A stretch of DNA of 64,000 nucleotides from positions 545 through 64,544 of the forward strand of contig CAZJJX010000006.1 in the NCBI GenBank assembly GCA_964546555.1. Reading direction: 5' to 3'. Numbering within the stretch: position 1 is the stretch's first letter; the number at the start of each line of letters is the position of its first letter. Below, piece after piece: positions 1 through 64,000 of the stretch. The notes below the pieces were generated by a model. It was given only the letters and a program-made list of their open reading frames with translations, did no database searches and was not told where the DNA came from. The DNA comes from an uncultured Candidatus Saccharibacteria bacterium. GTDB taxonomy: Bacteria > Patescibacteriota > Minisyncoccia > Phycocordibacterales > UBA5272. The translations under genes were made by a program, and so were the position numbers.

Positions 1-232
1 GATCCAACGTCTAGTGCCGTTGCTGATGAAGTGGGTAAGTGTTGCTTAAGTGCTTGTATTGCTTTTTCTACTTCAAGAATCCATATGATGCAACTTATTC
101 TAACATAGAGTTTTGAGTATTCTATGGAAAATAGCACGTTCAAAAATAAAGACTAATACGAGAAAAATGTTTGACTAAACATAGTACTAATGGTAGTTTA
201 TAACAGTCGTTCATTCTACCGGAGGTGCACAC

Positions 233-784
233 GTGAGACTTATATCTTATAGTGAAGCAGAGAACAAAGTTATAAATCTAAAAGATCGTCTAGGAAAACC
301 CGTCGACCAAGGAATAACTGAGGCACTAATTCATTGCACGCGTTTTGTGCAAGCTCTAGGTTTTGAAACAAGCCAAAGCTGTGAAGGTCATATCGACTGG
401 AGTTTTCCTTTTCCATGGATTGAGTTTTGTGTCCCGCATACAGAGGTGAAGGTACCTGCAGCTTGGCAGGTTTGGAAACTTCGCAATCGTACTCGTGCTA
501 TTTTAGAAAATACAAGGCATAAGAAAAATGAAGAAGAAAAGATTGATCAATTTTGTACAATGATGACAAAATATCTGCTTGAATATAAAAGATTCAAAAA
601 TATACCCATTGAGTCACATATGCATGTTTATCGATGGAATCCATTTAGGTTTCGTTTGCAGCCAACATATAGCTGGTTATCAGAAGGGTACAAAAAGCAG
701 GCGATTATCAAGAGCTCGACAAGTTACTCAATCTTCAGCGGAATGTACTTACTTCTTTTGCTTCATTTTGTGTTGATCGACTAA
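233..784 (+). CDS. hypothetical protein
   Basis: 183-aa ORF with a GTG start. I recognise no family motif. Confidence 0.4.
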   Translation: MRLISYSEAENKVINLKDRLGKPVDQGITEALIHCTRFVQALGFETSQSCEGHIDWSFPFPWIEFCVPHTEVKVPAAWQVWKLRNRTRAILENTRHKKNEEEKIDQFCTMMTKYLLEYKRFKNIPIESHMHVYRWNPFRFRLQPTYSWLSEGYKKQAIIKSSTSYSIFSGMYLLLLLHFVLID

Positions 785-1006
785 AATACGAAAAAAAACT
801 TTGTTGGAATTCCCGAAGAAGGATGTCCTGGTTGTATGGGTCGTGGTTAATATGTGGCAACCTCACTAATCCCTCGCATGGCGCGAGGGTTTTTCTTTTA
901 GTGTGTTTAATTAGATATAGTAATGATTGTAATTATACTAGTACTGTTAAACTATTTTACAAGAATAAACCGCCTTCGAATGGTTTCATCCAAAGGCGGT
1001 TGTTGG

Positions 1007-1411
1007 TTACTTGAGTGATTTCTGCAACGTATGGAATTGATACACTATTGTTGCATCTTCCGTGATCTTCTTGATAAGGTCAGTAAGTGAAAGAGTTGGC
1101 CTTTTCATAGCTTCAGCACAGACATGCTCGAGAACTTGCTTCATGTCAGATTTTATTACTTCAGGGTCGGCGTCACATGTATCGAGTTGGGTAATTTGGT
1201 CAATCACTTCTGCCCACCCAACTGGAACCATTGCGACGACCTGCTTACCATGAATCACGAGTGCGGCAGGCTCTCCTGTGCCCCCACTTCTTCTACGTGC
1301 ACTTTCAGATCTCTTCGCAGCTGAAATGCTTTGACTTTTTTCACTGTGTTCTCCTTTAATTAAAAATAACCTACAAAGCATAATACTATACATCAAACCT
1401 ACTTTAGTCAA
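1007..1411 (-). CDS. hypothetical protein, weakly Phd/YefM-antitoxin-like; start uncertain
   Basis: The TTG start overlaps the TGA stop of the upstream GIY-YIG gene (TTGA). The segment GEPAALVIHGKQVVAMVPVGWAEV resembles the Phd/YefM core pattern. Confidence 0.4.
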   Translation of the reverse strand: MTKVGLMYSIMLCRLFLIKGEHSEKSQSISAAKRSESARRRSGGTGEPAALVIHGKQVVAMVPVGWAEVIDQITQLDTCDADPEVIKSDMKQVLEHVCAEAMKRPTLSLTDLIKKITEDATIVYQFHTLQKSLK

Positions 1412-1680
1412 TTATCGTAGTGTAGGGGTAATGTAGAAGAATCTTGAAATAAAGTTATTTTCTTTTCTCTTTTCCAGCGTTTAATTTCAGCTTCTCTTTT
1501 GAGGGCTTCGCTAAGCGTCTGGTGTTCTTCTTTATATTTTAGAACTACTGGCCGCCTAATTTTCGTATAGTGAGCACCTCTCTTAGAATGATTATGTTGA
1601 GATAGTCTTCTTACTATATTGTTGGTTGATCCGACACACAATGTCTTGTCTGCGCATTCAAGGATATATACGAAATACAT
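1408..1680 (-). CDS. GIY-YIG nuclease family protein (small UPF0213/YhbQ-like type)
   Basis: The pattern MYFVYILEC..LCVGSTNNIVRRLSQHN...ALKREAEIKRWKREKK matches the GIY/YVG, Arg and Glu motifs of stand-alone GIY-YIG proteins. Confidence 0.85.
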   Translation of the reverse strand: MYFVYILECADKTLCVGSTNNIVRRLSQHNHSKRGAHYTKIRRPVVLKYKEEHQTLSEALKREAEIKRWKREKKITLFQDSSTLPLHYDN

Positions 1681-1793
1681 ATTTTAATTCTAGCACTTCC
1701 GATTTGGTTTAAGTCAATTCTTTACTTAAGGTCGATTTTAAAAGTAAAGTGCTACATTGTGATAAAAAAGTGCTTAGATATTACCCGATATAT

Positions 1794-1822
1794 TTGACAT
1801 ACCACAATATACATTGTAGTAT
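1794..1822 (+). promoter_or_regulatory. sigma70-type promoter candidate for the 1852 ORF
   Basis: TTGACA (1794-1799), 17-nt spacer, TAGTAT (1817-1822). An AAGGA Shine-Dalgarno sits before ATG 1852. Confidence 0.5.
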
Positions 1823-1851
1823 GTACTTATCCTATCAACATAAGGAAAAAC

Positions 1852-2388
1852 ATGAAATATGATGTTCTTTTAGTTGCTGCTGCACTAGATGAGTTGTCAA
1901 AAGAGTCTAAGGTTGGATCAATGGATAACGCGCAGATTGTTGTTAATGCTTTCCATGATCTTGAACCACGAGAACTTATTGTTGCCGAAGTGACTCGTAC
2001 CAAAAAAGGTAGTTCTACTGAAGGTCAGACAAATCTTGGTAACGTGTCATTAAAACATGAAGATGAACGAGTCACCGATGTTCGTGGTGTAAAGTATGCA
2101 AGAGTTGGTAAGTGGAAGATCTGGCGTTCTGTAGATAGAAAAAGAAAAAGTGTTTCAAGGATTTGGTTTGTCCATTTTCTTTCACAAGGTGTTCACGATG
2201 GAGCAAGAGATCGTGAATTCTACGTTGAATATGATCAGAATCTTGTTCCAAAGGGTTTTGCGTATATGGGGGAGATACAGCAGATGTTTCGCTTTTTTCG
2301 ATTTACTTTCTTCAAGAAGAAAACTGTGGTCGTCTTTGGGGAGGTTTGCGACACACAAGATGAATTTCTTGTTACTTTTGGTTCATAA
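1852..2388 (+). CDS. hypothetical protein
   Basis: 178-aa ORF with its own promoter-like signal, an SD and a downstream terminator. Confidence 0.5.
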   Translation: MKYDVLLVAAALDELSKESKVGSMDNAQIVVNAFHDLEPRELIVAEVTRTKKGSSTEGQTNLGNVSLKHEDERVTDVRGVKYARVGKWKIWRSVDRKRKSVSRIWFVHFLSQGVHDGARDREFYVEYDQNLVPKGFAYMGEIQQMFRFFRFTFFKKKTVVVFGEVCDTQDEFLVTFGS

Positions 2389-2411
2389 GTTTAGATTTAA
2401 AAAACAATAAT

Positions 2412-2437
2412 AAAAAACTCGCTTCGGCGAGTTTTTT
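2412..2437 (+). terminator. rho-independent terminator
   Basis: AAAAAACTCGC-TTCG-GCGAGTTTTTT: a GC stem with a UUCG loop, flanked by an A-run and a T-run. Confidence 0.8.
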
Positions 2438-2679
2438 CTATGCAAAAAATTTGTGCTAAAGGTATAGTTGCGGATAATCGGAAAATGGAAAATCGGGCTA
2501 GAAAAGGGGTCATGCACAATTTATTTATAAAATGCGCGGTGTACTACAATTCAAACTAGGAAATAGGCGAATTGTCTACGTCGAATTTCGGTTACGGTAA
2601 GAGGGTGTAGTAATAGTCATGGTATGTATAAAAGTATATCAGTTGAGGTTATAATAGAGTGTATTGTATTTAAAACATG

Positions 2680-2709
2680 TTGACTTATTACTAAGTGAAA
2701 GTATATAAT
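2680..2709 (+). promoter_or_regulatory. orphan sigma70-type promoter candidate
   Basis: TTGACT (2680-2685), 18-nt spacer, TATAAT (2704-2709). No ORF follows. Confidence 0.45.
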
Positions 2710-2715
2710 TTGCTT

Positions 2716-2780
2716 CTAAGCTCTGATGGACACGAAATCTAAGCACACACGCATAGATGTCCTCAGGGCTTTTCCTTTTG
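2716..2780 (+). ncRNA. candidate small RNA (hairpin plus U-rich tail), family unknown
   Basis: Arms 2719-2733 and 2756-2770 give about 14 bp (one bulge, one G-U) around a 22-nt loop, followed by TTTCCTTTTG. The hairpin starts a few nt after the predicted TSS. Confidence 0.3.
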
Positions 2781-2820
2781 CTTAGTATATAGGATGAAGT
2801 TGGGACTTTTTATAACAAGA

Positions 2821-2856
2821 AACCGCCTCCCAACGGTTTCGTTGAGTGAGGCGGTT
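2821..2856 (-). terminator. rho-independent terminator of the 2855-3160 ORF
   Basis: AACCGCCTC...GAGGCGGTT stem. On the minus strand it is followed by a U-rich tract and it overlaps the stop codon. Confidence 0.6.
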
Positions 2857-3160
2857 ACAGCTTTTCATCTGCAATTATTGCATGGAGACCGATACACCCA
2901 ATCAACCAAAACCATCCCGGGAATAACAAAAAAATTCCCATGATCACGATGGTTGTGCTTCCTGTAAGTATTGGTAGACCGTCGCTGTCGGGATCAAGGT
3001 TTGGGGTAAACTTCACCCAGATTTCGGGGTAGTAAAAAGAAGTCAGAAACCAAACTAGTCCTACTACAAAAATCGTCATTGAGATTTTGTTAGCAATTTC
3101 TTTGCGAGTCACTTTATTTCTCCTTAGTTTAATGATCAGATTCATGACACACTCTATCAT
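2855..3160 (-). CDS. small integral membrane protein, hypothetical
   Basis: 101 aa with three hydrophobic helices. Confidence 0.5.
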   Translation of the reverse strand: MIECVMNLIIKLRRNKVTRKEIANKISMTIFVVGLVWFLTSFYYPEIWVKFTPNLDPDSDGLPILTGSTTIVIMGIFLLFPGWFWLIGCIGLHAIIADEKL

Positions 3161-3347
3161 TTAAAATTAATCTGTCTAGTTGGCTAGGGTTACCGCCCTA
3201 CTACTTTATTATAAATTTATCGATAAAATTTTAAGACTGTGTATTTGAGTCTTCACACATATTGTGTGTATTTGTGTGGATGATGTTCTCCTAGAACCTG
3301 CGGTATTGGAAAATAATTACATCATAGATAAATGTTATACTGATGGA

Positions 3348-3438
3348 ATGGCAACTCTTATATTCGGTGTTGGTGTCCCTGGTTCAGGGAAGACAACAAT
3401 TCTACAAAAATTATCTAAAAACAATAGTATTGACATTG
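3348..3438 (+). pseudogene. N-terminal fragment of a P-loop NTPase/kinase, truncated by IS insertion
   Basis: MATLIFGVGVPGSGKTTILQKL carries a Walker A motif. The reading frame runs straight into the IS inverted repeat at 3439, and no continuation is visible after 4386. Confidence 0.6.
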
Positions 3439-4386
3439 TGTCAATACTAAAGTGTATATTAATCAAGCGTTGTATACACTCTTCAAGTACTTCTCAAGCC
3501 TTTCAAGCGGAGTAGATTCTAGTGTCTGATGAAATCTCGATTGATTGTAGAATGAAGTATACGCATAGAGATGCCTCCTTCTGTGCTCTCGTGAGATATG
3601 GTTAGATCTGGTTTTGGAGTGCCATTCTTCCATTAAGGTACGTATAACACGTTCTGCTTTTCCATTCGTCCATGGATGCTTCACTTGAGTAAAGGATTGA
3701 GTGAGTTTCTCTCGTCTACAGATATCAACGAAAGGATGTCCAACTCTTCCCTTGTATTCACTACCATTGTCTGAGTACACACCTCGTACAGTAAATGGCA
3801 TAGCTCTCATAACTTCTTCTAAAAAGATAGCAGAAGAGTAACTTGTCTTGTCAGGGAATATATCAGCATAAAGCCACCTTGAGTGATCATCTATTTCTAC
3901 AAAGAGATATTCCCGTGGTTGAGTAATACCTTCACCTCGAAGAAGAGGTAGTCGCTTCGTATCAAAATGAATCATTTCTCCTGGTGTATTCTTTTCATAT
4001 CTTCGTTCTCTATGCTCTTTCTTTCTTTGTTTCTCTTCCAGTATTACGATAGTCTTTTCTAGTTTCTTTAATCCTCGTTCTAGATTTCTCCATCGTTCAT
4101 TAATACTTAGTCTGTTATTAAAAATACCAAGTTTAGCATCCTTAATTGTTTCATAGACAGTTCTTCTTGTTACTTTGTATTCTTTAGCAAGTACGGTTAC
4201 ATTTCCTCGTTCTTTCTATCGTCTAAAGATCTCCCTTCGCTCATAGGGTAATAATTTGGTATTCTTATGCATACAAAAAGCGCGTAATTAGTTATTAAGA
4301 TTTGAACACCTTAATTATTACGTGCTTTTTGTATTTTTAGAATGAACTGTATACAACGCTAATTATATATACATTAATACTTGACA
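3439..4386 (-). mobile_element. IS481-family-like insertion sequence (~948 bp)
   Basis: Imperfect ~40-bp terminal inverted repeats, TGTCAA...AGCGTTGTATACA at 3439-3478 and the reverse complement at 4347-4386. They enclose a DDE/rve transposase. Confidence 0.75.
3463..4272 (-). pseudogene. IS481-type DDE transposase with an in-frame TAG at codon 19
   Basis: From ATG 4272 the frame reads MHKNTKLLPYERREIFRR-TAG(4216-4218)-KERGNVTVLAKEYKVTRRTVYE (HTH). It then continues in the same frame into the rve core (IDDHSRW, SDNGSEY, HPWTNGKAERVIRTL). Confidence 0.7.
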
Positions 4387-4408
4387 AATATATTTAAAAT
4401 GCTATAAT
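4381..4408 (+). promoter_or_regulatory. outward-facing hybrid promoter candidate (-35 inside the IS end)
   Basis: TTGACA (4381-4386, the last 6 nt of the IS inverted repeat), 16-nt spacer, TATAAT (4403-4408). Confidence 0.45.
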
Positions 4409-4414
4409 GGGATG

Positions 4415-4525
4415 GTAGCGCATTAGGGGGATGGTGGGACTTTACTGCGGGCTTCAATGCCTTCAGACATCATGAATTCCCGGCTACATGACCCGTCAGC
4501 ATAAAGTTGACGGGTTCTTTATTTT
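4415..4525 (+). ncRNA. candidate ~110-nt structured transcript ending in an intrinsic terminator; family unknown
   Basis: GC-enriched stretch with a repeated GGGATGGT word. Terminator hairpin CCCGTCA/TGACGGG (4492-4514) plus TTCTTTATTTT. Confidence 0.3.
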
Positions 4526-4576
4526 GCTTGGGTCACAAGATGATGTTGGAACTATAATATTTAATAAGCATGTTAA

Positions 4577-5023
4577 AATGTATGTATTAAATACTTCATT
4601 ATAGTTCGATGCGGACAATATGAAAACAGTCACCTTATAGAAGAAGGTAAGGAGGTTATGTTATCTGCTGCAACTAGGTTGCAATTATTTTGTTAAAATA
4701 AAAAATTAGCTGTTGTCGCATCATCTACACCTCGTGCCTTTGAAAGTGGTCAGATTATTGTAAATATTTTAGGCACGGAGCTACTAGTCAATGATTCACT
4801 GTGTGCTGCAGAAGAGGAGGGGAAATTTCCTAACAATGTGAAAGCTAAAGAATTTGTAGAAAGTTTCGGGAATGATATTGAAGTTCTTATAGCTATTGCG
4901 TCTCGAGAATATATCGAGACTCTTCCCGCATATCTTCTTTCACAAAATCTTAAAACTAATCTTAATCGTGGCGAATGTCTTGTAATAGATTTAGAGAAAA
5001 AAGAAATTAGTTATTTGAAATGA
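4577..5023 (+). pseudogene. histidine phosphatase (SixA/PGAM-type) pseudogene
   Basis: A single frame reads FIIVRCGQYENSHLIEEGKEVMLSAATRLQLFC-TAA(4694-4696)-NKKLAVVASSTPRAFESGQII...VLIAIASREYIETL. The RHG motif is RCG, there is no in-frame ATG, and there is an internal stop. Confidence 0.55.
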
Positions 5024-5202
5024 TTTTGCTGCCTCTAGTAAGCAAGTTCAGAACTTTGAATTGGTCGCAGGTAGAAAAAGAGATGAGGTTGTTTGATTCT
5101 TTTGTTGGAAGATAGCCAAATAAAAAGAGAGGATTTCTAGTTATAACATTTACCAATTCTTTCAAGAATTACAGGGTTGGTTGGAACTGGTATACTAAAG
5201 GT

Positions 5203-6201
5203 ATGGAAGGAAGTATCGAAAAGAAAAAACCAATGATTACTTTTAAAAATCAACCAAAACTTTCTGAGGATGAGGTTGATAAGAAACGTAATGAATTACG
5301 CGTAGCCCTTGTCTCCCATATTTCAAACTTTCTAGAGACTGATGAGTATTTTCAAGGGAAAGAAGTTATTGTCGAGTTTTCTGAGCAAGGAGTTTCATCG
5401 TTGGTGTGTTTTATTGAAACTGGTGATAAAAAATTTGTTCTAAAAATACCTTTGAATAGTACTGTTTTAGCTGGAGATGAAGCTCTCTTTCTGAAAACAT
5501 GGGAAGCATCTGGTGTTTCAGTCCCTCATGTTTTTAAAGAAGGCATGTTGGGGACTAGTTCATATCTTTTAATGCAATATATCGATGCACCAACTGTTCA
5601 GCAAAAATATAAAGATGGTAATGAAAACAAAGAGAACGGCTACTTTGAAGCAGGTAAAACTCTTCGAGTAATGCATAAACAAGAAGCGATAGGTTTCGGA
5701 AAAGTTATTAACGGAAGAGGTGAGTATGATTCTTTTGCAGAATGGTTGAATTCAGGTGATATGGAGAAAAGAGAGAAATACATACAAGAGCAACATCTCT
5801 TGGGTGAAGAACATGGATCAATTTCTCAAGCCAAAAATACTTTGATAAATTTTGCTGGGGGAAACTCTAAAAGTAGTTATTTACATTTTGATTACAGCAC
5901 GGGGCATTTGTTTGCAACCATACCATTAACTGTTTTCGATCCAGACCCGCTTTTTAATAATAGATATATAGATCTAGGCCGTACATTTGTAAACTACATA
6001 GCTCAAACAGAAGAATACCCAAAAAAACTTTTAGAAGGATATTGTGATGGAGAAGAAATAGATGAAAAAGCATTACATGCAGCAATTTTCATAAATATTG
6101 TTTATAAAATTCCTTATCAGCACCAAAAGGGAAGGATGCAAGTTATTCAGAATTTACAGAATTATTTGATACAAAATAAATATATATTAGAGTTGAAATA
6201 G
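5203..6201 (+). CDS. phosphotransferase-family kinase (APH/choline-kinase-like fold)
   Basis: FVLKIP (Lys), LMQYIDAP hinge, LHFDYSTGHLF and DPDPLFNNRYIDLG correspond to the HxD..N and DxD motifs of APH-type kinases. Confidence 0.65.
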   Translation: MEGSIEKKKPMITFKNQPKLSEDEVDKKRNELRVALVSHISNFLETDEYFQGKEVIVEFSEQGVSSLVCFIETGDKKFVLKIPLNSTVLAGDEALFLKTWEASGVSVPHVFKEGMLGTSSYLLMQYIDAPTVQQKYKDGNENKENGYFEAGKTLRVMHKQEAIGFGKVINGRGEYDSFAEWLNSGDMEKREKYIQEQHLLGEEHGSISQAKNTLINFAGGNSKSSYLHFDYSTGHLFATIPLTVFDPDPLFNNRYIDLGRTFVNYIAQTEEYPKKLLEGYCDGEEIDEKALHAAIFINIVYKIPYQHQKGRMQVIQNLQNYLIQNKYILELK

Positions 6202-6277
6202 TGACTTTACACAGCTAGTTCTGAAACCTGTTATGGTTATAAAAAATAACTATTGTAAAATATAGTTCAATAAGTTG

Positions 6278-6348
6278 CTGGGGTACAAGGACTCGAACCT
6301 CGATACTCAGGACCAAAACCTGATGTCCTACCATTAGACGATACCCCA
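6278..6348 (-). tRNA. tRNA-Gln (anticodon UUG)
   Basis: The reverse complement folds as a cloverleaf: TGGGGTA TC GTCT-AATGGTA-GGAC A TCAGG TTTTGGT CCTGA GTAT CGAGG TTCGAGT CCTTG TACCCCA G. CCA is not encoded. Confidence 0.9.
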
Positions 6349-6365
6349 ATTTATATTTACAATTA

Positions 6366-6475
6366 TGTACGTTTCGAATCTTTAGCGTCCTTCGTACTCA
6401 GGACCGCACTATTTTACCGTTCGCAGGCTCACTCGCTGATGTTCTACCACTTAACAGGACTGCGATTTCTACAGA
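6366..6475 (-). pseudogene. decayed tRNA-Gln-like copy
   Basis: TCGTACTCAGGACC (6392-6405) and CTGATGTTCTACCACTTAACAGGA (6435-6458) match the adjacent tRNA-Gln. The anticodon loop is replaced by about 33 nt, and the T-arm and acceptor cannot pair. Confidence 0.45.
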
Positions 6476-6581
6476 TTGATTACAATCTAAGAAATCGGGA
6501 GCATTAGACTACATTCGGCATTGCTGTGTCTCAGTACTGCGTTTTCAACAAAGTGAGTACACTTTAAGAAAACGGGAGGAT
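6459..6581. repeat. two paralogous 47-nt units, each containing a 35-nt hairpin
   Basis: Units at 6459-6504 and 6536-6581, with hairpins at 6463-6497 and 6540-6574. Three paired substitutions preserve base pairing. Confidence 0.65.
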
Positions 6582-6880
6582 GCCCCAAAACAGTTGTTAG
6601 TTTTCAGTGAATTCTGAATCTGATTTCTCAGCATTCATTTAGTTTTTTTACTATTCTACTATTCACTGACCACTAATAACTATCACAAAATACTACCATA
6701 TTCGTAGACTTTTTTCCATTGCTTGTATTTTGTCTTTAGCTAAAAGGCAAATGCTAAGGGCTAAATGCTTATATTTCGTGTTATTCACCTAATCCACAAT
6801 AAGACCATAAAAAGATTGCTTGCGCGAGAGAAAGAGCGAGGGGTATACTCAAGTACATTACTATTAAAAATAATTCACGT

Positions 6881-7159
6881 ATGTCTTCATCAACCTCGAA
6901 TCATGTCACGGGCGCAGAACACGAAAGTTTGCTCAGTAAGACACTTCACTCTGAAGTAGCACTGTCAGATTCAAGAATGGCATTACGTGAATTTGCTCAT
7001 AGAAAATTTATTCCTGCAATCAAGCGTGCTCAAGCAGATGATGACACACAGCAAACATTTACATCAGCAGCAACAAACCTTGCTATGGCTGGCTGGATCC
7101 TTACAGAATTAGCACTCCGTGCTGCTGAGCTTGCTGAAAAAAAGAATATTACGGTATAA
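6881..7159 (+). CDS. hypothetical protein
   Basis: 92-aa ORF with no recognisable motif. Confidence 0.4.
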   Translation: MSSSTSNHVTGAEHESLLSKTLHSEVALSDSRMALREFAHRKFIPAIKRAQADDDTQQTFTSAATNLAMAGWILTELALRAAELAEKKNITV

Positions 7160-7244
7160 AGTTGTACCCTTGACGTTTTATCTATTTTGTGAGAGAGTAA
7201 CGTTATAAAGATGCCTTATAATACAAGGTTAATCGAGGAAAATT

Positions 7245-7535
7245 ATGGCAATAAGTCAAGAATTACGAAAAGCACTAGAAAAAACTAAGCTTACCTTCGA
7301 AGAGCTTAGGGCTTTTGAAGCTGGGCTTATGCTTCTTACACCTGTTGAACAAAAAGAGTTTCTAAGTATCGTAGAAGAAAATCCAGAGCTCGTGTATCCA
7401 CTTTATATTAACTTCAAAGCTAAACTTCACGCGGCACAATATGGTGACGAAGAATGGCAGGAGGCAATCGAGCGTGAACTCTTTGAACTGGAAGAATACA
7501 TGAAGCGAAGACGGGTAGGGGATGAGATAGTGTAG
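7245..7535 (+). CDS. hypothetical protein
   Basis: 96-aa acidic helical ORF. A GAGGA SD sits 5 nt upstream (AAATT spacer), and a terminator follows. Confidence 0.55.
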   Translation: MAISQELRKALEKTKLTFEELRAFEAGLMLLTPVEQKEFLSIVEENPELVYPLYINFKAKLHAAQYGDEEWQEAIERELFELEEYMKRRRVGDEIV

Positions 7536-7574
7536 TCAGCTTGTGGCTAGTAGCTTGTAGTGGCTAGCTTAAAA

Positions 7575-7608
7575 ATACTGAGCGCACCGTAGGTGCACTC
7601 AGTATTTT
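7575..7608 (+). terminator. rho-independent terminator
   Basis: ATACTGAG-GCACC...GGTGC-CTCAGTAT stem followed by TTTT. Confidence 0.75.
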
Positions 7609-7674
7609 GTATGTATTCTACGAACTAATAGCTAAAGGCTACCGCTTTCCAGTTAATCCTTATATACTAGAGAC

Positions 7675-8214
7675 ATGAAATCACTTCTAGAGAGTCTTCG
7701 TCTTATTGTGGCTCGGAAAGATAGTCGTGCTGTTGTTGTGGTTGCCGTAGTCATACTTTTTCTGCTTCTTCTTATGTATCAAAATGGAAAAGCAGGTCTT
7801 GAGGTGCTTACGTTTGAGTCGTTGTCATTTGATAAGAGAGCTGCGCTTGCTCTAAAGGTATTTTTTGATACTAAGAGTACATTTACCCCAGGAACACTTT
7901 TGCTTGCGATAGGTGGTATAGTGCTTAGTGCTATCAATCTTGCAATTGCTTATACGTATGTACGAATTCGTGGAGGTGCCATTATGAAGAGTGGATTATA
8001 TAGTGGCATCGGGCTACTACTTGCTATTTTTGGTGTTGGGTGTGCTGCGTGTGGAACTGCCCTCTTAGGTATTGTGCTTAGTTTTTTTGGGGCATCTGCA
8101 GTGCTTAGATTTCTCCCTTACGAAGGCCAGGAAATTGGGTACCTAGGGATTATTGTCCTATTGATTGCTACCTATACGCTTGCACAGAAGTTGCAAGCAC
8201 CAAATGTATGCTAA
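7675..8214 (+). CDS. integral membrane protein with an intramembrane CAAC motif, hypothetical
   Basis: 179 aa with several TM helices and GVGCAACGTALLG. Confidence 0.55.
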   Translation: MKSLLESLRLIVARKDSRAVVVVAVVILFLLLLMYQNGKAGLEVLTFESLSFDKRAALALKVFFDTKSTFTPGTLLLAIGGIVLSAINLAIAYTYVRIRGGAIMKSGLYSGIGLLLAIFGVGCAACGTALLGIVLSFFGASAVLRFLPYEGQEIGYLGIIVLLIATYTLAQKLQAPNVC

Positions 8215-8226
8215 GCTTTAGAGAGT

Positions 8227-8802
8227 ATGTCTGCACATATTGATGAAAAAATTTTAGCAAAGCGTACACGATATCTCCTCTTTGGGGTGATTATGGTTAT
8301 TATTGCATCGTTGTTTGAATTAAAACCAGGCACAGTATTTGATATTGGTCTTCCGCAGGAAACACAGAATACTGTCGGTACATATTATAAGGTTACTAAG
8401 GTTACTGATGGTGATACGATTCATATTAATATGAATGGCACAGATGAGCGCGTGCGACTCATTGGTATCAATACCCCAGAAACTGTAGATCCAAACCGAC
8501 CTACTCAGTGCTTTGGTAAAGAAGCAAGTGATCGCATGAAGGATCTTGCCTCTGGAAAAATTGTTCGACTAGAGTATGATGATAGTCAGTCATTACGGGA
8601 TACGTACGATAGACTTCTGGCGTACGTCTATCTAGAGGACGGGCAAATGCTTAATCGTAAAATGGTAGCAGAAGGGTACGCGTATGAGTACACCTATATG
8701 ATCCCGTATAAGTATCAGCGAGAGTTTCGAGATTTGCAAAAGCTCGCACAGAGCTCTAAGCGGGGGCTTTGGTCAGATGATACCTGTAGTGGAAAGAAAT
8801 AA
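8227..8802 (+). CDS. membrane-anchored thermonuclease (staphylococcal nuclease homolog)
   Basis: VTDGDTIHI..RVRLIGINTPET..FGKEAS...YDRLLAYVYL..MVAEGYAY are the SNase family motifs. An N-terminal TM helix is present. Confidence 0.85.
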   Translation: MSAHIDEKILAKRTRYLLFGVIMVIIASLFELKPGTVFDIGLPQETQNTVGTYYKVTKVTDGDTIHINMNGTDERVRLIGINTPETVDPNRPTQCFGKEASDRMKDLASGKIVRLEYDDSQSLRDTYDRLLAYVYLEDGQMLNRKMVAEGYAYEYTYMIPYKYQREFRDLQKLAQSSKRGLWSDDTCSGKK

Positions 8803-8819
8803 TACGTATCAGTAAACTC

Positions 8820-9527
8820 ATGGATTCACTTAGACACCTCCTCTCATTTTTTCTTAAGATAGCCATTGCACTTTTTATTCTCGTAATTGTGATTTGGCTT
8901 GTTACAACCATTAATCGAGCTAATAAATCAACCGCAAAAGTAGATACACAAAAAGAAGAAGTTATACAAAAGCGTACTGATATTTTACCTTCACCGCGAA
9001 AGTTCCAAGGGCTGTTCGGTTCTAGTAGTACAAGTCGTGCAACTCCACGTATTGTTTCGGCAAATGATTTTTCTGCTTTTGCGTTTAGCACATCAACATC
9101 ATTTAATACGTACTCAAGTCCCGTATTTCAAACACAGGGAAGTCAATTTAACACTAATCAGAATACTCAAGCTACTGCATTGCAAGACTCAGGTGTTAGC
9201 CGTGCTATGCTTGTACGTAATCTTTCTATCTATGAAGGTGGCCATGTATACACCGGTCTTAGTTTTGTTGGAGAAGCAAGAGATACGATGTTTCGTGATG
9301 GAAAATTTTTGATAGTTGTTGTTGATTCTTTAGGTAAAGTTGTAGGAGCTTCTTATGCTGTGGCGCAAAATACACTTGCTCCAGTTGGGTGGAAGCGCTT
9401 TGAGACACGTATTATGTATACACTTCCAAATAAGGTGCCGTGTACGATGATTTTTGAGGAGTCTTTGTCTCCAGGAGAGCAGGCACGCGCTCCTTCTCGC
9501 GTGGCAGTACCTATTACATGTAATTAG
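8820..9527 (+). CDS. membrane-anchored hypothetical protein, C-terminal Gmad2-like Ig domain (tentative)
   Basis: N-terminal TM helix and an S/T/Q-rich linker. The C-terminal region GEARDTMFRDGKFLIVVVD...GWKRFETRI resembles Gmad2-type domains. Confidence 0.45.
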   Translation: MDSLRHLLSFFLKIAIALFILVIVIWLVTTINRANKSTAKVDTQKEEVIQKRTDILPSPRKFQGLFGSSSTSRATPRIVSANDFSAFAFSTSTSFNTYSSPVFQTQGSQFNTNQNTQATALQDSGVSRAMLVRNLSIYEGGHVYTGLSFVGEARDTMFRDGKFLIVVVDSLGKVVGASYAVAQNTLAPVGWKRFETRIMYTLPNKVPCTMIFEESLSPGEQARAPSRVAVPITCN

Positions 9528-9547
9528 TCGATATGTTGCCAATAAAA

Positions 9548-9576
9548 AGCAGGTAAAGTATCATTCTTTACCTGCT
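9548..9576. terminator. bidirectional terminator hairpin
   Basis: AGCAGGTAAAG-7 nt-CTTTACCTGCT between convergent genes. Confidence 0.7.
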
Positions 9577-9582
9577 TGCTTG

Positions 9583-9975
9583 TTATCTTTCTTTTCTTGA
9601 TTCGATACCAAGGAGGATCTTGTCTGGATTAAATCCAGATTGTTTTGTAATGTAAACCCTAATCCTCCTCTCATCTCTTTTATTGATGTCTTTTGGGACA
9701 AGTGTTACGCCTTCCCAGATTTCTTGAAGGACTGTCTCGCTTAGAACAAACGGCTTTGGTTTTTTCGTTACTTTTGCATCTTGCGCGCGCTTTCTAGCGG
9801 CCTGGCCGATTTCGTTTACTCGTTTCTTGATATCATCCGGTACTTGCTCCCAAGTGCCGTAGCCCAGGAGGCTAGATGTCCTTGTCCTGTTTCTCCAGAA
9901 CCCTCCAACAAAATTCTGTTTTCCTGTTTCGATAAGTTCTAGAGCCATGCGATTAAGTTCGCTTAGACTTCTCAT
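9583..9975 (-). CDS. hypothetical protein
   Basis: I chose the ATG at 9975 (MRSLSELNR...) because an AAGGGG SD precedes it. The ORF track extends to 10038. Confidence 0.5.
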   Translation of the reverse strand: MRSLSELNRMALELIETGKQNFVGGFWRNRTRTSSLLGYGTWEQVPDDIKKRVNEIGQAARKRAQDAKVTKKPKPFVLSETVLQEIWEGVTLVPKDINKRDERRIRVYITKQSGFNPDKILLGIESRKER

Positions 9976-10050
9976 GTGCGCCCCTTTATAATAAAGTTCA
10001 ATCAAAAACACTATACAATATTGTATAGTGTTTAGCAAGGTTTTAGTGGT

Positions 10051-10344
10051 TTAGTGTAGTGTTATGTTACTGTTACCAAATTCTGGCGGTTGTTTTGAAG
10101 ATACTGTATACCCAAGTTTCTTCATATATTCTTGTAAATCTATATTACGGGCGCTGGTGGTTTGATTGTTACTTAATTCTCTAAAAATAGTAAGATACGT
10201 TGATGGAGTAAGAACGCGAGACTCTTGTTCTTCATCGCTAACATGATCTCTAAAAAGAGATGAAAGGGTCTCCTCCTTCTCTATTTCCGTGTCCTGTTTC
10301 TCAACAAAAGGATTGTTATTTGCAGAGAATGATGGTGACTCCAT
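10051..10344 (-). CDS. hypothetical protein
   Basis: 97-aa acidic ORF co-oriented with its neighbours. Confidence 0.45.
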   Translation of the reverse strand: MESPSFSANNNPFVEKQDTEIEKEETLSSLFRDHVSDEEQESRVLTPSTYLTIFRELSNNQTTSARNIDLQEYMKKLGYTVSSKQPPEFGNSNITLH

Positions 10345-10354
10345 GTGTGTAATA

Positions 10355-10801
10355 TTACGCTGTGAGGCGGTCGATTACTGCTTTTACAATAGCACCATCT
10401 GCAGTGTCACCAAGCTCTTTCATCATGATGCCGACAAACTGCCCTTTCTTGGTTGGGTCAATTGGTGACTCTGCAAGCTTTGCTTTAACTTTTGCTTCTA
10501 TGTCTGCTTCACTCATTTGTGCTGGAAGGAATTCTTCGATAACAGTGAGTTCATTCTTTTCATCCTCTGCTAACTCTGGGCGTCCTCCTGAGACGAATTG
10601 ATCAATAGAATCCTTTCGCTGCTTAGCGAGACGTTTAAGAACTTTTAGACAGTCCGCATCAGTAAGCGGATCAGTTGGTGGGCGTCCTTGTGTTACGAGT
10701 TCGTTGGTAAAAGCAGCCATAATCATACGAAGGGTACCTACGCGTACCGTATCTTTTGCGATCATTGCTGGCTTAAGTGCTGATTTGATTGTTTCTTGCA
10801 T
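10355..10801 (-). CDS. GatB/YqeY domain-containing protein
   Basis: MQETIKSALKPAMIAKD..VGTLRMI...LKRLAKQRKDSI...EEFLP...KGQFVGIMMKEL is the typical YqeY pattern. Start taken at ATG 10801. Confidence 0.85.
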   Translation of the reverse strand: MQETIKSALKPAMIAKDTVRVGTLRMIMAAFTNELVTQGRPPTDPLTDADCLKVLKRLAKQRKDSIDQFVSGGRPELAEDEKNELTVIEEFLPAQMSEADIEAKVKAKLAESPIDPTKKGQFVGIMMKELGDTADGAIVKAVIDRLTA

Positions 10802-10863
10802 AGTTTTTTGATTATAGCATAATCTAGGTTTTTTGCTTGGTGTGGAAGGGGTAATGTGTAAGC

Positions 10864-10902
10864 GGTACATGGGGTGCAACCTTCGGTTGCGCCCCATGTA
10901 CC
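10864..10902. other. strong UUCG-capped hairpin in a divergent intergenic region
   Basis: GGTACATGGGGTGCAACC-TTCG-GTTGCGCCCCATGTACC, about 17 bp with one bulge. Confidence 0.6.
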
Positions 10903-10932
10903 GCCACAAAATTTGCTATACTTACTACTATT

Positions 10933-11991
10933 ATGTCACTTACTATTATTGTTGCAATTATCGGAACTATTATTGTCGCTCTCCTTGTTGTTATTTTGTT
11001 ACGACAAGGAACTGCATCAAAAAGTGAAAACGATGATCAGACATTTCTAATCTTGCAAGATCAGCTTGAGCGGCTAAGAACAACACTTGATGCGAAGTTC
11101 GATAGGTCGTCATCTGAGTTGCATCAGGTGCTTCATCGTCAGAGTACAGAAGTAAACCGCTTAATGAATGACATTACGCGTGATCTCACAGAAGTGCGCG
11201 AAGGGAACAAGCAAGTGTTTTCAATGACTGAGCAGTTACAGAACCTCCAAGACATCCTTAAGAACCCAAAGCAACGTGGAGTCCTTGGAGAATATTATCT
11301 AGAAACACTCCTTAAGAATGTTATGCCTCCGGGATCTTTTGAAATGCAGTACCGTTTTCCGGATGGCACAATTGTAGATGCGGCAGTCTTTGTGAAAGAT
11401 AAAATTATTCCTATTGATTCTAAGTTTTCACTTGAGAATTACAATCGTATTAGCGAAAGTGAAGATCGCACAGAAAAAGACCGCTATGAAAAATTGTTCC
11501 TTAACGACCTTAAGAATCGTATTGTTGAAACATCAAAATATATTCAGCCAGAACAAAATACAATGGAATTTGCATTCATGTTTATTCCGCACGAAGCTAT
11601 CTACTATGATCTTATTCTTAATAAGATTGGCACAGTTACAGATGATACTGAGAGTCTTATCCAACGTGCAGCGTCCAAGTATAAAGTAATTGTTGTTTCT
11701 CCGACATCATTCCTTGCGTACCTTCAGACTGTGCTCCAGGGGCTTAAGGCTATGCAGATTGAAGAGTCAGCAAAAGATATAGTCAAGCGCGTAGGTGAAC
11801 TCGGAAAACATCTTAAAAGTTATGAAGAGTATCATAATAAATTAGGTAACACCTTAAACACTGTTGTTAATCATTACAATAGTTCAAGTAAAGAGCTTAA
11901 AAAAGTAGATAAGGATGTATTTAGAATCACTGAGAATCAAGTGGGTATGGAGCCAATGCTACTAGATAAGCCCTCTGGGAGCGATGAGTAG
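10933..11991 (+). CDS. rmuC: DNA recombination protein RmuC
   Basis: N-terminal TM helix, long coiled coil, then GVLGEYYLETLL...PDGTIVDAAV...IPIDSKF, the RmuC nuclease-like core. Confidence 0.9.
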   Translation: MSLTIIVAIIGTIIVALLVVILLRQGTASKSENDDQTFLILQDQLERLRTTLDAKFDRSSSELHQVLHRQSTEVNRLMNDITRDLTEVREGNKQVFSMTEQLQNLQDILKNPKQRGVLGEYYLETLLKNVMPPGSFEMQYRFPDGTIVDAAVFVKDKIIPIDSKFSLENYNRISESEDRTEKDRYEKLFLNDLKNRIVETSKYIQPEQNTMEFAFMFIPHEAIYYDLILNKIGTVTDDTESLIQRAASKYKVIVVSPTSFLAYLQTVLQGLKAMQIEESAKDIVKRVGELGKHLKSYEEYHNKLGNTLNTVVNHYNSSSKELKKVDKDVFRITENQVGMEPMLLDKPSGSDE

Positions 11992-12014
11992 TCGTTGGTT
12001 ATTATGCATTGATT

Positions 12015-12043
12015 AAAAAAACCGCGCTGGAGCGCGGTTTGTT
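12015..12043. terminator. bidirectional terminator hairpin
   Basis: AAAAAAACCGCGC-TGGA-GCGCGGTTTGTT. Confidence 0.75.
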
Positions 12044-12062
12044 GTGCTTGCTACACAAATAG

Positions 12063-12410
12063 TTAACTTGGATCTTTTGGGAATCCAAAAATGTCTCTTT
12101 CGGGAAAGTTATTCTTGGGTGCTCTACCGGTATCTTTTTTTTGAATTTCTTTCAAGATTTTTCGATACTTGTAGATCTCGTAGAGGTTTGTTATGACATA
12201 ATACAGTGAAATGAGTGCTCCAAGCGGTCCCGAAAATAGAAGTACTCTAAACGCGTGGCGCTCACCTGCATCCCCGAAAAGATGAGCGGGGGCGTTGCCT
12301 AGGTATCGAGCAATAAGTACAGCGATAACACCAAAAGGAATCCAGGATATAAGTACGTACCATACGTATACCGAGATTCCACTTACGTAAGCAAGGTGAT
12401 TAAAGTCCAT
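12063..12410 (-). CDS. membrane protein, hypothetical
   Basis: 115 aa with an ATG start and 2-3 TM helices. Confidence 0.5.
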   Translation of the reverse strand: MDFNHLAYVSGISVYVWYVLISWIPFGVIAVLIARYLGNAPAHLFGDAGERHAFRVLLFSGPLGALISLYYVITNLYEIYKYRKILKEIQKKDTGRAPKNNFPERDIFGFPKDPS

Positions 12411-12416
12411 TTCTAC

Positions 12417-12524
12417 TTAGTACTTTGATTTTCTTTGAAAGATGTATGATGTAATGCCACATATTGAGGCGATAATTGCGACTGCAATAAGAGTGGCGGT
12501 TAGGATAGTTATTCCAAGATTCAT
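12417..12524 (-). CDS. possible 35-aa single-TM micro-protein
   Basis: Below the ORF-track cutoff: MNLGITILTATLIAVAIIASICGITSYIFQRKSKY. It lies immediately upstream of, and co-oriented with, the 12063 ORF. Confidence 0.3.
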   Translation of the reverse strand: MNLGITILTATLIAVAIIASICGITSYIFQRKSKY

Positions 12525-12618
12525 AGTAGTACGTTCCTAGTTTTCGGAGAACAAAAAGAGTTTAAAAAAGCGACTAATCTTAAACTATCATAAGTGCACA
12601 AAAAGTCAATAGTATGCT

Positions 12619-12647
12619 CTTGCATAGTTATTGGAATTAGTGTATAA
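12619..12647 (+). promoter_or_regulatory. sigma70-type promoter candidate for rplU
   Basis: TTGCAT, 17-nt spacer, TATAAT. The -10 ends 10 nt before ATG 12658, and there is no SD. Confidence 0.5.
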
Positions 12648-12657
12648 TTTCACAACT

Positions 12658-12975
12658 ATGTCATTCGCAGTTATTCAAACAGGTGGGAAACAATATAAAG
12701 TCGCTGTAGGCGATGAAATCGCAGTTGAGAAATTAGCTGGCGATCATAAGGTGGGAGACAAGGTTACCCTTGATACCGTTGTACTTACTGATGATGGTAA
12801 GAGTACTGTACTTGGCACTCCTTTTATTAAAGGCGCATCAGTTACAGCAACTGTACGCGAGATAGGACGTCTTGATAAAGTACTTGTTGTACGATATCGT
12901 CAAAAGTCACGTTATCACAAGAAGAATGGTCATCGTCAGCCGTATATGGGTCTTACTATTGATTCAATCAAGTAG
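12658..12975 (+). CDS. rplU: 50S ribosomal protein L21
   Basis: MSFAVIQTGGKQYKV..GD...EKL...VL..G...IG.P...A.V.A.V......KV.V.RY..K..Y.KK.GHRQ is the L21 signature. Confidence 0.9.
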   Translation: MSFAVIQTGGKQYKVAVGDEIAVEKLAGDHKVGDKVTLDTVVLTDDGKSTVLGTPFIKGASVTATVREIGRLDKVLVVRYRQKSRYHKKNGHRQPYMGLTIDSIK

Positions 12976-13000
12976 ACGACAGGTAAACAGATGTCAGACT

Positions 13001-13039
13001 AAACACAAAAGCGCGAACGAAGGTCGCGCTTTTGTGTTT
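13001..13039. terminator. bidirectional terminator, 16-bp perfect stem
   Basis: AAACACAAAAGCGCGA-ACGAAGG-TCGCGCTTTTGTGTTT. Confidence 0.8.
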
Positions 13040-13071
13040 TCTGGTCACTAGTAACTAACCACTACCTTCAA

Positions 13072-13698
13072 CTAGTTTCTATGATCAAGAGCTTGTTTGA
13101 ACGTATTTTTATCTACGTACTCAAGCTCAAGACCACTTGATAAACCTCGTGCTAAGTGAGTGAGTTGTACGGTATCTATCCCAACTATCTGTTTAATGGT
13201 TTTTTCTATGTACTCAGTTGTAGTGTCACCGTAGTCAGTTACAGGGAGTGCAAAAATAATTTCATTAAGTGTTTTGTTTGCAATGCCTGCATGGATATAA
13301 CTCGTAAGTTCTCGAATACGGATAAGTTCTGAAGGTTTTTCGGTAAGAGGCGGGACAAGACCTCCTAGAATAAAATAAATACCATTATATGAGCCAGTTT
13401 TTTCGATTGCATCTAGATCGAGCTCTTTTTCTACAATCATGAGTGTTGTATTTTCTCGGGAAGAAGACGCACAAATATCACATATCATGACATCTGGTTT
13501 TGCATACTTGTCGCCATAATATCTGAAGCATTTCTTACACTGTTTCCCTGTAAACTTAAGCTCGTCGAGGGCTTTAATAAGTTGCTCTTTATATGAAGAG
13601 TGTTCTCGTAATAAGAAATAAACAAAACGCTTGGCTTGTTTTGGGCCAATACCAGGAAAGCGCATAAGTAGTTCTGCAAGTCGGTCGGTTGGGTTCAT
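13072..13698 (-). CDS. recR: recombination protein RecR
   Basis: FPGIGPKQAKRFVYFLL (HhH), a C4 zinc finger CKKC...CDIC, and a Toprim region. Start taken at ATG 13698. Confidence 0.9.
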   Translation of the reverse strand: MNPTDRLAELLMRFPGIGPKQAKRFVYFLLREHSSYKEQLIKALDELKFTGKQCKKCFRYYGDKYAKPDVMICDICASSSRENTTLMIVEKELDLDAIEKTGSYNGIYFILGGLVPPLTEKPSELIRIRELTSYIHAGIANKTLNEIIFALPVTDYGDTTTEYIEKTIKQIVGIDTVQLTHLARGLSSGLELEYVDKNTFKQALDHRN

Positions 13699-13845
13699 GT
13701 ATTTTGTTAAGTATAACAAAATTAGCTGCTAGTTGTTAGACGTTAGGTTTTAGAAAATACATGCTAATAAAAATCTAGCAAAAAAGAGACATTTATGTTT
13801 TACAACTTGTATATTAAGCTAAAAGTTAACAGCTAAAGACTATCT

Positions 13846-15321
13846 CTAAAAATCATCAACTGGGACGTTAACATTAGGAAGTGAAAAGTCACCGAACTCA
13901 CTTTTCTCAATAGTGACGAACGATGTCTTCTTGTCATCGAAGTAAAGTTCAACCGAACCCGTTGGTCCGTTACGGTGCTTTTCGACCAGGATTTCTACAA
14001 TATTTTTTCGAGCAGAGGCTTCGTCGCCGTACTTGTCTTCGCGGTGGATGAACATAACAATATCCGCATCTTGTTCGATAGATCCAGAGTCACGAAGATC
14101 CGATAGTCGCGGCTTACCACCACGTGATTCTACGGCACGAGAAAGCTGCGAGAGGGCAATTACCGGAGCATTGAATTCCTTTGCAAGTCCTTTTAGTGAT
14201 CGAGAGATTTCGGTAACTTGGTTCACCATATTGTCGTAGACTTTTGATGTTCCCATAAGCTGGAGGTAGTCCACGATAATAAGACCAATTGGTCTATCAG
14301 AGTTGAGTCTTCGAAGTGTACTTCGCATGTTAAGAATTGTGTTTGCAGGTTTATCGTCTACAAAGATCGGTGCTTTCATAAGTTCATGCATACCACGCTG
14401 AAGGCGCTCGAATTCTTCATCAAGAGAGAGTTTTGCGGTACGAAGCTTCCAGCTATCAACCTGAGATTGTGCAGAAAGCATACGGTCAACGAGCTGCTCT
14501 TTACTCATTTCTAGTGAAAATATTGCAACAGGAATATTGTGTTTTACTGCAGCGTTACGAGCAAAATCTAGCGCAAGGGACGTCTTACCAACAGAAGGAC
14601 GTGCGGCTAAAATGATGAGGTCAGATGGTTGGAATCCAGAGAGTTTGTTATCAAGATCACGAAAGCCAGACGGTGTACCACGCATGTTTCCATCCCGTTC
14701 TGCCATCTTTTCGATACGTGCCCATGTTTCATCAATAAGTTCATTAAAACCAATAAGACGATCAGATGATCCTCCTTTCATAGTGATTTCATAGACACTT
14801 CGCTCTGCCTCTTCAAGTACTGATTCAAGAGAGTCGTCTTCATTGTAAGCAATTTCGCCGATATGAGTTGTTGCTTCGATTAGTTTGCGCAGGAGTTCTT
14901 TCTTGCGAACAATTTGTGCGTAGTATTTTGCATTTGCTGCAGAACCAACAAGACCAAGAAGCTCTGAGAGATATTGTGCACCACCGATTTGGTCAAATTG
15001 CTTACTTGCGCGAAGTGCAGCAGAGACAGTAAGGATATCAACTGGCTCTTTGTTGTTAACAAGCACTTCTATAGCTTCGAATATGATTTGGTGTTTTGCA
15101 GCGTAGAAACTTTGTGCAGATACAAGGTCAGCAATATCAAACAGTGCTTCAGAAGAGAGAAGAAGTGACCCAAGGAGCGCTTTTTCTGATTCTAGATCTT
15201 GAGGTGGAATGCGTGCTCCACGTAGTGGGTCTTGCCCTTCTTTATCTTGCGTATAATCGCTGTAGCTTCTTTTTTTGTATGGCCGCTTGCTTGGGGCGCT
15301 TAATTGGTTAAGAGGTAACAT
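13846..15321 (-). CDS. dnaB: replicative DNA helicase DnaB
   Basis: PPQDLESEKALLGSLL N-domain, Walker A ARPSVGKTSLAL, IIVDYLQLM, SQLSRAVE. Confidence 0.95.
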   Translation of the reverse strand: MLPLNQLSAPSKRPYKKRSYSDYTQDKEGQDPLRGARIPPQDLESEKALLGSLLLSSEALFDIADLVSAQSFYAAKHQIIFEAIEVLVNNKEPVDILTVSAALRASKQFDQIGGAQYLSELLGLVGSAANAKYYAQIVRKKELLRKLIEATTHIGEIAYNEDDSLESVLEEAERSVYEITMKGGSSDRLIGFNELIDETWARIEKMAERDGNMRGTPSGFRDLDNKLSGFQPSDLIILAARPSVGKTSLALDFARNAAVKHNIPVAIFSLEMSKEQLVDRMLSAQSQVDSWKLRTAKLSLDEEFERLQRGMHELMKAPIFVDDKPANTILNMRSTLRRLNSDRPIGLIIVDYLQLMGTSKVYDNMVNQVTEISRSLKGLAKEFNAPVIALSQLSRAVESRGGKPRLSDLRDSGSIEQDADIVMFIHREDKYGDEASARKNIVEILVEKHRNGPTGSVELYFDDKKTSFVTIEKSEFGDFSLPNVNVPVDDF

Positions 15322-15528
15322 GTCTACTAGTGTACTAAAAAGTTCGCATCTTGCACAAATTAAAATCTATTGTTTTTTGATAATAAATAGTGGATAGTGG
15401 GGACAACCAGGAAAGACAACAGGTATAGACCGCTTCTCTATCAGACAACAGATGAAACTGCATGTGTTCACATAGATATTTTGCAATTAAACCAAGAATG
15501 TATACCGTTCTCTGACAGTCTGATAGTA

Positions 15529-16923
15529 CTACTGCTTTCTAACTTCTTGACCTTTTGAGGTATCTTTTACTGTAAATCCATGAGACTCTATCTCACGGCG
15601 TAAGTCATCTGCTAACATATAGTCTTTTTGATTACGAGCGTGTTCACGTTCTTCAAGAAGTGTCTTTACTTCTTCTGGAACAACAATTTCTTCCCTTATC
15701 ACTCTTTCAAGTCCGAGTCCAAGCATGTCACTAAGTGCGATAAGTGTAGTATAGCGATCAACTTCGAGGATTTCTTGGTCTTTCATTAGTTTCCACAGTG
15801 TTGCGATAACCTCAGGTGTAGCAAGGTCTTGAGTGAGTGCATGGTGTGCCTGATGTATATATGATGCATTTACATGCCCATGAGGGGTCTTGTGGTTAAG
15901 GCAGTAGTCTACGAGCTTATGGTATGCAATTGATGCACCATCGAGTGCCTCGTAGGAGAACTGAAGTTCTTTTCTGTAATGCGCGGTCAGCAAAAAGTAA
16001 CGATATGCCATCGGGTCGTAACCTTCTTTTTGTATTGATGTTACCGTTAAAAAGGAGTCATTTGATTTTGACATTTTACCAGTTGTATCTAAGAGGTGAT
16101 TGTTGTGCATCCAGTAGTTCACATAAGGTTTACCTGTCGCGCAAGTGCTCTGTGCAATTTCGTTAGTATGATGCACTGGTATATGTTCGATGCCACCTGT
16201 ATGCACATCAAAATGTTCCCCTAGATATTTCATAGACATCGCGGAACATTCAATATGCCATCCAGGAAACCCTACTCCCCAAGGGGAATCCCACTCCATC
16301 TGACGCTTCTCGTTTTTTGGAGAAAACTTCCACAATGCAAAGTCTGTGATATTTCTCTTCTTAGTGTTTTCTTCGACGCGTGCGCCACTTTTAAGGCCTT
16401 CAATATCTAAATGAGCAAAGTCACCATAGTCTCTAAATTTTGATGTATCAAAATAAATGCCATCATCTATGATTCTGTAGGTGTAACCTTTTTTTTCTAA
16501 TGTTTGAACGAGTGTGATCTGATCTTGTATTGTTTCTGTTGCGCGAGGAAAGTTATACGCATCAAGTGGGATGTTAAGGAGTGTTAGATCGTCAAAATAT
16601 GCTTGAGTGTATTGCTTTGCGATGTCCCATACAGTTTTTCCTTCTCGTCGTCCTCCTTTTTCCATCTTATCTTCACCACTGTCTTGATCATCCACGATAT
16701 GTCCAACATCAGTAATATTGATCACGTGAGTAACGTCGAATCCAGATGAGATAAACATCCTACGGAGCGTGTCTGCAAAAACTGCCGCACGCATATTCCC
16801 AAGGTGTTGATAGTGATACACCGTTGGGCCACAAGAATATATCCCGACATGTCCAGGTTTAAGTGGTGTGAAGGTTTCTAGGGATTTTGTTTTTGTATTA
16901 TAAAGCTTTATCTCGTCGTGCAT
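15529..16923 (-). CDS. cysS: cysteine--tRNA ligase
   Basis: Class I synthetase with CGPTVYHYQHLGNMR (HIGH-type) and KMSKS; CysS-type zinc ligands are present. Confidence 0.95.
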   Translation of the reverse strand: MHDEIKLYNTKTKSLETFTPLKPGHVGIYSCGPTVYHYQHLGNMRAAVFADTLRRMFISSGFDVTHVINITDVGHIVDDQDSGEDKMEKGGRREGKTVWDIAKQYTQAYFDDLTLLNIPLDAYNFPRATETIQDQITLVQTLEKKGYTYRIIDDGIYFDTSKFRDYGDFAHLDIEGLKSGARVEENTKKRNITDFALWKFSPKNEKRQMEWDSPWGVGFPGWHIECSAMSMKYLGEHFDVHTGGIEHIPVHHTNEIAQSTCATGKPYVNYWMHNNHLLDTTGKMSKSNDSFLTVTSIQKEGYDPMAYRYFLLTAHYRKELQFSYEALDGASIAYHKLVDYCLNHKTPHGHVNASYIHQAHHALTQDLATPEVIATLWKLMKDQEILEVDRYTTLIALSDMLGLGLERVIREEIVVPEEVKTLLEEREHARNQKDYMLADDLRREIESHGFTVKDTSKGQEVRKQ

Positions 16924-16980
16924 GGAGTGTGATGGTAATACCTTTATTCTAGCATATTTTCTGTGTATACTAACATCTAT

Positions 16981-18255
16981 ATGTCATCGATTTTTTCTTC
17001 CAACAATGGTGAACAAGGATCTGTTCATCTGCCAAAATATTTTACAAAGAGTTTTACTATTAAGAGTATTGCTGTAGGTGCTTTTATCTTTACTATTTTT
17101 GGGGTAGGTTTTCTTCTGGGTACAGCTATGAATAGTAGTGTTAAAGCTGACACTCAGATGAGTAGTGTGAGTCTAGATACGCCACTTTTCAAAGCAGTAA
17201 AGAGCAACCTTGATGGTAAGTTTGTTTTTTGGAAATCATCATCAACACTTCCGACCGCAAAGGAGTTTGAGTACGGAATGATACGTGGTTATGTTGAGAG
17301 TTACAAGGACCCATATACAGTATTTTTCCCACCAGTTGAGGCAAAGAGTTTTGCTCAGACAGTGAAGGGGTCGTTTGGTGGTGTTGGTATGACTGTTGGT
17401 ATGAAGGATGGCAACATTGTTGTTATTGCTCCACTTAAGGATTCTCCGGCGATGAAAGCAGGTGTTAAGGCGGGAGATATTGTTGTTGCGGTTGATGGTA
17501 AGAGTATGCTTGGTAAAAATTCAGAAGAAGCCGTCTCTCTTATTCGTGGTGAATTAGACACAACAGTAACACTTTCTGTGCTCCATGTTGACGGAAAAGC
17601 CCCAGTTGATATCAAGATTGTTCGTAAAGAAATAAAGATACCAACACTTGATACTGAAAAGAAAGATAATGTGTTTATTATCAAACTCTACAACTTCTCA
17701 GCAGAGTCACCGGATCTTTTCCGAAAGGCGCTCAATGAATTCCTTGCTACAAAGTACACAAGGCTTGTAATTGATCTTCGAGGTAACCCGGGAGGATATC
17801 TAAATGCGGCAGTAGAAATGTCGAGCTACTTCTTGAAAGAAGGGCAAGTGGTTGTAAGTGAACGACAAGGAAAAGATGAGGCAATTGTAAACCACAGAAG
17901 TACAGGTATCAAAGGATTACCTGCAAATATAAAAGTAGTTATCCTTGTTGATGGTGGGTCAGCGTCAGCTTCAGAAATTGTCGCAGGAGCGCTTAAGGAT
18001 CATGGTATCGCAAAGATTGTTGGTGTAAAGTCATTTGGAAAGGGTTCAGTACAAGAGCTTGTGAATCTCGACGACGGCTCATCACTTAAGGTGACCATTG
18101 CAAAGTGGTATACACCAAACGGTGTTAATATCTCAGAGCACGGCATTAAGCCAGATGTGGAAGTTGCTGTTGCTACATCAACACCAAAAGGTTTCAAGGG
18201 TGTCTATGATGCTCAAATGATCAAGGCGGTAGAAGTGGTGAAGAAGATGCAGTAA
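16981..18255 (+). CDS. S41 family C-terminal processing peptidase (PDZ-containing)
   Basis: PDZ region (GVGM...PAMKAGVKAGDIVVAVDG), GNPGGYL, SASASEIVAGALKD. ATG 16981 is preferred over the GTG at 16963. Confidence 0.9.
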   Translation: MSSIFSSNNGEQGSVHLPKYFTKSFTIKSIAVGAFIFTIFGVGFLLGTAMNSSVKADTQMSSVSLDTPLFKAVKSNLDGKFVFWKSSSTLPTAKEFEYGMIRGYVESYKDPYTVFFPPVEAKSFAQTVKGSFGGVGMTVGMKDGNIVVIAPLKDSPAMKAGVKAGDIVVAVDGKSMLGKNSEEAVSLIRGELDTTVTLSVLHVDGKAPVDIKIVRKEIKIPTLDTEKKDNVFIIKLYNFSAESPDLFRKALNEFLATKYTRLVIDLRGNPGGYLNAAVEMSSYFLKEGQVVVSERQGKDEAIVNHRSTGIKGLPANIKVVILVDGGSASASEIVAGALKDHGIAKIVGVKSFGKGSVQELVNLDDGSSLKVTIAKWYTPNGVNISEHGIKPDVEVAVATSTPKGFKGVYDAQMIKAVEVVKKMQ

Positions 18256-18301
18256 ACAAGAGTACAGACATCAGACAGTTAGACAACAGACTTTCTGATT
18301 T

Positions 18302-18344
18302 AAATACAAAAAGGCGGCCGCTTCGCGGCCGCCTTTTTGTATTT
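18302..18344 (+). terminator. terminator with a 19-bp perfect stem
   Basis: AAATACAAAAAGGCGGCCG-CTTCG-CGGCCGCCTTTTTGTATTT. Confidence 0.8.
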
Positions 18345-18399
18345 TAGTCTGAGTAGTCAGTAGTTGTCTGGGAAGTCTGCGACATGGTAGTATAGAAAT

Positions 18400-18840
18400 A
18401 TGAAAGTAATTCTCCTAAAAGATACAGCAAAACTCGGTAAGCGTGGCGAGGTAAAAGAAGTGGCAGATGGTTACGCTATCAACGTGCTCATTAAGAAGGG
18501 TGACGCCCTCCAGGCGACACCTTCAGAGCTTGCAAAATGGAAAGCAAAAGAAGAATCTAAACTTCATAAAAAAGAAGTTGCAACTAATACTTTTGTGCAG
18601 CTTCTCGATACAATAAAAGAATCAAAGGTAGTTATTGCGGGTAAAAAATCAGATGCTAAAGGTCAGCTTTTTGCACAGGTTAAGGAAGTTGATATTGTTG
18701 ATGCTATTTTTGCGGCAACAAAGTTTTCTCTTGATCCAAAACAGATTCATATCACTACTTTGATTAAGTCGGTTGGTAAACATACGGTTACTCTCGTACA
18801 AGGGGAAAGAAAAGCATCTATTGCCATAGAAGTGCTCTAG
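18400..18840 (+). CDS. rplI: 50S ribosomal protein L9
   Basis: MKVILLKD...[19 protein letters not shown] is the L9 N-domain signature. Confidence 0.9.
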
Positions 18841-18952
18841 GTATTAGAGTGGTTTTGTAAGAATGTTTTATCTGTAATTATTGTTACTATAAAGATACTG
18901 TGATAGTGTGAAGAAAGTTCTTTAGGGTGTACTTATACACAAGGAGGCGATC

Positions 18953-19345
18953 ATGAGTACATTGCAAACAATTACATGGTTTTCTACATGGCAGACAGCA
19001 AAGCATACCAAAATCTTTTCTTTTGGTATACAAGGTGAGCCAGTGCTTAACAATAATTATCTTGAGATTAGTTTTTGTGATGATGTAGAACAAAGAATTT
19101 TCAAGAAACATGTTGTAAGATTTGGTAAGGGGTTCTTTGTTCTTTGGTCTACATATAAAGATTTTGGTGGCACCTGGGGTGGAGAGCATTTGTATGTTAG
19201 GTCGGTCTTAGATGTGTCTGGAAATCGTCTTTATGAAGTGATGCGTTCAAAGGATTCGCATTATTATTTTCTTGATAAAGCAAGTGCTGCTGAGATGGCT
19301 TTGTTTGAGAGAAAGTGTAGAGTGACACTTCGTGGTGGTGACTGA
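18953..19345 (+). CDS. hypothetical protein
   Basis: 130-aa ORF with a GGAGG SD 5 nt upstream (CGATC spacer) and a terminator after it. Confidence 0.5.
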   Translation: MSTLQTITWFSTWQTAKHTKIFSFGIQGEPVLNNNYLEISFCDDVEQRIFKKHVVRFGKGFFVLWSTYKDFGGTWGGEHLYVRSVLDVSGNRLYEVMRSKDSHYYFLDKASAAEMALFERKCRVTLRGGD

Positions 19346-19382
19346 ATCGTAGGCATACACGAAACAAAAAAAGCTACAATGA

Positions 19383-19417
19383 AAAAACGACCGCATGTGA
19401 GGTCGTTTTTATTTTTT
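19383..19417. terminator. bidirectional terminator hairpin
   Basis: AAAAACGACC-GCATGTGA-GGTCGTTTTTATTTTTT between convergent genes. Confidence 0.75.
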
Positions 19418-19425
19418 AGAGTGAC

Positions 19426-19701
19426 TTAGAGTCCAATGTTTGCTACTTTCTTTCGCTTGGTTGTACCGTCGAGATGCTTCATGCGGCGCTCTGTGAAGGT
19501 TACCGTACCTTCTTCGAGTGCAAAGAGAGTGTGATCACGTCCAAGACCAACGTTCTTTCCTGGGAGGATCTTAGTGCCGCGCTGACGAACGATAATTGCA
19601 CCAGCTGTAGCTATTTCTCCAGCATAAAGTTTAGTACCAAGGTACTTTGGTTTACTGTCTGTTAGGTTTTTTGCCGAACCTGCGGCCTTTCTTGTTGCCA
19701 T
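19426..19701 (-). CDS. rpmA: 50S ribosomal protein L27
   Basis: [16 protein letters not shown]...G......[22 protein letters not shown] is the L27 signature. Confidence 0.9.
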
Positions 19702-19730
19702 AGCGTATACTAAATAATGATTAAACTATA

Positions 19731-20096
19731 ATGCATAGTATACAAGATAATCTTAAAAAAATCAATAGCGCCATAAGCTACACTATTATTATCTCTCTTT
19801 TTGTTGGGTTATTAGGAATCACTTGTGCTATATGGTATATATCAAATGTTAAACTAAAGAATGTCAAGGGTATTGTCTATACTTCATCTGTTACTGAGCA
19901 GTTAAGTGGGTCTACCATAAAGGCTATAGAGGGTGTAAAAGATAAAGCACCTTTTGGGTCAAAAAGTGGAAAAACATATACATTTAGCTGGTGTCAAGGA
20001 AGTTCTCGAATTAAAGAAGTAAATAAAATCTACTACACAACAGAGGAAGAAGCAAAACGTTCCGGGAGAACTTTATCGAAGTTATGTAAACGATAG
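19731..20096 (+). CDS. membrane-anchored hypothetical protein with an Ada-like C-terminal Cys motif (tentative)
   Basis: N-terminal TM helix. The C-terminus YTFSWCQGSSRIKEVNKIYYTTEEEAKRSGRTLSKLC resembles the small metal-binding Ada-type/'sunset' domains. Confidence 0.45.
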   Translation: MHSIQDNLKKINSAISYTIIISLFVGLLGITCAIWYISNVKLKNVKGIVYTSSVTEQLSGSTIKAIEGVKDKAPFGSKSGKTYTFSWCQGSSRIKEVNKIYYTTEEEAKRSGRTLSKLCKR

Positions 20097-20277
20097 GGGT
20101 TCAGACAGCAGACCGCTTTGCTTACAGATAATAGAATGAAATACTGAAAGTGTTCGAGTGTGTCGACTGTCTGCTCGTCTGATATCTGTTATCTGCTGGT
20201 ATAGTATGATTATCCACTTTCTATTTCTTCTGCTGTCGTTATACTAAAAATATAGTAAAGAAAACAAAATAATCCAT

Positions 20278-20340
20278 ATGGCAAAAGAAACAAAAACACA
20301 CAAAAAAGAAGCAAAGAAACCAAAGAAGACTAAGAAGTAA
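20278..20340 (+). CDS. possible 20-aa lysine-rich micro-ORF
   Basis: MAKETKTHKKEAKKPKKTKK. The stop directly abuts a strong palindromic terminator. There is no SD. Confidence 0.3.
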   Translation: MAKETKTHKKEAKKPKKTKK

Positions 20341-20341
20341 A

Positions 20342-20369
20342 AAACCGCGGGACGTACGTCCCGCGGTTT
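20342..20369. terminator. bidirectional terminator, 28-nt perfect palindrome
   Basis: AAACCGCGGGACGT|ACGTCCCGCGGTTT. Confidence 0.75.
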
Positions 20370-20388
20370 GTTCTCGATGTTTGATGTC

Positions 20389-20799
20389 TTAGTTCTTTGA
20401 GCCTGTAAGGCTCCTCCTCATAATGTTGTAAGCAAGAATGAGAAACATGATTGCGATCACCATTTGAGACGGTGTTGCAGCAAAAAAACCGTAGTAGTAG
20501 TTTCCTAGAAGACTACCATGGAGACCAAGGAATGCAGATCCGCCGATGAGTACTCCAAGAAGTGACCCAAATGTGAGCGCAACCATAAGTGATGGTCTTT
20601 GAAGAAGCGGAGGATCACGAAGCCATAGCATACAGAAAAAGAGTACGATACATCCGCAAATACACAGTCCTGCGGAGTAATACAAGGCCAAATCGTCGCT
20701 CCCATTTCTTTGAAAATAGGCTGGTAGACGTGGCGAGATGCCAAAAAAAATGCATAACGCTACCGTATTGTTCTGCAAGAAATCGTAGATGGGTTTCAT
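20389..20799 (-). CDS. integral membrane protein, hypothetical
   Basis: 136 aa with an ATG start and 4 predicted TM helices. Confidence 0.55.
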   Translation of the reverse strand: MKPIYDFLQNNTVALCIFFGISPRLPAYFQRNGSDDLALYYSAGLCICGCIVLFFCMLWLRDPPLLQRPSLMVALTFGSLLGVLIGGSAFLGLHGSLLGNYYYGFFAATPSQMVIAIMFLILAYNIMRRSLTGSKN

Positions 20800-20959
20800 C
20801 GTCTAGTTCCTTTATGTGTTGTGATTGAATGAGCTTTAAATATTGTACTGTATATTATATAATTTGTCAATATTTACAATACGTGCAAATAGTGTTTTAA
20901 AATTCTAACCACACCACAGGTAATCTAAGCAAGTTTCTGATATACTGCCTCCCATAGTT

Positions 20960-21547
20960 ATGATACTCACTCAAAGGCTTGATGCCGCGATTAAGCGTGC
21001 AGCGCAACTTCATCGCAACCAGGTGCGCAAGGATATTGCAAGGACACCATATATTACGCATCTTGTTGCAGTTGCGACACTTGTTGCATCGGCAACTGAT
21101 GATGAGGATACAATTGTTGCAGGACTCATGCATGACTCTCTTGAAGACGTGCCAGGATATACGTACGACAGTCTCGTTGATGATTGCGGAGAGCGTGTTG
21201 CAGAGATTGTGTCACATGTTACAGAGCCGCTTGATGCAAACAAAAGTGAAGACGAGCAGCTACCATGGCTTACCCGTAAAGAAGCTTACCTTAATGTATT
21301 GAAAGAGGGAGGGGAAGCTGCAGCACTTGTCTCTCTTGCAGATAAAATCCATAATACCGAAAGTTATATTGATGATTTTCACAACGAAGGAGAAGCATAT
21401 AAGGAACGTTTTGGTTCAAGTTTACAGAACCGTGTTTGGTTTCATGATGAAGTGTTTAAGCATGTATCGTCCATGCTTGGAGATGAACATCATTTAGTAA
21501 AGCGTTTTAAGACATCGATGGACATTTTCAGAAGTCTTTCTGTTTAA
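20960..21547 (+). CDS. HD domain protein (SpoT/RelA-type hydrolase-like)
   Basis: AAQLHRNQVRKD...PYITHLVAVA...VAGLMHDSLEDV matches the HD_4 / (p)ppGpp-hydrolase-like pattern. The substrate is not inferable. Confidence 0.75.
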   Translation: MILTQRLDAAIKRAAQLHRNQVRKDIARTPYITHLVAVATLVASATDDEDTIVAGLMHDSLEDVPGYTYDSLVDDCGERVAEIVSHVTEPLDANKSEDEQLPWLTRKEAYLNVLKEGGEAAALVSLADKIHNTESYIDDFHNEGEAYKERFGSSLQNRVWFHDEVFKHVSSMLGDEHHLVKRFKTSMDIFRSLSV

Positions 21548-21606
21548 TGTATACAATAGTGATTACAAAGTTTGTTATACTGTTTTTATAAAGAATCTAA
21601 AGTTCT

Positions 21607-22368
21607 ATGATTGATACCTATATCTCCGTTATTATTTCACTTCTTATTATCGAAGTGTTATTGTCTATGGATAATGCGCTCGTGAATGCAACACTTGCTA
21701 ATGCTTTGCCAGAACATGAACGAAAAAAGGCGATACGTTTTGGTATTTTACTTGGAGCACTTTTTAGAATTATAGCTTTAGCATTTGTTGCGATAATTAT
21801 ACAAAATATTTGGATCAAGGTAGCTGGCGCACTGTACCTTATCTATCTTGCCATAAGTCATCTTGGGCGTGTCGTTGATGAGCATGGTGAGATACGTATC
21901 CGAGAGCGTACGTTTAAAGGTGTTATTACACAGATAGCACTTGCAGATATTGTGTTTAGTATTGATAATGTTATTTCTGCTGTAAGTTTTTCATCCAATA
22001 CTGTGCTTGTCATTATTGGTGTGCTTATCGGCATTGTAAGTATGCTCTTTATTACGCCTATCCTTTCGACGCTTGTACATCGTTATAAAGGTATGCCGCA
22101 AGCCGCATATGCAATTGTCGGTATTATTGGATGTACGCTTGCAATTGAGACACTCTGGGGTGTTCATATTAGCGAAGTGTCGAAGTTCATTATGGTGCTT
22201 GCAATAATTGCATTTACCGTTATGTATGAGCACAGTGTGGTGCTAAGGACAGTGTCAAATCCAATTCTTAAAAAAATGCAGTATCTTGTTGCGTTTCCTC
22301 TTGATATTGCATATGCGGTACGAGATATAGTCCGTAGTGTAAAAAAAAGAGTATCACAGTCAGAGTAG
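21607..22368 (+). CDS. TerC family integral membrane protein
   Basis: Duplicated LSMDNALV / FSIDNVISAV motifs and multiple TM helices. Confidence 0.85.
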   Translation: MIDTYISVIISLLIIEVLLSMDNALVNATLANALPEHERKKAIRFGILLGALFRIIALAFVAIIIQNIWIKVAGALYLIYLAISHLGRVVDEHGEIRIRERTFKGVITQIALADIVFSIDNVISAVSFSSNTVLVIIGVLIGIVSMLFITPILSTLVHRYKGMPQAAYAIVGIIGCTLAIETLWGVHISEVSKFIMVLAIIAFTVMYEHSVVLRTVSNPILKKMQYLVAFPLDIAYAVRDIVRSVKKRVSQSE

Positions 22369-22375
22369 AAATAAT

Positions 22376-22403
22376 AAACCCGCCATTTTCTGGCGGGTTT
22401 TTT
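22376..22403. terminator. bidirectional terminator hairpin
   Basis: AAACCCGCCA-TTTTC-TGGCGGGTTTTTT. Confidence 0.8.
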
Positions 22404-22404
22404 C

Positions 22405-22962
22405 TTAGGAGGCTGAAGGAACCATGTTTCTTGTTTCTTTTTCAATTCGTTTACGCTCTTTTTCGCCAGGTGGGGGTGGGAGTGTGCAGAGCATGTATTC
22501 GAGGAACAAGATAAAACCAAATGCAAATATATAAATGACAGCAATCAAGTCACTAATGTTAAATGCTAAAGAAAGAAAAAATTTGCTTAGAAAAACCAGA
22601 GTGATGAATGTCACACAAAAACTTTCCATAACGACTAGAGTGAGTCGAGGAATCTTTCTAGTTGTTATAGCGATAGGTAGCGTGTCACTTATTTTTTGGG
22701 TGTCCTTCATTCTTTTGAGCTTTTTAGTTATATTCCACATCACAAAAGTGTTTACTGTGTGTACAGTGAGAAACAAGAGATCGTTTCCCGATGTAAAAAA
22801 ATATACAGCCGCAGTTAGTCCAAGGAGAGCTGCACAAAGTAGTGCAAAAAACGAGATCCACGTAAAAAGATCTTTGTGTGTAATTGGTGTATACAACTCA
22901 ATCTGTCGAACAATCCATGTTGTCTTGGTAGTCAGCCACTCGTCGATACTTTCAAACAACAT
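22405..22962 (-). CDS. integral membrane protein, hypothetical
   Basis: I chose ATG 22962 (MLFESIDEW...) because a GGAGGT SD precedes it. The track's TTG start is at 22974. Confidence 0.55.
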   Translation of the reverse strand: MLFESIDEWLTTKTTWIVRQIELYTPITHKDLFTWISFFALLCAALLGLTAAVYFFTSGNDLLFLTVHTVNTFVMWNITKKLKRMKDTQKISDTLPIAITTRKIPRLTLVVMESFCVTFITLVFLSKFFLSLAFNISDLIAVIYIFAFGFILFLEYMLCTLPPPPGEKERKRIEKETRNMVPSAS

Positions 22963-23056
22963 ATGTACCTCCAATTTTGTGTACGAAGAACAAGTAGAAC
23001 TAATATATATTATACATTAACATATGTGTCTAGTCAAGGTGTCGTATACTTAGAAT

Positions 23057-26000
23057 ATGACACACTTAGATACACGATTCGCAGAACGATACAAAAAATT
23101 AAATAAAGAACAAAAGTGTGCAGTAGACGAGACTGAAGGTCCCGTGCTTGTGGTTGCTGGCCCTGGTAGTGGTAAGACAGAGCTTCTCTCGCTTCGTGTA
23201 GGGAATATCCTTCAGAAGCACCAGGTGTCTCCTCATAATATTTTGTGTCTAACATTTACTGATAATGGTGCAGTTAATATGCGCGAGAGACTTTCGTCTT
23301 TAATCGGTGGAGATGCATATCGCGTATCTATTTTTACCTTCCATGCTTTTTGTAATCATATCATAGCGCGACACCCAGAATATTTTTGGAAGGCCGCACA
23401 CTTTTCTCAGGCAAGTGATGTCACTCGAGCTGAAATTTTGCAAACGCTTTTTGCAACACTTCCGCATGATCATCCGCTTGCAAGCTATCATCCAGAAAAG
23501 GGGTATGTATATTTGCGTGATGTTGCTGATCGTATCAAGCATATCAAGAGTTATGGATATACTTCGGATGAATACGAGGCAGTGCTTAAGCAAATTCCAA
23601 AAGAATACAGTGCGATAAATACTATATTACAAACGTGGCCTGAGCGACTTTCCATTAAAAAGACAGATGAAGTTGAATCAATTGCCGCAGCCTTGCGAGC
23701 ACTTAACGGTACCACTTCGCTTTATCTTGCAACGACTTTAACAAGTGCACTTGACGCTGCACGTATCCTTGGTAAAACAGAACCAATCGGAGATTGGAAA
23801 GCAAAGTTCACAGTAAAAGGTGATGAGGGGGTAATCCTTAAGGATTCGTATAATGAAGAGAAGATTCTCGCTGTTGGTGAATTATATAAGCAGTACAGTA
23901 AAGAGATGCATAAGCGAGCACTCTATGATTATGATGACATGATTATCGAGGTGGTGCACGCTCTACAAGAGCACAGTGTATTGCGTAACATGTTAGAAGA
24001 GCAATACCAGTTTATTTTGATTGATGAATTCCAAGATACCAATGAAGCACAGATGTCACTTGTCAGGTCTATTACCTCTAACCCTGTACATGAAGGTCGT
24101 CCTAACATTATGGTTGTTGGTGATGACGACCAAGCAATCTATAAATTCCAAGGTGCTGAGATATCACACATCATGCGCTTTCGTGAAAGTTCCTATAGAG
24201 ATGTAACAACCATTGTGCTTGATAAAAATTATCGCTCAACACAGAAGGTGCTAGACCTTGCACGTACGCTTATCACACAAGGTCGTGGACGACTCGAGAA
24301 TAAGTATGACGATATTAAAAAAGTGTTAACGCAAGAAAATAAAACTCTCGATAAGGGGTCTATCACCATAACAACATACGGCGCTGATGTGGCAGAGTAT
24401 GCTCACGTTGCACGCTCAATACGAAAAGCGCTCGATGATGGAGTTCCTGCAGAAGAGATAGCGGTGCTTGCACGTGGTCACAGAGAACTCCGTGCGATAC
24501 TCCCATATCTTGATAGAGAGCGTATTCCGTATGAATATACAAAAAAAGCAAATGTCTTTGATGAACCTCATGTCAAAATTTTGATTGAAGTGTGTGAATA
24601 TCTTGCATCAGTTATGCAAGATGGTAAAACAGCAGATTATATGTTGCCAAGAATTCTTTCACATCCTTGTTTTTCTTTAAGTAGACTTGATGTCTTTTCT
24701 CTTGCTGTGCTTGCAAAAGAAAAGCACAGCACTTGGACTGAGGCGCTTCTTGTTACAGAGTCTGCTCAAGTACAAACAATCGGGAAACTTCTTGCTGAAC
24801 TCTCAGTTGATAGTGCTACAACGCCACTTGAGCATGTCCTAGAAACATTTATGGAAAAAAGTGGTTTTAAGGATTATTATTTTTCTCGTGAATCAATTAC
24901 CAAGAGCCCAACTACCTATGTAGCATTTCTTGCATCCCTTAAAACATTCATAGAGGCACTTCGTGTCTGGAAAGAAGGAGAGGTGCTCTATGTGACAGAT
25001 GTTGCTCCATTTGTTGCGATGCATGTTGATCATGATATTGCACTTACGAGTGAGTCGCCGTTTATGCGACATGAGCATTCTGTATCTCTTATGACAGCAC
25101 ACGCTTCTAAAGGTCTTGAATTTGCTCATGTATATCTCATCGCAACGCATGATGATAGCTGGACCAAGTCACCTCGTACTAATATTGCCCCACTTCCATC
25201 TCCGCTTGTACCACTTATGCAACCGGCAGGAGATACAGAAGATGACTTTATTAGACTTCTCTATGTAGCAATCACACGCGCTAAACATACGCTCCATATT
25301 AGTAGTCATAAACCACAAGTTAGATATTTGCCTTCATTATCTGAGGTATCTTCTGTTGATCAAGATGATGTGCCAATTGAAGCACATGAAAATGCACTCG
25401 CGCTTCACAAAGAACCATACAAAGAAGAAGAGTGGGCACTTCTTAGGCGACTTGTAAAAAACTATGCGATGCCAGTAACACATCTTAATAATTTCGTCTC
25501 ACTTAAAGATGGTGGGCCATTATATTTTATTGAGCAAAACCTTTTACGCTTCCCTCAGCCGATGAACCCGTCTGGTGTTTACGGTTCTGCAATACATAAA
25601 GCAATTGAAGAGCTTGTCATGTACCCACACTATAACGCAGGCGAGGCGCTATCATATGAGCACCTCGTAACTGTTTTTACAAAAACCCTCGCGAAAGGAA
25701 GATTGCCGGTGTATGAAATGGAAAAGCAGCACACTCGTGGTCTAGAGGTATTAAAGACTTTGTATAAGCATAAAGACACAATGTTTACTTCAACTGACAA
25801 GGTTGAAGTTGATATGAAACATGAAGGCGTTTTAGTAGGGGAAGCACATCTTGTTGGTAAGATAGATTTACTTCGTATAACTCGCGATGGGTATGAGGTG
25901 ATTGATTTTAAAACCGGAAAGGGATATGCCTCGTGGGATGACGCAAAAACTGATCTTGATAAGATTAAACTGCATAAGTATAGGCAACAACTTATTGTTT

Positions 26001-26260
26001 ATAAAATTCTTTTAGAAAATTCTACTACCTATAAAAATCTACCTGTTACAAAGTTATCGCTGTGGTTTGTCGAAGATGCGAAGCCGACACTGTTTACACT
26101 TGATCTTGGAGAACAAGAAGTAGAGAGAACAAAAAAATTAATTGAAGCCGTTTATCACAAAATCGTCACTCTTGATATTACCTTTGACACAAGTAAGTAT
26201 GGGGATACCTATAAAGGCCTTCTACAGTTTGAAGATGATCTTATTCAAGGGGTCATATAA
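23057..26260 (+). CDS. UvrD/PcrA-family helicase fused to a C-terminal PD-(D/E)XK nuclease (AddA-like)
   Basis: AGPGSGKT, LIDEFQDTN, VVGDDDQAIYKFQGA, NYRST, SLMTAHASKGLEF. The C-terminus has GKIDLLRI..YEVIDFKTGK...YRQQLIVYKILL (RecB-type nuclease motifs). Confidence 0.85.
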   Translation: MTHLDTRFAERYKKLNKEQKCAVDETEGPVLVVAGPGSGKTELLSLRVGNILQKHQVSPHNILCLTFTDNGAVNMRERLSSLIGGDAYRVSIFTFHAFCNHIIARHPEYFWKAAHFSQASDVTRAEILQTLFATLPHDHPLASYHPEKGYVYLRDVADRIKHIKSYGYTSDEYEAVLKQIPKEYSAINTILQTWPERLSIKKTDEVESIAAALRALNGTTSLYLATTLTSALDAARILGKTEPIGDWKAKFTVKGDEGVILKDSYNEEKILAVGELYKQYSKEMHKRALYDYDDMIIEVVHALQEHSVLRNMLEEQYQFILIDEFQDTNEAQMSLVRSITSNPVHEGRPNIMVVGDDDQAIYKFQGAEISHIMRFRESSYRDVTTIVLDKNYRSTQKVLDLARTLITQGRGRLENKYDDIKKVLTQENKTLDKGSITITTYGADVAEYAHVARSIRKALDDGVPAEEIAVLARGHRELRAILPYLDRERIPYEYTKKANVFDEPHVKILIEVCEYLASVMQDGKTADYMLPRILSHPCFSLSRLDVFSLAVLAKEKHSTWTEALLVTESAQVQTIGKLLAELSVDSATTPLEHVLETFMEKSGFKDYYFSRESITKSPTTYVAFLASLKTFIEALRVWKEGEVLYVTDVAPFVAMHVDHDIALTSESPFMRHEHSVSLMTAHASKGLEFAHVYLIATHDDSWTKSPRTNIAPLPSPLVPLMQPAGDTEDDFIRLLYVAITRAKHTLHISSHKPQVRYLPSLSEVSSVDQDDVPIEAHENALALHKEPYKEEEWALLRRLVKNYAMPVTHLNNFVSLKDGGPLYFIEQNLLRFPQPMNPSGVYGSAIHKAIEELVMYPHYNAGEALSYEHLVTVFTKTLAKGRLPVYEMEKQHTRGLEVLKTLYKHKDTMFTSTDKVEVDMKHEGVLVGEAHLVGKIDLLRITRDGYEVIDFKTGKGYASWDDAKTDLDKIKLHKYRQQLIVYKILLENSTTYKNLPVTKLSLWFVEDAKPTLFTLDLGEQEVERTKKLIEAVYHKIVTLDITFDTSKYGDTYKGLLQFEDDLIQGVI

Positions 26261-26270
26261 TTGAAGCATA

Positions 26271-26582
26271 ATGCCAAAATCTGTAGTTCGAGGTAACCAT
26301 ACGACAATCATTGAAGCTGCACTGTCAGTGTGTAAGATGTTGGAAAAAATCGGAGTTGAAATTTCTCCAGGAATTATTATTGCTCGTGTTACTTCAAAAA
26401 AGAAAAGTATTAAATTAAAAAAGCTCAACAACGAAACATTTGAAATGATTATTGTGGTAAAAAGTAGTAAGCAAATCTTTAAACTTTACAGCAAAGATCA
26501 CAAGGCAATTATAGAGGTTGTTAATGGTCTCACTAAAGAAGGGTGGCATGTGCTCCCTATGATTGATCTAAGTTTTGGCTAG
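26271..26582 (+). CDS. hypothetical protein between the helicase-nuclease and the Cas4-like nuclease
   Basis: 103-aa ORF, 10 nt after the helicase stop. I cannot assign a family. Confidence 0.5.
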   Translation: MPKSVVRGNHTTIIEAALSVCKMLEKIGVEISPGIIIARVTSKKKSIKLKKLNNETFEMIIVVKSSKQIFKLYSKDHKAIIEVVNGLTKEGWHVLPMIDLSFG

Positions 26583-26632
26583 GTGTTGTTCTCTGGAACT
26601 CTTGTATAGATAAGGGTATACTAACGTGTATT

Positions 26633-27520
26633 ATGCCAGATAAATATACTGCTGTATGGGTGTCACATTCATCGATGGGGGATTTTCTTAAGTGTCCACG
26701 ACTGTATTATCTTCATAACATGTATAAGTCCAAGAAAACTGGGCACAAGGTATCGCTCGTGAGTCCTCATATGTCGCTAGGTATCGCTGTTCATGAGGTC
26801 CTAGAAGGGCTTGCAGATTATCCAGCACATGAACGTATGGATAGAGATTTACGTGCAAAGTTCGAAGAAGCGTGGAATAAGGTGACAGGGTTACGTGGAG
26901 GCTTTACAAGCGAAGCTCAAGAAGAAGAGTTCAAGATGCGCGGTAAGCAGATGATTAACAATGTGATCAAGGATCCACGTTTTCTTGTTAATAAGTGTAT
27001 TAAGCTTAAACGCGATACGATGCCTTGTAACTTTTATATCTCAGAAGATCATAATATTATTTTAAATGGTCTTGTTGATTGGATAGAGTATCTTCCTGAA
27101 ACTGATTCGTTACATATTGTTGATTTTAAAACAGGCAAGAACGAGGAACAAGAAGGGTCACTCCAGTTACCTATCTATCTACTTCTTTGTAATGCACTTC
27201 AGAAACGTGCTGTAACAAAAGCAAGTTACTGGTATCTTGAGTCAGATTCTATGGTTGAGGCTTTGCTACCTGACGCAGAAACCGCAAAGGAACAGGTGCT
27301 TGCTGTTGCTATGCGCGTGAAAGAGGCGCGAACAAAAGCAAAACGATCTGGAGAAGACAGTGTCTTTGTGTGTCCAAAGGGAGCGTATGACCCCAAGACA
27401 CAAGAAGGGGGGTGTTTTGGGTGTCGCCCATATGAGTATATTCTTAATGAGGATAAGCGTGTGACGTTTGTCGGTGTGGGAGGATTTTCTCAGGACATGT
27501 ATATACTTAGTGAATCATAG
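26633..27520 (+). CDS. PD-(D/E)XK nuclease with Cas4/AddB-type cysteine pattern
   Basis: One N-terminal Cys (FLKCPRLYY), the nuclease core GLVDWIEY...LHIVDFKTGK...LQLPIYLLL, and three C-terminal Cys (VCPKG...GGCFGC). Confidence 0.75.
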   Translation: MPDKYTAVWVSHSSMGDFLKCPRLYYLHNMYKSKKTGHKVSLVSPHMSLGIAVHEVLEGLADYPAHERMDRDLRAKFEEAWNKVTGLRGGFTSEAQEEEFKMRGKQMINNVIKDPRFLVNKCIKLKRDTMPCNFYISEDHNIILNGLVDWIEYLPETDSLHIVDFKTGKNEEQEGSLQLPIYLLLCNALQKRAVTKASYWYLESDSMVEALLPDAETAKEQVLAVAMRVKEARTKAKRSGEDSVFVCPKGAYDPKTQEGGCFGCRPYEYILNEDKRVTFVGVGGFSQDMYILSES

Positions 27521-27592
27521 ACATGTCTCGCAAAAAGAAATGGTGTATACTTAAGCTATTAGTAGTTTTACTTGTAATGTATAAATAACACT

Positions 27593-28210
27593 ATGACACT
27601 ATTTGGAAAAATTGTATTTATTTCTACGCTTCTTATCGTTGGAGGAGGTGCATATTATGCTGTAATATCGTATGTTTCAAATGATAATCAATCTGCGGCT
27701 GAAGAAAAAGCAGCAGTCGTTGTACCTATTACAGAATCTGCACAAGAGGTTGCGTCATCATCACCTGTTGCGACATCTTCCATAAATGCTAGCGCTACAT
27801 CAAGTGCATCTACGTCTACATCAACAAAGAAGATTCCTTTTTCTCAATTTATAAAACAATCAGGATCATATAAATGTTCTGTTGTTCAGTCTGTTGCTCA
27901 GATGTCCACAACAGGTGTGGTTTATCTTGATAACGGTATGGTGAAAGCAGAGTTTGCTGTATCTGTTGCCGGTCAATCGCTTAAAACATATATGATTGCA
28001 AAAGATGGGTTCACCTACACATGGACAAGTAACGATCTTACAAAGGGATACAAGACAAAAATTGCTCAAGCTAAAGGTGACACATCTACACAATCAAAAG
28101 GCACCATTACTTGGGATGGTTCTCAGATAGGTGATTACTCATGTGAAGACTGGAAAGCAGACGCATCTATGTTTGTACTTCCAAAGACTATTACATTTGT
28201 GACACAGTAG
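27593..28210 (+). CDS. membrane-anchored/secreted hypothetical protein
   Basis: N-terminal TM helix, an S/T/A-rich linker and a C-terminal globular part with 2 Cys. Confidence 0.5.
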   Translation: MTLFGKIVFISTLLIVGGGAYYAVISYVSNDNQSAAEEKAAVVVPITESAQEVASSSPVATSSINASATSSASTSTSTKKIPFSQFIKQSGSYKCSVVQSVAQMSTTGVVYLDNGMVKAEFAVSVAGQSLKTYMIAKDGFTYTWTSNDLTKGYKTKIAQAKGDTSTQSKGTITWDGSQIGDYSCEDWKADASMFVLPKTITFVTQ

Positions 28211-28243
28211 TTATAGATAAGTAGGTGTGTGTAAAGGAATAGT

Positions 28244-28280
28244 AAAAAAAAGAGGGCGGCCAAAGGCCGCCCTCTTTTTT
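28244..28280 (+). terminator. rho-independent terminator
   Basis: AAAAAAAAGAGGGCGGCC-AAA-GGCCGCCCTCTTTTTT. Confidence 0.85.
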
Positions 28281-28288
28281 GCACCGCA

Positions 28289-28317
28289 TTTGTAAAAAAC
28301 CATAGATTTGCTATAAT
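28289..28317 (+). promoter_or_regulatory. sigma70-type promoter candidate
   Basis: TTGTAA, 17-nt spacer, TATAAT. The -10 ends 9 nt before ATG 28327. Confidence 0.45.
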
Positions 28318-28326
28318 GTCTAGTAT

Positions 28327-29073
28327 ATGGCATCACGAACATATCTATACGGTAAGAATCCACTTAAAGAAGCGCTTGCTTTTTATGCACGCACAGGAGT
28401 AAATCCTCTTACTGAAGTATTGCTTACACGACAAGCAGAGCAAGATAGAGATATTATGAGTAGTATCCAGTCTCATAAAATTACCTACTCTGTAGTCACT
28501 TCACAGGAAATAGAAAGCCATGTGGGAAGAGATACAGTGCACCAGGGGATTCTTGCACTTCTTGATCAAAAGGGATTATATACTTCCCTAAAGGACGCAC
28601 TTACACTGTGTAGCCAAAAAGAAAGACCACTTATTGTGCTTATGGATGAACTTCAGGACCCACACAATGTTGGAGCAATTATTAGATCATCTGTAGCATT
28701 TGGTGCTTCTGCTATCTTTATTCCTGAGCATAACCAGACTCAGATAACTGGAACGGTGATTAAGTCTTCCGCAGGAATGAATTTTTCTATACCAGTAGTT
28801 CAAATTGGTAACATAAATACAACGCTTCTTAAGCTTAAATCGCTCGGTTATTGGATCGATGCATTGACAGGAAAAGGTGATACGCAATTACCTGATGTGC
28901 ATTTTGATACACCAGTTGTTATTATTGTTGGTAGTGAAGGTGTTGGTATTGCAAAAAAAACTCTTGAGCATTCAGATTTTCAACTTACAATCCCGATGCA
29001 TAAACATGCAGAATCATTAAATGCATCTAATGCTGTTGCGGTAACACTCTATGAGTGGAGTAAACAACAATAG
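28327..29073 (+). CDS. rlmB: TrmH/SpoU-family 23S rRNA 2'-O-ribose methyltransferase (RlmB-like)
   Basis: YGKNPLKEAL N-domain, DELQDPHNVGAIIRSSVAFGA, VVIIVGSEGVGI, IPM....ESLNASNAVAV. Confidence 0.8.
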   Translation: MASRTYLYGKNPLKEALAFYARTGVNPLTEVLLTRQAEQDRDIMSSIQSHKITYSVVTSQEIESHVGRDTVHQGILALLDQKGLYTSLKDALTLCSQKERPLIVLMDELQDPHNVGAIIRSSVAFGASAIFIPEHNQTQITGTVIKSSAGMNFSIPVVQIGNINTTLLKLKSLGYWIDALTGKGDTQLPDVHFDTPVVIIVGSEGVGIAKKTLEHSDFQLTIPMHKHAESLNASNAVAVTLYEWSKQQ

Positions 29074-29086
29074 AAGTCGGTGATAT

Positions 29087-29116
29087 AAAAAGGCACACCA
29101 TTATGGTGTGCCTTTT
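29087..29116. terminator. bidirectional terminator hairpin
   Basis: AAAAAGGCACACCA-TTA-TGGTGTGCCTTTT. Confidence 0.8.
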
Positions 29117-29125
29117 GGATGCGCA

Positions 29126-29638
29126 CTATGCGACATGTTCATTTTTGAAACGATCAATTGAATTTCGTATAGACATTTTTTCAAGGAAATATCCTTCAAA
29201 TGTTTGTGCGTGAAGGTTTCCTTCTGTGTTACTTCGTGTTGCATATGTAGCAAACTGCACAAGGGTACGTAAGAGCTCTCCTCCCTCATAGATGTTCCAC
29301 TTTTCTAGTGTGTGAGGAAAAATTTCTGCAGGAAAATCCTTCATTACACTCAAACCCCAGCATGTAAGATTGACAGGTGATATTCTTTTTAGCTTTGTTG
29401 CGAGTTCTGCAGCTGGCTCGACTCTTCCACCTGGATAAGCGCCGCTTAGATAGAGTTGTGGCGTATAAGGGTCAATATATGAAGAGATGACATTAAAATC
29501 ACCGCTTTCAAAAAATGCAACAAGATTATCGATCGAGCGCCCTGTTATCGCTTCGAGGGCGTGTTGTAGTTTGTGTACCAAAACTTGAGAGAGGTCAATT
29601 GACCGAGTCTGCATGAAGATAACAAGAGGTTTCTGCAT
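29126..29638 (-). CDS. hypothetical protein
   Basis: 170-aa ORF with an ATG start, an AAGGAT SD and no recognisable motif. Confidence 0.5.
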   Translation of the reverse strand: MQKPLVIFMQTRSIDLSQVLVHKLQHALEAITGRSIDNLVAFFESGDFNVISSYIDPYTPQLYLSGAYPGGRVEPAAELATKLKRISPVNLTCWGLSVMKDFPAEIFPHTLEKWNIYEGGELLRTLVQFATYATRSNTEGNLHAQTFEGYFLEKMSIRNSIDRFKNEHVA

Positions 29639-29806
29639 ATATATCCTTCGTTTAAGTAAGGGGGCATCTATTGTGATCCTACAAGAAAAAATTATCTTGT
29701 CAATAAATTACACATTTTAGTATAGGGTGACAGTAAAGTCATAAAACAATAGATGTAGCTACTTGTAAATAAATGCAACTTAGCTAATAAGTGATAGAAT
29801 AGAGCA

Positions 29807-30856
29807 ATGATTAACCGACTGCTTCGAAATCTTTCTAATGATATTGGTATTGATCTTGGAACCGCTAACACACTTGTTTATGTTCGAGGTCGAGGTATTG
29901 TGATTAATGAGCCATCTGTTGTTGCGCTTAATACAAAGACAAACCGAGTTGTTGCTGTAGGACTTGAAGCAAAGAGTATGATGGGAAGAACCCCGGCTCA
30001 TATTCGTATTGTTCGACCACTAGTAGATGGAGTTATTTCTGATTACGAAGTAACAGAAGAAATGCTTAGCTATCTTATTAACAAAGCAAACGAAATCGAC
30101 CGTAAGCCATTTCGTCCTCGTGTTGTTATTGGTATTCCTGTCGGTATTACAAATGTAGAAATGCGAGCAGTGTATGATGCTGCAAAATCAGCAGGAGCAG
30201 GAAGTGTCTATATTGTTGAAGAGCCGATGGCTGCTGCAATCGGTGTACATCTTCCTATTCATGAACCTGTCGGAAGTATGATTGTTGATATTGGAGGAGG
30301 GACTACTGATATTGCGGTGATTGCTTTATCTGGAGTAGTGCGTGCAAAAAGTATCAAAGTCGCAGGAGATAAGTTAAATGAAGATATCATTACCTATATG
30401 CGTGATGAGTTCAAAATGCTTATTGGTGAAAAAACAGGTGAACATATCAAAACGACGATTGGGTCAGCTCTTCCTGATGAAGAAGGTCAAGAGCTAAGTG
30501 TGAAGGGTCGCGATCTTGTGACAGGTCTTCCTCGTGAGGCAGTTATCACTGATGTTGATATTCGTGAAGCAATGTATGCATCGGTATCGCTTCTTGTTGA
30601 AGCGATACGAGAAGTACTCGAAACAACACCTCCTGAGGTTCTTGCAGATATTATGCAAAAAGGCATAACACTTGCAGGTGGTGGTGCTCTTATTCGTAAT
30701 CTGCCACATCTCCTTGAGATGCAACTTAAAGTGCCTGTATCTGTGGCGGATGACCCTCTTACTGCTGTTGCGCGAGGTACAGGAATTATTCTTGAGAATA
30801 TTCCGCTCTATAAGGATATACTAGTAGAAAATACCGATGACATATCTTTTAGGTAG
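29807..30856 (+). CDS. mreB: rod shape-determining protein MreB
   Basis: DIGIDLGTANTLVY, VVIGIP, MIVDIGGGTTDIAV, ITLAGGGALI are the actin-fold motifs. Confidence 0.95.
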   Translation: MINRLLRNLSNDIGIDLGTANTLVYVRGRGIVINEPSVVALNTKTNRVVAVGLEAKSMMGRTPAHIRIVRPLVDGVISDYEVTEEMLSYLINKANEIDRKPFRPRVVIGIPVGITNVEMRAVYDAAKSAGAGSVYIVEEPMAAAIGVHLPIHEPVGSMIVDIGGGTTDIAVIALSGVVRAKSIKVAGDKLNEDIITYMRDEFKMLIGEKTGEHIKTTIGSALPDEEGQELSVKGRDLVTGLPREAVITDVDIREAMYASVSLLVEAIREVLETTPPEVLADIMQKGITLAGGGALIRNLPHLLEMQLKVPVSVADDPLTAVARGTGIILENIPLYKDILVENTDDISFR

Positions 30857-31628
30857 AGCACAAAAAAAAAGAAATAAGCGCCTCTATGCATTCTATGTGT
30901 GTTTGTTTGTTGTGCTTATGCTTTTCTGGCCATCGATTAAAAAATTTACCTACAAAGTTATTGAGCCTTTGGTAGTGTCTTTTGGGTTATCGCAAACCAC
31001 TTTGTCCCTTGTGCCTGATTTTCTTGAAACATATATCACAACACATAAAGAGCTTTCGGAAGAAAATAAAAAATTAGAACAAAAAGTTGAATCTCTTGAG
31101 AATGCTCTTGCTGACCTTGACGCAAAGATGCGTGATTACCAAGCAGTAACCACGCTCTATGCATCTTCTTCAGAAAAGGAAGGACGTGTCCTTGTAATGT
31201 ACCCGCTTATGCAAGATATAACACGAATCTATTCTACAATCATGCTCTCAAAAGGTTTTAAAGATGGTCTTGATGTTGGCACTATAGTCTACATACGAGG
31301 TAACCAGGCAGCATGTGTTGTTCAAGAAGTCTTCCCGTTAACATCAAAATGTCTTTTGTATACATCATACGGTGTGGTAACAGAAGGCGTTACCTCTTCA
31401 TCTTCTGTCGTGCTCACGCTTACCGGAAGAGGTGGTCACTATATGGCTGATGTTGTAAGAGATACACCCGTATCAAAAGGTGAGACAGTGTATTTACGTA
31501 GTAATCCAAAAATTGTCATAGGGACAATACAAGAAGTTTCTAATAATAACCAGGATACGTCATGGCACATTTTTGTTAAGAGTGCGTATAATCCAAGTAC
31601 AGCATCAGTTTTTTATGTACAGCAATAA
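30837..31628 (+). CDS. mreC: rod shape-determining protein MreC
   Basis: Position after mreB, N-terminal TM helix, coiled coil (EENKKLEQKVESLENALADLD) and a beta-rich C-terminal domain. Confidence 0.7.
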   Translation: MTYLLGRAQKKRNKRLYAFYVCLFVVLMLFWPSIKKFTYKVIEPLVVSFGLSQTTLSLVPDFLETYITTHKELSEENKKLEQKVESLENALADLDAKMRDYQAVTTLYASSSEKEGRVLVMYPLMQDITRIYSTIMLSKGFKDGLDVGTIVYIRGNQAACVVQEVFPLTSKCLLYTSYGVVTEGVTSSSSVVLTLTGRGGHYMADVVRDTPVSKGETVYLRSNPKIVIGTIQEVSNNNQDTSWHIFVKSAYNPSTASVFYVQQ

Positions 31629-31797
31629 GAAAACAAATCCAATGATTACTACGATATGTGTATGGACACTTATTGTCATTGCCTTTTTTATGGATGTCAT
31701 TTTCGGAAGTATGAGGATACCTATTTTTACAACAATAGTTTGTGCTATAGTAACGTTATATGAATGTATTTCGCCGTATATCTATAAGGCGCGCTAG
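31615..31797 (+). CDS. small membrane protein in the mreD position (identity uncertain)
   Basis: 60 aa from ATG 31615 with two hydrophobic helices. It is much shorter than typical MreD. Confidence 0.3.
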   Translation: MYSNKKTNPMITTICVWTLIVIAFFMDVIFGSMRIPIFTTIVCAIVTLYECISPYIYKAR

Positions 31798-33499
31798 GGC
31801 ACAAGCATCTCACGAGATTGACCCTGAAGATGTTTTTTTGGATTCACAAAATCTATCCAATTTAAACGTAGATCAATTAGAAGGTCAACTAGAAAGGCCG
31901 CTTGGTAAACATATTTTTTATATTGCGCTTATTGTATCATTTGTTATTGTGTTTGGTTTTTCGTACAGACTTTTTGCGATGCAAGTAATCCAAGGTGAGG
32001 ACTATGAAGAAAAGGCAAACAATAACCATCTCAAAAAATTACCCCTCTTTGCACTCCGTGGGACTATCGCTGACCGCAACGGTGAACTCCTTGCCTGGAA
32101 CTCAACACGAATGCTTGAAGAGGGTACTTCAACAGATCAGGCACCAAAAAAAGATGACGATATACCGAAGCGTGTTTATATAAAGGAAAAAGGATTTTCG
32201 CATATTCTTGGTTATGTAAGTTATCCAAAGCGCGATCAGTCAGGAGTCTTTTGGCAAGATGAATATGTCGGTAAAGACGGTATAGAAAAACAGTACCAAC
32301 AAGAATTAGCAGGAGTAAAAGGTGAACGCATTATTGAAGTGACGGCACGTCATGAAGTCGAGGCACAGAATGTTGTCGTATATCCAAGTCATGGTATCAA
32401 CCTTAAACTTTCTATTGATAAAGATGTACAAGCAAAATTATACGAACGTATAGAAGCGCTTGCAAAGAAGGCGTCGTTTACTGGTGGTGCGGGAGTTATT
32501 ATGGATGTGACTAATGGAGAAATACTTGCGCTAACAAGTTACCCGGAATATGATAACAATCTTATTACAAACGCAACAACAAAAGAGGAAAAAGCAACTG
32601 TTGCAGAAGATCTCTTGGATAAGAGAAGAAAATTCCTCAACCGAGCAGTTGGTGGATTATTCACTCCTGGGTCTACTGTTAAGCCGTTTTTTGCATACGC
32701 TGCACTTGCAGAAGGTATTATTACTCCTGAGAAAAATATTTACAGTAGTGGCAAGCTTGTGATTAAGAACAAATATGGGGGTCCTGATACTGTTTTTAAG
32801 GATTGGAAAGCGCATGGTTATGTTGATATGCGTGACGCTATAGCTGAGTCATCAGATGAATATTTTTATCAAATAGGAGGAGGGTACCAAGATCAGAAGG
32901 GACTCGGTATTGCACGTCTTGATGCTTATGCGCAGAAGTTTGGGTTTTCAAGTAGTACAGGAATTGATCTACCTGGTGAAGAAAATGGAATCATACCAAC
33001 TCCAGAGTGGAAGAAGAAAGTGTTTGGCGAAGATTGGCTCTTAGGTAACACGTATCACTCATCAATTGGGCAGTATGGTTTCCAGCTTACCCCGCTTGAA
33101 CTCGTGAGAGCTGTAGCATCTCTAGCAAATGGTGGCATACTTGTGACCCCACATCTTGCGGTAGGTCTACAGACTTCTACATCATCACTTGAGCTTAACA
33201 AGAGTCAACTTAAGATAATTCAAGAAGGTATGTTACAAGCGGTTGAAGGTGAAAAAGGTACAGCGCGAGCTCTTGATATAAAAGGTGTAAGCATTGCTGC
33301 AAAATCAGGAACTGCAGAACTAGGTGTGAGTAAGCAACTTGTTAATTCTTGGATTACAGGATATTTTCCGTATGAGAAACCACGATATGCATTTGTGGTG
33401 ATTATGGAAAAAGGTGATAGGCATAATCCATTTGGTGCTGTATTTGCTGCACGCGAGACGATTGAATGGATGCGGGATAATACTGACTATACAAAATAA
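31760..33499 (+). CDS. mrdA: penicillin-binding protein 2 (elongation transpeptidase)
   Basis: N-terminal TM helix, PBP dimer domain, GSTVKPF (SxxK), SSD, KSGTAE (KxG). Confidence 0.9.
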   Translation: MNVFRRISIRRARAQASHEIDPEDVFLDSQNLSNLNVDQLEGQLERPLGKHIFYIALIVSFVIVFGFSYRLFAMQVIQGEDYEEKANNNHLKKLPLFALRGTIADRNGELLAWNSTRMLEEGTSTDQAPKKDDDIPKRVYIKEKGFSHILGYVSYPKRDQSGVFWQDEYVGKDGIEKQYQQELAGVKGERIIEVTARHEVEAQNVVVYPSHGINLKLSIDKDVQAKLYERIEALAKKASFTGGAGVIMDVTNGEILALTSYPEYDNNLITNATTKEEKATVAEDLLDKRRKFLNRAVGGLFTPGSTVKPFFAYAALAEGIITPEKNIYSSGKLVIKNKYGGPDTVFKDWKAHGYVDMRDAIAESSDEYFYQIGGGYQDQKGLGIARLDAYAQKFGFSSSTGIDLPGEENGIIPTPEWKKKVFGEDWLLGNTYHSSIGQYGFQLTPLELVRAVASLANGGILVTPHLAVGLQTSTSSLELNKSQLKIIQEGMLQAVEGEKGTARALDIKGVSIAAKSGTAELGVSKQLVNSWITGYFPYEKPRYAFVVIMEKGDRHNPFGAVFAARETIEWMRDNTDYTK

Positions 33500-33524
33500 A
33501 AATCTGCCTAAGTGTGGCAGATTT
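33500..33524 (+). terminator. terminator hairpin
   Basis: AAATCTGCC-TAAGTGT-GGCAGATTT. Confidence 0.65.
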
Positions 33525-33694
33525 ATGGAGGGTATTTACATCTATTACCGATAAGCAACAGCCCACATGATTGCGTTTGGTAGTGATCAAATTACAAATG
33601 CAACAGAAGAGTAACTATAATTACATAGTATTATTATATTTTGTCAATATACCATAGACACTACGTTTATGGTATAATACAATCCACTTATTTT

Positions 33695-34150
33695 ATGGAA
33701 TATTTAACACTTGAAAAGAAACAATTACTAGAAGATGAGCTCAATAATCTCATCACTGTTCGTCGTAAGGAGATTGCTGATGCTCTTGAATATGCAAAGT
33801 CACTTGGTGATCTTTCAGAAAACGCGGAATATCACCAGGCTCGTGAAGACCAAGCAAACTGTGAAGACAGAATCATCCACATCGAGCAGATCCTCAAGAA
33901 TGCAGTTATTATGGGTAGTCATGAGGCAGGTGTCGTAAACGTCGGCTCTACAGTGACTGTCCTTAAGAAAGGAACAAAGGAAGAAAGAACGTTTGCGCTC
34001 GTTGGAAGTGAGGAAGCAGATTCTGTGTCTGGTAAAATTTCTAACGAATCCCCACTTGGTCAAGCGCTTCTTGGTAAGAAGAAAGGCGATAAAGTCATTG
34101 TGTCTGCTCCAAAGGGTGAGATTGAATACACTATTATTGAAACAGAGTAA
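33695..34150 (+). CDS. greA: transcription elongation factor GreA
   Basis: LT.E....L..EL..L....R.EI...L..A...GDLSENAEY..A.E.Q......I. Start taken at ATG 33695. Confidence 0.9.
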   Translation: MEYLTLEKKQLLEDELNNLITVRRKEIADALEYAKSLGDLSENAEYHQAREDQANCEDRIIHIEQILKNAVIMGSHEAGVVNVGSTVTVLKKGTKEERTFALVGSEEADSVSGKISNESPLGQALLGKKKGDKVIVSAPKGEIEYTIIETE

Positions 34151-34162
34151 GTATGTATGAAG

Positions 34163-34194
34163 AAAAATCCCACAGAAGACCCTGTGGGTTTTTT
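34163..34194 (+). terminator. rho-independent terminator
   Basis: AAAAATCCCACAG-AAGACC-CTGTGGGTTTTTT. Confidence 0.85.
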
Positions 34195-34266
34195 GTTAGT
34201 TACACATACTAGACAAAACTAATAATACCATGTAGTGTTGTGATAGGTGTTTTTTTGGAGGTCCAT

Positions 34267-34977
34267 ATGAGCCAGTCACCGTTTCTAATGTCTCGTCCTT
34301 TGGAATTTCCTGTGCTTGATGAAGTTGTTTCAGAAGGGTTCCATAAAATTTCTTTTATAAACCCTTTTCGAGAAGACAGAGATCTTCTTGATGGAAATGA
34401 CTTTTTTCAAAAAATTCCAACATTACATGCTGCTAGTATTAAAAAAATTATCACTGCATATGTTCTCTCAGATGATGTGGTCTTTAATGAGTTTGTGCGG
34501 AGAGATTCACAAGCGATAGAGTACTATCTTGATCTCTATCAAGGAAACTTTAAGGGTCGGAAAGGTGTTATTGAAAAAATTCAAAAATCTCACTTAACAA
34601 TTCTTTTTTATCAATATCTTCAAAAAAGAATTCCTGAATGTATTGAGTTTCTTGAAGAGCAAATTGATAAAGTATTTATCCAAGAAAGTGATGGAGTTCT
34701 TTCGTATGACATGGCACTTGTGCTTAGTAATAAGGCACGTACTGCGTACGACACAGTCACTGCATTGTCTAACAGAAACTTATCAGGTATCGATTTTCAA
34801 AAAATTGATAACAGTACTTCGCTTCGACACTATATATATCTTTGGACATTGTTAGTGTATCTTGCAGGGCTTGATAAGAAATTTGATAAAAAGCCTGAAG
34901 AAAAGAAACAGCTAAAGGAACAAGCTCTTTCACGGCTCAAGACAATACTTAGAGTTTGGTGCGTTGAAAAATCTTGA
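34267..34977 (+). CDS. hypothetical protein
   Basis: ATG 34267 is preceded by a GGAGGT SD. 236 aa with no recognisable motif. Confidence 0.5.
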   Translation: MSQSPFLMSRPLEFPVLDEVVSEGFHKISFINPFREDRDLLDGNDFFQKIPTLHAASIKKIITAYVLSDDVVFNEFVRRDSQAIEYYLDLYQGNFKGRKGVIEKIQKSHLTILFYQYLQKRIPECIEFLEEQIDKVFIQESDGVLSYDMALVLSNKARTAYDTVTALSNRNLSGIDFQKIDNSTSLRHYIYLWTLLVYLAGLDKKFDKKPEEKKQLKEQALSRLKTILRVWCVEKS

Positions 34978-34991
34978 CGATTAATGTTGCT

Positions 34992-35022
34992 AAAACCTCA
35001 CATCCAAATGTGAGGTTTTTTT
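34992..35022 (+). terminator. rho-independent terminator
   Basis: AAAACCTCACA-TCCAAA-TGTGAGGTTTTTTT. Confidence 0.85.
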
Positions 35023-35080
35023 GTGTGACATATTTGTTCATATGTTGATTTTTTAGTAAAAATTCAATTTTAGTTATTAT

Positions 35081-35147
35081 CCACACAATTGTGTGGTGAA
35101 TCTGTGCCAAAGTGGGGTATAATGGGGAGCAGTGGGGCAAAGTGGGA
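35081..35147 (+). promoter_or_regulatory. mraZ promoter/operator: 16-bp palindrome plus a 10-bp-phased AGTGGGG repeat array
   Basis: CCACACAATTGTGTGG (35081-35096). Then AGTGGGG 35111, AATGGGG 35121, AGTGGGG 35131 and AGTGGGA 35141, with TATAAT (35118-35123) embedded. Confidence 0.65.
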
Positions 35148-35167
35148 GTTTTGCTTCGCTAAGAGAT

Positions 35168-35602
35168 ATGTTAATCGGAAAGTACACACACGACCTAGAT
35201 CCAAAAAAAAGACTTACGCTACCATCAAAGTGGCGCACTGATCTAGGGAAAAAAGTGGTTGTAACTAACGGATTAGATAGTTCATTGTTTGTTTTTCCTA
35301 TCGAAGAATGGGAAAAGATGGCACAGAAACTTTCTGAAGGAGGTTTTGGAAATCAAGACAGTCGAAGTTTTAATCGCTTCATGCTTGGTAATGCGTTTGA
35401 GACAGATGTTGATTCTGCTGGACGTATTGTTATACCAGACTCACTCAAGACATTCGCAAAGCTCTCATCAAAAGTTGTACTCGCTGGAATGTATTCGCGA
35501 GTAGAGCTCTGGGATGAGGCGCTCTGGGATGCAAACATTGCAAAAGTAAATAACGAAGCTGATGTTCTTGCCTCAAAACTAAATGACCTTGGAATAATCT
35601 AG
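35168..35602 (+). CDS. mraZ: division/cell wall cluster transcriptional regulator MraZ
   Basis: MLIGKYTHDLDPKKRLTLPSKWR and a second SpoVT-AbrB half, DSAGRIVIPDSL. Start taken at ATG 35168. Confidence 0.9.
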   Translation: MLIGKYTHDLDPKKRLTLPSKWRTDLGKKVVVTNGLDSSLFVFPIEEWEKMAQKLSEGGFGNQDSRSFNRFMLGNAFETDVDSAGRIVIPDSLKTFAKLSSKVVLAGMYSRVELWDEALWDANIAKVNNEADVLASKLNDLGII

Positions 35603-35610
35603 TACGAGCT

Positions 35611-36501
35611 ATGCATATCCCTGTACTTTTACAAGAATCAATAGAAGGTTTGCGTATCAAACCTGACGGCATCTATGTTGACTGCACAACTAACCGCGGT
35701 GGACATAGTAAAGAGATACTCAAAGTTCTGGATGAACGTGGTGTCCTTATCTGTATCGATCTTGATCAAGAAGCGTTACAGGAAGCACGTGAAATTCTCG
35801 AGAAAGAGTCACCAAAGGCAAAAATACATTTTATTGTATCCAACTTTAGACATTTAGCTTCTATTCTCAAAGATTTGAAGATAGAACGTGTCGATGGAAT
35901 ACTTGCTGATCTTGGTATCTCTTCGCAAGAGCTTGATGATTCAAAGAGAGGGTTTTCATTTAGATTTGATGAACCGCTCCTTATGACATTTTCAGCTAAG
36001 CCGGAAGAAGATATGACAACCGCATATGACATCGTGAACTTCTGGAGCGAATCAACAATTGCAGATGTACTCTATGGATTTGCAGATGAAACATATGCAC
36101 GACGTATTGCCAAAAGAATCGTAGAGAAAAGAATAGAATCACCGATAAAAACTACATTTGAACTCGTTGATATCATTGCCTCATCGGTTCCGGCTGTGTA
36201 TCGTCACAAAAAAACCCACTTTGCCACAAAAACATTCCAAGCACTTCGTATGGCGACCAACGACGAACTTGGCAGCGTAAGCGAACTTATCGATACATTA
36301 CCGACAGTGCTAATGGGGGAAGGTAGAGCATGTATCATTACCTTCCACAGTACAGAAGATAGAATTGTAAAACATAAACTTCGTTCCTATCAGGAAACAC
36401 TTAAACCAATTACTAAAAAAGCAATTATCCCAACAAACGAAGAGATAGATGCAAATGTTCGCGCAAGAAGTGCTCAATTAAGAATCGTTGAAAGAATTTA
36501 A
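35611..36501 (+). CDS. rsmH: 16S rRNA (cytosine1402-N4)-methyltransferase RsmH
   Basis: HIPVLLQE, YVDCT...GGHS, DLGISS.QLD...RGFSF, ITFHS.EDR.VK. Confidence 0.95.
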   Translation: MHIPVLLQESIEGLRIKPDGIYVDCTTNRGGHSKEILKVLDERGVLICIDLDQEALQEAREILEKESPKAKIHFIVSNFRHLASILKDLKIERVDGILADLGISSQELDDSKRGFSFRFDEPLLMTFSAKPEEDMTTAYDIVNFWSESTIADVLYGFADETYARRIAKRIVEKRIESPIKTTFELVDIIASSVPAVYRHKKTHFATKTFQALRMATNDELGSVSELIDTLPTVLMGEGRACIITFHSTEDRIVKHKLRSYQETLKPITKKAIIPTNEEIDANVRARSAQLRIVERI

Positions 36502-36537
36502 TTATTATCATAACTACTCACGACAAGTTCCTAACGT

Positions 36538-36855
36538 ATGAATCTCACTTACACTTCAAAAACTTTTTATGAACGAGCAGTTCATACTATGCTTGGCACA
36601 TTGTGTATTCTTGCGCTAGTGTACTGTGCCGTTCTTCTTTCACTTGTTTTTTCTGTCATTGAGCGTAAGCAAAATACAATCGCTTCTCGTGATCTTTCTT
36701 CACAGCTTTCTTCTTATGAAGCAAAGTATGCAAATACTGTTGCGTCAATCTCAGAAACAGACCTTTCGTCACATGATTTTGTACGTGTTGATAATGCAAC
36801 ATTTGCAGTTCGTAAAGATGATATAGCAAGTTATACTGTGCTCTATGCACGCTAA
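36538..36855 (+). CDS. FtsL-position single-pass membrane protein
   Basis: 105 aa with one TM helix, located between rsmH and ftsI. Assignment is by position only. Confidence 0.4.
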   Translation: MNLTYTSKTFYERAVHTMLGTLCILALVYCAVLLSLVFSVIERKQNTIASRDLSSQLSSYEAKYANTVASISETDLSSHDFVRVDNATFAVRKDDIASYTVLYAR

Positions 36856-38608
36856 TTCTGGTCGTCAAAAATTTCCTACGCTTTCTCGTGATCAGGAGAT
36901 GCGTTCAAAAAGTAGAATCGATATGGTTCTTTTGGCGCTCCTTGTACTTACACTTATCATAGTATCAAGAGCTTTTTATATTCAAGTAGTTAAGCATGAG
37001 TACTACACTGAACTTGCTGATAAACAATATGTTTCTAAAATTCCTATCAACTTTGATCGTGGGAATATTTATTTTTCCCGCTACAAGAGCACGGTAGTTC
37101 CTGTGGCGCAACTAAAGACAACTTATAGAATCGCTATAGATCCGGCACAGATTACAAACGCAGAGACGTTGTATAAGCGTCTAAGTGAAGTCCTTCCTTC
37201 GCTTGATAGAGATGCTTTTATTGCAAAGGCAAGCAAAGTAAATGACCCATATGAAGAAGTTGCAAAAAATGTCTCAGAAGAAGATGTGGCAGTTTTGCGT
37301 ACAAAAAAACTTGCAGGAGTTACTTTTGTAAAAGATAATAAGCGGTCATATCCTCAAGATACTATCGGTGCTAAGGTGATCGGTTTTGTTGGCTCTGATG
37401 GTGTTCATGTAAGAGGACAGTATGGTCTTGAGCGATACTATGATGATATTCTTACACGTAAGAGTAATGATATGACCGTTAACTTTTTTGCAGAGCTGTT
37501 TACTGACATTCAAAAGACGATTATTTCAAATACTGATAAACAAGAAGGTGATATTGTGCTTACTATTGATGCTGAAGCAGAGCGTGTCTTACATCAGACA
37601 CTTCTTGAGACTAAGAAAACATGGAATTCGGATACTATAGGTGGTATCATCATGGATCCAAAAACTGGGAGGATTATTGCGATGGACGGATTGCCAACCT
37701 TTAACCCAAATGATTTTACGCAAGTAAAGAATTCTCAAGATTTTGCAAATCAAAATGTCTCAGGAGTGTACGAAATGGGTAGTATTATTAAGCCAATTAC
37801 CATGGCGTCTGCTCTTGATGCTGGTGTGGTCAGTGAGTCTACAACATATGATGATACAGGTTTTCGTGACCTTAATGGTTACAAGGTTCGTAACTTCGAT
37901 GGCAAACCTCGTGGTAAGGGCACAACGATGCAGATGGTCCTTGACCAGTCACTTAACGTTGGTATCGTATTTTTGGTTGAGCAGTTAGGAACAAAGCGAT
38001 TCCAAGAGTACTTTAAGAGATTTGGTATAGGTACAGAGACTGGTATCGATCTACCAACAGAGGCAAGTGGTCTTACAAAAAATATCGAAAGTCCTGTTCT
38101 GGTTGATAATGCAACTGCTGGTTTTGGGCAAGGTATTGCAATTTCTCCTATCCAAACAATCCGTGCTCTCGCTGTCCTTGGTAACGGGGGTAAACTTGTG
38201 TCACCACATGTTGTTGATAGTATTGTTTATCAAAATGGTGATGTTAAGAAAATGGCCTATGAAGACGGTGAGCAGGTAATTAGCGCTTCCACAAGTGAGA
38301 GAGTTTCTCGTATGCTTGTGCATGTGGTAGATACAGCACTTCAGAAAGGTGCAATGAAAATGGATCGTTATACCATTGCTGCAAAGACCGGCACCGCACA
38401 GATGGTAAAGCCAGGGGGAGGGTATTATGAGGACAGGTACCTCCACTCTTTCTTTGGCTATTTTCCTGCATATGATCCTAAGTATATTATTTTCCTTTTT
38501 CATACGTACCCAAAAGGTGCAGAGTATGCTTCAGCAACCCTCACCGACCCATTCTTTAAGCTTGTAAAATTCTTGATTAGTTACTACGAATTGCCGCCTG
38601 ACAGATAG
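36845..38608 (+). CDS. ftsI: peptidoglycan D,D-transpeptidase FtsI-type PBP
   Basis: N-terminal TM helix, GSIIKPIT (SxxK), SLN, KTGTAQ. The start could instead be ATG 36899. Confidence 0.9.
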   Translation: MHANSGRQKFPTLSRDQEMRSKSRIDMVLLALLVLTLIIVSRAFYIQVVKHEYYTELADKQYVSKIPINFDRGNIYFSRYKSTVVPVAQLKTTYRIAIDPAQITNAETLYKRLSEVLPSLDRDAFIAKASKVNDPYEEVAKNVSEEDVAVLRTKKLAGVTFVKDNKRSYPQDTIGAKVIGFVGSDGVHVRGQYGLERYYDDILTRKSNDMTVNFFAELFTDIQKTIISNTDKQEGDIVLTIDAEAERVLHQTLLETKKTWNSDTIGGIIMDPKTGRIIAMDGLPTFNPNDFTQVKNSQDFANQNVSGVYEMGSIIKPITMASALDAGVVSESTTYDDTGFRDLNGYKVRNFDGKPRGKGTTMQMVLDQSLNVGIVFLVEQLGTKRFQEYFKRFGIGTETGIDLPTEASGLTKNIESPVLVDNATAGFGQGIAISPIQTIRALAVLGNGGKLVSPHVVDSIVYQNGDVKKMAYEDGEQVISASTSERVSRMLVHVVDTALQKGAMKMDRYTIAAKTGTAQMVKPGGGYYEDRYLHSFFGYFPAYDPKYIIFLFHTYPKGAEYASATLTDPFFKLVKFLISYYELPPDR

Positions 38609-38629
38609 TGATACTTGTTACTATAAAAT

Positions 38630-38661
38630 AAAATGTGGCAACATCTAGTTGCCACATTATT
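38630..38661. terminator. bidirectional terminator hairpin
   Basis: AAATGTGGCAAC-ATCTAG-TTGCCACATT between convergent genes. Confidence 0.75.
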
Positions 38662-38669
38662 GTGAGATC

Positions 38670-39194
38670 TCACTGTAAATTGCCGGTTGTGTTACCGGCT
38701 CTCCACTTGTAGTTTCGGTAAGAGAATTTACCATCTTCGTAATGGGTAACGATGATGACTTCAATATCGTCATCATTTTTGAGATTAACACATTTATTGA
38801 AATCGTCACCCCCTAACTTTTTTTCTCCGTAGTAGGAAAGATTAAGGTTGTGTTTATCATCTACTATGTTACTGACGCGAAAGCGACACTCTGTCACTGA
38901 AGGGGAACTGGTTGCTTCAGCGTGTGTAGCGTAACCAACTGCACCACCTACAGCTGTGGTAATAGGGATAGATAAGCCGCCTGTAATAGCTGCTGCTGTG
39001 CCTACTAGAGCACCAGGAAGTGCTGCTAAGGTCTTATTTTCGGTATTTCCGTGTGTAAGAATAAGATCGCTTATCTTACTCTTTAGTATCGTCTTATTTT
39101 CAGTGTGCTCTGGCTGTTTTAAAGCATCGCAACCTGCTAGACCTAGGTATGTGCACATTGCTAAAAAAGCGATAATTGCATTACGATATTTCAT
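38670..39194 (-). CDS. lipoprotein with a glycine-zipper segment, hypothetical
   Basis: Signal peptide plus lipobox LGLAGC, GALVGTAAAITGG...AVGGAVG, and an AAGGAG SD. Confidence 0.7.
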   Translation of the reverse strand: MKYRNAIIAFLAMCTYLGLAGCDALKQPEHTENKTILKSKISDLILTHGNTENKTLAALPGALVGTAAAITGGLSIPITTAVGGAVGYATHAEATSSPSVTECRFRVSNIVDDKHNLNLSYYGEKKLGGDDFNKCVNLKNDDDIEVIIVTHYEDGKFSYRNYKWRAGNTTGNLQ

Positions 39195-39305
39195 CTTGTT
39201 CTCCTTGGTAAGTACCCCTGGTTAAAGCCTATGACAACTTACCATCTTTGTCAAACCGCTGACTATTTTGCTTGCTATAAGTTGTAAGCATTATACACTG
39301 TTGTT

Positions 39306-40754
39306 ATGATACATAATGCAAGAATTAAAAAATTAAACGAAATAACTTATAACGGTGGTACTGTTGTCTATCAAATGTGTCGTGATATTCGTGCTATTGA
39401 TAACGACGCATTGCTTTTTGCTCAGGAGTTGGCTATATCTAAAAAGGCGCAACTTATTGTAAATTACGTTATTTGGAACTATACATGGCAAGGGGCAACA
39501 CGGAGATTGTATGATTGGGTTCTGCCATCATTACAAGAAGTAGAAAAAGAATTACGAAAGCATAATATCCCGCTTGTAGTTACTTTTGAGGAAGAGAAAT
39601 TATTTTCTAAAAAGAAATTTACTAAAGTACCTGATCATGTTGGTGCTGTGGTTATTGATCAGCTTCCACTGAGATTTATGAGAAAGTGGAAAGAGCAGTT
39701 TTTGAAACATAACGGAACGGTTCCATTGTATGAAGTAGATGCACATAATTGTATTCCTGTCTGGGAATTGTCACAAAAGCAGGAGTTTGCAGCACACACC
39801 ATTAGAAGAAAAGCACACGAAAAGCTTCCTCTTTTTTTGGAAGAGTTTAAAAAACTTTCCAAGCATCTTCCAAATAAGGATCTGCTAACAACTATCCAAG
39901 AGGTGCATTGGATTGAGGTTTCTTGTCTAATCAAGTGCGATGAAAGTGTTACAGAAACAGGGTCATTTACTCCTGGGACAGATGCAGGTATGAAGCTTCT
40001 TAAAGAATTTTTAGAAACCAAGCTTGCCAATTATGACACAAGTCGAAATGATATTAACGTTGAAGGGCAGAGTAATCTTTCAGCATACATAGCTCATGGC
40101 AATATTTCACGTCGTCGAATTATTTTGGAACTTTTGAAATACACAAAAGTAGAAATAACTGATGCATTTGATGCTGTGAAGAATGGCTCAAATGGCACCA
40201 TGGGGAGTGTGGCGGCTTTTATTGAAGAGTGTGTTGTAAGAGCTGAGATTGCTGAGAATTTTTGTTTTTATAATGAAATGTATGACTCATACGACGGGTT
40301 TCCATCATGGGCGCAAGATACATTACAGAAGGCAAGTGCTGATCGACGTGAATATACCTATACCTATGAAGAATTTCGTGATGCAAAAACTCATGATGAC
40401 GTGTGGAATGCAGCTCAGATGCAGATGGTGACAACAGGGAAGATGCATGGCTATATGAGAATGTACTGGGCAAAAAAGATTCTTGAATGGAGTGCTTCAC
40501 CAGAAGATGCGATGAGAACTGCTGTTACTTTAAATGATATCTATGAATTAGATGGAAGAGAACCAAATGGTTATGTTGGGTGTGCATGGAGCATCGGAGG
40601 GTTACATGATAGACCATGGTTTCCTCGGCCTATATTTGGTGCGGTGCGATACATGGCATTATCTGGTGTAAAAAAACGTGGTGACATCAAACGCTACATA
40701 ACAACATGGCTCAAGCAATCCAGTTCACTTTTTGATACAACTACAAATGACTAG
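39306..40754 (+). CDS. class II CPD photolyase
   Basis: HGNISRRR, KMHGYMRMYWAKKILEW, GYVGCAWSIGGLHDRPW..RPIFG..RYM are typical class II motifs. Confidence 0.9.
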   Translation: MIHNARIKKLNEITYNGGTVVYQMCRDIRAIDNDALLFAQELAISKKAQLIVNYVIWNYTWQGATRRLYDWVLPSLQEVEKELRKHNIPLVVTFEEEKLFSKKKFTKVPDHVGAVVIDQLPLRFMRKWKEQFLKHNGTVPLYEVDAHNCIPVWELSQKQEFAAHTIRRKAHEKLPLFLEEFKKLSKHLPNKDLLTTIQEVHWIEVSCLIKCDESVTETGSFTPGTDAGMKLLKEFLETKLANYDTSRNDINVEGQSNLSAYIAHGNISRRRIILELLKYTKVEITDAFDAVKNGSNGTMGSVAAFIEECVVRAEIAENFCFYNEMYDSYDGFPSWAQDTLQKASADRREYTYTYEEFRDAKTHDDVWNAAQMQMVTTGKMHGYMRMYWAKKILEWSASPEDAMRTAVTLNDIYELDGREPNGYVGCAWSIGGLHDRPWFPRPIFGAVRYMALSGVKKRGDIKRYITTWLKQSSSLFDTTTND

Positions 40755-40790
40755 TTTTATTTTTTATTTCGTGATATCGTAGAAGCTTGT

Positions 40791-41435
40791 GTGTACGCCA
40801 GTGTGGTGTACCCAAACAATAGGAGAAATTCGGTGGCGCTATCACCTCCACGTCAACTTTTTGTGCTGCTTCTGCTTTCTGCGACTGCGCTCCTTGCGTT
40901 TGCGCAAATAACGAAGCCCCCTGAGATTCTTGTTCCTGCCTCAACATATCAATCAATTGTTGTTGACGGTACCAAAGACACATTCGATCCTGCTTTGTCA
41001 TTTAGTGTTAGCAATAAGACAGTAAAAATCTGCAGTGTAAGTAATATTGCAAAAATAATTCTTACCACACCTCGTAGAAGTAAAGGTCAAATGACGCGAG
41101 TTGTCTTGTATCAGATTGGTAGAGAAACTGCAGATAATTTGATTCTTGTACAACTACGTGAAAAGAAACATAGGCAGTACACGTTCACACCTCAAGTGAT
41201 CTATGAACTCATGAAGAACACTGATGATGGGAAAGTGAGGTCAATGTGGGAGAGTGCTAAGAATGTCTATTTCTATGTACGGCACAACAATAAGCCAGTA
41301 ACTGTTACAGTTGCAAAGCAAGATTGTGGATTTTTTGTTGATGCTACTGATAATATCCTAAAAAAACGTTCCCCACCAAATCCTCCTGAAATGATCCGGA
41401 GGAAGGACGAACTTGTTGCGGTTGTAGTACCGTAA
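40791..41435 (+). CDS. secreted hypothetical protein (start uncertain)
   Basis: GTG start and a signal-like LFVLLLLSATALLAFAQ. No family motif. Confidence 0.45.
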   Translation: MYASVVYPNNRRNSVALSPPRQLFVLLLLSATALLAFAQITKPPEILVPASTYQSIVVDGTKDTFDPALSFSVSNKTVKICSVSNIAKIILTTPRRSKGQMTRVVLYQIGRETADNLILVQLREKKHRQYTFTPQVIYELMKNTDDGKVRSMWESAKNVYFYVRHNNKPVTVTVAKQDCGFFVDATDNILKKRSPPNPPEMIRRKDELVAVVVP

Positions 41436-41527
41436 TCATCACCTGAGCTATGTGCTCGGGTTTTTTCTGTCTACAGATATAAAAACTTGCTTTTTTTTAT
41501 AAATATTGTATAATATATAATATATCT

Positions 41528-42400
41528 ATGCTAAAAAAAGCACCTACAAAACAATCTAAAGAACGTACTTTTTCTCAAAGAGGTCTACCTAAGCGTGCTT
41601 TTAAGACCGCCTCAAGTTTACCACCTAAAGACACTTCATGGGGGAATGTTGCAACGTGGTATGATGCACATCTAGAAAAAGGCAAAGACACCTATCATGA
41701 AAAAGTTGTCTACCCACATCTTCTTAGAATTATTGGGGAAGCGAAAGATAAGCGTGTTCTTGATCTTGCGTGTGGGCAGGGGCAGTTCTCGCGAATGCTC
41801 TCAGAAAAGGGAAGTCTTGTAACGGGTATTGATCTTGGTGAAGAGCTTATCACAATAGCCAAAAAGCAGAACGCTTTATTACCTGCGAAAAAAAATCCTA
41901 TTACGTATGTTCATGGTAGCGCCGATACCTTGTCGATGTTTTCTGATGTGTCATTTGATATTGTTGTATGTGTGCTTGCACTTCAGAATATCGAGAATCT
42001 TTCAAAAACAATTAAAGAAGCACATCGTGTTCTAAAAGATAAGGGGACGTTTATCTTCGTGCTTAACCATCCTGCTTTTCGTAATCCTCGTCAAACACAC
42101 TGGGGATACGATGAGTCAACTGACACACAGTATAGACGTGTTGATGAATATATGAGTGAGTCACATACTAGGATTGACATGACTCCTGGAAGTAGTAAAG
42201 AGAAGAAGTTTACGGTGTCATTTCACCGGCCGCTTCAGGTATATATTAAGGCACTCGCAAAAGCAGGTTTTGTATTAGCACGACTTGAAGAATGGGAGAG
42301 TCATAAAGTAAGTGAACAAGGACCTCGTCAAAAAGCAGAGAACAAGTCTCGTAAAGAAATTCCACTGTTTATGTGTATTGAGGCGAAGAAAGGGAATTAG
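41528..42400 (+). CDS. class I SAM-dependent methyltransferase
   Basis: VLDLACGQGQFS (motif I), DIVVCVLALQNI, GTFIFVLNHP. Confidence 0.85.
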   Translation: MLKKAPTKQSKERTFSQRGLPKRAFKTASSLPPKDTSWGNVATWYDAHLEKGKDTYHEKVVYPHLLRIIGEAKDKRVLDLACGQGQFSRMLSEKGSLVTGIDLGEELITIAKKQNALLPAKKNPITYVHGSADTLSMFSDVSFDIVVCVLALQNIENLSKTIKEAHRVLKDKGTFIFVLNHPAFRNPRQTHWGYDESTDTQYRRVDEYMSESHTRIDMTPGSSKEKKFTVSFHRPLQVYIKALAKAGFVLARLEEWESHKVSEQGPRQKAENKSRKEIPLFMCIEAKKGN

Positions 42401-42405
42401 TTGTC

Positions 42406-42460
42406 AATACAAGAAAATCAGGAGCGGCGCCTACGGCGCCGCTCCTGATTTTCTTGTATT
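42406..42460 (+). terminator. terminator-like 26-bp perfect palindrome
   Basis: AATACAAGAAAATCAGGAGCGGCGCC-TAC-GGCGCCGCTCCTGATTTTCTTGTATT. Confidence 0.75.
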
Positions 42461-42540
42461 GTATTACTAACTGCTAACACTTAACCCTTAGCTTAATCAC
42501 TAGTCACTGACCACTGTATTGTATGCTATACTATACTCCT

Positions 42541-43227
42541 ATGAAAAAAATGTCACATTTCTTCCTAAAAACAACTGAAGGCAAGTTCCTTGGTTCTGTT
42601 GGTGCCGTGCTTATTGTATTACTTGGGTATTATTTTTACGCTGCACCTAGTTCGTCTACGACTAAGACAGAGGACATTGTTATTAAGCAGACTGACCATG
42701 TTCGTGGCGCAAAGGATGGCAAGGTAACACTTGTTGAGTTTGGTGATTTTCAGTGTCCTGCCTGTGCTGCATATGAACCTATTGTTCGTCAGGTGATGCA
42801 AGACAATAAAGATATCTTGAAGTTTTCATTCCGTCATTTTCCATTAACACAAATTCACAAGAACGCACTTCTTGCTGCAAAGGCTTCAGAAGCAGCAGGT
42901 ATTCAAGGTAAGTTCTGGGAGATGCATGACATGCTCTATGATAAGCAAGAAGAGTGGGGTGAAGCGCTTAATGCTCGTGAGTACATTATGATGTATGCAA
43001 CAACACTTAAGTTAGATATAAAGAAGTTTACATCTGATCTTGAGAGTAAAACTCTTGAAGATAAAATTCTCGCTGAGTTTAAGGAAGGTGTAGGACTCGG
43101 TGTCCAAGGTACTCCTACATTCTTTATCAACGGTCAGAAAGTAGAAAATAATCCTCGTGACCTTGCTGCATTTAACAAGATGATCCAAGAAGCAGCGAAG
43201 GATGCAGCTATGCCTACGAAAAAGTAA
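42541..43227 (+). CDS. DsbA-family thiol:disulfide oxidoreductase (membrane-anchored)
   Basis: N-terminal TM helix, FGDFQCPACAAYEP (CxxC), GTPTFFING (cis-Pro loop). Confidence 0.85.
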   Translation: MKKMSHFFLKTTEGKFLGSVGAVLIVLLGYYFYAAPSSSTTKTEDIVIKQTDHVRGAKDGKVTLVEFGDFQCPACAAYEPIVRQVMQDNKDILKFSFRHFPLTQIHKNALLAAKASEAAGIQGKFWEMHDMLYDKQEEWGEALNAREYIMMYATTLKLDIKKFTSDLESKTLEDKILAEFKEGVGLGVQGTPTFFINGQKVENNPRDLAAFNKMIQEAAKDAAMPTKK

Positions 43228-43277
43228 ATTACGTCCAGAGATCTTGAATTACTATTAACCATTAACTATAAACTATC

Positions 43278-43505
43278 GTGATTAAGGAATTTTTACTCAA
43301 ACAAGCAGTCAAACATGGTACAAAGAACCTCCCAAAGGATCAAGCAGAAATGCTTCAGAAGGCGGTAGAGAAGAATCCGAAGCTGTTTGAAAAGATTGCA
43401 AAGGAAATCGATGAGCTAAAGAAATCTGGTAAACCAGAAATGTATGCAGCGCTCGATGTGATGAAGAAGTATGAGAAGGAGCTCCGGGAAGCATTAGCAA
43501 GCTAG
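43278..43505 (+). CDS. hypothetical K/E-rich helical protein
   Basis: 75 aa with a GTG start, followed by a terminator. Confidence 0.4.
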   Translation: MIKEFLLKQAVKHGTKNLPKDQAEMLQKAVEKNPKLFEKIAKEIDELKKSGKPEMYAALDVMKKYEKELREALAS

Positions 43506-43524
43506 TGGAGCTATATAAGTAAAT

Positions 43525-43555
43525 AAAAAACTATGTCTTACGACATAGTTTTTTA
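43525..43555 (+). terminator. rho-independent terminator
   Basis: AAAAAACTATGTC-TTAC-GACATAGTTTTTT. Confidence 0.8.
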
Positions 43556-43730
43556 TTCGCGCATCCTGCGTGAACGCAGGAATACCCCATGGCGTCAGCC
43601 TGAGGGATGAATGCGTAACTCATATCGTAAGGTATGAGCAAACAGCAGAGCTGTTTGAAGCCATAATCCAAAGGATTAGGGGACAAGGATACCATGTGGC
43701 GTGAGCCCACGGTGTTTCATTTACTAAAAA
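43556..43730. other. GC-enriched cluster of short hairpins, unassigned (ncRNA or REP-like element?)
   Basis: Consecutive hairpins: CCTGCG-TGAA-CGCAGG, CTCATA-8 nt-TATGAG, AACAGC-AGA-GCTGTT, TAATCC-AAA-GGATTA, ACC.TGTGG-7 nt-CCACGGT. Internal repeat ATACC..ATGGCGT[C/G]AGCC. Confidence 0.3.
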
Positions 43731-43789
43731 GTTTTAATACATAAGAGAAATTTAGTTATCCACAAGAAAATTCTTGTTGTTCTATTGCA

Positions 43790-43807
43790 CTAGAACATTT
43801 GTTCTAG
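43790..43807. promoter_or_regulatory. LexA operator (Cheo-type SOS box)
   Basis: CTAGAACATTTGTTCTAG is a perfect 8+2+8 palindrome containing GAAC-N4-GTTC. It ends 12 nt before the lexA ATG and overlaps TAGTAT. Confidence 0.8.
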
Positions 43808-43819
43808 TATGCTAAAAGT

Positions 43820-44383
43820 ATGAAAGACAAAGAAGTAGTATCAGAATTTTTTATTGAACATAACCGTATGCCAACATACGAAGAGATGAAGTCACTCTTT
43901 GGAGTAGCGTCCAAAAACACCGTCGCCTATAGAGTCAACAAGCTCCTCGAAGAAGGATTCCTTCTGAAAGATGGCACCAAGCTCATGCTCGCAGAGACAG
44001 GATCGGTAATGCGGCTGAGCACAGTGCAAGCAGGATTTCCAACCGCAGCAGATGAGGATGTTGAGACAGAACTACTCTCCCTTGATGACTTCCTGATAGA
44101 ACGAAAACAGAGTACATATATGCTAGAAGTCCAAGGGGAGTCGATGATAGATGCAGGGATATTAGAAGGAGATCTGGTTTTGGTAGAAAGAGGAAGGACG
44201 CCGCGAAGGGGAGATATCGTACTAGCCCTCGTCGAGAATGAATATACACTTAAATATCTCGAAACAGAAAATGGTAAACCAGTTCTTGTTCCCGCAAACA
44301 AAGCATTCAAGAAAATTTATCCGAATCCAAATAAGTTACGCATTGAGGCGGTATTAAAAGCAGTAGTCCGAAAGTACAGGTAA
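43820..44383 (+). CDS. lexA: LexA repressor (S24 peptidase)
   Basis: Winged-helix N-domain, Ala-Gly cleavage site (VQAGFP), GESM (Ser) and TLKY (Lys). Confidence 0.9.
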   Translation: MKDKEVVSEFFIEHNRMPTYEEMKSLFGVASKNTVAYRVNKLLEEGFLLKDGTKLMLAETGSVMRLSTVQAGFPTAADEDVETELLSLDDFLIERKQSTYMLEVQGESMIDAGILEGDLVLVERGRTPRRGDIVLALVENEYTLKYLETENGKPVLVPANKAFKKIYPNPNKLRIEAVLKAVVRKYR

Positions 44384-44566
44384 CAAATTATAGATAAGAG
44401 ACATACAGACACTCAGACCGCTTCGCATACAGACATCAGACATAATAGAAATATCTTAGTTCTGAAACTTTACTCAAGAATTTCAATTTTAAAATACTGT
44501 GAATTTAAAAAATCTACGAATTAGGAATCGCTACAACTAGTAACAATTAACTATTAACTAACAATC

Positions 44567-45016
44567 ATGACAACACCTAACACAACACGCGCAATACTAC
44601 GCATTACAGCAGGAGGGAAGAACACCTCACGTATCAACTACGCTCGTCGCATGTATGCTATCATCAGACGCTACACACCAGAGGCTGCAGTTGGTATGCA
44701 TAATGAATGTTATGCAGAGCTAACCGGTCTTCGCACTTTCTTCAAGATGACATATGCAGAACTCGCAGAGAGTATCGTAAGAGATCTCAAGAAAGAAATT
44801 GGCATCTCTTTTACGATAAATGTTGCAAAAGCAATCGAGTTCGATGCTGTGCGTACGGCTTCTAAAAAGTCAAAGCAAATCTCTACGTACAAAGAAATCA
44901 ATACTCTTTTCAGAGGAGCTTCATTTGTACCTAGAGAAGATAGAACAAGTATCCGTCGTACGCTCCGTGCACGTCGTATTAGATTAAGTGTCCCTTATCT
45001 TGGTAAGGTGGCATAA
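44567..45016 (+). CDS. collapsed Y-family DNA polymerase-like ORF (probable remnant, catalytically incomplete)
   Basis: IRRYTPEAAVGMHNECYAELTG aligns with the Y-family ..RYT..VE..SIDEAYLDLTG motif (D to N). GISFTINVAKA corresponds to v.S.GiA.nk.LAK, and it ends at VPYLGKVA (the IPGVGKV HhH). The N-terminal DxD motif and the little finger are absent. Confidence 0.5.
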   Translation: MTTPNTTRAILRITAGGKNTSRINYARRMYAIIRRYTPEAAVGMHNECYAELTGLRTFFKMTYAELAESIVRDLKKEIGISFTINVAKAIEFDAVRTASKKSKQISTYKEINTLFRGASFVPREDRTSIRRTLRARRIRLSVPYLGKVA

Positions 45017-45207
45017 TAATTCTTACAACTTTTATGAGAACAATTTTAGCTATTACAACATTTGTTTCTTTCTGGATGGTTATCATCTAAAGCTTATCTA
45101 AAATCGCCTTATTCATTGGTTAACTTTTCTATCTACCTAGCTTAAGGGGATTCTACATGAGCTTTACCACATCCATTTAGTGCTATACTGTATACAAATA
45201 TATATAT

Positions 45208-45603
45208 ATGAACACAGTCTCTTGGTACGCACAACTCATTAAGCCAACGTGGGCACCACCATCGTGGCTTTTTGGGCCAGTGTGGACAGTGCTCTACATA
45301 CTGATTGCAATCTCATTTGGAAAGGTATTTATGCTTGCGTATCAAAAGGAAATTCCTTTTATCGTTGTATTGCCTTTTATTCTTAATTTGTTTTTTAATT
45401 TTATTTTTTCTCCAATACAATTTAATCTAAAAAGTAACATCTTTGCTGCTATTGATATTATTCTCGTGCTCACTACTCTAATCTGGGCAATGGTTGCAAT
45501 CTATCCATATGAAAAGTGGGTGACCTATATGCAGATACCGTATATACTCTGGGTATCTTTTGCAACCGTACTGCAACTTACCGTTACGTATCTTAATAGA
45601 TAG
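45208..45603 (+). CDS. tspO: TspO/MBR family tryptophan-rich membrane protein (short form)
   Basis: WYAQLIKPTWAPPSWLFGPVWTVLYILIA and further TM helices. Confidence 0.85.
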   Translation: MNTVSWYAQLIKPTWAPPSWLFGPVWTVLYILIAISFGKVFMLAYQKEIPFIVVLPFILNLFFNFIFSPIQFNLKSNIFAAIDIILVLTTLIWAMVAIYPYEKWVTYMQIPYILWVSFATVLQLTVTYLNR

Positions 45604-45716
45604 TACCTTTGTGTTTCTTGGTCGCGTTGAAAATTAGAATTTATTGCTCTTGTCTTATTCAAAACTTTTTATCGACAATGGAAGAATGTGTTACTTTGTG
45701 CTAGAATCATACAATT

Positions 45717-46853
45717 ATGTCACTATCTATCGGAATTGTTGGGTTGCCTAATGTCGGGAAATCGACACTTTTTAATGCACTTACAAAAAAAAGTGTGCCA
45801 GCTGAGAACTATCCATTTTGTACCATTGATCCGTCAGTGGGAATTGTGGCAGTGCCTGATGAGCGCCTTGAGGCGCTCTCAAAGATGAGTGGATCTAAGA
45901 AGATATTGCCTGCTGCGGTTGAGTTCGTTGATATCGCAGGACTCGTAAAAGGGGCAGCGTCTGGCGAAGGACTTGGAAATGCATTCCTCTCTCATATTCG
46001 TGAGACTGATGCAATTGCAGAAGTGGTGCGTATCTATGAGAATACTGACCTCATCCATGTAGAAGGAACCGTTGACCCACTTCGTGATATTGAGATCATC
46101 AATATGGAGCTCATTTTAGCTGACATGCAGACTGTTGAGAAGCGTCTAGGTACTATCGAGCGAGATGTGAAGCGTGGTGATAAAGACGCGATCAAACTAA
46201 AGGAAATCATGGGGAAGATAAAAGTAACCCTTGAAGATGAGAAGCTTGCTAATACTATAGCGCTTACCGATGATGAACAGCGTGTGGTACGTGAACTACA
46301 CTTGATAACTATGAAGCCATTTCTGTATGTGCTTAACAAACAGCACGGCGGGAAGAACCTTGATGAGTTACAGGATGGGCGGTTCGAGAAGTTGCTTGCG
46401 TATTTCAAGAATAATAATTATCACTATGTGGTAGTCGATGCAAAGATAGAGGATGAGTTAAAAGATTTTGAGGGTGCCGAGAAAGAAGATATGCGAAGCA
46501 TGCTTCTTTCGAGTACGTCCAGCGATGAACCTTTGGGTGATGTTGGAGTTGTGGGAGATGGAATCAATAATCTTATCAAGGCAGGGTATGATTTGCTTTC
46601 ACTTGAAAGTTACCTCACTACTGGAGAAATGGAGACTCGTGCGTGGACTATTAAGCGTGGGTCTACTGCGCCACGTGCGGCTGCAGCTATCCATACGGAT
46701 TTTGAACAGAAGTTCATTAGAGCGGAAGTGGTGGCGTACAAAGAGCTCATAGCGTGTGGAAGCTTCGCAGAAGCAAAAGCAAAAGGTAAGGTGCGCACAG
46801 AGGGGAAAGAGTACATTGTACAGGACGGGGATGTGATTGAGTTTAAGATTTAA
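45717..46853 (+). CDS. ychF: redox-regulated ATPase YchF (Obg-like)
   Basis: IGIVGLPNVGKSTLFNALT, FVDIAGLVKGAS.GEGLGN.FL, and a TGS-like C-terminus AWTI..G..AP.AA..IH.DF...FIRAEV. Confidence 0.95.
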   Translation: MSLSIGIVGLPNVGKSTLFNALTKKSVPAENYPFCTIDPSVGIVAVPDERLEALSKMSGSKKILPAAVEFVDIAGLVKGAASGEGLGNAFLSHIRETDAIAEVVRIYENTDLIHVEGTVDPLRDIEIINMELILADMQTVEKRLGTIERDVKRGDKDAIKLKEIMGKIKVTLEDEKLANTIALTDDEQRVVRELHLITMKPFLYVLNKQHGGKNLDELQDGRFEKLLAYFKNNNYHYVVVDAKIEDELKDFEGAEKEDMRSMLLSSTSSDEPLGDVGVVGDGINNLIKAGYDLLSLESYLTTGEMETRAWTIKRGSTAPRAAAAIHTDFEQKFIRAEVVAYKELIACGSFAEAKAKGKVRTEGKEYIVQDGDVIEFKI

Positions 46854-46895
46854 AAAGTGGCCATTTGGCCACTTTTTAAATCTTAAACTCAATCA
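46834..46895. terminator. 29-bp perfect inverted repeat overlapping the ychF 3' end
   Basis: Left arm 46834-46862 (the last 17 coding nt, the stop, and 9 nt), loop ATTT, right arm 46867-46895. Verified base by base. Confidence 0.7.
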
Positions 46896-46949
46896 TCCGG
46901 TGACGTTGCCGGGTTCCGTGGAATGAGTCGGACACCGGTGTGTGGTGAC

Positions 46950-46990
46950 TACAAAATAGTAAAGCGCTTCTAGAATTTCTAGAAGCGCCT
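46950..46990 (-). terminator. terminator of the 47018-47194 ORF
   Basis: GCGCTTCTAGA-ATT-TCTAGAAGCGC, followed on the minus strand by TTTACTATTTT. Confidence 0.7.
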
Positions 46991-47017
46991 TATAAAGATA
47001 GCGTACTTGTTATTATC

Positions 47018-47194
47018 TTAGTGTGGAGTATACAAGATGATAAACATCATGAACCCAAAGAACGGTGATATGAGTGCGTAGATAAGTTTCTCCCACCATA
47101 CAGCTGACTTATCTGTGATAAGCTCTTTGATGGGTCGATAGACACCGTAACCACAAACTACAATTGCCAAAAGGATTGTCAGTTCACGAAGCAT
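47018..47194 (-). CDS. 58-aa two-helix membrane protein (not in ORF track)
   Basis: MLRELTILLAIVVCGYGVYRPIKELITDKSAVWWEKLIYALISPFFGFMMFIILYTPH. A TAAGGAGA SD sits 5 nt upstream (AAACA spacer), and it has its own terminator. Confidence 0.55.
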   Translation of the reverse strand: MLRELTILLAIVVCGYGVYRPIKELITDKSAVWWEKLIYALISPFFGFMMFIILYTPH

Positions 47195-47258
47195 GTTTTC
47201 TCCTTATTTTTCAATGTTTTTACTCGACTTCCAGTGATAATTCTACATGTATATTATT

Positions 47259-47306
47259 ATTTGTCAAATAAACCTATTGACAAATAGATAGTACTTGTGC
47301 TATAAT
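47259..47306 (+). promoter_or_regulatory. near-consensus promoter whose -35 is half of a 9-bp inverted repeat
   Basis: ATTTGTCAA (47259-47267), 9 nt, TTGACAAAT (47277-47285). TTGACA, 18-nt spacer, TATAAT (47301-47306). Confidence 0.5.
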
Positions 47307-47311
47307 GAAAT

Positions 47312-47412
47312 TCCAACATATCGCAGTTGCCAATGATTGTTGGTTAGGGCGTGTGAGTTTTGGAACAAAGCACCGTGTGGTGCCTCCCGAGATTCATACG
47401 TCCCTTTTTTTT
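47312..47412 (+). other. structured leader or small RNA upstream of the ECF sigma gene
   Basis: Hairpins CCAACA...TGTTGG and GCACC-GTGT-GGTGC. GGGCGT...ACGTCCC encloses them and is followed by T8. Confidence 0.3.
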
Positions 47413-47484
47413 TGCATTATCATAACAAGATGTCTGTAGTGAAATATTTTTGATACTGTGTTGTACTATAGTATGTAGCCTGTC

Positions 47485-48069
47485 ATGCAAACCCTTGTCT
47501 CAGAATCTAACCAAGATGCAACCGATGAATCGATTGCGCTTTTGGTTATAGAGGGTGACAAGGAATTGTTCGGGGTACTTATTGATCGCTATGAACAAAA
47601 AATAGCACGCTATATACGAAAGTTCACCCAAGAGAAGGAGGATATCTCTGATATTGTACAAACTGTTTTTATAAAAGCATATACAAACCTTGCAAGCTTT
47701 GATACGACTCGATCATTTAACAGTTGGATCTATAGAATTGCACACAATGAGAGTGTAAATCATCTTAAGAAAAAAACCGGAGAAAAAATTGCATTTATTG
47801 ATTTTGACACATTTTTTCCGCATCCATTCTCTCCTTTTTCACCAGAAATAGATTTCCTCTCCAAGGAATCCAAAGAACAGTTAGAAAAATCGTTAACTCA
47901 TATATCTCCAAAATACCGTGAAGTTCTCGTCTTATATTATTACGAAGAGCTTTCCTATCAGGAGATAGCAGATGTATTAAGAATCCCCGTTGCAACAGTT
48001 GGTGTACGCCTAAAGCGTGCAAAAACTGCACTAGAAAAATCTCTCCTAGATAATCATTACCAATCATGA
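47485..48069 (+). CDS. ECF-type RNA polymerase sigma factor
   Basis: Region 2 (DIVQTVFIKAY....FD......SWIYRIAHN) and region 4 (YREVLVLYYYEELSYQEIADVLRIPVATVGVRLKRAK). Confidence 0.9.
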   Translation: MQTLVSESNQDATDESIALLVIEGDKELFGVLIDRYEQKIARYIRKFTQEKEDISDIVQTVFIKAYTNLASFDTTRSFNSWIYRIAHNESVNHLKKKTGEKIAFIDFDTFFPHPFSPFSPEIDFLSKESKEQLEKSLTHISPKYREVLVLYYYEELSYQEIADVLRIPVATVGVRLKRAKTALEKSLLDNHYQS

Positions 48070-48800
48070 ACTCACTAAAAGAAAAAATTTTACATACTGT
48101 TAAGCACGAAAAAATTTCGATGATACCTCGCTGGAAGTTTTTGCTGTATTCAGGTACCGTACTTTTTTCACTTGTATTTCTTATTCTTTCGCTCATTTTT
48201 GTGATGAGTCTAGCGATGTTTCTTTTGTCTTCATATGGTTATTTGGAAATGCCACTTGAGGATTTCGGGGAAATGATTCGTACACTTACGGCAGTACCTG
48301 TTTTTCTTTTCTTGACAATGATCGTCCTGGTTGTTCTTATTGAATTTGTTGCAAAGCAGTACACTACTGCTTTTAGACGCCCAGTACTTGTTATGCTTCT
48401 TATTATTACACTTAGTTCGTTGTGTATTGGGTATGCTGTTAGTAAGACACCGATGCATGAGTATATGCATACATATATGAAAAAGCATCGCTTTGAACGT
48501 GCGTCTTCTATGTATGATAGACCTCGACCACGAACATCTCCAGATGGGCTAGATATTATGCGTGGTGAGATTACCTCAGTTGTAGACACAGGGGCAACCA
48601 TAAAACTGTTTAATGGTGAAGAGATTGTTGTAGATTTTGAGGAGCTCTCTACAAGTAGTGTAAGTAAGCGATTACCAGTTGCCGGTGATGATGTTGTCAT
48701 GCTTGGCACTTCAACACAAGGTAGATTTGTCGTAAAGAAAATCAAAGTTCTTCCAGCTAAAGATGGCACAGGAAGACCCTCTCGTTCATTTGTGAAATAA
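48066..48800 (+). CDS. membrane protein, putative anti-sigma factor (by position)
   Basis: ATGA overlap with the sigma gene and about 4 TM helices. There is no zinc-binding anti-sigma motif, so the call is positional only. Confidence 0.5.
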   Translation: MNSLKEKILHTVKHEKISMIPRWKFLLYSGTVLFSLVFLILSLIFVMSLAMFLLSSYGYLEMPLEDFGEMIRTLTAVPVFLFLTMIVLVVLIEFVAKQYTTAFRRPVLVMLLIITLSSLCIGYAVSKTPMHEYMHTYMKKHRFERASSMYDRPRPRTSPDGLDIMRGEITSVVDTGATIKLFNGEEIVVDFEELSTSSVSKRLPVAGDDVVMLGTSTQGRFVVKKIKVLPAKDGTGRPSRSFVK

Positions 48801-48932
48801 ATTTACGGAAGGAGAAGTAGTATAGAGTGGAGGGGTTAGATTCTGGGATACGCGTTATCAGAAAATAACCTCTTCTGTAGATATACTGACACACTACATT
48901 TCTATTGATTATTGACTTACAATTCGTACACT

Positions 48933-49373
48933 ATGAAAACAAATTTTAGAAACAAAACAATCTTAACGGTACTCTCGTTTGTTGCGTTCGGTGCAGTATC
49001 AGCTTCTGCTATGGGTTATGGACAAATAGGTATGGGAGCACTTAATGCTGACGAAGCAGCTACACGTCACGCAACAATGTTCGAAGCGCAGGCAAAAATT
49101 CTAGGCATCCCTTCATCTGAAATCAAAGATGCTTGGGCAAATGGTAAAGATCTGAAAACACTTGCACAGGAAAAAGGAATAAGTGAAGCAACGTTACAAG
49201 AGAAAATGAAAGCAATGAGAATCGAACAGATGAAGACACAGCTCGCAGCACTCGTTAGTAAAGGGGTAATCACACAAGCTCAAGCAGATAAGCGACTCGT
49301 GACTATGGCAAATATAGAATCAAAAGGCAAGAGTGGTGGGAAAGGGCGACACGGAAAGGGATTTGGCATCTAA
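48933..49373 (+). CDS. secreted helical protein, DUF2680/YckD-like (tentative)
   Basis: Signal peptide (ILTVLSFVAFGAVSASA), helical repeats with VSKGVITQAQADK, and a basic G/K tail. Confidence 0.45.
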   Translation: MKTNFRNKTILTVLSFVAFGAVSASAMGYGQIGMGALNADEAATRHATMFEAQAKILGIPSSEIKDAWANGKDLKTLAQEKGISEATLQEKMKAMRIEQMKTQLAALVSKGVITQAQADKRLVTMANIESKGKSGGKGRHGKGFGI

Positions 49374-49385
49374 TTCATGTATTAT

Positions 49386-49413
49386 AAAAGCACCTCAACA
49401 GAGGTGCTTTTTT
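49386..49413 (+). terminator. rho-independent terminator
   Basis: AAAAGCACCTC-AACA-GAGGTGCTTTTTT. Confidence 0.85.
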
Positions 49414-49474
49414 GCAGGTGGATTGTCTACACGATTCTTTCTTATAATCCAAAAAAACTTGCTATACTGTATTT

Positions 49475-50425
49475 ATGATGAAAGTTTCTAGTAGTCTACC
49501 AGATCTTGTTGTTTTGCGAGGTGGTGCTGATAATTTTAAGCGTTCACTGCAGGATGGGGCAGATGTTTTGGCTTCTCTTACAAAGATAGGCTATGAGCCA
49601 GTTGATGTTCTTATTGATAAAGAAGGGCAGTGGACGGTGCATGGATTTCCAACAGATCCACATAAGGTCTATACGCGTGCACACACCGTCGTCGACACAA
49701 CGCGTATGACGGGGCAGCCGTATCAAGCGATTGCAAAAAGGATGAACATACCACTTATTTTTTCTAAAGATGAAGTTATGACTCTTGATAGAGAAGATCT
49801 TTACAGACTCCTTAGACAACAACAAATACAGTGTCCAGATACACTTGTTGTGCGCGCTAATCAACCACTTAAAGACAGTCTCTTTAGAGAGGTCTGGACT
49901 AAGTTCCATACACCGATCCTCGTAAGACCGCTTCATCCGCACAGGTCTGTTTCTTCAAAAATTATTAAGATATTTCATGACCTTGAGGCAACCGTTCGCA
50001 AGTATCACGAAGAAGGGGTTGATATCCATATACTTACGTATAAGAAAGCTCATACGACATCAATGGCTATACTTCCCCAATTCCGTAAACAAAAAATATA
50101 TGTACCAATGTGGGTGGATACATTCCCAGAAGAAGGTTCGCTTCCAGGTAAAGACTCTCGTATGCAGCCACATCTGCAAGCGCCGGAATTTAGACGTGAG
50201 AATATGCATGCTATTGCAAAAAAAGTGTACCAAGCACTTGGGCTAACAACACCTGCATGTATTGATCTTGTGCATCATAATAATAATTATATTGTTGTTA
50301 ATGTTGACCTGCATCCATCCCTTAGTAGAGATGGGAGATTTATGCAGTCACTTAAGACAACAGGGGTTGATGCTGGGCACTATGTGCATGAGTGCATCAA
50401 GAGGTCATATGACGTCACAGGATAG
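49475..50425 (+). CDS. divergent D-alanine--D-alanine ligase-like ATP-grasp protein
   Basis: The overall architecture follows Ddl (VVLRGG....SL.DG..V...L...GY.PV.VLIDKEGQW; PILVRP; CIDLV...YIVVNVD). GSSVG is HRSVSS, and E.N..PG is NVDLHPS. Confidence 0.5.
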   Translation: MMKVSSSLPDLVVLRGGADNFKRSLQDGADVLASLTKIGYEPVDVLIDKEGQWTVHGFPTDPHKVYTRAHTVVDTTRMTGQPYQAIAKRMNIPLIFSKDEVMTLDREDLYRLLRQQQIQCPDTLVVRANQPLKDSLFREVWTKFHTPILVRPLHPHRSVSSKIIKIFHDLEATVRKYHEEGVDIHILTYKKAHTTSMAILPQFRKQKIYVPMWVDTFPEEGSLPGKDSRMQPHLQAPEFRRENMHAIAKKVYQALGLTTPACIDLVHHNNNYIVVNVDLHPSLSRDGRFMQSLKTTGVDAGHYVHECIKRSYDVTG

Positions 50426-50534
50426 TAAGCTTATTAGTGTTATTTTAGGGTTGCCACTTATTATTGCTTTGATTATGTATCTATTGCGTTACTATCTCTA
50501 ATTTCTTATGTGCATCAAGGTACGTATTTAGTTA

Positions 50535-50569
50535 AAAATAAAATTAAAAATACCTCGCATAGCGAGGTA
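50535..50569 (-). terminator. terminator of the small-ORF pair
   Basis: TACCTCGC-ATA-GCGAGGTA, followed on the minus strand by TTTTTAATTTTATTTTT. Confidence 0.7.
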
Positions 50570-50614
50570 TAGTCAATGTAACTTAATTTACAAGATGTTG
50601 TTAAAAAAACCTTT

Positions 50615-50761
50615 TTAAAGTGCTCCATGTATCTCCGGAATATGTTGACACATAGGAGAGAGTTGAGCGATGAAGTCGTTGGTTTTATTAGATGAATCAA
50701 GTCTAGGTGGTTTTCTTTCTGGATCATTTTCATATACAGGTACAATAGTTTTTGGTATCAC
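50615..50761 (-). CDS. 48-aa small protein, paralog 1 (not in ORF track; different frame from track ORF 50515-50745)
   Basis: AAGGAG, 3 nt, GTG. The product is VIPKTIVPVYENDPERKPPRLDSSNKTNDFIAQLSPMCQHIPEIHGAL, and the stop lies before the terminator. It is homologous to 50825-50988, with synonymous third-position differences. Confidence 0.45.
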   Translation of the reverse strand: MIPKTIVPVYENDPERKPPRLDSSNKTNDFIAQLSPMCQHIPEIHGAL

Positions 50762-50824
50762 AGACTCCTTTCTGGTTAATTCAAGCAAGATTTTAGAAAA
50801 TCAATCTTTTATTTCGTATTTTTT

Positions 50825-50988
50825 TTAATTGAAACCAAAAACAGAAGAAGATAGTGCTTGAGTGATTTCAGGTACTGGAGTGTATCCACAAATTAGATAG
50901 AAAGAATCAAAGATCTTTTTTTGAAAGTAAGATCAATTTCCTTGTTTTCTGGATCATTTTTTGGCAAAATGACTAGATTTTTTACCAT
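50825..50988 (-). pseudogene. small protein paralog 2, interrupted by a -1 frame change at an A7 run
   Basis: ATG 50988 gives MVKNLVILPKNDPENKEIDLTFKK, then the A7 run (plus-strand T7 at 50916-50922). The frame stops at 50893, while the -1 frame continues IFDSFYLICGYTPVPEITQALSSSVFGFN to 50825. Confidence 0.4.
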
Positions 50989-51105
50989 AATTAAGTCCTT
51001 TCAGTCGATTAAGGTGCATTCATTTTTTATCTTAGCACATCTGTTAATCTATGTCGAAATTGTTGGCTTCAGCCTTAGGTGTTACCAGATTATTCTTACA
51101 CTTAA

Positions 51106-51141
51106 AAAGTAAAAACCGCCCCTCTGGTAAGTATGGCGGTT
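51106..51141 (-). terminator. terminator hairpin upstream of the small-ORF pair
   Basis: AACCGCC-14 nt-GGCGGTT, followed on the minus strand by TTTTTACTTTTT. Confidence 0.6.
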
Positions 51142-51509
51142 ATTACTGTGTCTTATTACTAAAAGTTCTAAGAGACGTCTTTGTTTGATGCGTACAGTTG
51201 CTCCTTAAGCGTTGTCTAAATACTTAAACAAAACTTAGATGCTCCCGCCTTTGTTGGTATATATACTTATTAAGAGTATCTATACAAACAGTTGTTCGAA
51301 GCCGCATCTTGCTTTTGTATTAGCGATAGAGTTAGGTTATGTGATTGCTCATATAACGCTTCTATTAAAATTGCTAATAACGAAACAACTGCCTACATAT
51401 AAGTGTAGCACCAACTGTGATATACTCAAGTGGTACAAGGGTAAGTTATTCACATGTTGTCTGTTTTGTGATTACTCTCACTAACCCCTGATTATGAAGC
51501 TATGAAGCT

Positions 51510-52319
51510 ATGAAGAGCGCTAAACTGTCTTATGCTATCGATAAAGAATTTATACGCGAATGTCTTACTTACTATAAGGCACACGGAAGACATGAGTTGC
51601 CGTGGAGAAAACGAATCACGGCATACAAAATTCTTGTAAGTGAGATAATGTTACAGCAAACGCAAGTAGCACGTGTGCTTCCAAAATATACACTATGGAT
51701 GAAGCGCTTCCCGACACTTCGAGCGCTACAAGGTGCATCGTTACAAGAGTTACTAATTCTTTGGCAAGGGCTTGGTTATCAAAGGAGATGTAAAGCACTC
51801 TACGCTATTGCAAAAGAACATAAAACGTTACCGAAACACTATAATGAACTACTTAAGTTACCGGGGATAGGAGTGTACACCTCCTCTGCGATTTGTGCAT
51901 TTGCATACAATAGATTTGATCACCCACTTCTGGAAACTAATATTAGAACTGCACTTATTGAATATTATTTTCAAGCAGAGGAGAGTGTGCACGATGGGAT
52001 GCTTTATGATGTGCTTGATCGCTTGGTTACTTGTAAGGAAGTACAAGATATCGGTGCACGAGGTTTTTACTATGCGGTCATGGACTTTGGTGCTTACTTG
52101 AAGTCAAATAGAATTTCTCATAACGCAAAGAGCGCACACTACAGTAAACAATCTGCTTATAAGGGATCCTTTAGAGAGTTACGTGCTAAAGTACTCTTTG
52201 CTATCACACATCACTCGCACCTTCCGAGTGACCCTCGTGTTAATGATGTGCTTGATCGTTTGGTTAAAGAAGGATACATCACAACAGATAAACAAGGGGT
52301 CTACGTAATACTGAATTAG
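51510..52319 (+). CDS. HhH-GPD DNA glycosylase, MutY/Nth-like but lacking the 4-Cys Fe-S loop
   Basis: LPWRK...YKILVSEIMLQQTQV and the HhH LPGIGVYTSSAICAFAYN. After MDFGAYL there is no C-x6-C-x2-C-x5-C motif, and the C-terminus looks winged-helix-like rather than NUDIX. Confidence 0.75.
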   Translation: MKSAKLSYAIDKEFIRECLTYYKAHGRHELPWRKRITAYKILVSEIMLQQTQVARVLPKYTLWMKRFPTLRALQGASLQELLILWQGLGYQRRCKALYAIAKEHKTLPKHYNELLKLPGIGVYTSSAICAFAYNRFDHPLLETNIRTALIEYYFQAEESVHDGMLYDVLDRLVTCKEVQDIGARGFYYAVMDFGAYLKSNRISHNAKSAHYSKQSAYKGSFRELRAKVLFAITHHSHLPSDPRVNDVLDRLVKEGYITTDKQGVYVILN

Positions 52320-53011
52320 TTTTCAGATAGTCCACACTCTTTAAGCAGCGTATCAACCTGTTTAGGGGTAAGTCGATGGACAGTTTTTGACTTAAGTCCA
52401 TGAAGCACAAATGACATAATGCGCACACGCTTAAGTGTCATAACGGTAAGGTTAAGTGCATTTAACATACGACGTATCTCGTGCTTCTTGCCTTCAGTAA
52501 GGATAATACGAAGAGAATGTCCTTCGTTATAGATTGAAACCGCTTTTACTGGGGCATAGGTTGCTTCCTGAGTTCTGATTCCTTTTTTTAGGAGGGTTAC
52601 GACACGAGGTGTTGCTTTTTCTCGTACCTGGACTTCGTACTCCTTCTCACGGCCAAATTTTGGGTTAAGGAGGGCGTCAACGACACGATAATCGTTACTA
52701 TAGAGGAGAAGCCCTTCACTTTCTTTGTCGAGTCGTCCGAGTGGTTCACAAGCAGGAAGTGATGCTAGTTTACCTGTGACTTCACCACGTGGCTTATGGT
52801 AGAGGGCATAGATAAGGTCTTTAGCTAGGGTTTTAACAGTAACTATATCATTGTGTACAACTTTACTTCCGAGTGTTGCAACTTTTTTATTGATTGTGAC
52901 GTATCCTTTTGCGATATAGTCATCGATTGTTCTACGAGAACCTATGCCTTCATCACGAAGGAATACATTGATACGTTTTGGTTCTTTGCTTTCTACTTTG
53001 ATTTCTTTCAT
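52316..53011 (-). CDS. RsuA/RluB-family pseudouridine synthase
   Basis: S4 domain (RINVFLRDEGIGSRR....I..G.V..N) and GRLDKESEGLLL (catalytic Asp). Confidence 0.9.
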   Translation of the reverse strand: MKEIKVESKEPKRINVFLRDEGIGSRRTIDDYIAKGYVTINKKVATLGSKVVHNDIVTVKTLAKDLIYALYHKPRGEVTGKLASLPACEPLGRLDKESEGLLLYSNDYRVVDALLNPKFGREKEYEVQVREKATPRVVTLLKKGIRTQEATYAPVKAVSIYNEGHSLRIILTEGKKHEIRRMLNALNLTVMTLKRVRIMSFVLHGLKSKTVHRLTPKQVDTLLKECGLSEN

Positions 53012-53032
53012 AGTAATGTATGTATAAAGATC

Positions 53033-54277
53033 TTAGCGAGTGTCTTTCATTGGAAGGACGTGCGAGATACTCCACACTATAGCACATCCTAGAATAATAA
53101 ACATGAGTCCAGGTCGATCACTTAAAAATGGCGTAACAATCACGCCAACTGTCCCTACAATGAGCATTCCGATTCCTTGGAGATTAATAAATAGTGCAGT
53201 AAGAGATGGATCTTCTGGGCCTATTTTTTTAAAATAGTAACTAAACGACATTGTTTCAACAAGCGATGCTCCTATTCGCGATATTATAAGGAGTAGTGCC
53301 CAGACCCATAACGTTGTTGTATTGATTACAGCAAAGAGAAGCGATGTCACACTAAGGATGAGCATGCCTATGATGAGCATTTCTTTTTCACCAAATTTTT
53401 TATCAGCAAGATATCCTAATTCGTACGGGAGAAGTACAAGTGGAATAAGTGCAATAGGGAGGATGATAGTCATGTAGCTTGTAAGCGGGATACCAATTGA
53501 TGTCAGGTAAAGCGGAGAGTAAATAATCATTGTTGCATAAAAAACATTTACTGCAAGTTCTCCAACCAGCGCTGCGCGTAAGTTTTTATTTTTGAGTGCC
53601 TGGCGTGCTGCACTTAGAAGATCAATTTGGTGATATGCTGGCTCACGAATATGGTGGAGATACTTATGAAGGAAAAATAGATAGGGTATGAGCATAGAGG
53701 CTGCTACAGCGTAGAGTGCACCAAATGAATAATGCTTAAGTATGGTGCCTCCGATAAATGGCGCAATGAGTACTGCAAGGTTGAAGATTGCCAAGAAAAG
53801 TCCACGGACACTTCCTACCTTTGAGTGGATCGTAAAATTTTCTATGAAGATGTTTAGAGAAATATTAAGAAGCACTTGAAGTACAAAATGTACAATGAAA
53901 AAGATTGGAAGGAGATATGGGATTTTCGTTAAACCAAAAGCAGTAATTACTATTATTTCTGCGATTGCCACAGCATATGTGAAGCCATAGGTGTGGAATT
54001 TTTTTACTGAGCGAGCAATATTGACTGAAGCAAAAAGTGCAAGAATACTACCAATCATGTAGATCGCGCTAACGATGGAGGAGTTGAAATACTTATGCAG
54101 ATAAGATGACGATGCGTAGACGGGGATGGCATAATGAAGCGCAAAAAGAAACGTCATGACATACGTGACGACAAGGAGGCGGTGTTTTAGAATTGCGTGC
54201 ATACTATCATGTAAGTATAGCAATGAAATAGCTAAGTAAAGAACGTTTTGTGTTGATAGGGTAAGAGTTTTTAACAA
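53033..54277 (-). CDS. MFS transporter (start uncertain: TTG 54277 or ATG 54202)
   Basis: About 12 TM helices with the typical 6+6 organisation. Confidence 0.8.
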   Translation of the reverse strand: MLKTLTLSTQNVLYLAISLLYLHDSMHAILKHRLLVVTYVMTFLFALHYAIPVYASSSYLHKYFNSSIVSAIYMIGSILALFASVNIARSVKKFHTYGFTYAVAIAEIIVITAFGLTKIPYLLPIFFIVHFVLQVLLNISLNIFIENFTIHSKVGSVRGLFLAIFNLAVLIAPFIGGTILKHYSFGALYAVAASMLIPYLFFLHKYLHHIREPAYHQIDLLSAARQALKNKNLRAALVGELAVNVFYATMIIYSPLYLTSIGIPLTSYMTIILPIALIPLVLLPYELGYLADKKFGEKEMLIIGMLILSVTSLLFAVINTTTLWVWALLLIISRIGASLVETMSFSYYFKKIGPEDPSLTALFINLQGIGMLIVGTVGVIVTPFLSDRPGLMFIILGCAIVWSISHVLPMKDTR

Positions 54278-54331
54278 ATAAGCGGTGTGTCACCATATGA
54301 TGATACACCGCTTACAGTACCCATAGAAAAC

Positions 54332-56239
54332 TTAGACGCTTATAATTACCGGAATGATAACAGGACGTTTCGCTGTCTTTTGAAGAAGGAATTTTGTTGT
54401 TGCTTCTGCAATGTCTTGTTTCATTTGATCAAGGTTATTGTATCCGCCGCGAGCAAGTGAGTCATCGATAACTTTCTTGGTGAGAAGGCGTGTCTGATAG
54501 AGAAGGTCCTGAGATTCCTTAAGGTATACGAATCCACGCGAAATAAGGTCAGGTGATTTTTTAAGAGCGTGAGTATGGCCGTCGATAACCCCAATCACAA
54601 CAAACATACCATCCTCAGCAAGCGCCTGTCTGTCACGCATAACGACATCCTGGATTTTGCCAACAGAAGTCCCATCTACTACGATCATTTCGCTCGGTGC
54701 TTTTTCTTTGATTGCAACGATAGCATTACCTTCGTTTCTTATCTCGATCACCATACCGTTATCTGGGATAACAATATTGTCTTCGCTTGTACCAAGTTTT
54801 CGCTCCAGATCAGCATGAACACGAAGCATGTAGTGGTACCCATGAACAGGAATGAAGAACTTCGGATGGATCTTTCGATGGATCCACATGAGCTCGTCAG
54901 CGTTTGCATGGCCTGATGAGTGTACATCTGATGTTTTATAGTGGATAAGGTGAGCACCTTGACGTGATAGGCGGTCTTTTAGGTTCTGTACTGCACGTTC
55001 ATTACCTGGTACAACAGATGAAGACATAAGAATGGTATCACGTGGTGTAAGACGAATAAACTTGTGAGTCTTACTTGCAATACGGCCAAGTGCTGCGAAC
55101 TCTTCACCTTGTTGACCTGTCGCTAAGATAATAAGTTTGTTCTCAGGGTAACGAGTAATGTCCTCAAGAGGTATAAGTGTCTCAGGTTTTACCTTAAGCA
55201 TGTCAGCAAGCTTTGCAATTTCTACGTTAGTTTTCATACTACGACCTTCGACGATAACTTTTTTACCATAACGTTCTGCGGTTTCAAGCATGAAGAGCAT
55301 GCGCTCAACTTGTGATGCAAATGTGCTAATGATAAGACGACCAGGGGTTTCTCTGATGATGTTTTCAATATTTTTATAAACAACTGTATCAGAAATAGAA
55401 AAGCCAGGATTCTCACAGTTTGTAGAATCCGCCATGAGAAGAAGTGTTTTTCTGTTTTCAAATACTTTGTAACGATCTTCTTCGTCACCTGTAGGTATGC
55501 CATCATTGTGCTCAAGGCGAAGGTCTCCTGTGTGGACGATATCACCATATGGAGTCTCAATAATGATACCCATTGAGTCAGGGATAGCATGGGTAACACC
55601 GAAGAATCGAACTTTAAGATCTCCAAGGGTGACAGTATCGTCACGCTCTACAACATTTATAGTAAGGGGAGCAAGATGAGGGAATTCTTCCTGTCGCTTC
55701 TTGATCATGAGTGACGTAAATAGTCGAGCGTATATTTGTGGGTTGCTTATGCGTGGCATGATATAAGGTACAGACCCGATGTGGTCAAGGTGACCATGAG
55801 TCACAAGCATTCCTTTTATCTTGTGCTTATGCTCCTCGAGGTAGCGAGTGTTTGGCAAAATAAAATCAATTCCAGGGGTACTTGTCTCTGTGAATTGAAC
55901 CCCACAATCTATGATGAGGATGGTGTCTTTGTACTCAATCATACTCATATTTCTACCGATCTCTTCTACACCGCCAAGATGAATAACACGAATATCGCCA
56001 TCTTTAAGAGGGGGAATGTGGTCGGTCTCTCGTTTTCCACTCACTGTTGTATCAAACTTAGGTCCGACCACTGGACGGTTTTGGCGGTTGTTGCGTGGCT
56101 TACTAGCGCCTGGTCTTGATGAACGATCGTGTACTCGTTTTGGGTACGCACTCTGCGCTTGTGGTATTTGAGGAGTTTGTGATGTTGGTTGTGTATCTGA
56201 AGAATCCTGGTATATAGTTGTGGTGTTATTTATTTTCAT
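54332..56239 (-). CDS. rnj: ribonuclease J
   Basis: Metallo-beta-lactamase HGHLDHIG, beta-CASP, SGHA. An ~80-aa low-complexity N-terminal extension is present. Confidence 0.9.
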   Translation of the reverse strand: MKINNTTTIYQDSSDTQPTSQTPQIPQAQSAYPKRVHDRSSRPGASKPRNNRQNRPVVGPKFDTTVSGKRETDHIPPLKDGDIRVIHLGGVEEIGRNMSMIEYKDTILIIDCGVQFTETSTPGIDFILPNTRYLEEHKHKIKGMLVTHGHLDHIGSVPYIMPRISNPQIYARLFTSLMIKKRQEEFPHLAPLTINVVERDDTVTLGDLKVRFFGVTHAIPDSMGIIIETPYGDIVHTGDLRLEHNDGIPTGDEEDRYKVFENRKTLLLMADSTNCENPGFSISDTVVYKNIENIIRETPGRLIISTFASQVERMLFMLETAERYGKKVIVEGRSMKTNVEIAKLADMLKVKPETLIPLEDITRYPENKLIILATGQQGEEFAALGRIASKTHKFIRLTPRDTILMSSSVVPGNERAVQNLKDRLSRQGAHLIHYKTSDVHSSGHANADELMWIHRKIHPKFFIPVHGYHYMLRVHADLERKLGTSEDNIVIPDNGMVIEIRNEGNAIVAIKEKAPSEMIVVDGTSVGKIQDVVMRDRQALAEDGMFVVIGVIDGHTHALKKSPDLISRGFVYLKESQDLLYQTRLLTKKVIDDSLARGGYNNLDQMKQDIAEATTKFLLQKTAKRPVIIPVIISV

Positions 56240-56266
56240 ATATTTGTTAAAAGTTAAATTATTTTG

Positions 56267-57982
56267 TTAATGGATACTATTTTGTAAAATTTCTAATAAT
56301 GGTTTGTAATATGTTTTTGGCCAAACATTATCAACATACCTATACCAGCTTTCAACAAGCATAAAACGAGAAGCATTGCTGTAACTGTACAAAGGAAGAG
56401 GCGATGTTACCTTGTCATTGTTAATATAGATAAGTGATGGTGCGAATAAAAATATTCCCGGAACCTCCTCTTTAAATTCCTCCTTTGCAGCACTGTAGGC
56501 GTTTAGACGTTCATTTTCATCGATACTTGTTCTTAGAATTTCCAGATTTTCATCAAGGGTTTTGCTTACGTAATTAGAAATATTAAGCCCCGGGTAAGCA
56601 CGCTGTGACGAGTGCCAAAATGCATAAAGATCAGAAGGGGATTCTGTGATTGCACCAAAAAGAAGTGCTTGGAAATCCCTATCCTTGATAATATTTTGAT
56701 TAAGGTCAGAGACATCATAGATAACAACGTTTGTCTTAACTCCGATTGCTTCCCAGTACCCCTTAATCATTTCTGAAACTTTTTTCATTTCATCAGTATT
56801 AATAGTGACAAGTGTTATTTCAAGAGTTGAAGAGGCAGTTTTTAACGCTTTTGACTTGATAAGTAGCTCTTTTGCTTGGACTGGGTCATAGAGATTTTCA
56901 GTATCTTCGCTATCAAATGGGTAAGGCGTGTTGATGACTTTACCGTAATGAAGTAAGACAGTATCTACTATTGCTTGCTTATTGATGGCCATCTGTAGAG
57001 CTACTCGTACATTTTTGTTAGCAAGAGGAGTAAGTTTATTTGGATTGAAAAAGACGGCAAAAGTTCGAGGGAGTAGCGAAGTTTTAATCGATGATGTTGC
57101 TACTGAGATGGTACTAATTTTCTCAGGAGACACTCCGTGAATTCTTGTTATATCATGATCTTCGAAAGCTTTCAGTAGATATTTTTCACTCTGATATGTG
57201 TAGATAGTGATAGTTTCAATGTAAGGTCGGCCAAGCGTATAGTTTTTGTGTGACTGAAGTTTAAATACTGTCGGGATGCCTGATTGCGTTATTATGTCCT
57301 CTATTTTATATGGCCCACTACCAACGGCGTGAATATTAAAATCACTAAGACTCATCTGGTCTTCGGTTAAGTTTTTCCAAACATGTTTTGGGAGTATTCC
57401 AAGTGAGAGTGTTTCCATAAAAAGAGGAAATGGTTTCTTAAGAACAAAGGTGAGTTGACTATCTGAATTCTTTTCAATAGTTACACCCTCCCATTCGATT
57501 CGGTGCGGGCTTTTTACAACAGGACTTTGAACAAGGCTCACCGTATAAATAACATCATCGGTGGTAATCTTTACACCATCATGGAAACGTGCCTTGTCCT
57601 TAAGGGTAACGGTGTAACGTAGACCGTCATCACTTCTGTCGATTTGTCGTGCCATATCAAGCACAATGGTCCCATCAGAATTCTTTTTTGTAAGACCAGC
57701 AAAAACAAGTGACGTCATGTCTTCATCAGGATCAGATGTTGCAAGAACTGGGTTTATAAAGCGAGGCGTACCAATAATACCTTCTCTTAGTTCTCCTCCG
57801 TATGTTGGAACAGTAATAAGAAAACGCTTGTTAAACACAACAAATGACGCAAAAAAGAAACAAACACCAAGAGCCACTAAAAGCCAGAAAACAATAACTT
57901 TTTCTGGAGAAAGTGACTTATAAATAGTAGATAACTTGTTGCTGAAACTAGCAAATTTAGTTCTATATTGAGATGTGTCCAT
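56267..57982 (-). CDS. membrane-anchored family-5 (peptide/nickel type) solute-binding protein
   Basis: N-terminal TM helix and SBP_bac_5-like YTVTLKDKARFHDGVKITTDDVIYT. ATG 57982 avoids the overlap with secG that the track start at 58057 would create. Confidence 0.7.
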   Translation of the reverse strand: MDTSQYRTKFASFSNKLSTIYKSLSPEKVIVFWLLVALGVCFFFASFVVFNKRFLITVPTYGGELREGIIGTPRFINPVLATSDPDEDMTSLVFAGLTKKNSDGTIVLDMARQIDRSDDGLRYTVTLKDKARFHDGVKITTDDVIYTVSLVQSPVVKSPHRIEWEGVTIEKNSDSQLTFVLKKPFPLFMETLSLGILPKHVWKNLTEDQMSLSDFNIHAVGSGPYKIEDIITQSGIPTVFKLQSHKNYTLGRPYIETITIYTYQSEKYLLKAFEDHDITRIHGVSPEKISTISVATSSIKTSLLPRTFAVFFNPNKLTPLANKNVRVALQMAINKQAIVDTVLLHYGKVINTPYPFDSEDTENLYDPVQAKELLIKSKALKTASSTLEITLVTINTDEMKKVSEMIKGYWEAIGVKTNVVIYDVSDLNQNIIKDRDFQALLFGAITESPSDLYAFWHSSQRAYPGLNISNYVSKTLDENLEILRTSIDENERLNAYSAAKEEFKEEVPGIFLFAPSLIYINNDKVTSPLPLYSYSNASRFMLVESWYRYVDNVWPKTYYKPLLEILQNSIH

Positions 57983-58043
57983 GGGGTTTTCACTTAGGAC
58001 TATCGTTTTGTGGTAGGTGCTACGAGCAAAAATGCTTAAATAT

Positions 58044-58271
58044 TTAGCGACCAGCAATTACTGGTACAAAGACAGACAAGACAAAAGCAATACCTATAAC
58101 AATGGTAAGGGTGTGAAGTGTTTTTTCAGCACCTCGCTTTTGAAAAGCTGCTCCAGATCCCCCGTCCGCGCCAAAAGCACCAGAAGCGTCTGTGTTTGTT
58201 CGTTGAACGAGTACAAGCACTATTAGGAGAATCGCTAGTAAAACCTGCACAATAGATAGCAATTGAAACAT
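58044..58271 (-). CDS. secG: preprotein translocase subunit SecG
   Basis: LLIVLVLVQR.....SGAFG........F..RG.EK.L...T. ATG 58271 sits 7 nt after a TATACT hexamer. Confidence 0.8.
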   Translation of the reverse strand: MFQLLSIVQVLLAILLIVLVLVQRTNTDASGAFGADGGSGAAFQKRGAEKTLHTLTIVIGIAFVLSVFVPVIAGR

Positions 58272-58425
58272 AAGTACTAGTATAACATAAAGAGAAGCAA
58301 TCTGCAAAATATAAATTCCAAAAAATAGGGAGTATTTTTTTGTTTAAAAGCAAGTAAGTTGATACTAATTTTGCTTGAAAAAGGTTTAAAAGTGAATAAA
58401 ACAAAGTTATTTTGAAGAGAACGCA

Positions 58426-61400
58426 CTAAGGAGTCTGTTTAAGGCGCTTTATCTCATTTACAGCAAGGGTTTTTTCTCCGTTACGCGTAGATATTTTTCC
58501 TTTAACAACTAAAGGAACATCAAGGGTAAGTAGGTCTTTATAGCGTTTGTAGCTCTCAGGAAATACTGCAACCTCGATAAATCCTGTATAGTCACGTAAG
58601 GTCACAAGACCCATTTTGTCTCCTTTTTTAGTAATCGTCACTTTAATAGCTTCTATAATAACAGCAATAGATACTTCGTTACCGTCGAGTCCATGTGAAT
58701 GAATTTTTTCTATATCAAGATTACGAGCAAGTATCTTTTCTTTCCAAGGGTCAAGAGGAAAACCAGAGACAAAGAGTCCAAGAAGTTCTTTTTCCCACTG
58801 AAGTCTTTGTTTTTGTGAAGCGGGGGCGACTTTTTTCATAACAAATGAAGATTCTGTAGGAATGTCAAATAGACTATTCTGTAAAATATTATCTTTCACA
58901 ACATGCTTATGAAATTCAAGTATGCTTTCAAGGTTTGCAAGAATCTCATTTCTTTCAGCAAAACTATCCAAGGCTCCACACATTGTGAGTGCTTCGAGAG
59001 ATTTTTTATTAAGATTCTTATGAGTTATTCGTCTAATAAAATTTTCAAATGAAGTGAAAGTTCCACCTTTTCTTCGCTCTGCGATGATTGCGTCTGATAT
59101 GTCGACCCCAAGATTTTTAACTGTGTAAAGTCCAAAACGGATTTCTTCTTTTCCTTCATTATTTGTGACAATACTGAAGCCACCTTCACTCATGTTTACG
59201 TCAGGCGGCAATACAGTAATGCCCATTCTTTTACACTCTGACACAATTTCAGAAATTTTCTCAACATCCCCACTTTCATTAGTAAGAATAGCTGTCATGT
59301 ATGCAACAGGGAAGTTTGCTTTCATATATGCAGTTTGATAAGCAACTCGTCCGTAACTAGCAGCGTGAGCTTTATTAAAACCATACGCGGCAAACGGCTC
59401 AATGAGTGACCAGAGTTCCTGACTTTTTTTTGCTGTAAGTCCATGTTCTAAGAATCCTTCCATGAGCTTTTCTTTTTGAGCTTGCATTTCTGCTGGGATT
59501 TTTTTACCCATAGCTTTTCGAAGCTTATCCGCTTCAAGCCATGAATATCCAGCAAGATGGATGGCAATAAGCATTACGTCATCCTGGTACACAATCACTC
59601 CAAATGATTGATCGAGAATTGGCTCAAGACGCTGATCAAGATAGTGTACTAGCTCTGGGTTTTGCTTACGCTTAATATACTCTGGGATCATTTCAAGTGG
59701 TCCAGGACGATACAGTGCTACCATAGCATTAATATCAAAAATCGTTGTAGGTTTGAGTTCTTTTAGAAAGCGTGTCATACCTGATCCATTTAATTGGAAG
59801 AGCCCCATTGTCTCACCTCGTGCGAGCATGGAGAATGTTTTTTCATCTTCGAGTGAAATATTTTCTATATCAACATCAATGTTATAGCGACTTTTTGTAA
59901 GCGCGATTGCATCCCCAAGAATGGTGAGGTTTCGAATACCCAGAAAGTCAAACTTAAGAAGTCCTGCATCTTCGATGGTGTACATATCATACTGAGTAAT
60001 AATTTTTCCACCCTTAGGGTCTTTTTGTATTGGAGTAAAATCCCAAAGTGGTAGTGGTGAAATAACTGTTCCAGCGGCATGAACAGAAATATGTCTCGCA
60101 CAACCTTCTACTTTTTGTGCCATGTCGAGAATATCTTGGGTCTCTCTATCTGTGTCGTATGCCTCTTTTAATTCAGGTATTTCCTCTAGTGCACCAGCAA
60201 TAGTAACAGGGAACCCTTGTTTAGGTGGGGGAATCATTTTACTTATTCGGTCTCCGACAACATAGGGATATTTCATTGCGCGTGCAACATCACGTACTGC
60301 ACCACGAGCCATCATTGTTCCAAATGTTCCAATTTGTGCAACGTTATCAATCCCGTATTTCCCGCGCGCATAATCAATAACTTCGTCACGCCGGGTGTCA
60401 GAATAGTCCATATCAATATCAGGGGCTGAAGGGCGTTCGGGGTTAAGGAAGCGCTCAAAGGGCAGTTTGTATGATATCGGGTCACATTTAGTTACTTGTA
60501 GCAAATAAGTTACAAGAGATCCTGCAACAGAACCTCTAATATTTGTCAGGATTCCATTTTCTCTGGCATAGCGAAGCAAATCGTACACAACCAAAAAGTA
60601 AGGGGAGTATCCTTTATCCGCAATAACTTTTAACTCATACTCAAGACGTACTTTTACAGCATCTGTTAGCTCTAACTTACGAATACTAAGTCCCGCATAA
60701 GCAAGATCACGTAGATCCTCATTGTAACTTTTTTTATATTCAATTGCAGGGAAAACCCACTTACCTAAAGGAATTTCTAGATCACATATGTCTGCAATTT
60801 TTAAGGTGTTCTCAAGCGCTCCAGGAACCTCTTTGAAGAGATCGGGTATATCGGTCTCAAATGAAAATGTATCCTTTGCAAAAATGTGATTATATTCTTC
60901 AAGAGAATGTTCCTCGCCATTAACCAGGTATAAGATCTTTTGTGCAGGTTTGTCGTGGTGGTTTAGATAGTGAGTATTCCATGTTGCAACAAGGGGGATA
61001 GATGTTTCTTGTGCAAATTTAATTGTTCGTCTTGTGAGTTCATCAGCATTATCTATATTTTTTTGTGGATTAATTTCAAGATAATAAGACTCTGGAAAAT
61101 TTTTTTTGTAAAAGTCTAAGCGTTTAGCTGCAAGAGTTGTATCAACCATGAGCAAATTTGTTATATCACCCCAGAGTCCACCTGAAAGCACGATAAGTCC
61201 AGACGCATAGGTGCTTAATATTTCATCTGTGAGAATAGGTGAAAGTGGATTATCTACGTTTACAATAGATGTGATTCTCATTAAGTTTTTATAACCGTCC
61301 ACATTTTTTGCAATAAGAACAAGTTGATATTTTCTGTCGTCAACCTTAATTGTAAATTCAGCACCCACAATTGGCTTAATACCTTCTTTTTTGCAAGTAC

Positions 61401-61551
61401 TAAAAAACTCAATAGTTCCGTACATGTTGCTGTAGTCGGTAAGCGCAACTGCTGGCATTGAAGCATTCTTGGCTGCCTTTATAAGATCTGGAACTTTTGG
61501 CAAAGCACGGAGAAGGGAATAGTGAGAATGGTTTCGAAGATGGATAAACAT
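58426..61551 (-). CDS. dnaE: DNA polymerase III subunit alpha (DnaE)
   Basis: PHP domain (FIHLRNHSHYSLL), PDIDMDY, GLLKFDFLG, FNKAHAASY, and an OB fold at the C-terminus. Confidence 0.95.
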   Translation of the reverse strand: MFIHLRNHSHYSLLRALPKVPDLIKAAKNASMPAVALTDYSNMYGTIEFFSTCKKEGIKPIVGAEFTIKVDDRKYQLVLIAKNVDGYKNLMRITSIVNVDNPLSPILTDEILSTYASGLIVLSGGLWGDITNLLMVDTTLAAKRLDFYKKNFPESYYLEINPQKNIDNADELTRRTIKFAQETSIPLVATWNTHYLNHHDKPAQKILYLVNGEEHSLEEYNHIFAKDTFSFETDIPDLFKEVPGALENTLKIADICDLEIPLGKWVFPAIEYKKSYNEDLRDLAYAGLSIRKLELTDAVKVRLEYELKVIADKGYSPYFLVVYDLLRYARENGILTNIRGSVAGSLVTYLLQVTKCDPISYKLPFERFLNPERPSAPDIDMDYSDTRRDEVIDYARGKYGIDNVAQIGTFGTMMARGAVRDVARAMKYPYVVGDRISKMIPPPKQGFPVTIAGALEEIPELKEAYDTDRETQDILDMAQKVEGCARHISVHAAGTVISPLPLWDFTPIQKDPKGGKIITQYDMYTIEDAGLLKFDFLGIRNLTILGDAIALTKSRYNIDVDIENISLEDEKTFSMLARGETMGLFQLNGSGMTRFLKELKPTTIFDINAMVALYRPGPLEMIPEYIKRKQNPELVHYLDQRLEPILDQSFGVIVYQDDVMLIAIHLAGYSWLEADKLRKAMGKKIPAEMQAQKEKLMEGFLEHGLTAKKSQELWSLIEPFAAYGFNKAHAASYGRVAYQTAYMKANFPVAYMTAILTNESGDVEKISEIVSECKRMGITVLPPDVNMSEGGFSIVTNNEGKEEIRFGLYTVKNLGVDISDAIIAERRKGGTFTSFENFIRRITHKNLNKKSLEALTMCGALDSFAERNEILANLESILEFHKHVVKDNILQNSLFDIPTESSFVMKKVAPASQKQRLQWEKELLGLFVSGFPLDPWKEKILARNLDIEKIHSHGLDGNEVSIAVIIEAIKVTITKKGDKMGLVTLRDYTGFIEVAVFPESYKRYKDLLTLDVPLVVKGKISTRNGEKTLAVNEIKRLKQTP

Positions 61552-62385
61552 ACAATTTAACTATTACGAGATAGATATATAGCAACTAGTTTAGCAGAGT
61601 AATTTGAAAATGCAGTATTCAAAATGTGAAGAGGCGATAGTCAAAAATAAAGTGTACCTTTATATGAAATAGAACGCTCTATACAACATTTACATTGTCG
61701 TGGTGGATTACATACAGTCTCTCCGCATCAATTATATTTATGGATTTTAAAGATAAAATAACTATTAGATGATGCAGAACATTTAATACTACATTTTTAA
61801 ATCAACAAATATTTAAATATTAGAAAATACGGAATAATAAACTAAAAAATAAGTAATAGCATAAAACGTAAGTAGGGTGTCACCTAAAGCTTAAAATAAT
61901 AAAGCGTCACGGTTACAAATTTAGATCATGATTGATCTATATAGTTTTAAATTATCTTCTATTACAATCATACTAATTTATTGGTAAGCAGCAAAAAATT
62001 GGGTGTTCTAATTATTTTTAAATATTCCATTTTACATTTTATTTACAATGTATTTTAACTATTAGGTTTATTCTAATATAATTGGTATTTTATTTCTGCT
62101 TTTGCATTACCAATAAATTTGTTCTCTATTTGTTTTGATTTCATTTTGGTTATTTTTATATTTTGAATAAAATTATATTTTAAAAATCGGTCATTAGTAG
62201 ATTCTAAAAATTGTTGCTTTTTTGATTTAATTTTTAGTCATATTTTAGATGTATTGTTTTGTGCCAATTTTGTATTTATTACTTTTTAAAATAAGGTTTT
62301 TCTAAATGTACTTTATCCACAATTTTTTCACAGTTTAGTATGTACTTAAGCAGCATTTTTACTATACTTATTTACATATAAATTC

Positions 62386-64000
62386 ATGCAAGATTTTTGT
62401 AATCGAATCGCTCGTACATTGTCTATGGCGTTAGCCGTATACCTCATACAGTCTCTCTCACTCTCATCTGTGTATGCGGCGGTTCTTACTGCTGATCTTC
62501 GTTCTTCAGTGCCACAAAAGAATATCGCTCTTGTTGTAAATCTTTCTGTGTCTGATGTTGCTATCGCGAACGCTTCTTTCCTTGGTGGTCCTGTACGTGT
62601 TGTTGAGACTGCAGGGGTAGCAATTGTTCCTACTGCTTTTACAGAAGCTCTTAATGCTCTTACATCTAGTATCTCTAGTTCGGTGTTTTCAAAAAATAAG
62701 TATATTACTTCTACCGCAAATAATTATGGCTCATTTATTAAGCCAACGGTAACTCTTCCTTCTACTAGTTTTGTAGATCTTGTTGGTAGTCAACTATTTA
62801 TTTCAGCACAGAACGTTAAGGCTGATTCTCTTATTAATCAAAACCCAAAAAGTAATTTTGCCGCTTTTGATAAGATTTCTCTAGCTGTTTATTGTGATTC
62901 ATCGGCACTATTTACTTCTGTAGATGTTGATCGTTGTAATTATGAAAAGCATGCTCTTGGTTTAGTTACAAAAAATAGTGCCAATACTTCATATTCATCA
63001 TCTACGATCTCTACAGAGGTTAACCCTCCTTTTGCCTACAATAGTTCATCGACCCAACCAACGACTATTGTTTACTTAACAACAAGTACCACCACATACA
63101 TTACTAGGTATGTTAATGTTCCTGGTCCGGCAGGCAAAGATGGACGAGATGGTAAGGATGGTGTTAATGGGAGGGATGGTTATTCTGGAGGAAACTTCTT
63201 CTCAATAGCAAACACAACCTCAAGTGGAGGTTCTTCTTCATTTACATCTGGTTCAAATATTACTCTTTCTAGTACTACACTTAATGGTGCGAGCCTATTT
63301 AATGGTGATGCAATTTTTAATAGTAATCTTACTGTTTACGGCACAACAACACTTGCAACCACCACTTTTAATGGAGGTGTAACCGCTGGTAACCTTACTG
63401 TAAACAATATTACTGTCACAGATTCTGCTAACCTTGCCACAACAACAATCAGTAATCTGCAGATTGTTGGAGCTCTCTACGACAGTTCGAATTCAGGTGG
63501 TTCATATGGCCAGGTTCTTGTAAGCAACGGTACTTCTACCTTCTGGGCAAATGCAACCGGTACAATTATCGGAGGTTCAGCAACAGGTTCTATGTTCTTC
63601 TGGAATGGGACAACATGGGTTGAAAATACGAATCTTTTAACAGATTTAAGTGGGAACGTAACAGCAAACGGAGATCTTACTATTAATGGAGATTTCTCTG
63701 TTGGAAGTACAACAATTGGTAATTTAAACGCTGGAACAACAACTATTGAAAGAGCAATAATTTCTAATGCAAATATTACTTTTGCTACTTCAACAAATCT
63801 ATTTTCACAGATACTAAGCGTATCTACGGGAACTATTGGTGTTCTTAATGTATCTACTGGAACTGTTATTAATCTTAATGCAAACAGTGCTTCGGTCGGT
63901 ACTTTGTATATTGGGGACAGTACTTCAACAAATGCATACATTAATAGCTTGGTTACCACAATTGTGCAAGCAGTTAATGCAGTTTTTGATAACTTAACCG
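62386..64000 (+). CDS. large secreted surface protein with a collagen-like segment and tail-fibre-like repeats (3' partial; runs off the window)
   Basis: I translated by hand from ATG 62386 to the window end with no stop (538 codons). It has a signal peptide (SMALAVYLIQSLSLSSVYA/A), GPAGKDGRDGKDGVNGRDG at 63124-63180, then N/T/G/S-rich beta-type repeats including SGGSYGQVLVSNGTSTFWAN. Confidence 0.7.
   Translation, partial: MQDFCNRIARTLSMALAVYLIQSLSLSSVYAAVLTADLRSSVPQKNIALVVNLSVSDVAIANASFLGGPVRVVETAGVAIVPTAFTEALNALTSSISSSVFSKNKYITSTANNYGSFIKPTVTLPSTSFVDLVGSQLFISAQNVKADSLINQNPKSNFAAFDKISLAVYCDSSALFTSVDVDRCNYEKHALGLVTKNSANTSYSSSTISTEVNPPFAYNSSSTQPTTIVYLTTSTTTYITRYVNVPGPAGKDGRDGKDGVNGRDGYSGGNFFSIANTTSSGGSSSFTSGSNITLSSTTLNGASLFNGDAIFNSNLTVYGTTTLATTTFNGGVTAGNLTVNNITVTDSANLATTTISNLQIVGALYDSSNSGGSYGQVLVSNGTSTFWANATGTIIGGSATGSMFFWNGTTWVENTNLLTDLSGNVTANGDLTINGDFSVGSTTIGNLNAGTTTIERAIISNANITFATSTNLFSQILSVSTGTIGVLNVSTGTVINLNANSASVGTLYIGDSTSTNAYINSLVTTIVQAVNAVFDNLT

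What the first reader, a model, noticed from the sequence alone, without database searches (positions are those of the whole stretch)
43790..45016. Perfect SOS box, lexA, and a collapsed Y-family polymerase ORF
CTAGAACATTTGTTCTAG (GAAC-N4-GTTC, the Gram-positive-type LexA box) overlaps the lexA -10 region. lexA is followed by a 149-aa ORF that aligns to the palm/thumb part of DinB/UmuC-type polymerases. The alignment covers NYARR, RYTPEAAVGMHNECYAELTG versus SIDEAYLDLTG, and an end at VPYLGKVA versus IPGVGKV. The ORF lacks the N-terminal catalytic DxD motif, about 35 aa of the fingers and the whole little-finger domain, and has D to N in the DE pair. It is either the relic of a LexA-controlled translesion polymerase or a retained non-catalytic mini-protein (compare ImuB, which is also catalytically dead). 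I saw no second SOS box in front of it or in front of the other repair genes in this window.
Basis: partly seen in the sequence, partly recalled or inferred. Interest (0 to 1): 0.55.

Follow-up and report, generated by a model that had tools for sequence, protein, structure and literature searches.

The report
Dead mini-polymerase conserved beside lexA
Just downstream of the SOS repressor gene lexA lies a small, strongly conserved protein that is the stripped-down, catalytically dead core of a lesion-bypass DNA polymerase; it kept only the palm and the parent's C-terminal tail, which points to a regulatory job rather than DNA copying in these tiny-genome (CPR) bacteria.

Summary
A perfect palindrome TAGAACATTTGTTCTA (43791-43806) fills the 17-nt spacer of the lexA promoter. 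lexA (43820-44383) is followed by a 149-aa ORF (44567-45016) that passes Pfam's Y-family (IMS) threshold.

The ORF is not a relic. It belongs to a family of 194 clusters (90% identity) of about 141-155 aa proteins from Paceibacteria/Parcubacteria. The family is under purifying selection (omega about 0.1-0.3). It sits directly downstream of lexA in 32/32 related loci, each with one conserved operator.

The protein is the palm of a full-length PolY (residues 82-181) plus probably strand beta-1. The whole fingers domain, the thumb, the little finger and the clamp motif are deleted. The catalytic carboxylates are replaced (DxD to T/A, DE to NE).

Its C-terminus is not the thumb HhH. It matches the extreme C-terminal tail (L-x-[IV]-P-[FY]-L-G-x-V) of full-length PolYs. 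PolYs with that tail are themselves encoded right after lexA in other genomes.

Best reading: an SOS-induced, non-catalytic derivative that acts through the retained partner-binding tail, on LexA's S24 domain and/or RecA. That mechanism is inferred, not shown. I call it a new variant of a known kind.

The parts
43756..43764 (+). TTATCCACA, a perfect DnaA-box consensus upstream of the lexA promoter
   Evidence: TTATNCACA is present in 24/30 related loci at exactly -26 or -36 from the GAAC of the operator. Background in the same loci is 0.1 per kb. Function was not tested.
43779..43790 (+). Conserved GTTCTA half-site (43779-43784) abutting the -35 hexamer TTGCAC (43785-43790)
   Evidence: TGTTCTATTGCA is the majority sequence in the alignment of 30 upstream regions. 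Its assignment as the -35 element is inferred from a 17-nt spacing to a TAnnnT hexamer.
43791..43807 (+). LexA operator TAGAACATTTGTTCTA(G); it fills the whole 17-nt promoter spacer
   Evidence: It is the only perfect copy in the window. It is conserved at the same position in 30/30 loci.
43808..43813 (+). -10 hexamer TATGCT; the ATG follows after 6 nt, so the lexA mRNA is probably leaderless
   Evidence: TAnnnT is conserved directly after the operator. The GAAC-to-ATG distance is fixed at 27-28 nt in all loci. The transcription start is inferred.
43820..44383 (+). lexA: 187-aa repressor with a winged-helix N-terminal domain and a self-cleaving S24 domain (Ala71-Gly72 at 44030-44035)
   Evidence: Pfam Peptidase_S24 hits at E 1e-25. 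NCBIfam LexA scores 95.7 bits, below its cut-off of 110.95; the UmuD model scores 102.9 bits. The AG site, Ser108 and Lys145 are conserved in at least 90% of the 32 aligned sequences. Identity across loci is 70-90%.
44384..44566 (+). lexA-to-mini spacer, 183 nt, with no operator, no terminator-like site and no promoter-like site on the + strand
   Evidence: Shown. The spacer varies from 4 to 367 nt in related loci. Co-transcription is inferred.
44567..45016 (+). 149-aa mini-PolY: a non-catalytic palm-plus-tail derivative of a Y-family polymerase (pI 10.7)
   Evidence: Supported. The AF2 model has mean pLDDT 77, with block means of 82-93 for residues 11-100.
44588..44614 (+). aa 8-16, RAILRITAG: probable remnant of palm strand beta-1, with the DxD carboxylates replaced
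   Evidence: hhalign of the N-terminal profile matches praIlHiDgD of full-length PolY (residues 4-16) at E 9e-4. AF2 places a strand at residues 10-16 in a beta-alpha-beta-beta-alpha-beta fold. No member has an acidic residue among the six commonest residues at positions 14-17.
44627..44881 (+). aa 21-105: palm core, including N46-E47 (44702-44707) in place of the catalytic D-E
   Evidence: hhalign aligns mini 21-118 with PolY 82-181 at E 1.2e-27. N46 occurs in 122/128 members and E47 in 111/128.
44900..45010 (+). aa 112-148: C-tail inherited from the parent. It holds the strand of the RecA-NT-like (DUF4113) region, a basic linker and the terminal motif R-L-S-V-P-Y-L-G-K-V (44981-45010)
   Evidence: hhalign against the C-tails of full-length relatives gives probability 94%, E 1e-7. 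hmmsearch works in both directions and beats decoys. 127/128 alignments end within one residue of both termini. pLDDT is low here.

Best explanation
The 149-aa ORF is a functional member of a conserved 'mini-PolY' family of Paceibacteria (Patescibacteria/CPR). It descends from the Y-family polymerase that sits immediately downstream of lexA in other genomes.

What was lost and what was kept:
- Two internal deletions removed the fingers (about 65 aa) and the thumb, little finger and clamp-binding motif (about 200 aa).
- The palm core remains, with its catalytic carboxylates replaced.
- The parent's C-terminal tail remains.

Expression: the gene is transcribed with lexA from one promoter whose spacer is the LexA operator. 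It is therefore made when RecA-stimulated LexA self-cleavage lifts repression.

Proposed action: it cannot polymerise. It most likely works by protein-protein contacts of the retained tail. By analogy with UmuC, whose C-terminal extension docks RecA and whose last about 28 residues bind UmuD', the tail would bind the S24 domain of LexA (intact or cleaved) and/or the end of a RecA filament. That would tune LexA cleavage or RecA activity, i.e. provide feedback on the SOS response.

Shown: homology, domain map, loss of catalytic residues, purifying selection, invariant lexA linkage, conserved operator.
Inferred: co-transcription, damage induction, and every binding partner.
For: Family and selection:
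- 194 clusters of about 141-155 aa.
- About 20 representatives at 50% identity, with a clean score gap to 400-aa PolYs.
- Omega is 0.1-0.3.

Linkage to lexA:
- lexA lies directly upstream on the same strand in 32/32 loci, while all other neighbours vary.
- A single conserved operator is present in 30/30 loci.

Domain map:
- Mini 21-118 matches PolY 82-181 (E 1e-27), and the N-terminus matches beta-1 (E 9e-4).
- The AF2 model is ferredoxin-like, and most of its best Foldseek matches are Y-family polymerases.
- N46 occurs in 122/128 members and no DxD remains.

Tail homology:
- hhalign gives probability 94%, E 1e-7.
- The C-tail HMM hits 128/128 minis against 19/640 decoys, and the alignments are anchored at the C-terminus.

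The tail tracks lexA:
- Full-length PolYs with the L-x-[ILV]-P tail have an S24 gene directly upstream in 27/33 cases.
- PolYs ending ..LLF[IL] have one in 0/6 cases (Fisher p = 3e-4).
- lexA-PolY operons are seen in GCA_001823065.1 and GCA_040384425.1.
- 12/30 parents hit DUF4113.

Literature: the DUF4113 N-terminal part is a RecA-NT-like motif, and the UmuC terminal tail is the major UmuD'-binding site (PMC6511836).
Against: - No interaction was tested.
- The tail motif does not resemble UmuC's own tail in sequence, so the 'binds the S24 partner' step is analogy plus gene linkage only.
- Only the strand part of the RecA-NT-like motif aligns significantly. The helix part does not (E 0.33).
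- The profile match for beta-1 is weak (probability 24%).
- The spacer to lexA is up to 367 nt in some loci, so an internal promoter cannot be excluded.
- A pI of 10.7 is equally compatible with nucleic-acid binding.
Confidence: 0.5

Rival explanations
1. Accessory or regulatory subunit of a full-length Y-family polymerase encoded elsewhere. It would be a detached scaffold that brings partners to the enzyme or competes with it, comparable to ImuB or a stand-alone ImuB-C.
For: - Two loci (L014, L032) carry lexA-mini-PolY with a catalytically intact PolY directly after the mini.
- That PolY type ('Pol IV', ending ..DLLF[IL]) is widespread in Patescibacteria.
- Stand-alone ImuB-C modules next to PolYs are described in PMC6511836.
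Against: - Only 2 of 33 loci have a PolY within 6 kb, and none lies in the 64-kb window.
- The mini is linked to lexA, not to the polymerase.
- The adjacent PolY type is otherwise not lexA-linked (0/6).
- Genome-wide co-occurrence could not be tested.
Confidence: 0.2
2. SOS-induced nucleic-acid-binding protein. A basic RRM/ferredoxin-like domain with a basic tail would bind ssDNA, primer ends or RNA. It could, for example, act as a replication or division checkpoint factor, independent of LexA or RecA contacts.
For: - pI is 10.2-10.7, with 27-31 Lys+Arg.
- The fold is ferredoxin-like, and RRM and designed ferredoxin folds appear among the Foldseek matches.
- The linker is variable but always basic.
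- From my own knowledge, not checked here: genes next to lexA in other phyla often encode SOS checkpoint or division inhibitors.
Against: - The parts of a Y-family enzyme that hold DNA (thumb, little finger) are exactly the ones deleted.
- The most conserved new features are a terminal peptide motif and STYKEIN-LF-G. That pattern is more typical of protein-docking motifs.
Confidence: 0.2
3. Decaying relic (pseudogene fragment) of a LexA-controlled translesion polymerase.
For: It lacks most domains and the catalytic residues.
Against: - The same architecture and length recur in 194 clusters.
- 32 columns are invariant in a 34-sequence alignment.
- Omega is 0.1-0.3 while synonymous sites are saturated.
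- The start, the stop and the terminal motif are conserved.
Confidence: 0.03
4. Still an enzyme: a minimal nucleotidyltransferase that uses other residues.
For: E47 is kept in 111/128 members, and several palm residues are invariant.
Against: - Two of the three metal ligands are gone.
- There are no fingers to bind the incoming nucleotide and no thumb or little finger to hold DNA.
- The Lys of the LAKiAS helix is not conserved.
Confidence: 0.02

Closest known systems
ImuB (catalytically dead Y-family protein of the LexA-regulated imuA-imuB-dnaE2 mutasome)
   Same: It is a Y-family homologue without active-site carboxylates and is under SOS control. It is thought to act as a protein-binding hub through its C-terminal region, which includes a RecA-NT-like motif (PMC6511836).
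   Different: - ImuB keeps the complete palm-fingers-thumb-little finger fold, a clamp motif and the ImuB-C domain, and it is encoded with imuA and dnaE2.
- The mini has only the palm plus a short tail.
- None of 33 loci shows another Y-family gene except L014 and L032, and none of the 10 neighbour families scanned is imuA, dnaE2 or ImuB-C.
UmuD-UmuC (Pol V) operon
   Same: - An S24 autoprotease gene is followed directly by a Y-family gene under a LexA operator.
- The parent PolYs carry a DUF4113-type C-terminal extension followed by a conserved terminal tail.
- In UmuC those two elements bind RecA and UmuD' respectively (PMC6511836).
   Different: - The S24 protein here is a full LexA-type repressor with a DNA-binding domain, not UmuD.
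- The downstream protein cannot polymerise.
- The tail motif (L-x-[IV]-P-[FY]-L-G-K-V) differs in sequence from UmuC's tail.
LexA-linked full-length PolYs with the same tail (for example P0149 in GCA_001823065.1 and P0150 in GCA_040384425.1)
   Same: They occupy the same operon slot after a 187-188-aa LexA (48% identical to the window's LexA for L034). They share the palm sequence signature (RRYTPEVEEYSIDECFAD against RRYTPE..NECFAE) and the terminal tail.
   Different: They are 410-450 aa long, with intact DxD and DE, fingers, HhH thumb, IMS_C little finger and a QxDLF clamp motif.
Small partners of LexA-type repressors (DdrR with UmuDAb in Acinetobacter; phage GIL01 gp7 with LexA)
   Same: They give a functional precedent: a small protein encoded next to, or acting with, a LexA-like repressor that modulates its DNA binding or cleavage. 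The DdrR corepressor appears in the title and abstract of PMC7273328. The gp7 case is from my own knowledge.
   Different: There is no sequence or fold relationship. The analogy is only to the proposed mode of action, which is untested here.

Membership tests
Y-family DNA polymerase (Pfam IMS, PF00817) | Significant sequence match to the catalytic-core profile | tested here: met
   The score is 25.4 bits against a cut-off of 23.2, but the match covers only profile positions 74-138 of 148. hhalign to 55 full-length PolYs gives probability 99.8%, E 1e-27.
Y-family DNA polymerase (functional enzyme) | Three catalytic carboxylates (DxD in strand beta-1, D-E in the hairpin) | tested here: not met
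   Positions aligned to DxD are T/S/A/G. N46 replaces D in 122/128 members. Only E47 is kept.
Y-family DNA polymerase (functional enzyme) | Fingers, thumb (HhH) and little-finger (IMS_C) domains | tested here: not met
   Parent residues about 17-81 and about 182-365 have no counterpart in the mini. There are no IMS_HHH or IMS_C hits, whereas the full-length relatives have them.
ImuB | Inactive but complete Y-family fold, encoded with imuA and/or dnaE2 and carrying an ImuB-C domain | tested here: not met
   The fold is not complete. The neighbours examined in 33 loci are unrelated housekeeping genes such as a GTPase, YchF, TspO, QueA and LeuRS.
Pol V-type (UmuDC-like) module | S24 autoprotease gene immediately upstream of the Y-family gene | tested here: met
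   Seen in 32/32 loci. However, the S24 protein carries a DNA-binding domain and is autoregulated, so it is LexA rather than UmuD.
Pol V-type (UmuDC-like) module | C-terminal extension with the DUF4113/RecA-NT-like motif followed by a conserved tail | tested here: inconclusive
   12/30 parents hit DUF4113. In the mini, the strand plus tail align (E 1e-7) but the helix part does not (E 0.33). The mini itself has no Pfam DUF4113 hit.
LexA repressor (for the upstream gene) | S24 domain with the Ala-Gly cleavage site and the Ser/Lys dyad | tested here: met
   VQAGFP, GESM and TLKYL are conserved in at least 90% of the 32 aligned sequences. Peptidase_S24 hits at E 1e-25.
LexA repressor (for the upstream gene) | Score above the curated equivalog threshold (TIGR00498) | tested here: not met
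   The score is 95.7 bits against a cut-off of 110.95, although the match is full length (residues 11-186 to profile 19-202 of 203). One source names it 'repressor LexA'.
LexA repressor (for the upstream gene) | Palindromic operator in its own promoter (autoregulation) | tested here: met
   TAGAAC-N4-GTTCTA fills the promoter spacer and is conserved in 30/30 loci. Binding itself cannot be tested with these tools.

The most novel reading that the evidence does not exclude
In these reduced genomes LexA would double as the UmuD-like partner. The mini-PolY would be a dedicated SOS effector that bridges or caps the LexA S24 domain and the RecA filament through a polymerase-derived tail. That would be a polymerase fossil re-used as a switch component controlling how fast the SOS response turns on or off. 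If so, the terminal L-x-[IV]-P-[FY]-L-G-x-V motif would be a previously unrecognised S24-binding peptide shared by a large class of LexA-linked PolYs.
Probability: 0.3. Interest if true: 0.8.

Novelty: new variant of a known kind. Interest (0 to 1): 0.62.

Why it matters
- Non-catalytic relatives of translesion polymerases are known (ImuB), but they keep the whole fold. Here evolution cut a Y-family enzyme down to the palm plus the C-terminal tail and then conserved that remnant across a whole bacterial class, always next to lexA.
- This isolates the tail as the functionally important part. It also links the tail statistically to the presence of an upstream S24/LexA gene in full-length enzymes.
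- The result is a concrete, testable hypothesis for an open question raised in PMC6511836: what the conserved C-terminal tails of bacterial PolYs bind outside E. coli.
- It also suggests that LexA may act as the UmuD-like partner in CPR bacteria.
- The family has no NCBIfam model, and the sources call it 'hypothetical protein' or generically 'nucleotidyltransferase/DNA polymerase involved in DNA repair'. The second name is misleading, because the protein cannot be a polymerase.

Tried and rejected
- Rfam scan of the window and of the lexA upstream region found nothing relevant; only a tRNA at 6278-6348 and generic terminator look-alikes.
- A profile of the family against PDB sequences gave no Y-family hit at E<=1, because the profile is too specialised.
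- I first read the mini as a contiguous N- and C-terminally truncated fragment. I revised this after deeper profiles showed a beta-1 match and the tail match.
- I considered F92 and its neighbours as a relic of the QxDLF clamp motif (alignment). I rejected this because position 4 is E/A/Q, the segment is a confident palm helix in the model, and it aligns to the LAKiAS helix.
- I tried to detect co-occurrence of the mini and a full-length PolY on the same contigs by matching contig lengths in a PolY search. There were no matches among the 120 rows shown out of more than 5200, so this was uninformative.
- The one directly relevant paper is not held: Sanchez-Osuna, Barbe & Erill 2017, Environ Microbiol 19:3465, on the Patescibacteria SOS regulon. 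Papers citing it say nothing about this gene. Further literature searches found no description of the family.
- The 10-nt direct repeat CATACAGACA in the lexA-mini spacer is window-specific and is probably chance.
Full report
**What is there**

The sequence CTAGAACATTTGTTCTAG lies at 43790-43807. It is followed by a 187-aa ORF (43820-44383) with a Peptidase_S24 domain (E 1e-25). After a 183-nt spacer comes a 149-aa ORF (44567-45016). That ORF passes Pfam's gathering threshold for the Y-family core (IMS, 25.4 bits against 23.2), but over profile positions 74-138 only.

The extended palindrome TAGAAC-N4-GTTCTA occurs once in the 64 kb. The two 2-mismatch matches are at chance level. Of the other two GAAC-N4-GTTC cores, 46704 lies inside the ychF-like ORF, where it reads F-E-Q-K-F-I. 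15958 lies inside the 464-aa minus-strand ORF 15529-16923. The window holds no RecA and no other Y-family gene.

**The ORF is a conserved family, not a relic**

- A search of 5.8 billion proteins found 194 clusters at E<=1e-3. The 120 best listed are nearly all 141-155 aa, and those that carry an organism name come from Parcubacteria/Paceibacterota/Nomurabacteria genomes.
- An exhaustive profile search of 1.84 billion representatives found about 20 family representatives (>=103 bits; none longer than 212 aa and most 134-151 aa). A clear gap follows before 400-440-aa polymerases (<=82 bits), which match only over their residues about 85-165.
- A 34-sequence alignment has 32 invariant columns.
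- Pairwise dN/dS is 0.09-0.33 wherever dS is not saturated. Against its closest relatives the window gene has pS about 0.6-0.73 and pN about 0.13-0.18.
- The protein is very basic (pI 10.7).

**Linkage to lexA and the operator**

A scan of one genome per species returned 32 loci.
- In all 31 with upstream DNA, plus the window, a LexA orthologue lies directly upstream on the same strand. The other neighbours differ between loci: a methyltransferase, a DsbA-like protein, YchF, TspO, QueA, LeuRS, a GGDEF protein and others.
- The spacer ranges from 4 to 367 nt and never contains a second box.
- In the window the spacer has no terminator-like or promoter-like site on the + strand.
- The operator is present in 30/30 loci, with a fixed distance of 27-28 nt from GAAC to the ATG.

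An alignment of the upstream regions shows the following layout:
- a -35 hexamer TTGCAc;
- a 17-nt spacer that is exactly the operator;
- a -10 hexamer TAnnnT;
- the ATG 6-7 nt later.

LexA would therefore occlude RNA polymerase, and the mRNA is probably leaderless. Both points are inferred.

LexA keeps the Ala-Gly cleavage site, Ser108 and Lys145. It is 70-90% identical across loci whose mini is only 45-80% identical.

**Domain map**

With profiles of 128 minis and 55 full-length relatives, hhalign aligns mini 21-118 to polymerase residues 82-181 (probability 99.8%, E 1e-27).
- INYSRRMYAIIRRYTPE..NECFAELTGL aligns to sYslYSxRMfxIvRRyTPxVEEYSIDECFADiTGl.
It is not the upstream motif followed by a 35-aa gap.

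The N-terminal RAIIHIT aligns best to strand beta-1 (praIlHiDgD; E 9e-4 for the N-terminal profile alone, low probability).

The AF2 model has mean pLDDT 77, with block means of 82-93 for residues 11-100. Its topology is strand 10-16, helix, hairpin, helix, strand, helix, which is a complete ferredoxin-like palm. Most of its best Foldseek matches are Y-family polymerases (Rev1, Dpo4, Dbh, Pol iota, Pol IV), with weak E-values, plus small ferredoxin/RRM folds.

So the fingers (about 65 aa) were excised and beta-1 was probably kept. The carboxylates are gone:
- T/S/A/G stand at the DxD positions;
- N46 occurs in 122/128 members;
- E47 is kept in 111/128;
- the Lys of the LAKiAS helix is not conserved.

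**The C-terminus is the parent's tail**

Many of the closest full-length relatives end in ...K-x-L-x-[IL]-P-[FY]-L-G-x-V-x. Examples are RLNIPFLGEVR, RLPLPYLGEVG, KFGLPFLGRVK and HLGLLSLGKVT. The mini ends RIRLSVPYLGKVA.

- An HMM of mini residues 100-149 ranks 14 real polymerases above the best of 318 decoys, always at their extreme C-terminus.
- The reverse HMM, built from the last 85 residues of 24 polymerases, hits 128/128 minis against 19/640 decoys. 62 minis score better than the best decoy, and 127/128 alignments end within one residue of both termini.
- hhalign of mini 112-148 against the polymerase tail gives probability 94%, E 1e-7. It aligns N-T-L-F-R-G-A-S-F with the strand t-I-f-l-a-S-S-l, then the linker, then the terminal motif.
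- The preceding helix (STYKEIN against l..vD.in) aligns collinearly but not significantly (E 0.33).

The second deletion runs from about residue 182 to the C-terminal extension. It removes the thumb, the little finger and the QxDLF clamp motif.

**What the tail is associated with**

- 12 of 30 full-length relatives hit DUF4113 over the region vD.ln.kyG..ti.laSS.
- Timinskas & Venclovas (PMC6511836) showed that the N-terminal part of DUF4113 is homologous to RecA's N-terminal oligomerisation motif. They proposed that it docks PolYs onto RecA. [quoted passage not shown]
- P0149 (GCA_001823065.1) and P0150 (GCA_040384425.1), both tail-bearing, lie 13 and 145 nt after a 187-188-aa S24/LexA gene.
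- Among 52 distinct complete PolYs from a metagenome scan with enough upstream DNA, 27/33 with an L-x-[ILV]-P tail have an S24 gene directly upstream.
- In the same set, 0/6 of the '..DLLF[IL]' type do (Fisher p = 3e-4). Of the 13 sequences left unclassified by the strict pattern, 8 have an upstream S24 gene, and several end in motifs such as ..IPFLGDAV.
- The '..LLF[IL]' type is the common 'Pol IV' of Patescibacteria. It is the type found after lexA-mini in L014 and L032.

The mini therefore occupies the slot, and carries the tail, of the lexA-linked polymerase class.

**Mechanism**

Shown:
- a damage-type operator in the only evident promoter;
- an autocleavable LexA;
- a conserved, catalytically disabled palm-plus-tail protein always encoded behind it.

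Inferred:
- Co-transcription and SOS induction.
- The protein acts by binding, through the tail, the S24 domain of LexA (by analogy with UmuC and UmuD') and/or RecA (via the remnant of the RecA-NT-like motif). That would modulate LexA cleavage or RecA filament activity.

I put about 0.9 on 'functional non-catalytic PolY derivative co-regulated with lexA'. I put about 0.35-0.4 on the specific tail-to-LexA/RecA mechanism.

Rivals are a subunit or regulator of a separate polymerase (supported by the two three-gene loci) and a basic nucleic-acid binder or checkpoint factor. The pseudogene and residual-enzyme readings are essentially excluded.

**Comparison and novelty**

It works most like ImuB: a dead Y-family hub under SOS control. 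It fails ImuB's defining features, which are the complete fold, ImuB-C and imuA/dnaE2 neighbours.

It formally belongs to Pfam IMS, but it lacks every feature of an active polymerase.

No NCBIfam model covers it. The survey of bacterial PolY diversity discarded sequence fragments. I found no description in the searchable literature. The key Patescibacteria SOS paper could not be read, so prior mention there cannot be excluded.

I classify it as a new variant of a known kind.

Noticed in passing
window 43756-43764 (+); the same element in L001-L032 upstream of lexA: A perfect DnaA-box consensus, TTATCCACA, lies upstream of the lexA -35. TTATNCACA is present in 24/30 related loci, always on the same strand and at exactly -26 or -36 from the operator's GAAC, one helical turn apart. 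Several of the remaining loci show one-mismatch variants such as TTATCCCCA. Background in these loci is 0.1 per kb. This suggests DnaA or replication-status input into the lexA-mini promoter.
   Followed up: partly
window 43779-43784 (+): An extra conserved GTTCTA half-site abuts the -35 hexamer, giving GTTCTA-N6-TAGAAC-N4-GTTCTA. TGTTCTATTGCA is the majority sequence of the 30 aligned upstream regions. It may be a third LexA half-site or part of the promoter.
   Followed up: no
window 43808-43822: The -10 hexamer ends 6-7 nt before the lexA ATG in every locus, and no Shine-Dalgarno-like sequence lies between them. lexA is probably translated from a leaderless mRNA.
   Followed up: partly
window 43556-43725 (+): A GC-rich 170-nt stretch lies between the terminator hairpin of the upstream 75-aa gene (43518-43554) and the lexA promoter. 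It folds into six hairpins (MFE -67.7 kcal/mol, z = -5.6 on +, -3.3 on -). No Rfam family matches at E<=10. A partial copy (74% over 85 nt) lies on the other strand about 2 kb from lexA in L030. It is a candidate unannotated small RNA or mobile structured element.
   Followed up: partly
window 44533-44563 and 43251-43275; L018 172-200, L021 7760-7789, L025 5979-6007, L029 5966-5993: An A/T-rich leader of the type AACTAGTAACAATTAACTATTAACTAACAATC recurs just upstream of start codons of several genes in the window and in related loci. It may be a lineage-specific translation-initiation region.
   Followed up: no
L033-L036, L038 and many of L039-L118: A large class of full-length Y-family polymerases from metagenomes is encoded directly after a LexA-type S24 gene and ends in ..R-K-R-L-x-[IL]-P-x-[LF]-x-x-V. 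The Patescibacteria 'Pol IV' type ending ..DLLF[IL] is not lexA-linked. The tail-to-S24 association (27/33 against 0/6) may define the accessory-protein binding site of these enzymes.
   Followed up: partly
window 43820-44383 and LexA orthologues in L001-L032: LexA is unusually conserved, at 70-90% identity (median 81%) over its whole length. In the same genomes the adjacent mini is 45-80% identical and synonymous sites are saturated. Its S24 domain scores slightly better against the UmuD model (102.9 bits) than the whole protein does against the LexA model (95.7 bits, below cut-off).
   Followed up: partly
L034 4131-4146: In the lexA-PolY locus of GCA_001823065.1 the only SOS-type palindrome (GTGAACGCTTGTTCAC) lies about 290 nt upstream of lexA, before a small 64-80-aa ORF. 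The operon there may therefore start with an extra small gene.
   Followed up: no
window 44402-44411 and 44426-44435: A 10-nt direct repeat, CATACAGACA, occurs twice, 24 nt apart, in the lexA-mini spacer. It is not conserved in related loci and is probably chance.
   Followed up: partly

Follow-up and report, generated by a model that had tools for sequence, protein, structure and literature searches.

Several described systems combine a run of adenines with a protein that continues in another reading frame. In E. coli dnaX, with its A_AAA_AAG heptamer, and in the transposases of IS1/IS3, an A-rich slippery stretch is followed by protein sequence in the -1 frame. Low-level 'corrective' shifting at indels has been documented, and productive bacterial transcriptional slippage involves runs of ~9 A or T (PMC5009743). 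Work cited in that article describes how transcriptional slippage rescues indels at poly(A) tracts in Buchnera and Blochmannia. Ordinary pseudogenes of accessory genes in reduced genomes are marked by one-base deletions, nonsense codons with legible homology beyond them, lost conserved residues and neighbouring gene remnants.

The locus described here, a tandem pair of small genes termed P2 and P1, can be compared with each of these. It resembles dnaX and IS1/IS3 in its A-rich slippery stretch and in the continuation of P2 in the -1 frame, but its heptamer is out of phase, a 3' stem-loop is absent, the shift is not conserved in orthologues, and inspection by eye revealed no clear 5' Shine-Dalgarno-like stimulator at the right distance. 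With the endosymbiont cases it shares an AT-rich reduced genome and a frameshift in an A run; in contrast to them, the tract in P2 has only seven adenines and the gene carries further lesions that slippage could not repair. The ordinary accessory pseudogene is matched in all the respects listed above, although here the parent family has no earlier description and its proteins are very small (55-62 residues), and two paralogues decay side by side. The reading favoured here, with a probability of roughly 0.7, is that P1 and P2 are a decaying gene pair with real pseudogenising lesions, as their sequences suggest, and not a case of programmed frameshifting.

The window, meaning the whole 64,000-nucleotide stretch of DNA that was analysed (G+C ~39%), comes from a Saccharibacteria (TM7) genome. 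P2 and P1 lie on its minus strand within a 1.08-kb gap between two plus-strand genes, a Ddl-like ATP-grasp gene (49475-50425) that is a full-length but weak match to D-Ala-D-Ala ligase models, and a MutY-type glycosylase gene (51510-52319). Scanning species-representative genomes with the Ddl-like protein returned eight loci with 61-75% protein identity to the window, six from MAGs labelled Saccharibacteria and two (L005 and L007) labelled Candidatus Paceibacterota. The gene order Ddl, MutY, RluB was preserved in six of the eight, namely those long enough to tell, and Ddl identity to the window was 75% or less in all relatives found.

The original prediction described two ORFs, a plus-strand T7 run and a 15-mer common to both copies, the pair being bracketed by terminators. 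All of these elements are present, with the 15-mer at 50716-50730 and 50946-50960. The bracketing was likewise confirmed: a 13-bp inverted repeat lies upstream (51108-51120 / 51135-51147), and a terminator-like hairpin (50570-50550) belongs to the intrinsic terminator that closes the pair (50540-50570, minus strand), which has a 9-bp stem with five GC pairs followed by a T-rich tail and faces the convergent Ddl-like gene. No terminator was seen between P2 and P1 in the window. A BLASTP comparison of P1 with a repaired P2 (one A added) gave E = 2e-4 as a single comparison, and each copy also matches family members in other genomes independently, so that their similarity is beyond chance and the proposal that they are paralogues holds.

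P2 (50825-50988, minus strand) was delimited by tblastn with the public protein cluster P0007 and by DNA alignment with four orthologues. It is a P2-type small-protein gene, frameshifted and C-terminally truncated, and the syntenic orthologue of P0007, P0011 and the genes in L005 and L013. Its ATG at 50988 is preceded at a distance of 7 nt by a Shine-Dalgarno-like GAAAGGA (50996-51002), an arrangement also found in L015. Further upstream lies a sigma-70-like promoter match (51029-51057; TCGACA, 17 nt, TG-TAAGAT), which is a consensus match only, in a region where the count of such matches is no higher than shuffled expectation. Frame 0 encodes MVKNLVILPKNDPENKEIDLTFKKRSLILSI and stops at 50895-50893, while the -1 frame encodes KKIFDSFYLICGYTPVPEITQALSSSVFGFN and stops at 50827-50825. 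P0007 matched the window in two different frames, with residues 1-27 at 50988-50908 and residues 23-62 at 50923-50804 (joint E = 1.9e-14). Adding a single A produced residue-for-residue colinearity with this intact 62-residue protein, as expected from the suggestion that a -1 shift at the A7 run restores P2.

The A7 run (50916-50922, plus-strand T7) sits inside an 11-nt purine-rich stretch that is one base shorter in the window than in every orthologue in a DNA alignment with four distinct orthologues. The window reads TTC AAA AAA AGA TC- TTT GAT, in which the exact deleted base is not assignable, L013 reads CTC AAA AAG GAA ACT TTT GAT, L015 reads CTT AGA GAA GAG ACT CTT GAT, and the other two read CTA CAA AAA GAA GTA CTG GAC and CTG AAA CAA GAA ACT CTT GAT. 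The A run at the homologous site does not exceed A5 in these four, and six distinct orthologous sequences are all in a single frame without a long A run at the site.

These alignments bear directly on recoding, in which a -1 ribosomal frameshift or transcriptional slippage at the A run would yield a full-length protein. RNA polymerase and ribosomes can both slip on A runs, and homology does continue in the -1 frame, but the two-frame layout is conserved in none of the single-frame orthologues. The phase of the site is also wrong: frame 0 is TTC AAA AAA AGA, giving C_AAA_AAA or A_AAA_AGA, and the efficient A_AAA_AAG heptamer is found in the -1 phase alone. Folding of the 76 nt downstream is weaker than that of shuffled sequence (MFE -5.4 kcal/mol versus a shuffled mean of -7.95, z = +1.09), and seven adenines fall short of the ~9-base runs of productive slippage, all of which makes recoding at this site highly improbable. 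Low-level adventitious slippage on the A run is always possible, and its product would still be truncated and divergent.

The frameshift is not the only lesion in P2. Its TAA at 50827-50825 is premature, sitting at the Ser codon of the orthologues eight codons ahead of an ancestral TGA (50803-50801), and the region from the one to the other (50801-50827, minus strand) still encodes a ghost tail KKYEIKD, comparable to SKEYTVRD before the stop in an orthologue. The P0007 match continues through the premature stop to 50804. At the C-terminus the window thus reads FGFN-stop-KKYEIKD-stop, as against FGFLSKEYTVRD and a stop in L011/P0007 and FGFFSKKYKV and a stop in L013. TAA is a genuine stop in the window, where 22 of 44 long ORFs end in it, more than in any other stop codon. 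Even when repaired, P2 keeps only 9 of the 16 columns that are well conserved in the family and has lost the other seven; the losses include the P of PDL, the ET pair at the shift site, the F of DF, an R, and one F of GFF.

Homopolymers are the commonest place for indel errors, and the colinearity with P0007 gained from one added A would equally be seen if the true sequence were A8 and P2 a continuous 54-codon gene. Such an assembly or sequencing error is nevertheless unlikely, as the repaired gene would still have the premature TAA and would still lack seven of the 16 conserved residues, the ET pair at the very point of the shift among them. The window holds 39 A7/T7 and 14 A8/T8 runs (55 A/T runs of 7 or more), yet no frame-split ORF pair apart from P2 falls at a long homopolymer run, one abutting pair overlapping an A6. 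Two independent short-read assemblies of the same strain, L001 (JGI, 99.95%) and L002 (Logan, 100%), match the window over 4.6 kb without any indel, an agreement that covers sequence outside the A7 run only, since L001 ends at 50717 and L002 begins at 51181. The interval 50718-51180, left uncovered by both, is a point in favour of an error. SRR12487045 and JGI metagenome 3300045345 both hold this strain, at 99.95-100% identity.

The two assembly breaks were also considered from another side. L001 breaks inside P1 beside the shared 15-mer and L002 inside a conserved non-coding element upstream, and breaks flanking the locus in this way may be due to chance, to low coverage or to strains that differ in the island. 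Population heterogeneity would suit a phase-variable contingency locus, where slipped-strand mispairing of the A7 run during replication switches P2 on and off, and a homopolymer inside a small accessory gene of a variable island is the kind of place where this might be sought. However, A/T contingency tracts are usually longer than seven, the orthologues lack a tract at the site, and the 'on' form would still be truncated and divergent; phase variation is accordingly rated as very unlikely.

P1 (50615-50761, minus strand), delimited by tblastn with P0003 and by the family alignment, has a GTG start and 48 codons ending at TAA 50617-50615, and its product is VIPKTIVPVYENDPERKPPRLDSSNKTNDFIAQLSPMCQHIPEIHGAL. 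Its AAGGAG Shine-Dalgarno (50765-50770) lies 3 nt from the GTG, compared with 6-8 nt in P1-type orthologues and 5-7 nt in P2-type genes. P1 had been taken for an intact paralogue, and this part of the original prediction did not survive: residues 13-53 of P0003 matched 50722-50600 (E = 1.7e-5), a match that crosses the P1 stop, and the premature TAA sits at the Arg codon of the orthologues with KGFF directly after it, ahead of the conserved GFF motif. The ghost tail (50588-50614, minus strand) is still legible as KGFFNNIL followed by a stop, with AAA GGT TTT TTT in the window and AAA GGT TTC TTT in L013 (P0003). P1 retains 11 of the 16 conserved columns, and three of those 11 lie downstream of its stop. 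A 76-codon ORF (50515-50745, minus strand) overlaps P1 in another frame; it was judged spurious because it has no homologue and the overlapping P1 frame bears the family homology, and an exact-protein look-up found its product absent from the records. The choice of the P1 frame as the coding one was therefore right in that it is the ancestral frame. For annotation, the 76-codon ORF is miscalled, the true frame belongs to a small-protein family without a curated model, and two pseudogenes are to be marked at the locus.

Decay of both copies would follow from these lesions. In related genomes the gap is a variable island that usually holds one or two members of a lineage-specific family of soluble proteins. 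Against that background, P2 would have lost one base in its purine-rich stretch, which now reads A7, as well as gaining a TAA eight codons ahead of the ancestral stop and losing seven of 16 conserved residues, and P1 would have gained a TAA just ahead of its GFF motif. With lesions in both copies, the frameshift looks like an ordinary loss-of-function deletion and not like a recoding signal. Among the four options offered earlier for the A7 interruption, a pseudogene lesion is favoured because the orthologues are single-frame without a long A run, P2 has its premature TAA, residues beside the shift are replaced and there is no stimulatory structure; error, phase variation and slippage were not supported. 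The A7 site in P2 opens no new recoding mechanism. The most that would be made is a 31-residue N-terminal piece of P2 and a P1 truncated to 48 residues. Their expression is possible given the retained start signals, which run counter to decay: P2 retains its start codon, Shine-Dalgarno and promoter-like site, and P1 a strong Shine-Dalgarno. Moreover, C-terminal tail length varies across the family, so that early stops alone might be tolerated.

By homology, P1 and P2 belong to what the sequence comparisons indicate is a previously undescribed family of proteins of 55-62 residues. Members were gathered by iterated searches of a word-indexed collection and by an exhaustive HMMER scan of 1.84 billion cluster representatives, which yielded 11 intact members from Saccharibacteria genomes, metagenomes and one phage-like contig, including uncalled ORFs in L005 and L013. 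A first family search using the two window sequences alone as query had found nothing, and exact-protein look-ups of ORFs of the locus (57, 48, 31, 76, and 63 residues) found none on record. A tblastn search with repaired P2 gave a single-frame match in L005, located between its Ddl and MutY genes (41.5% identity over 53 residues, E = 1e-9), and a weaker one in L003. The public clusters P0001, P0002, P0003, P0007, P0009, and P0011, all named 'hypothetical protein', are intact single-frame ORFs of 58-62 codons; the P0011 call, at 74 codons, begins at an upstream start. At least six contigs from different samples carry P0007 in identical form. They share with the window copies clear homology and the position beside Ddl and the conserved terminator element, but the reading frames of P1 and P2 are interrupted or truncated and had received no gene call.

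Members are recognised by the signature P-[DN]-L ... E-T-x-[DN]-F ... R ... Y ... I-S-x-x-L ... G-F-F ... Y. Two types can be told apart, a P1 type (..PDLTPxxETIxFLxRLxPxxxxCPxISxGLRxGFF..) and a P2 type (..PDLxLxxETxDFFxRICGYTPxPxISQALxxPxFGFFSKxY..), which have in common the 16 well-conserved columns, defined as conserved in at least 9 of the 11 intact members. Intact members keep 13-16 of these, and P1 and P2 are the most divergent members at family-conserved positions. The window copies show whole-length similarity and the syntenic position of the family, but an uninterrupted ORF of 55-62 codons with the C-terminal GFF..Y motif is found in neither of them; with P2 frameshifted and stopped after FGFN, and P1 stopped before KGFF, they are relics and not intact members.

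Repaired P2 and its L005 counterpart differ at 22/15/33 sites by codon position (pN 0.32 versus pS 0.76), in genes whose shortness makes dN/dS uninformative about relaxed constraint. Among divergent members the differences concentrate at third codon positions, which is the pattern of coding sequence under purifying selection as judged from these alignments. The synonymous differences between P1 and P2 had been read as selection acting now; they reflect past selection in the family instead.

No family match was found in Pfam, NCBIfam, PHROGs, PADLOC, PDB sequences or, using Foldseek, PDB folds, with one search giving only E-values of 0.02 or weaker. AlphaFold returned a two-helix model of low confidence (pLDDT 65 and 68 for two models). 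Three search results were set aside. L012, a metagenome-scan match to a query of P2 and L005, is a K+ channel RCK domain with a chance FYLICGYTP; P0004 and P0005, from the search of representatives, are long repeat proteins with low-complexity matches, the profile searches otherwise returning family members only. The idea that the L003 gene is a P2/P1 chimera was dropped, its N-terminus being closest to the P1-type P0003. As a separate observation, the P1-type genes of L003 (3219-3040, minus strand) and L011 (209-388, plus strand) differ at 29 nucleotides, all in the first 17 codons, and are identical in the other 43 codons; the pattern resembles that of recombination with a breakpoint within a 59-codon gene.

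At least five other lineages have a P2-type gene at this position, following the conserved terminator element and convergent with the Ddl-like gene, and in all of them it is in a single frame (L005, L011, L013, L015-19, L020-23). These genes have their own Shine-Dalgarno and their own terminator and face the 3' end of the Ddl-like gene. The same syntenic order, with a family gene after the element and convergent with Ddl, is found in L003, L005, L011, L013, L015-19, and L020-23. The content of the island differs: P2 only in L015-23 and L005, P1 only in L003, P1 then P2 with an ATGA overlap in L013 (460-809, plus strand), P2, a terminator, and P1 in L011, P2 then P1 in the window, and neither in L004, L006, L009, and L010. 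The tandem pair is hence a recurrent but unstable arrangement. The ATGA overlap in L013 points to translational coupling and perhaps to a heteromeric product; in ENA, the second gene is called past its TAG stop as far as the contig end.

Further uncharacterised genes of 107-122 codons lie between the small ORFs and Ddl in some relatives and are absent from the window: L003 2568-2927 (plus strand), L011 501-824 (minus strand), L015 5299-5667 (minus strand), and L010 4747-5040 (plus strand). The L003 and L011 copies are identical, the L010 ORF is similar by inspection only, and the L015 type has 122 codons. Searches of Pfam and NCBIfam with those of L003/L011 and L015 found nothing.

A distant family member, P0006, and its relative P0010 are located on L014 (6001-6168; the 197.6-kb JGI contig Ga0172278_1657) among many small same-strand ORFs. 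Neighbouring genes encode a dCMP deaminase, a peptide deformylase, and an HNH endonuclease, and the contig looks like a large phage genome. Patchy presence, rapid rearrangement, the translational coupling in L013 and the distant members on the phage-like contig make it probable that intact family proteins are dispensable and context-dependent. A guess at their role would be a small accessory regulator or adaptor that is quickly gained and lost, possibly acting as a homo- or heterodimer. A bolder proposal is that the family is a new class of small accessory proteins exchanged between Saccharibacteria and large phages, seated in a hypervariable island by a highly conserved sRNA-like element, with the A7 run as a working switch or a slippage-rescued site; I consider this combination very improbable. 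Irrespective of role, a recognisable and syntenic small-protein family is added to the Saccharibacteria, ultra-small epibionts whose small proteins are, to my knowledge, almost unexplored.

The constant presence of an ATP-grasp gene beside small peptides containing Cys, Thr, Asp and Glu raises the thought that the small ORFs are RiPP precursor peptides processed by the adjacent Ddl-like enzyme, the more so as this protein scores well below the Ddl family cut-offs. It nevertheless aligns full-length to TIGR01205, its matches are restricted to D-Ala-D-Ala/D-Ser/D-Lac ligases, and no peptide-maturase model matches it. The genes are convergent, each with its own terminator, the Ddl-like gene is kept in the peptide-less loci L004, L006, L009, and L010, and conservation extends across the whole peptide with no division into leader and core. 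A RiPP system is for these reasons barely credible.

The upstream border of the island is formed by the conserved non-coding element (51106-51210, minus strand), which ends in a terminator hairpin. Over its ~105 nt the element is 82-93% identical at the nucleotide level among more than 11 Saccharibacteria loci, although the Ddl proteins of these loci are only 61-75% identical. It contains an invariant block, CGCATCAAACAAAGACGTCTCTT, the 14-nt loop of the terminator hairpin is invariant, and the stem shows compensatory changes at four base pairs in the RNAalifold structure. A search of the upstream terminator and element against Rfam gave only a sub-threshold match to ohsC_RNA (E = 0.23). The element may be a 3'UTR-derived or stand-alone small RNA, and at this locus it stands, very well conserved, at the edge of an island whose content turns over fast.

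Decay at the locus extends to the adjoining DUF1508 (YegP-like) gene, which is present in the window as a remnant (51211-51400, minus strand) with homology at the DNA level only. L005, L006, L008, and L009 still have an intact copy (Pfam E = 2.6e-10), while DNA-level homology alone is left in the window, L003, L004, L010, L013, and L015. The remnants of L003, L013, and L015 have kept the stretch GATAAAAAAGCAGATGCGGCTTCAAA with only 1-3 differences; the remnant in the window has also kept the 3' half of it, GCAGATGCGGCTTC. On the other side of the Ddl-like gene, the window encodes an ECF-type sigma-70 factor (47485-48069, plus strand; TIGR02937, E = 1.7e-34) whose last 4 nt also begin a 244-codon ORF (48066-48800); this ORF had no family match and may encode the anti-sigma partner of the adjoining ECF sigma factor.

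Follow-up and report, generated by a model that had tools for sequence, protein, structure and literature searches.

A fast-evolving, dnaE-adjacent gene of a Patescibacteria bacterium encodes a probable surface fibre

The stretch of DNA analysed here (64,000 nucleotides of a Patescibacteria (CPR) bacterium, in the following called the window) ends inside a large gene that lies divergent from dnaE and is referred to as the fibre gene. The gene order is RluA-MFS-RNase J-SBP-SecG-DnaE, followed by the fibre gene, and in 18 other syntenic loci of Patescibacteria assemblies the fibre gene is found at the same place. This order was read in L001–L003, L005–L016 and L020, in which the SBP is an SBP5 protein; for L021–L024 the upstream flank is present and the flank genes were left out of the gene-order comparison. 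The rest of the window encodes housekeeping functions, i.e., DnaB, CysS, MreB, PBPs, a UvrD-like protein and others. No paralogue of the fibre gene was found within the 64-kb window, and there is one fibre locus per genome as far as visible. The fibre gene is chromosomal and not mobile. The neighbouring proteins are 75–92% identical to those of the window and the fibre proteins only 31–51%, which shows that the fibre gene evolves much faster than its neighbours. The features of the locus are collected in Table 1.

Table 1. Features of the fibre gene and its surroundings (positions in the window; residues of the window protein)
Feature	Position	Strand	Basis or remark
DsbA-like thioredoxin gene	42523–43227		In the same window
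dnaE, divergent neighbour marking the conserved locus	58426–61551	-	Pfam, synteny
Conserved promoter/regulatory region	62275–62385	+	DNA nearly invariant across 8 syntenic loci
Putative DnaA box, perfect consensus TTATCCACA	62313–62321	+	73 nt 5' of the ATG
Putative core promoter	62341–62368	+	TGTACTT 62341–62347 (-35-like), spacer of 15–16 nt, TATACT 62363–62368 (-10-like)
Fibre gene, 5' part	62386–64000	+	538 codons; no stop before the window edge
Predicted signal peptide or possible signal anchor, aa 1–31	62386–62478	+	Hydrophobicity, sequence conservation
Hypervariable N-terminal region, aa 32–150	62479–62835	+	Identity comparison
Cys block FDKISLAVYC-x13-CNY, aa 151–190	62836–62955	+	C170 62893–62895; C184 62935–62937
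S/T/N-rich variable linker, aa 191–232	62956–63081	+	Mean identity 19%, gaps 19%
Conserved strand TTYITRYVNVPGP, then 8 Gly-X-Y triplets	63082–63195	+	Triplets 63124–63195
First T/N/S/G-rich fibre segment, aa 271–345	63196–63420	+	Composition; short beta strands in a low-confidence AF2 model
GQVL-W / WNG-W-EN module, one copy, aa 346–415	63421–63630	+	Identity 63%
Antisense ORF, 160 aa	63477–63959	-	Sole ORF-track entry here; not a gene
Start of T/N/S/A-rich repeat region, aa 416–538	63631–64000	+	Composition, repeats

Translation of the window showed that frame +1 is free of stops from the ATG to the last base, in agreement with the first-pass annotation, which had given at least 538 open codons up to the window edge; each of the remaining five frames of 62386–64000 contains 10–64 stops. 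The fibre ORF is absent from the ORF track because ORFs running past the window end are omitted there. The ORF on the opposite strand had been called an antisense shadow. Stop-free antisense runs occur in all homologous loci with lengths varying from 77 to 241 aa, and it is the plus frame that has homologues (P0001 at E 5.5e-123, also P0002–P0005), which upholds this view: the antisense ORF is, judged from the sequences, a by-product of T/S/N/G-rich coding, i.e., a compositional shadow. A profile search with the fibre protein yielded 243 proteins at E≤1e-3. Complete homologues comprise 1358–4335 aa, which is in line with the earlier proposal of a large, secreted, repeat-rich protein cut by the window edge, and the 538 codons in 62386–64000 are only the beginning of a core chromosomal gene that is much longer. 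The window protein ends before the C-terminal part, where any binding domain would sit. For the continuation past 64000, the exact 42-mer 63899–63940 had no match in the genome and metagenome contig collections searched, and an identical copy of the DnaE of the window was likewise not found. Similarly, 17 of the 20 related contigs end inside the fibre ORF, after 511–910 codons, which hides the full fibre length in most assemblies.

The N-terminus of the fibre protein reads MQDFCNRIARTLSMALAVYLIQSLSLSSVYA, followed behind the predicted cleavage site by AV; its n-region is basic, its core is hydrophobic (mean Kyte-Doolittle value of up to 1.75 over 11 residues), and it contains a VYA-A site. By inspection this fits a Sec signal peptide, as had been claimed, and we infer that it is cleaved. 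The signal region is unusually well kept with a mean identity of 56% to 14 homologues and of 77% in the closest one. For aa 32–150 the mean identity to 14 homologues is 19%, and L007, with a DnaE 88.7% identical to that of the window, still reaches only 28%. The three cysteines previously counted in the N-terminal region are residues 5, 170 and 184. Cys5, a residue of the signal region, is not conserved; all 14 aligned members have C170 and C184, and the D, S, L and Y of the Cys block are likewise invariant among them. The motif of this block is present in 16 of 16 scanned members and probably forms a disulphide loop between C170 and C184; the DsbA-like thioredoxin encoded in the window would suit such chemistry.

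The collagen-like run had been placed at 63124–63180 by the first-pass annotation; its start was confirmed, but it is slightly longer, comprising eight triplets (GPA GKD GRD GKD GVN GRD GYS GGN) up to 63195. The strand before the run is 66% and the run itself 62% identical, and the Y, I, Y, P, G, P and Gly columns are invariant. Throughout the family the motif YITxYVxVPGP is conserved and followed by (GXY)4-9. With 4–9 triplets at the equivalent position in every one of the 16 members and with invariant Gly columns, the run is not due to chance. The Pfam family Collagen (PF01391) does not match the window protein and reaches 10.6–17 bits on homologues versus a cut-off of 27.2, and the sole NCBIfam match, Scl2/SclB (NF038329), is limited to the collagen run with 15.8 bits versus a cut-off of 325. 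The strand and the GXY run together are probably an element that sets the register of a trimer, and the KD/RD-rich triplets could support a hydroxyproline-free triple helix. Overall, searches of the 538-aa protein against Pfam, NCBIfam and PDB sequences returned no fitting family; the family members carry no precomputed Pfam domain, and those that are named are listed as "hypothetical protein". Besides the window protein, 15 other members have both the Cys block and the run of GXY triplets. Based on these sequence features the dnaE-adjacent Patescibacteria fibre proteins are defined here as a new, unannotated family with the signature signal peptide, [LF]DxxSLxx[YF]C-x13-16-C, YITxYxxVPGP and (GXY)4-9, all of which are present in the window protein, and with a location divergent from dnaE in the conserved gene block, in which the fibre gene of the window lies as well.

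Past the collagen run, aa 270–538 contain 18% T, 13% S, 13% N and 11% G, confirming the long N/T/S/G-rich stretch described before; the 12 N-x-S/T sequons in this part are, by a rough estimate, about what the composition predicts. The reported motif of the type G..GQVL.S.G....W is present as well, at residues 369–388 (SGGSYGQVLVSNGTSTFWAN), and is part of a conserved 78-aa module with the consensus GxxGQVLxSxGTSTxW…WNGxxWxEN. An HMM of this module, an undescribed repeat of many giant bacterial proteins, found 251 copies in 94 proteins with up to 19 copies per protein. Two beta hairpins are seen in the AF2 model of aa 345–432 (40 sequences; pLDDT 75.7), for which a Foldseek search against the PDB gave no significant fold match; the top PDB rows (BadA, AtaA, Bd1334 and HylP), which include trimeric adhesins, have E>2 and do not count as evidence. 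The AF2 monomer model of the whole 538 aa (6 sequences) is uninformative with a pLDDT of 32. A 30-nt unit is present twice at 63820–63880, and the gene of the 4335-aa orthologue (L003) contains dispersed repeats of 100–230 nt with 72–92% identity, starting about 1.46 kb into the gene. Direct repeats of at least 40 nt are found nowhere in the window, so that no template/variable repeat pair as used in DGR-type hypermutation is visible.

Three homologues are complete, i.e., P0013 (1358 aa), P0015 (1525 aa) and P0014 (4335 aa). The genes for P0014 and P0015 are at the dnaE-adjacent locus; P0013 follows RNase HII, shares common downstream genes, and its contig stops before dnaE could appear. A trace of an RNase HII pseudogene was not detected by tblastn in the dnaE-fibre spacer of the window. 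The C-terminus of P0015 carries LVIVD repeats (beta-propeller), and those of P0013 and P0014 carry a domain unlike that of P0015 plus a long Pro/Thr/Val-rich tail, showing that the C-termini are interchangeable and mosaic among the complete homologues. The C-terminal domain of P0013 has no match in PDB or Pfam, and the C-terminal region of this protein matches the tail-fibre family phrog_19602 at E 6e-6. Among the matches only one, the more distant P0021, contains Peptidase_S74 (PF13884), and it appears to be fused to an N-terminal HTH/transposase-like region. The full-length members contain 2–17 copies of a GNVGIGTTxP motif, similar to the MAT capping-loop motif but shifted. Downstream of the fibre gene the genes vary by locus (a Laminin_G_3 protein, TatC/TatA, an unknown ORF).

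Next to the protein, its promoter region is strongly conserved. The remaining part of the dnaE-fibre spacer (835 bp in all) is not conserved, and the sequence farther upstream is unalignable. Within the conserved region lies a site which we take to be a putative DnaA box, directly preceded by a TGTACTT repeat at 62307–62313; 17 of the 20 homologous loci have it at positions -72 to -74. The window contains only three perfect boxes, each 55–73 nt 5' of a plus-strand ORF, and the other two, at 35077 and 43756, precede mraZ and a LexA-like gene. An origin of replication in the AT-rich spacer was considered and rejected, as there is one DnaA box, no cluster, and a number of one-mismatch sites at chance level (21 versus 20). 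The core promoter was assigned by inspection and was not reported by a generic sigma-70 scan; conservation of the sequence TTTACTATACT extends to L003, L004 and L020, which are distant loci. As the -10-like TATACT is close to the ATG, this putative promoter implies a very short leader, in which a Shine-Dalgarno sequence is not obvious. No conserved RNA structure was predicted upstream (four invariant pairs, -1.3 kcal/mol), and Rfam gave no riboswitch or leader RNA match in this region.

Taken together, we regard it as rather probable that the window encodes the N-terminal part of a modular, trimeric surface adhesin fibre, which evolves fast, recombines its repeats and binds a host or another surface. 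The protein would be exported via Sec. Behind the signal sequence, an N-terminal module composed of the disulphide-loop block, the beta strand and the short charged collagen-like (GXY)8 run would align three chains in register, followed by a long T/N/S-rich, beta-structured fibre with at least one of the two-hairpin 78-aa modules. The fibre might end in interchangeable C-terminal domains as in the complete homologues and project from the cell, most likely acting as an adhesin for a host cell or some other surface. The exposed parts of the fibre would diversify fast and its internal repeats recombine. Trimerisation, the cell-attached end and the adhesive role are what we infer here, and the order of N-terminal module, collagen run, repeats and variable C-terminus together with the fast divergence is consistent with a surface adhesin. 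Inspection of the C-terminal ends of the complete homologues by eye revealed no wall-anchor motif.

The same exported fibre might be oriented in reverse, similar to Scl or M proteins, with aa 32–150 as distal head, a collagen stalk and the C-terminus in the wall. This is a possibility to be taken seriously, albeit not a likely one. The region aa 32–150 is the most variable part, which suits a distal head no less than a proximal anchor; the Pro/Thr/Val-rich tails of P0013 and P0014 resemble wall-spanning regions, and the only NCBIfam match is to Scl2/SclB. However, this match covers the collagen run only, and inspection of the complete homologues by eye showed neither an LPXTG-like sorting signal nor a C-terminal membrane segment. 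Moreover, whole C-termini are exchanged between orthologues (the LVIVD propeller versus others), which is more typical of distal tips, and MAT and phage fibres attach by a conserved N-terminus (PMC10769870). It is improbable that the protein is a structural component of the envelope, such as an S-layer-like coat, a sheath or a spacer fibre, diverging under pressure from phages or predators or under weak constraint. A length of 1358–4335 aa and swappable C-terminal domains are unusual for a lattice protein, and no S-layer family of Pfam or NCBIfam matches, although the single core locus, the strongly conserved promoter and the housekeeping neighbourhood would suit such a role, as would the composition of aa 270–538. 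T/S/N-rich composition is common among surface-layer glycoproteins.

A polymorphic toxin or contact-dependent effector, in which the N-terminal part is a delivery filament for variable C-terminal toxins, each with its immunity gene, would explain why a conserved N-terminus is combined with mosaic C-termini at a single locus and why, in L004, a small unknown ORF overlaps the stop of the gene for the 1358-aa homologue. However, no toxin, Rhs, haemagglutinin-repeat or pre-toxin domain is present in any full-length member, and the differing downstream genes include no recurrent toxin-immunity pair, which makes this explanation very improbable. The least credible reading, which we reject, is that of a tail-fibre gene from a prophage or of phage descent, as had been offered alternatively by the first-pass annotation. 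Its description of the protein as tail-fibre-like holds weakly, at the level of motif likeness to viral fibre proteins, but not at the level of significant PHROG or phage-genome matches. The PHROG matches of the window protein (E 0.003–0.05), including tail matches, are confined to aa 238–287, i.e., to the collagen run, and the module alone matches phrog_4120 at E 0.014. A tblastn search with the module in 50,697 phage genomes gave nothing significant (best E 0.3). In a scan of the IMG/VR viral contigs a single relative was confirmed. It is the N-terminal part of a fibre-like ORF of 1520 aa on a contig of 94 kb, shows 46% identity over 59 aa and carries the GxxGQVLxSxGxxxxW element. Foldseek of the module against viral models (BFVD) gave one match at E 6e-4, the other viral matches to tail-fibre/S74-type proteins being weak (TM about 0.35). 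Against a phage origin stand the one housekeeping gene order around the fibre gene in the 18 other loci, the lack of phage genes in the 64-kb window and downstream in the complete homologous loci, where phage context was looked for as the earlier annotation had proposed, the GC content of the fibre gene (0.35) near that of the adjacent 2-kb bins (0.36–0.38) and the N-terminal signal peptide. The gene is located in no tail gene cluster, and there is no profile match to phage tail fibres beyond collagen and low-complexity sequence.

In the abstracts covered, the recognition and holding of the host by CPR cells is traced mainly to type IV pili and recently to Pam pili, and a literature search on collagen-like or fibre adhesins of CPR bacteria found no description of the dnaE-adjacent fibre family. 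The surface adhesin fibre favoured here is a good but unproven candidate for a means of host attachment of these ultra-small cells, and a giant, fast-evolving fibre with swappable ends at a conserved single locus is a testable candidate for host specificity. Furthermore, the conserved promoter with its putative DnaA box provides a handle on gene regulation in this group. A more far-reaching view, which we consider doubtful, is that the family founds a Patescibacteria-specific type of host-attachment fibre, encoded by a single core gene next to dnaE and assembled from parts of the kinds seen in phage tail fibres and Bdellovibrio MAT fibres, the tips of which are swapped between lineages for host range and the expression of which is tied to replication via the DnaA box at -73.

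The fibre protein shares features with several known systems. Phage tail fibres and tailspikes likewise have a short (GXY)n tract ahead of a beta-rich fibre, whereas the fibre gene lacks phage context and encodes a Sec signal peptide. Scl1 and Scl2 resemble the fibre protein in the signal peptide, the variable N-terminal region, the charged Gly-X-Y triplets (KD/RD pairs) and the cell-surface location, which is presumed for the fibre protein. However, Scl proteins have far longer Gly-X-Y runs; in the window protein there are only 8 triplets, most of the fibre protein is non-collagen, and the complete homologues show no LPXTG on inspection by eye.

In the MAT fibres of Bdellovibrio, the signal peptide is followed by a conserved N-domain and then by a trimeric fibre, the tips of which are swapped (Caulton et al. 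2024, PMC10769870), and the N-terminus is the attached end (PMC10769870). They differ from the fibre protein in several respects. The window protein has no match at E≤1 to the ~130-aa beta-rich domain Bdello_MAT_N (NCBIfam NF053851), which is matched only by the distant P0007, and weakly (7e-5, 22.6 versus a cut-off of 60 bits), and the capping loop V-G-G/N-pi-x-x-P-x-x-x-L is absent by regex from the window protein, P0013–P0015, P0034, P0006 and P0021. The N-module here contains Cys-x13-Cys and a collagen run, whereas the word "collagen" appears 0 times in the MAT paper (PMC10769870). Moreover, there are 21 MAT paralogues, compared with a single conserved locus here, as far as visible, and sizes up to 4335 aa. 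MAT versions ending in S74 exist, and here S74 is found in the one distant match, P0021. Both are chromosomally encoded and proceed from a signal peptide via a conserved N-domain and a long fibre to interchangeable C-terminal tips. By this analogy, the adhesin design may be comparable to that of the MAT fibres, and MAT proteins, which belong to a bacterium living on other bacteria (Bdellovibrio bacteriovorus), offer the precedent for a phage-fibre-like adhesin in such a lifestyle.

The window shows a truncated view of a giant, unannotated and fast-evolving surface-fibre gene at a conserved CPR locus. The frame, which the first-pass annotation had read as open from the ATG at 62386 to the window edge, was translated and is free of stops over 538 codons, and the remaining five frames of this stretch contain 10-64 stops. 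It is missing from the ORF list because ORFs running off the source are left out. The sole entry there, on the minus strand, is a compositional shadow, as had been supposed: stop-free antisense runs of inconsistent length (77-241 aa) occur in all homologous loci, and the plus-frame protein has strong homologues (best E 5.5e-123). The earlier observation of the frame and its features was confirmed as a whole, and the interpretation built on it is partly supported. The hydrophobic N-terminal segment taken for a signal peptide is present and ends with VYA just before AV, the three cysteines are found at residues 5, 170 and 184, the motif SGGSYGQVLVSNGTSTFWAN lies at residues 369-388, and the downstream part is rich in T (18%), S (13%), N (13%) and G (11%). 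The Gly-X-Y run (GPA GKD GRD GKD GVN GRD GYS GGN) starts at 63124 as described, but extends beyond the proposed end at 63180 to 63195.

Coordinates of features in the window, the fibre protein and related loci (identities: mean values from the window fibre protein aligned with 14 homologues)
Feature	Nucleotides	Strand	Residues	Identity or remark
TTATCCACA	35077-35085	+		precedes mraZ (35132)
DsbA-like thioredoxin gene	42523-43227			
TTATCCACA	43756-43764	+		precedes LexA-like S24 peptidase gene (43820)
SecG	58056-58271	-		upstream of fibre gene
DnaE	58426-61551	-		upstream of fibre gene
Family-5 solute-binding protein (SBP), RNase J, MFS transporter, RluA-type pseudouridine synthase		-		upstream of fibre gene
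dnaE-fibre spacer	61552-62274 plus promoter region			835 bp, AT-rich
Promoter region	62275-62385			
TTATCCACA	62313-62321	+		precedes fibre gene
TATACT	62363-62368			
Fibre frame	62386-64000	+	1-538	
Signal peptide	62386-62478		1-31	56% (closest relative 77%)
Hypervariable region			32-150	19%
Cys block			151-190	43%
S/T linker			191-232	19%
Strand before collagen run			233-246	66%
Collagen run	63124-63195		247-268	62%
First fibre segment			269-345	42%
GQVL/WNG module	63421-63630		346-415	63%
Remaining fibre			416-538	30-41%
Antisense ORF	63477-63959	-		
30-nt repeat unit	63820-63880			two copies
RNase HII gene, L003	9073-9711			before fibre gene; more distant relative
RNase HII gene, L004	94-702			before fibre gene; more distant relative
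RNase HII gene, L020	7115-7756			before fibre gene; more distant relative
Laminin_G_3 gene, L003	23013-25142			3' of fibre gene
Laminin_G_3 gene, L020	15006-18401			3' of fibre gene

A [YF]C-x13-16-C block, followed 50-80 residues on by 4-9 Gly-X-Y triplets, was found by regular expression in 16 of 16 members, and the alignment consensus reads LDxxSLxxYC…CNY and YITxYVxVPGP. C170 and C184 are invariant across the 14 aligned members; Cys5 is not conserved. Since a DsbA-like thioredoxin is encoded in the window, an extracytoplasmic C170-C184 disulphide in the N-module is plausible. The signal peptide (MQD[LF]R.RI.RTLSM….YLIQ.LS.STVYA) shows 56-77% identity compared to 19-28% for the mature N-terminus directly after it, an uncommon pattern for a plain Sec leader, and the conserved leader may stay in the membrane as an anchor or serve as a specific targeting signal. 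Sequence identity to the window proteins is 75-92% for the neighbouring RNase J and DnaE and 31-51% for the fibre, so that the fibre changes far more rapidly than the genes around it.

A word-indexed search with the window protein retrieved only seven proteins, the named ones all being 'hypothetical' and from Paceibacterota or 'Gracilibacteria' MAGs. When a profile built from the window protein together with five homologues was run against 1.84 billion representatives, 243 proteins reached E<=1e-3, of which 21 reached E<=1e-30. Complete homologues were found on three contigs only: P0014 (MFA5132027.1, 4335 aa, 'hypothetical protein', Ca. Paceibacterota, 559-kb contig), P0015 (1525 aa) and P0013 (1358 aa). 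The first two are syntenic, an RNase HII gene separating dnaE from the fibre gene. RNase HII likewise precedes P0013, whose contig ends before any dnaE could be visible; P0013 shares the downstream genes NusB-NUDIX, RNase III and FtsJ/S4. On 17 of 17 other contigs (12 from GTDB-species genomes and five from JGI metagenomes, among which L014 and L024 may be one organism) the ORF is still open at the contig end after 511-910 codons; the loci listed with their 3' end inside the gene are L001, L002, L005-L016 and L021-L025. In the complete 13-kb gene, direct repeats (100-230 nt, 72-92% identity) are dispersed from about 1.46 kb past its start codon onwards, and the 30-nt unit is the first such sign in the window. 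Short-read assemblies stop inside the gene because of these internal repeats, perhaps together with strain variation. The gene is a systematic break point and blind spot of such assemblies, so that most MAGs do not show how long it is.

Directly before the ATG, roughly 115 nt vary hardly at all among eight loci, in which the rest of the dnaE-fibre spacer could not be aligned; unlike the promoter, the first 120 mature codons are likewise not conserved. Neither an RNA structure nor an Rfam family accounting for this conservation was found. In a wider check of 20 loci, TTTACTATACT stands at a fixed position around -23, TGTACTT repeats are found at -79 and -45, and TTATCCACA, which we take to be a perfect DnaA-box consensus, lies at -73 in the window and at -72 to -74 in 17 of the 20. 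The 64-kb window holds three copies only, all on the plus strand and 55-73 nt before ORF starts; the one at 35077 overlaps a 16-nt palindrome, CCACACAATTGTGTGG. As a lead from sequence, DnaA or another factor may control these three promoters, and the genes behind them may form a small DnaA or other transcription-factor regulon. An origin of replication in the fibre spacer was rejected because the putative DnaA boxes form no cluster.

The GQVL/WNG module is an undescribed tandem repeat of 78 aa, for which no model was found in Pfam, NCBIfam or PHROGs. An HMM built from window residues 350-432 and run on the retrieved proteins detected 251 copies in 94 of them, with up to 19 per protein at a period of about 78 aa and the consensus …TGxLxDxxGxxGxxGQVLxSxGTSTxW…GTxTxSTLxWNGxxWVEN…, in which three Trp are invariant. 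It also occurs in P0011, P0012, P0016, P0019 and others. The giant protein P0008 carries 19 copies, and its genome is probably other than a reduced CPR genome, because the chromosome (L019) carries biotin-carboxylase, GMP-synthase and folate genes. AF2 modelled residues 345-432, using 40 aligned copies, as two beta hairpins (GQVLVS/NGTSTFW and FFWNG/TTWVEN; pLDDT 75.7). Foldseek of this model returned nothing significant against the PDB and one match among viral models (E 6e-4, 35% identity), an uncharacterised protein of Synechococcus phage S-SRM01 surrounded by unannotated genes; further viral matches, named tail fibre, S74, tail collar, Mtd-N and similar, are weak (E 0.01-0.5, TM about 0.35).

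The suggested resemblance to phage tail fibres is real at the level of motifs but thin, and did not hold as family membership. PHROG matches of the window protein cover the collagen run only, and the module gave a best E of 0.3 by tblastn against 50,697 phage genomes. An IMG/VR scan yielded one confirmed relative, a 94-kb contig with a 1520-aa fibre-like ORF beginning …GSNGQVLTSNGTSTYW (46% identity over 59 aa). A more distant match, P0021 (1946 aa, NCBI, 195-kb contig), has an HTH/transposase-like N-terminus, matches the fibre family from residue 271 and carries a Peptidase_S74 domain; this combination probably reflects a fused gene call or the junction of an insertion sequence. The C-terminal region of P0013 matches tail-fibre phrog_19602 (E 6e-6), and full-length members contain 2-17 GNVGIGTTxP motifs each, a motif that often stands before S74 domains. 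The part of the protein in the window is only weakly tail-fibre-like, the family somewhat more so, and the evidence supports construction from parts similar to those of phage tail fibres, short of membership.

The window is ordinary chromosome. Elsewhere it encodes DnaB, CysS, MreB, two PBPs, a UvrD/PD-(D/E)XK helicase-nuclease, RmuC, YchF and others; it showed no phage gene, and the GC content of its last 2 kb is 0.35 (adjacent bins 0.36-0.38). Among 20 related loci fetched, the order RluA-MFS-RNase J-SBP-SecG-DnaE followed by the divergent fibre gene is kept, by tblastn or called genes, in L001-L003 and L005-L016 (in the short L015, DnaE is the only upstream gene visible) and likewise in L020; L004, L022 and L025 are too short upstream for the order to be visible. 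Neither an ORF nor a tblastn trace of rnhB was found in the window spacer, and the trace is likewise absent from those of L001, L002 and L005-L016. DnaE is 74-89% identical among genomes labelled Candidatus Saccharibacteria, Paceibacterota or Gracilibacteria, so these labels are not all accurate and Patescibacteria/CPR is the safe assignment. The prophage origin which had been offered as an alternative was rejected because of this conserved housekeeping order, and is scarcely conceivable. Beyond the fibre, the region may have another component for the surface or for adhesion in the large Laminin_G_3 (concanavalin-like lectin) proteins; their genes precede rpmF (L32), and the L003 copy, which directly adjoins the fibre gene, encodes a protein with weak LamG similarity to an ORF beside the fibre-like gene on the viral contig L017.

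The protein combines an N-terminus of exported type, an N-module that is conserved and has its Gly-X-Y run at a fixed position, and a long repeat fibre. We infer that it would be exported through Sec, that a disulphide would stabilise the N-module, that the strand and the charged (GXY)8 would set three chains in register, and that a beta-structured trimeric fibre would project from the cell, its variable parts mediating adhesion. The analogy to phage and Bdellovibrio MAT fibres favours N-terminal attachment, as do C-termini that are interchangeable at a single locus, where P0015 carries LVIVD beta-propeller repeats and P0014, like P0013, a different domain with a Pro-rich tail. The hypervariability of residues 32-150 and the C-terminal tails rich in Pro speak for the reverse, Scl/M-like arrangement, which is rather unlikely. 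A non-adhesive role in the envelope is improbable, and a polymorphic-toxin filament very improbable. As an attached adhesive fibre, the gene product would be a concrete candidate for host attachment.

Known CPR attachment structures include type IV pili and Pam pili, and a literature search found no description of a dnaE-adjacent Patescibacteria fibre family. Collagen and Scl2 models score far below cut-off on the fibre, and, unlike MAT fibres, the protein is not matched by Bdello_MAT_N and the members checked lack the capping-loop motif. Because of these failed membership tests and the absence of a published description, it is regarded as a putative modular surface adhesin of phage-fibre-like design, whose N-terminal module is new and which is limited to a Patescibacteria clade. 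Its design has precedent, and the nearest known system in this respect are the MAT fibres, which possess a signal peptide, a conserved N-domain of ~130 aa presumed to be proximal to the cell, a trimeric beta-helix and tips with or without S74 (PMC10769870).
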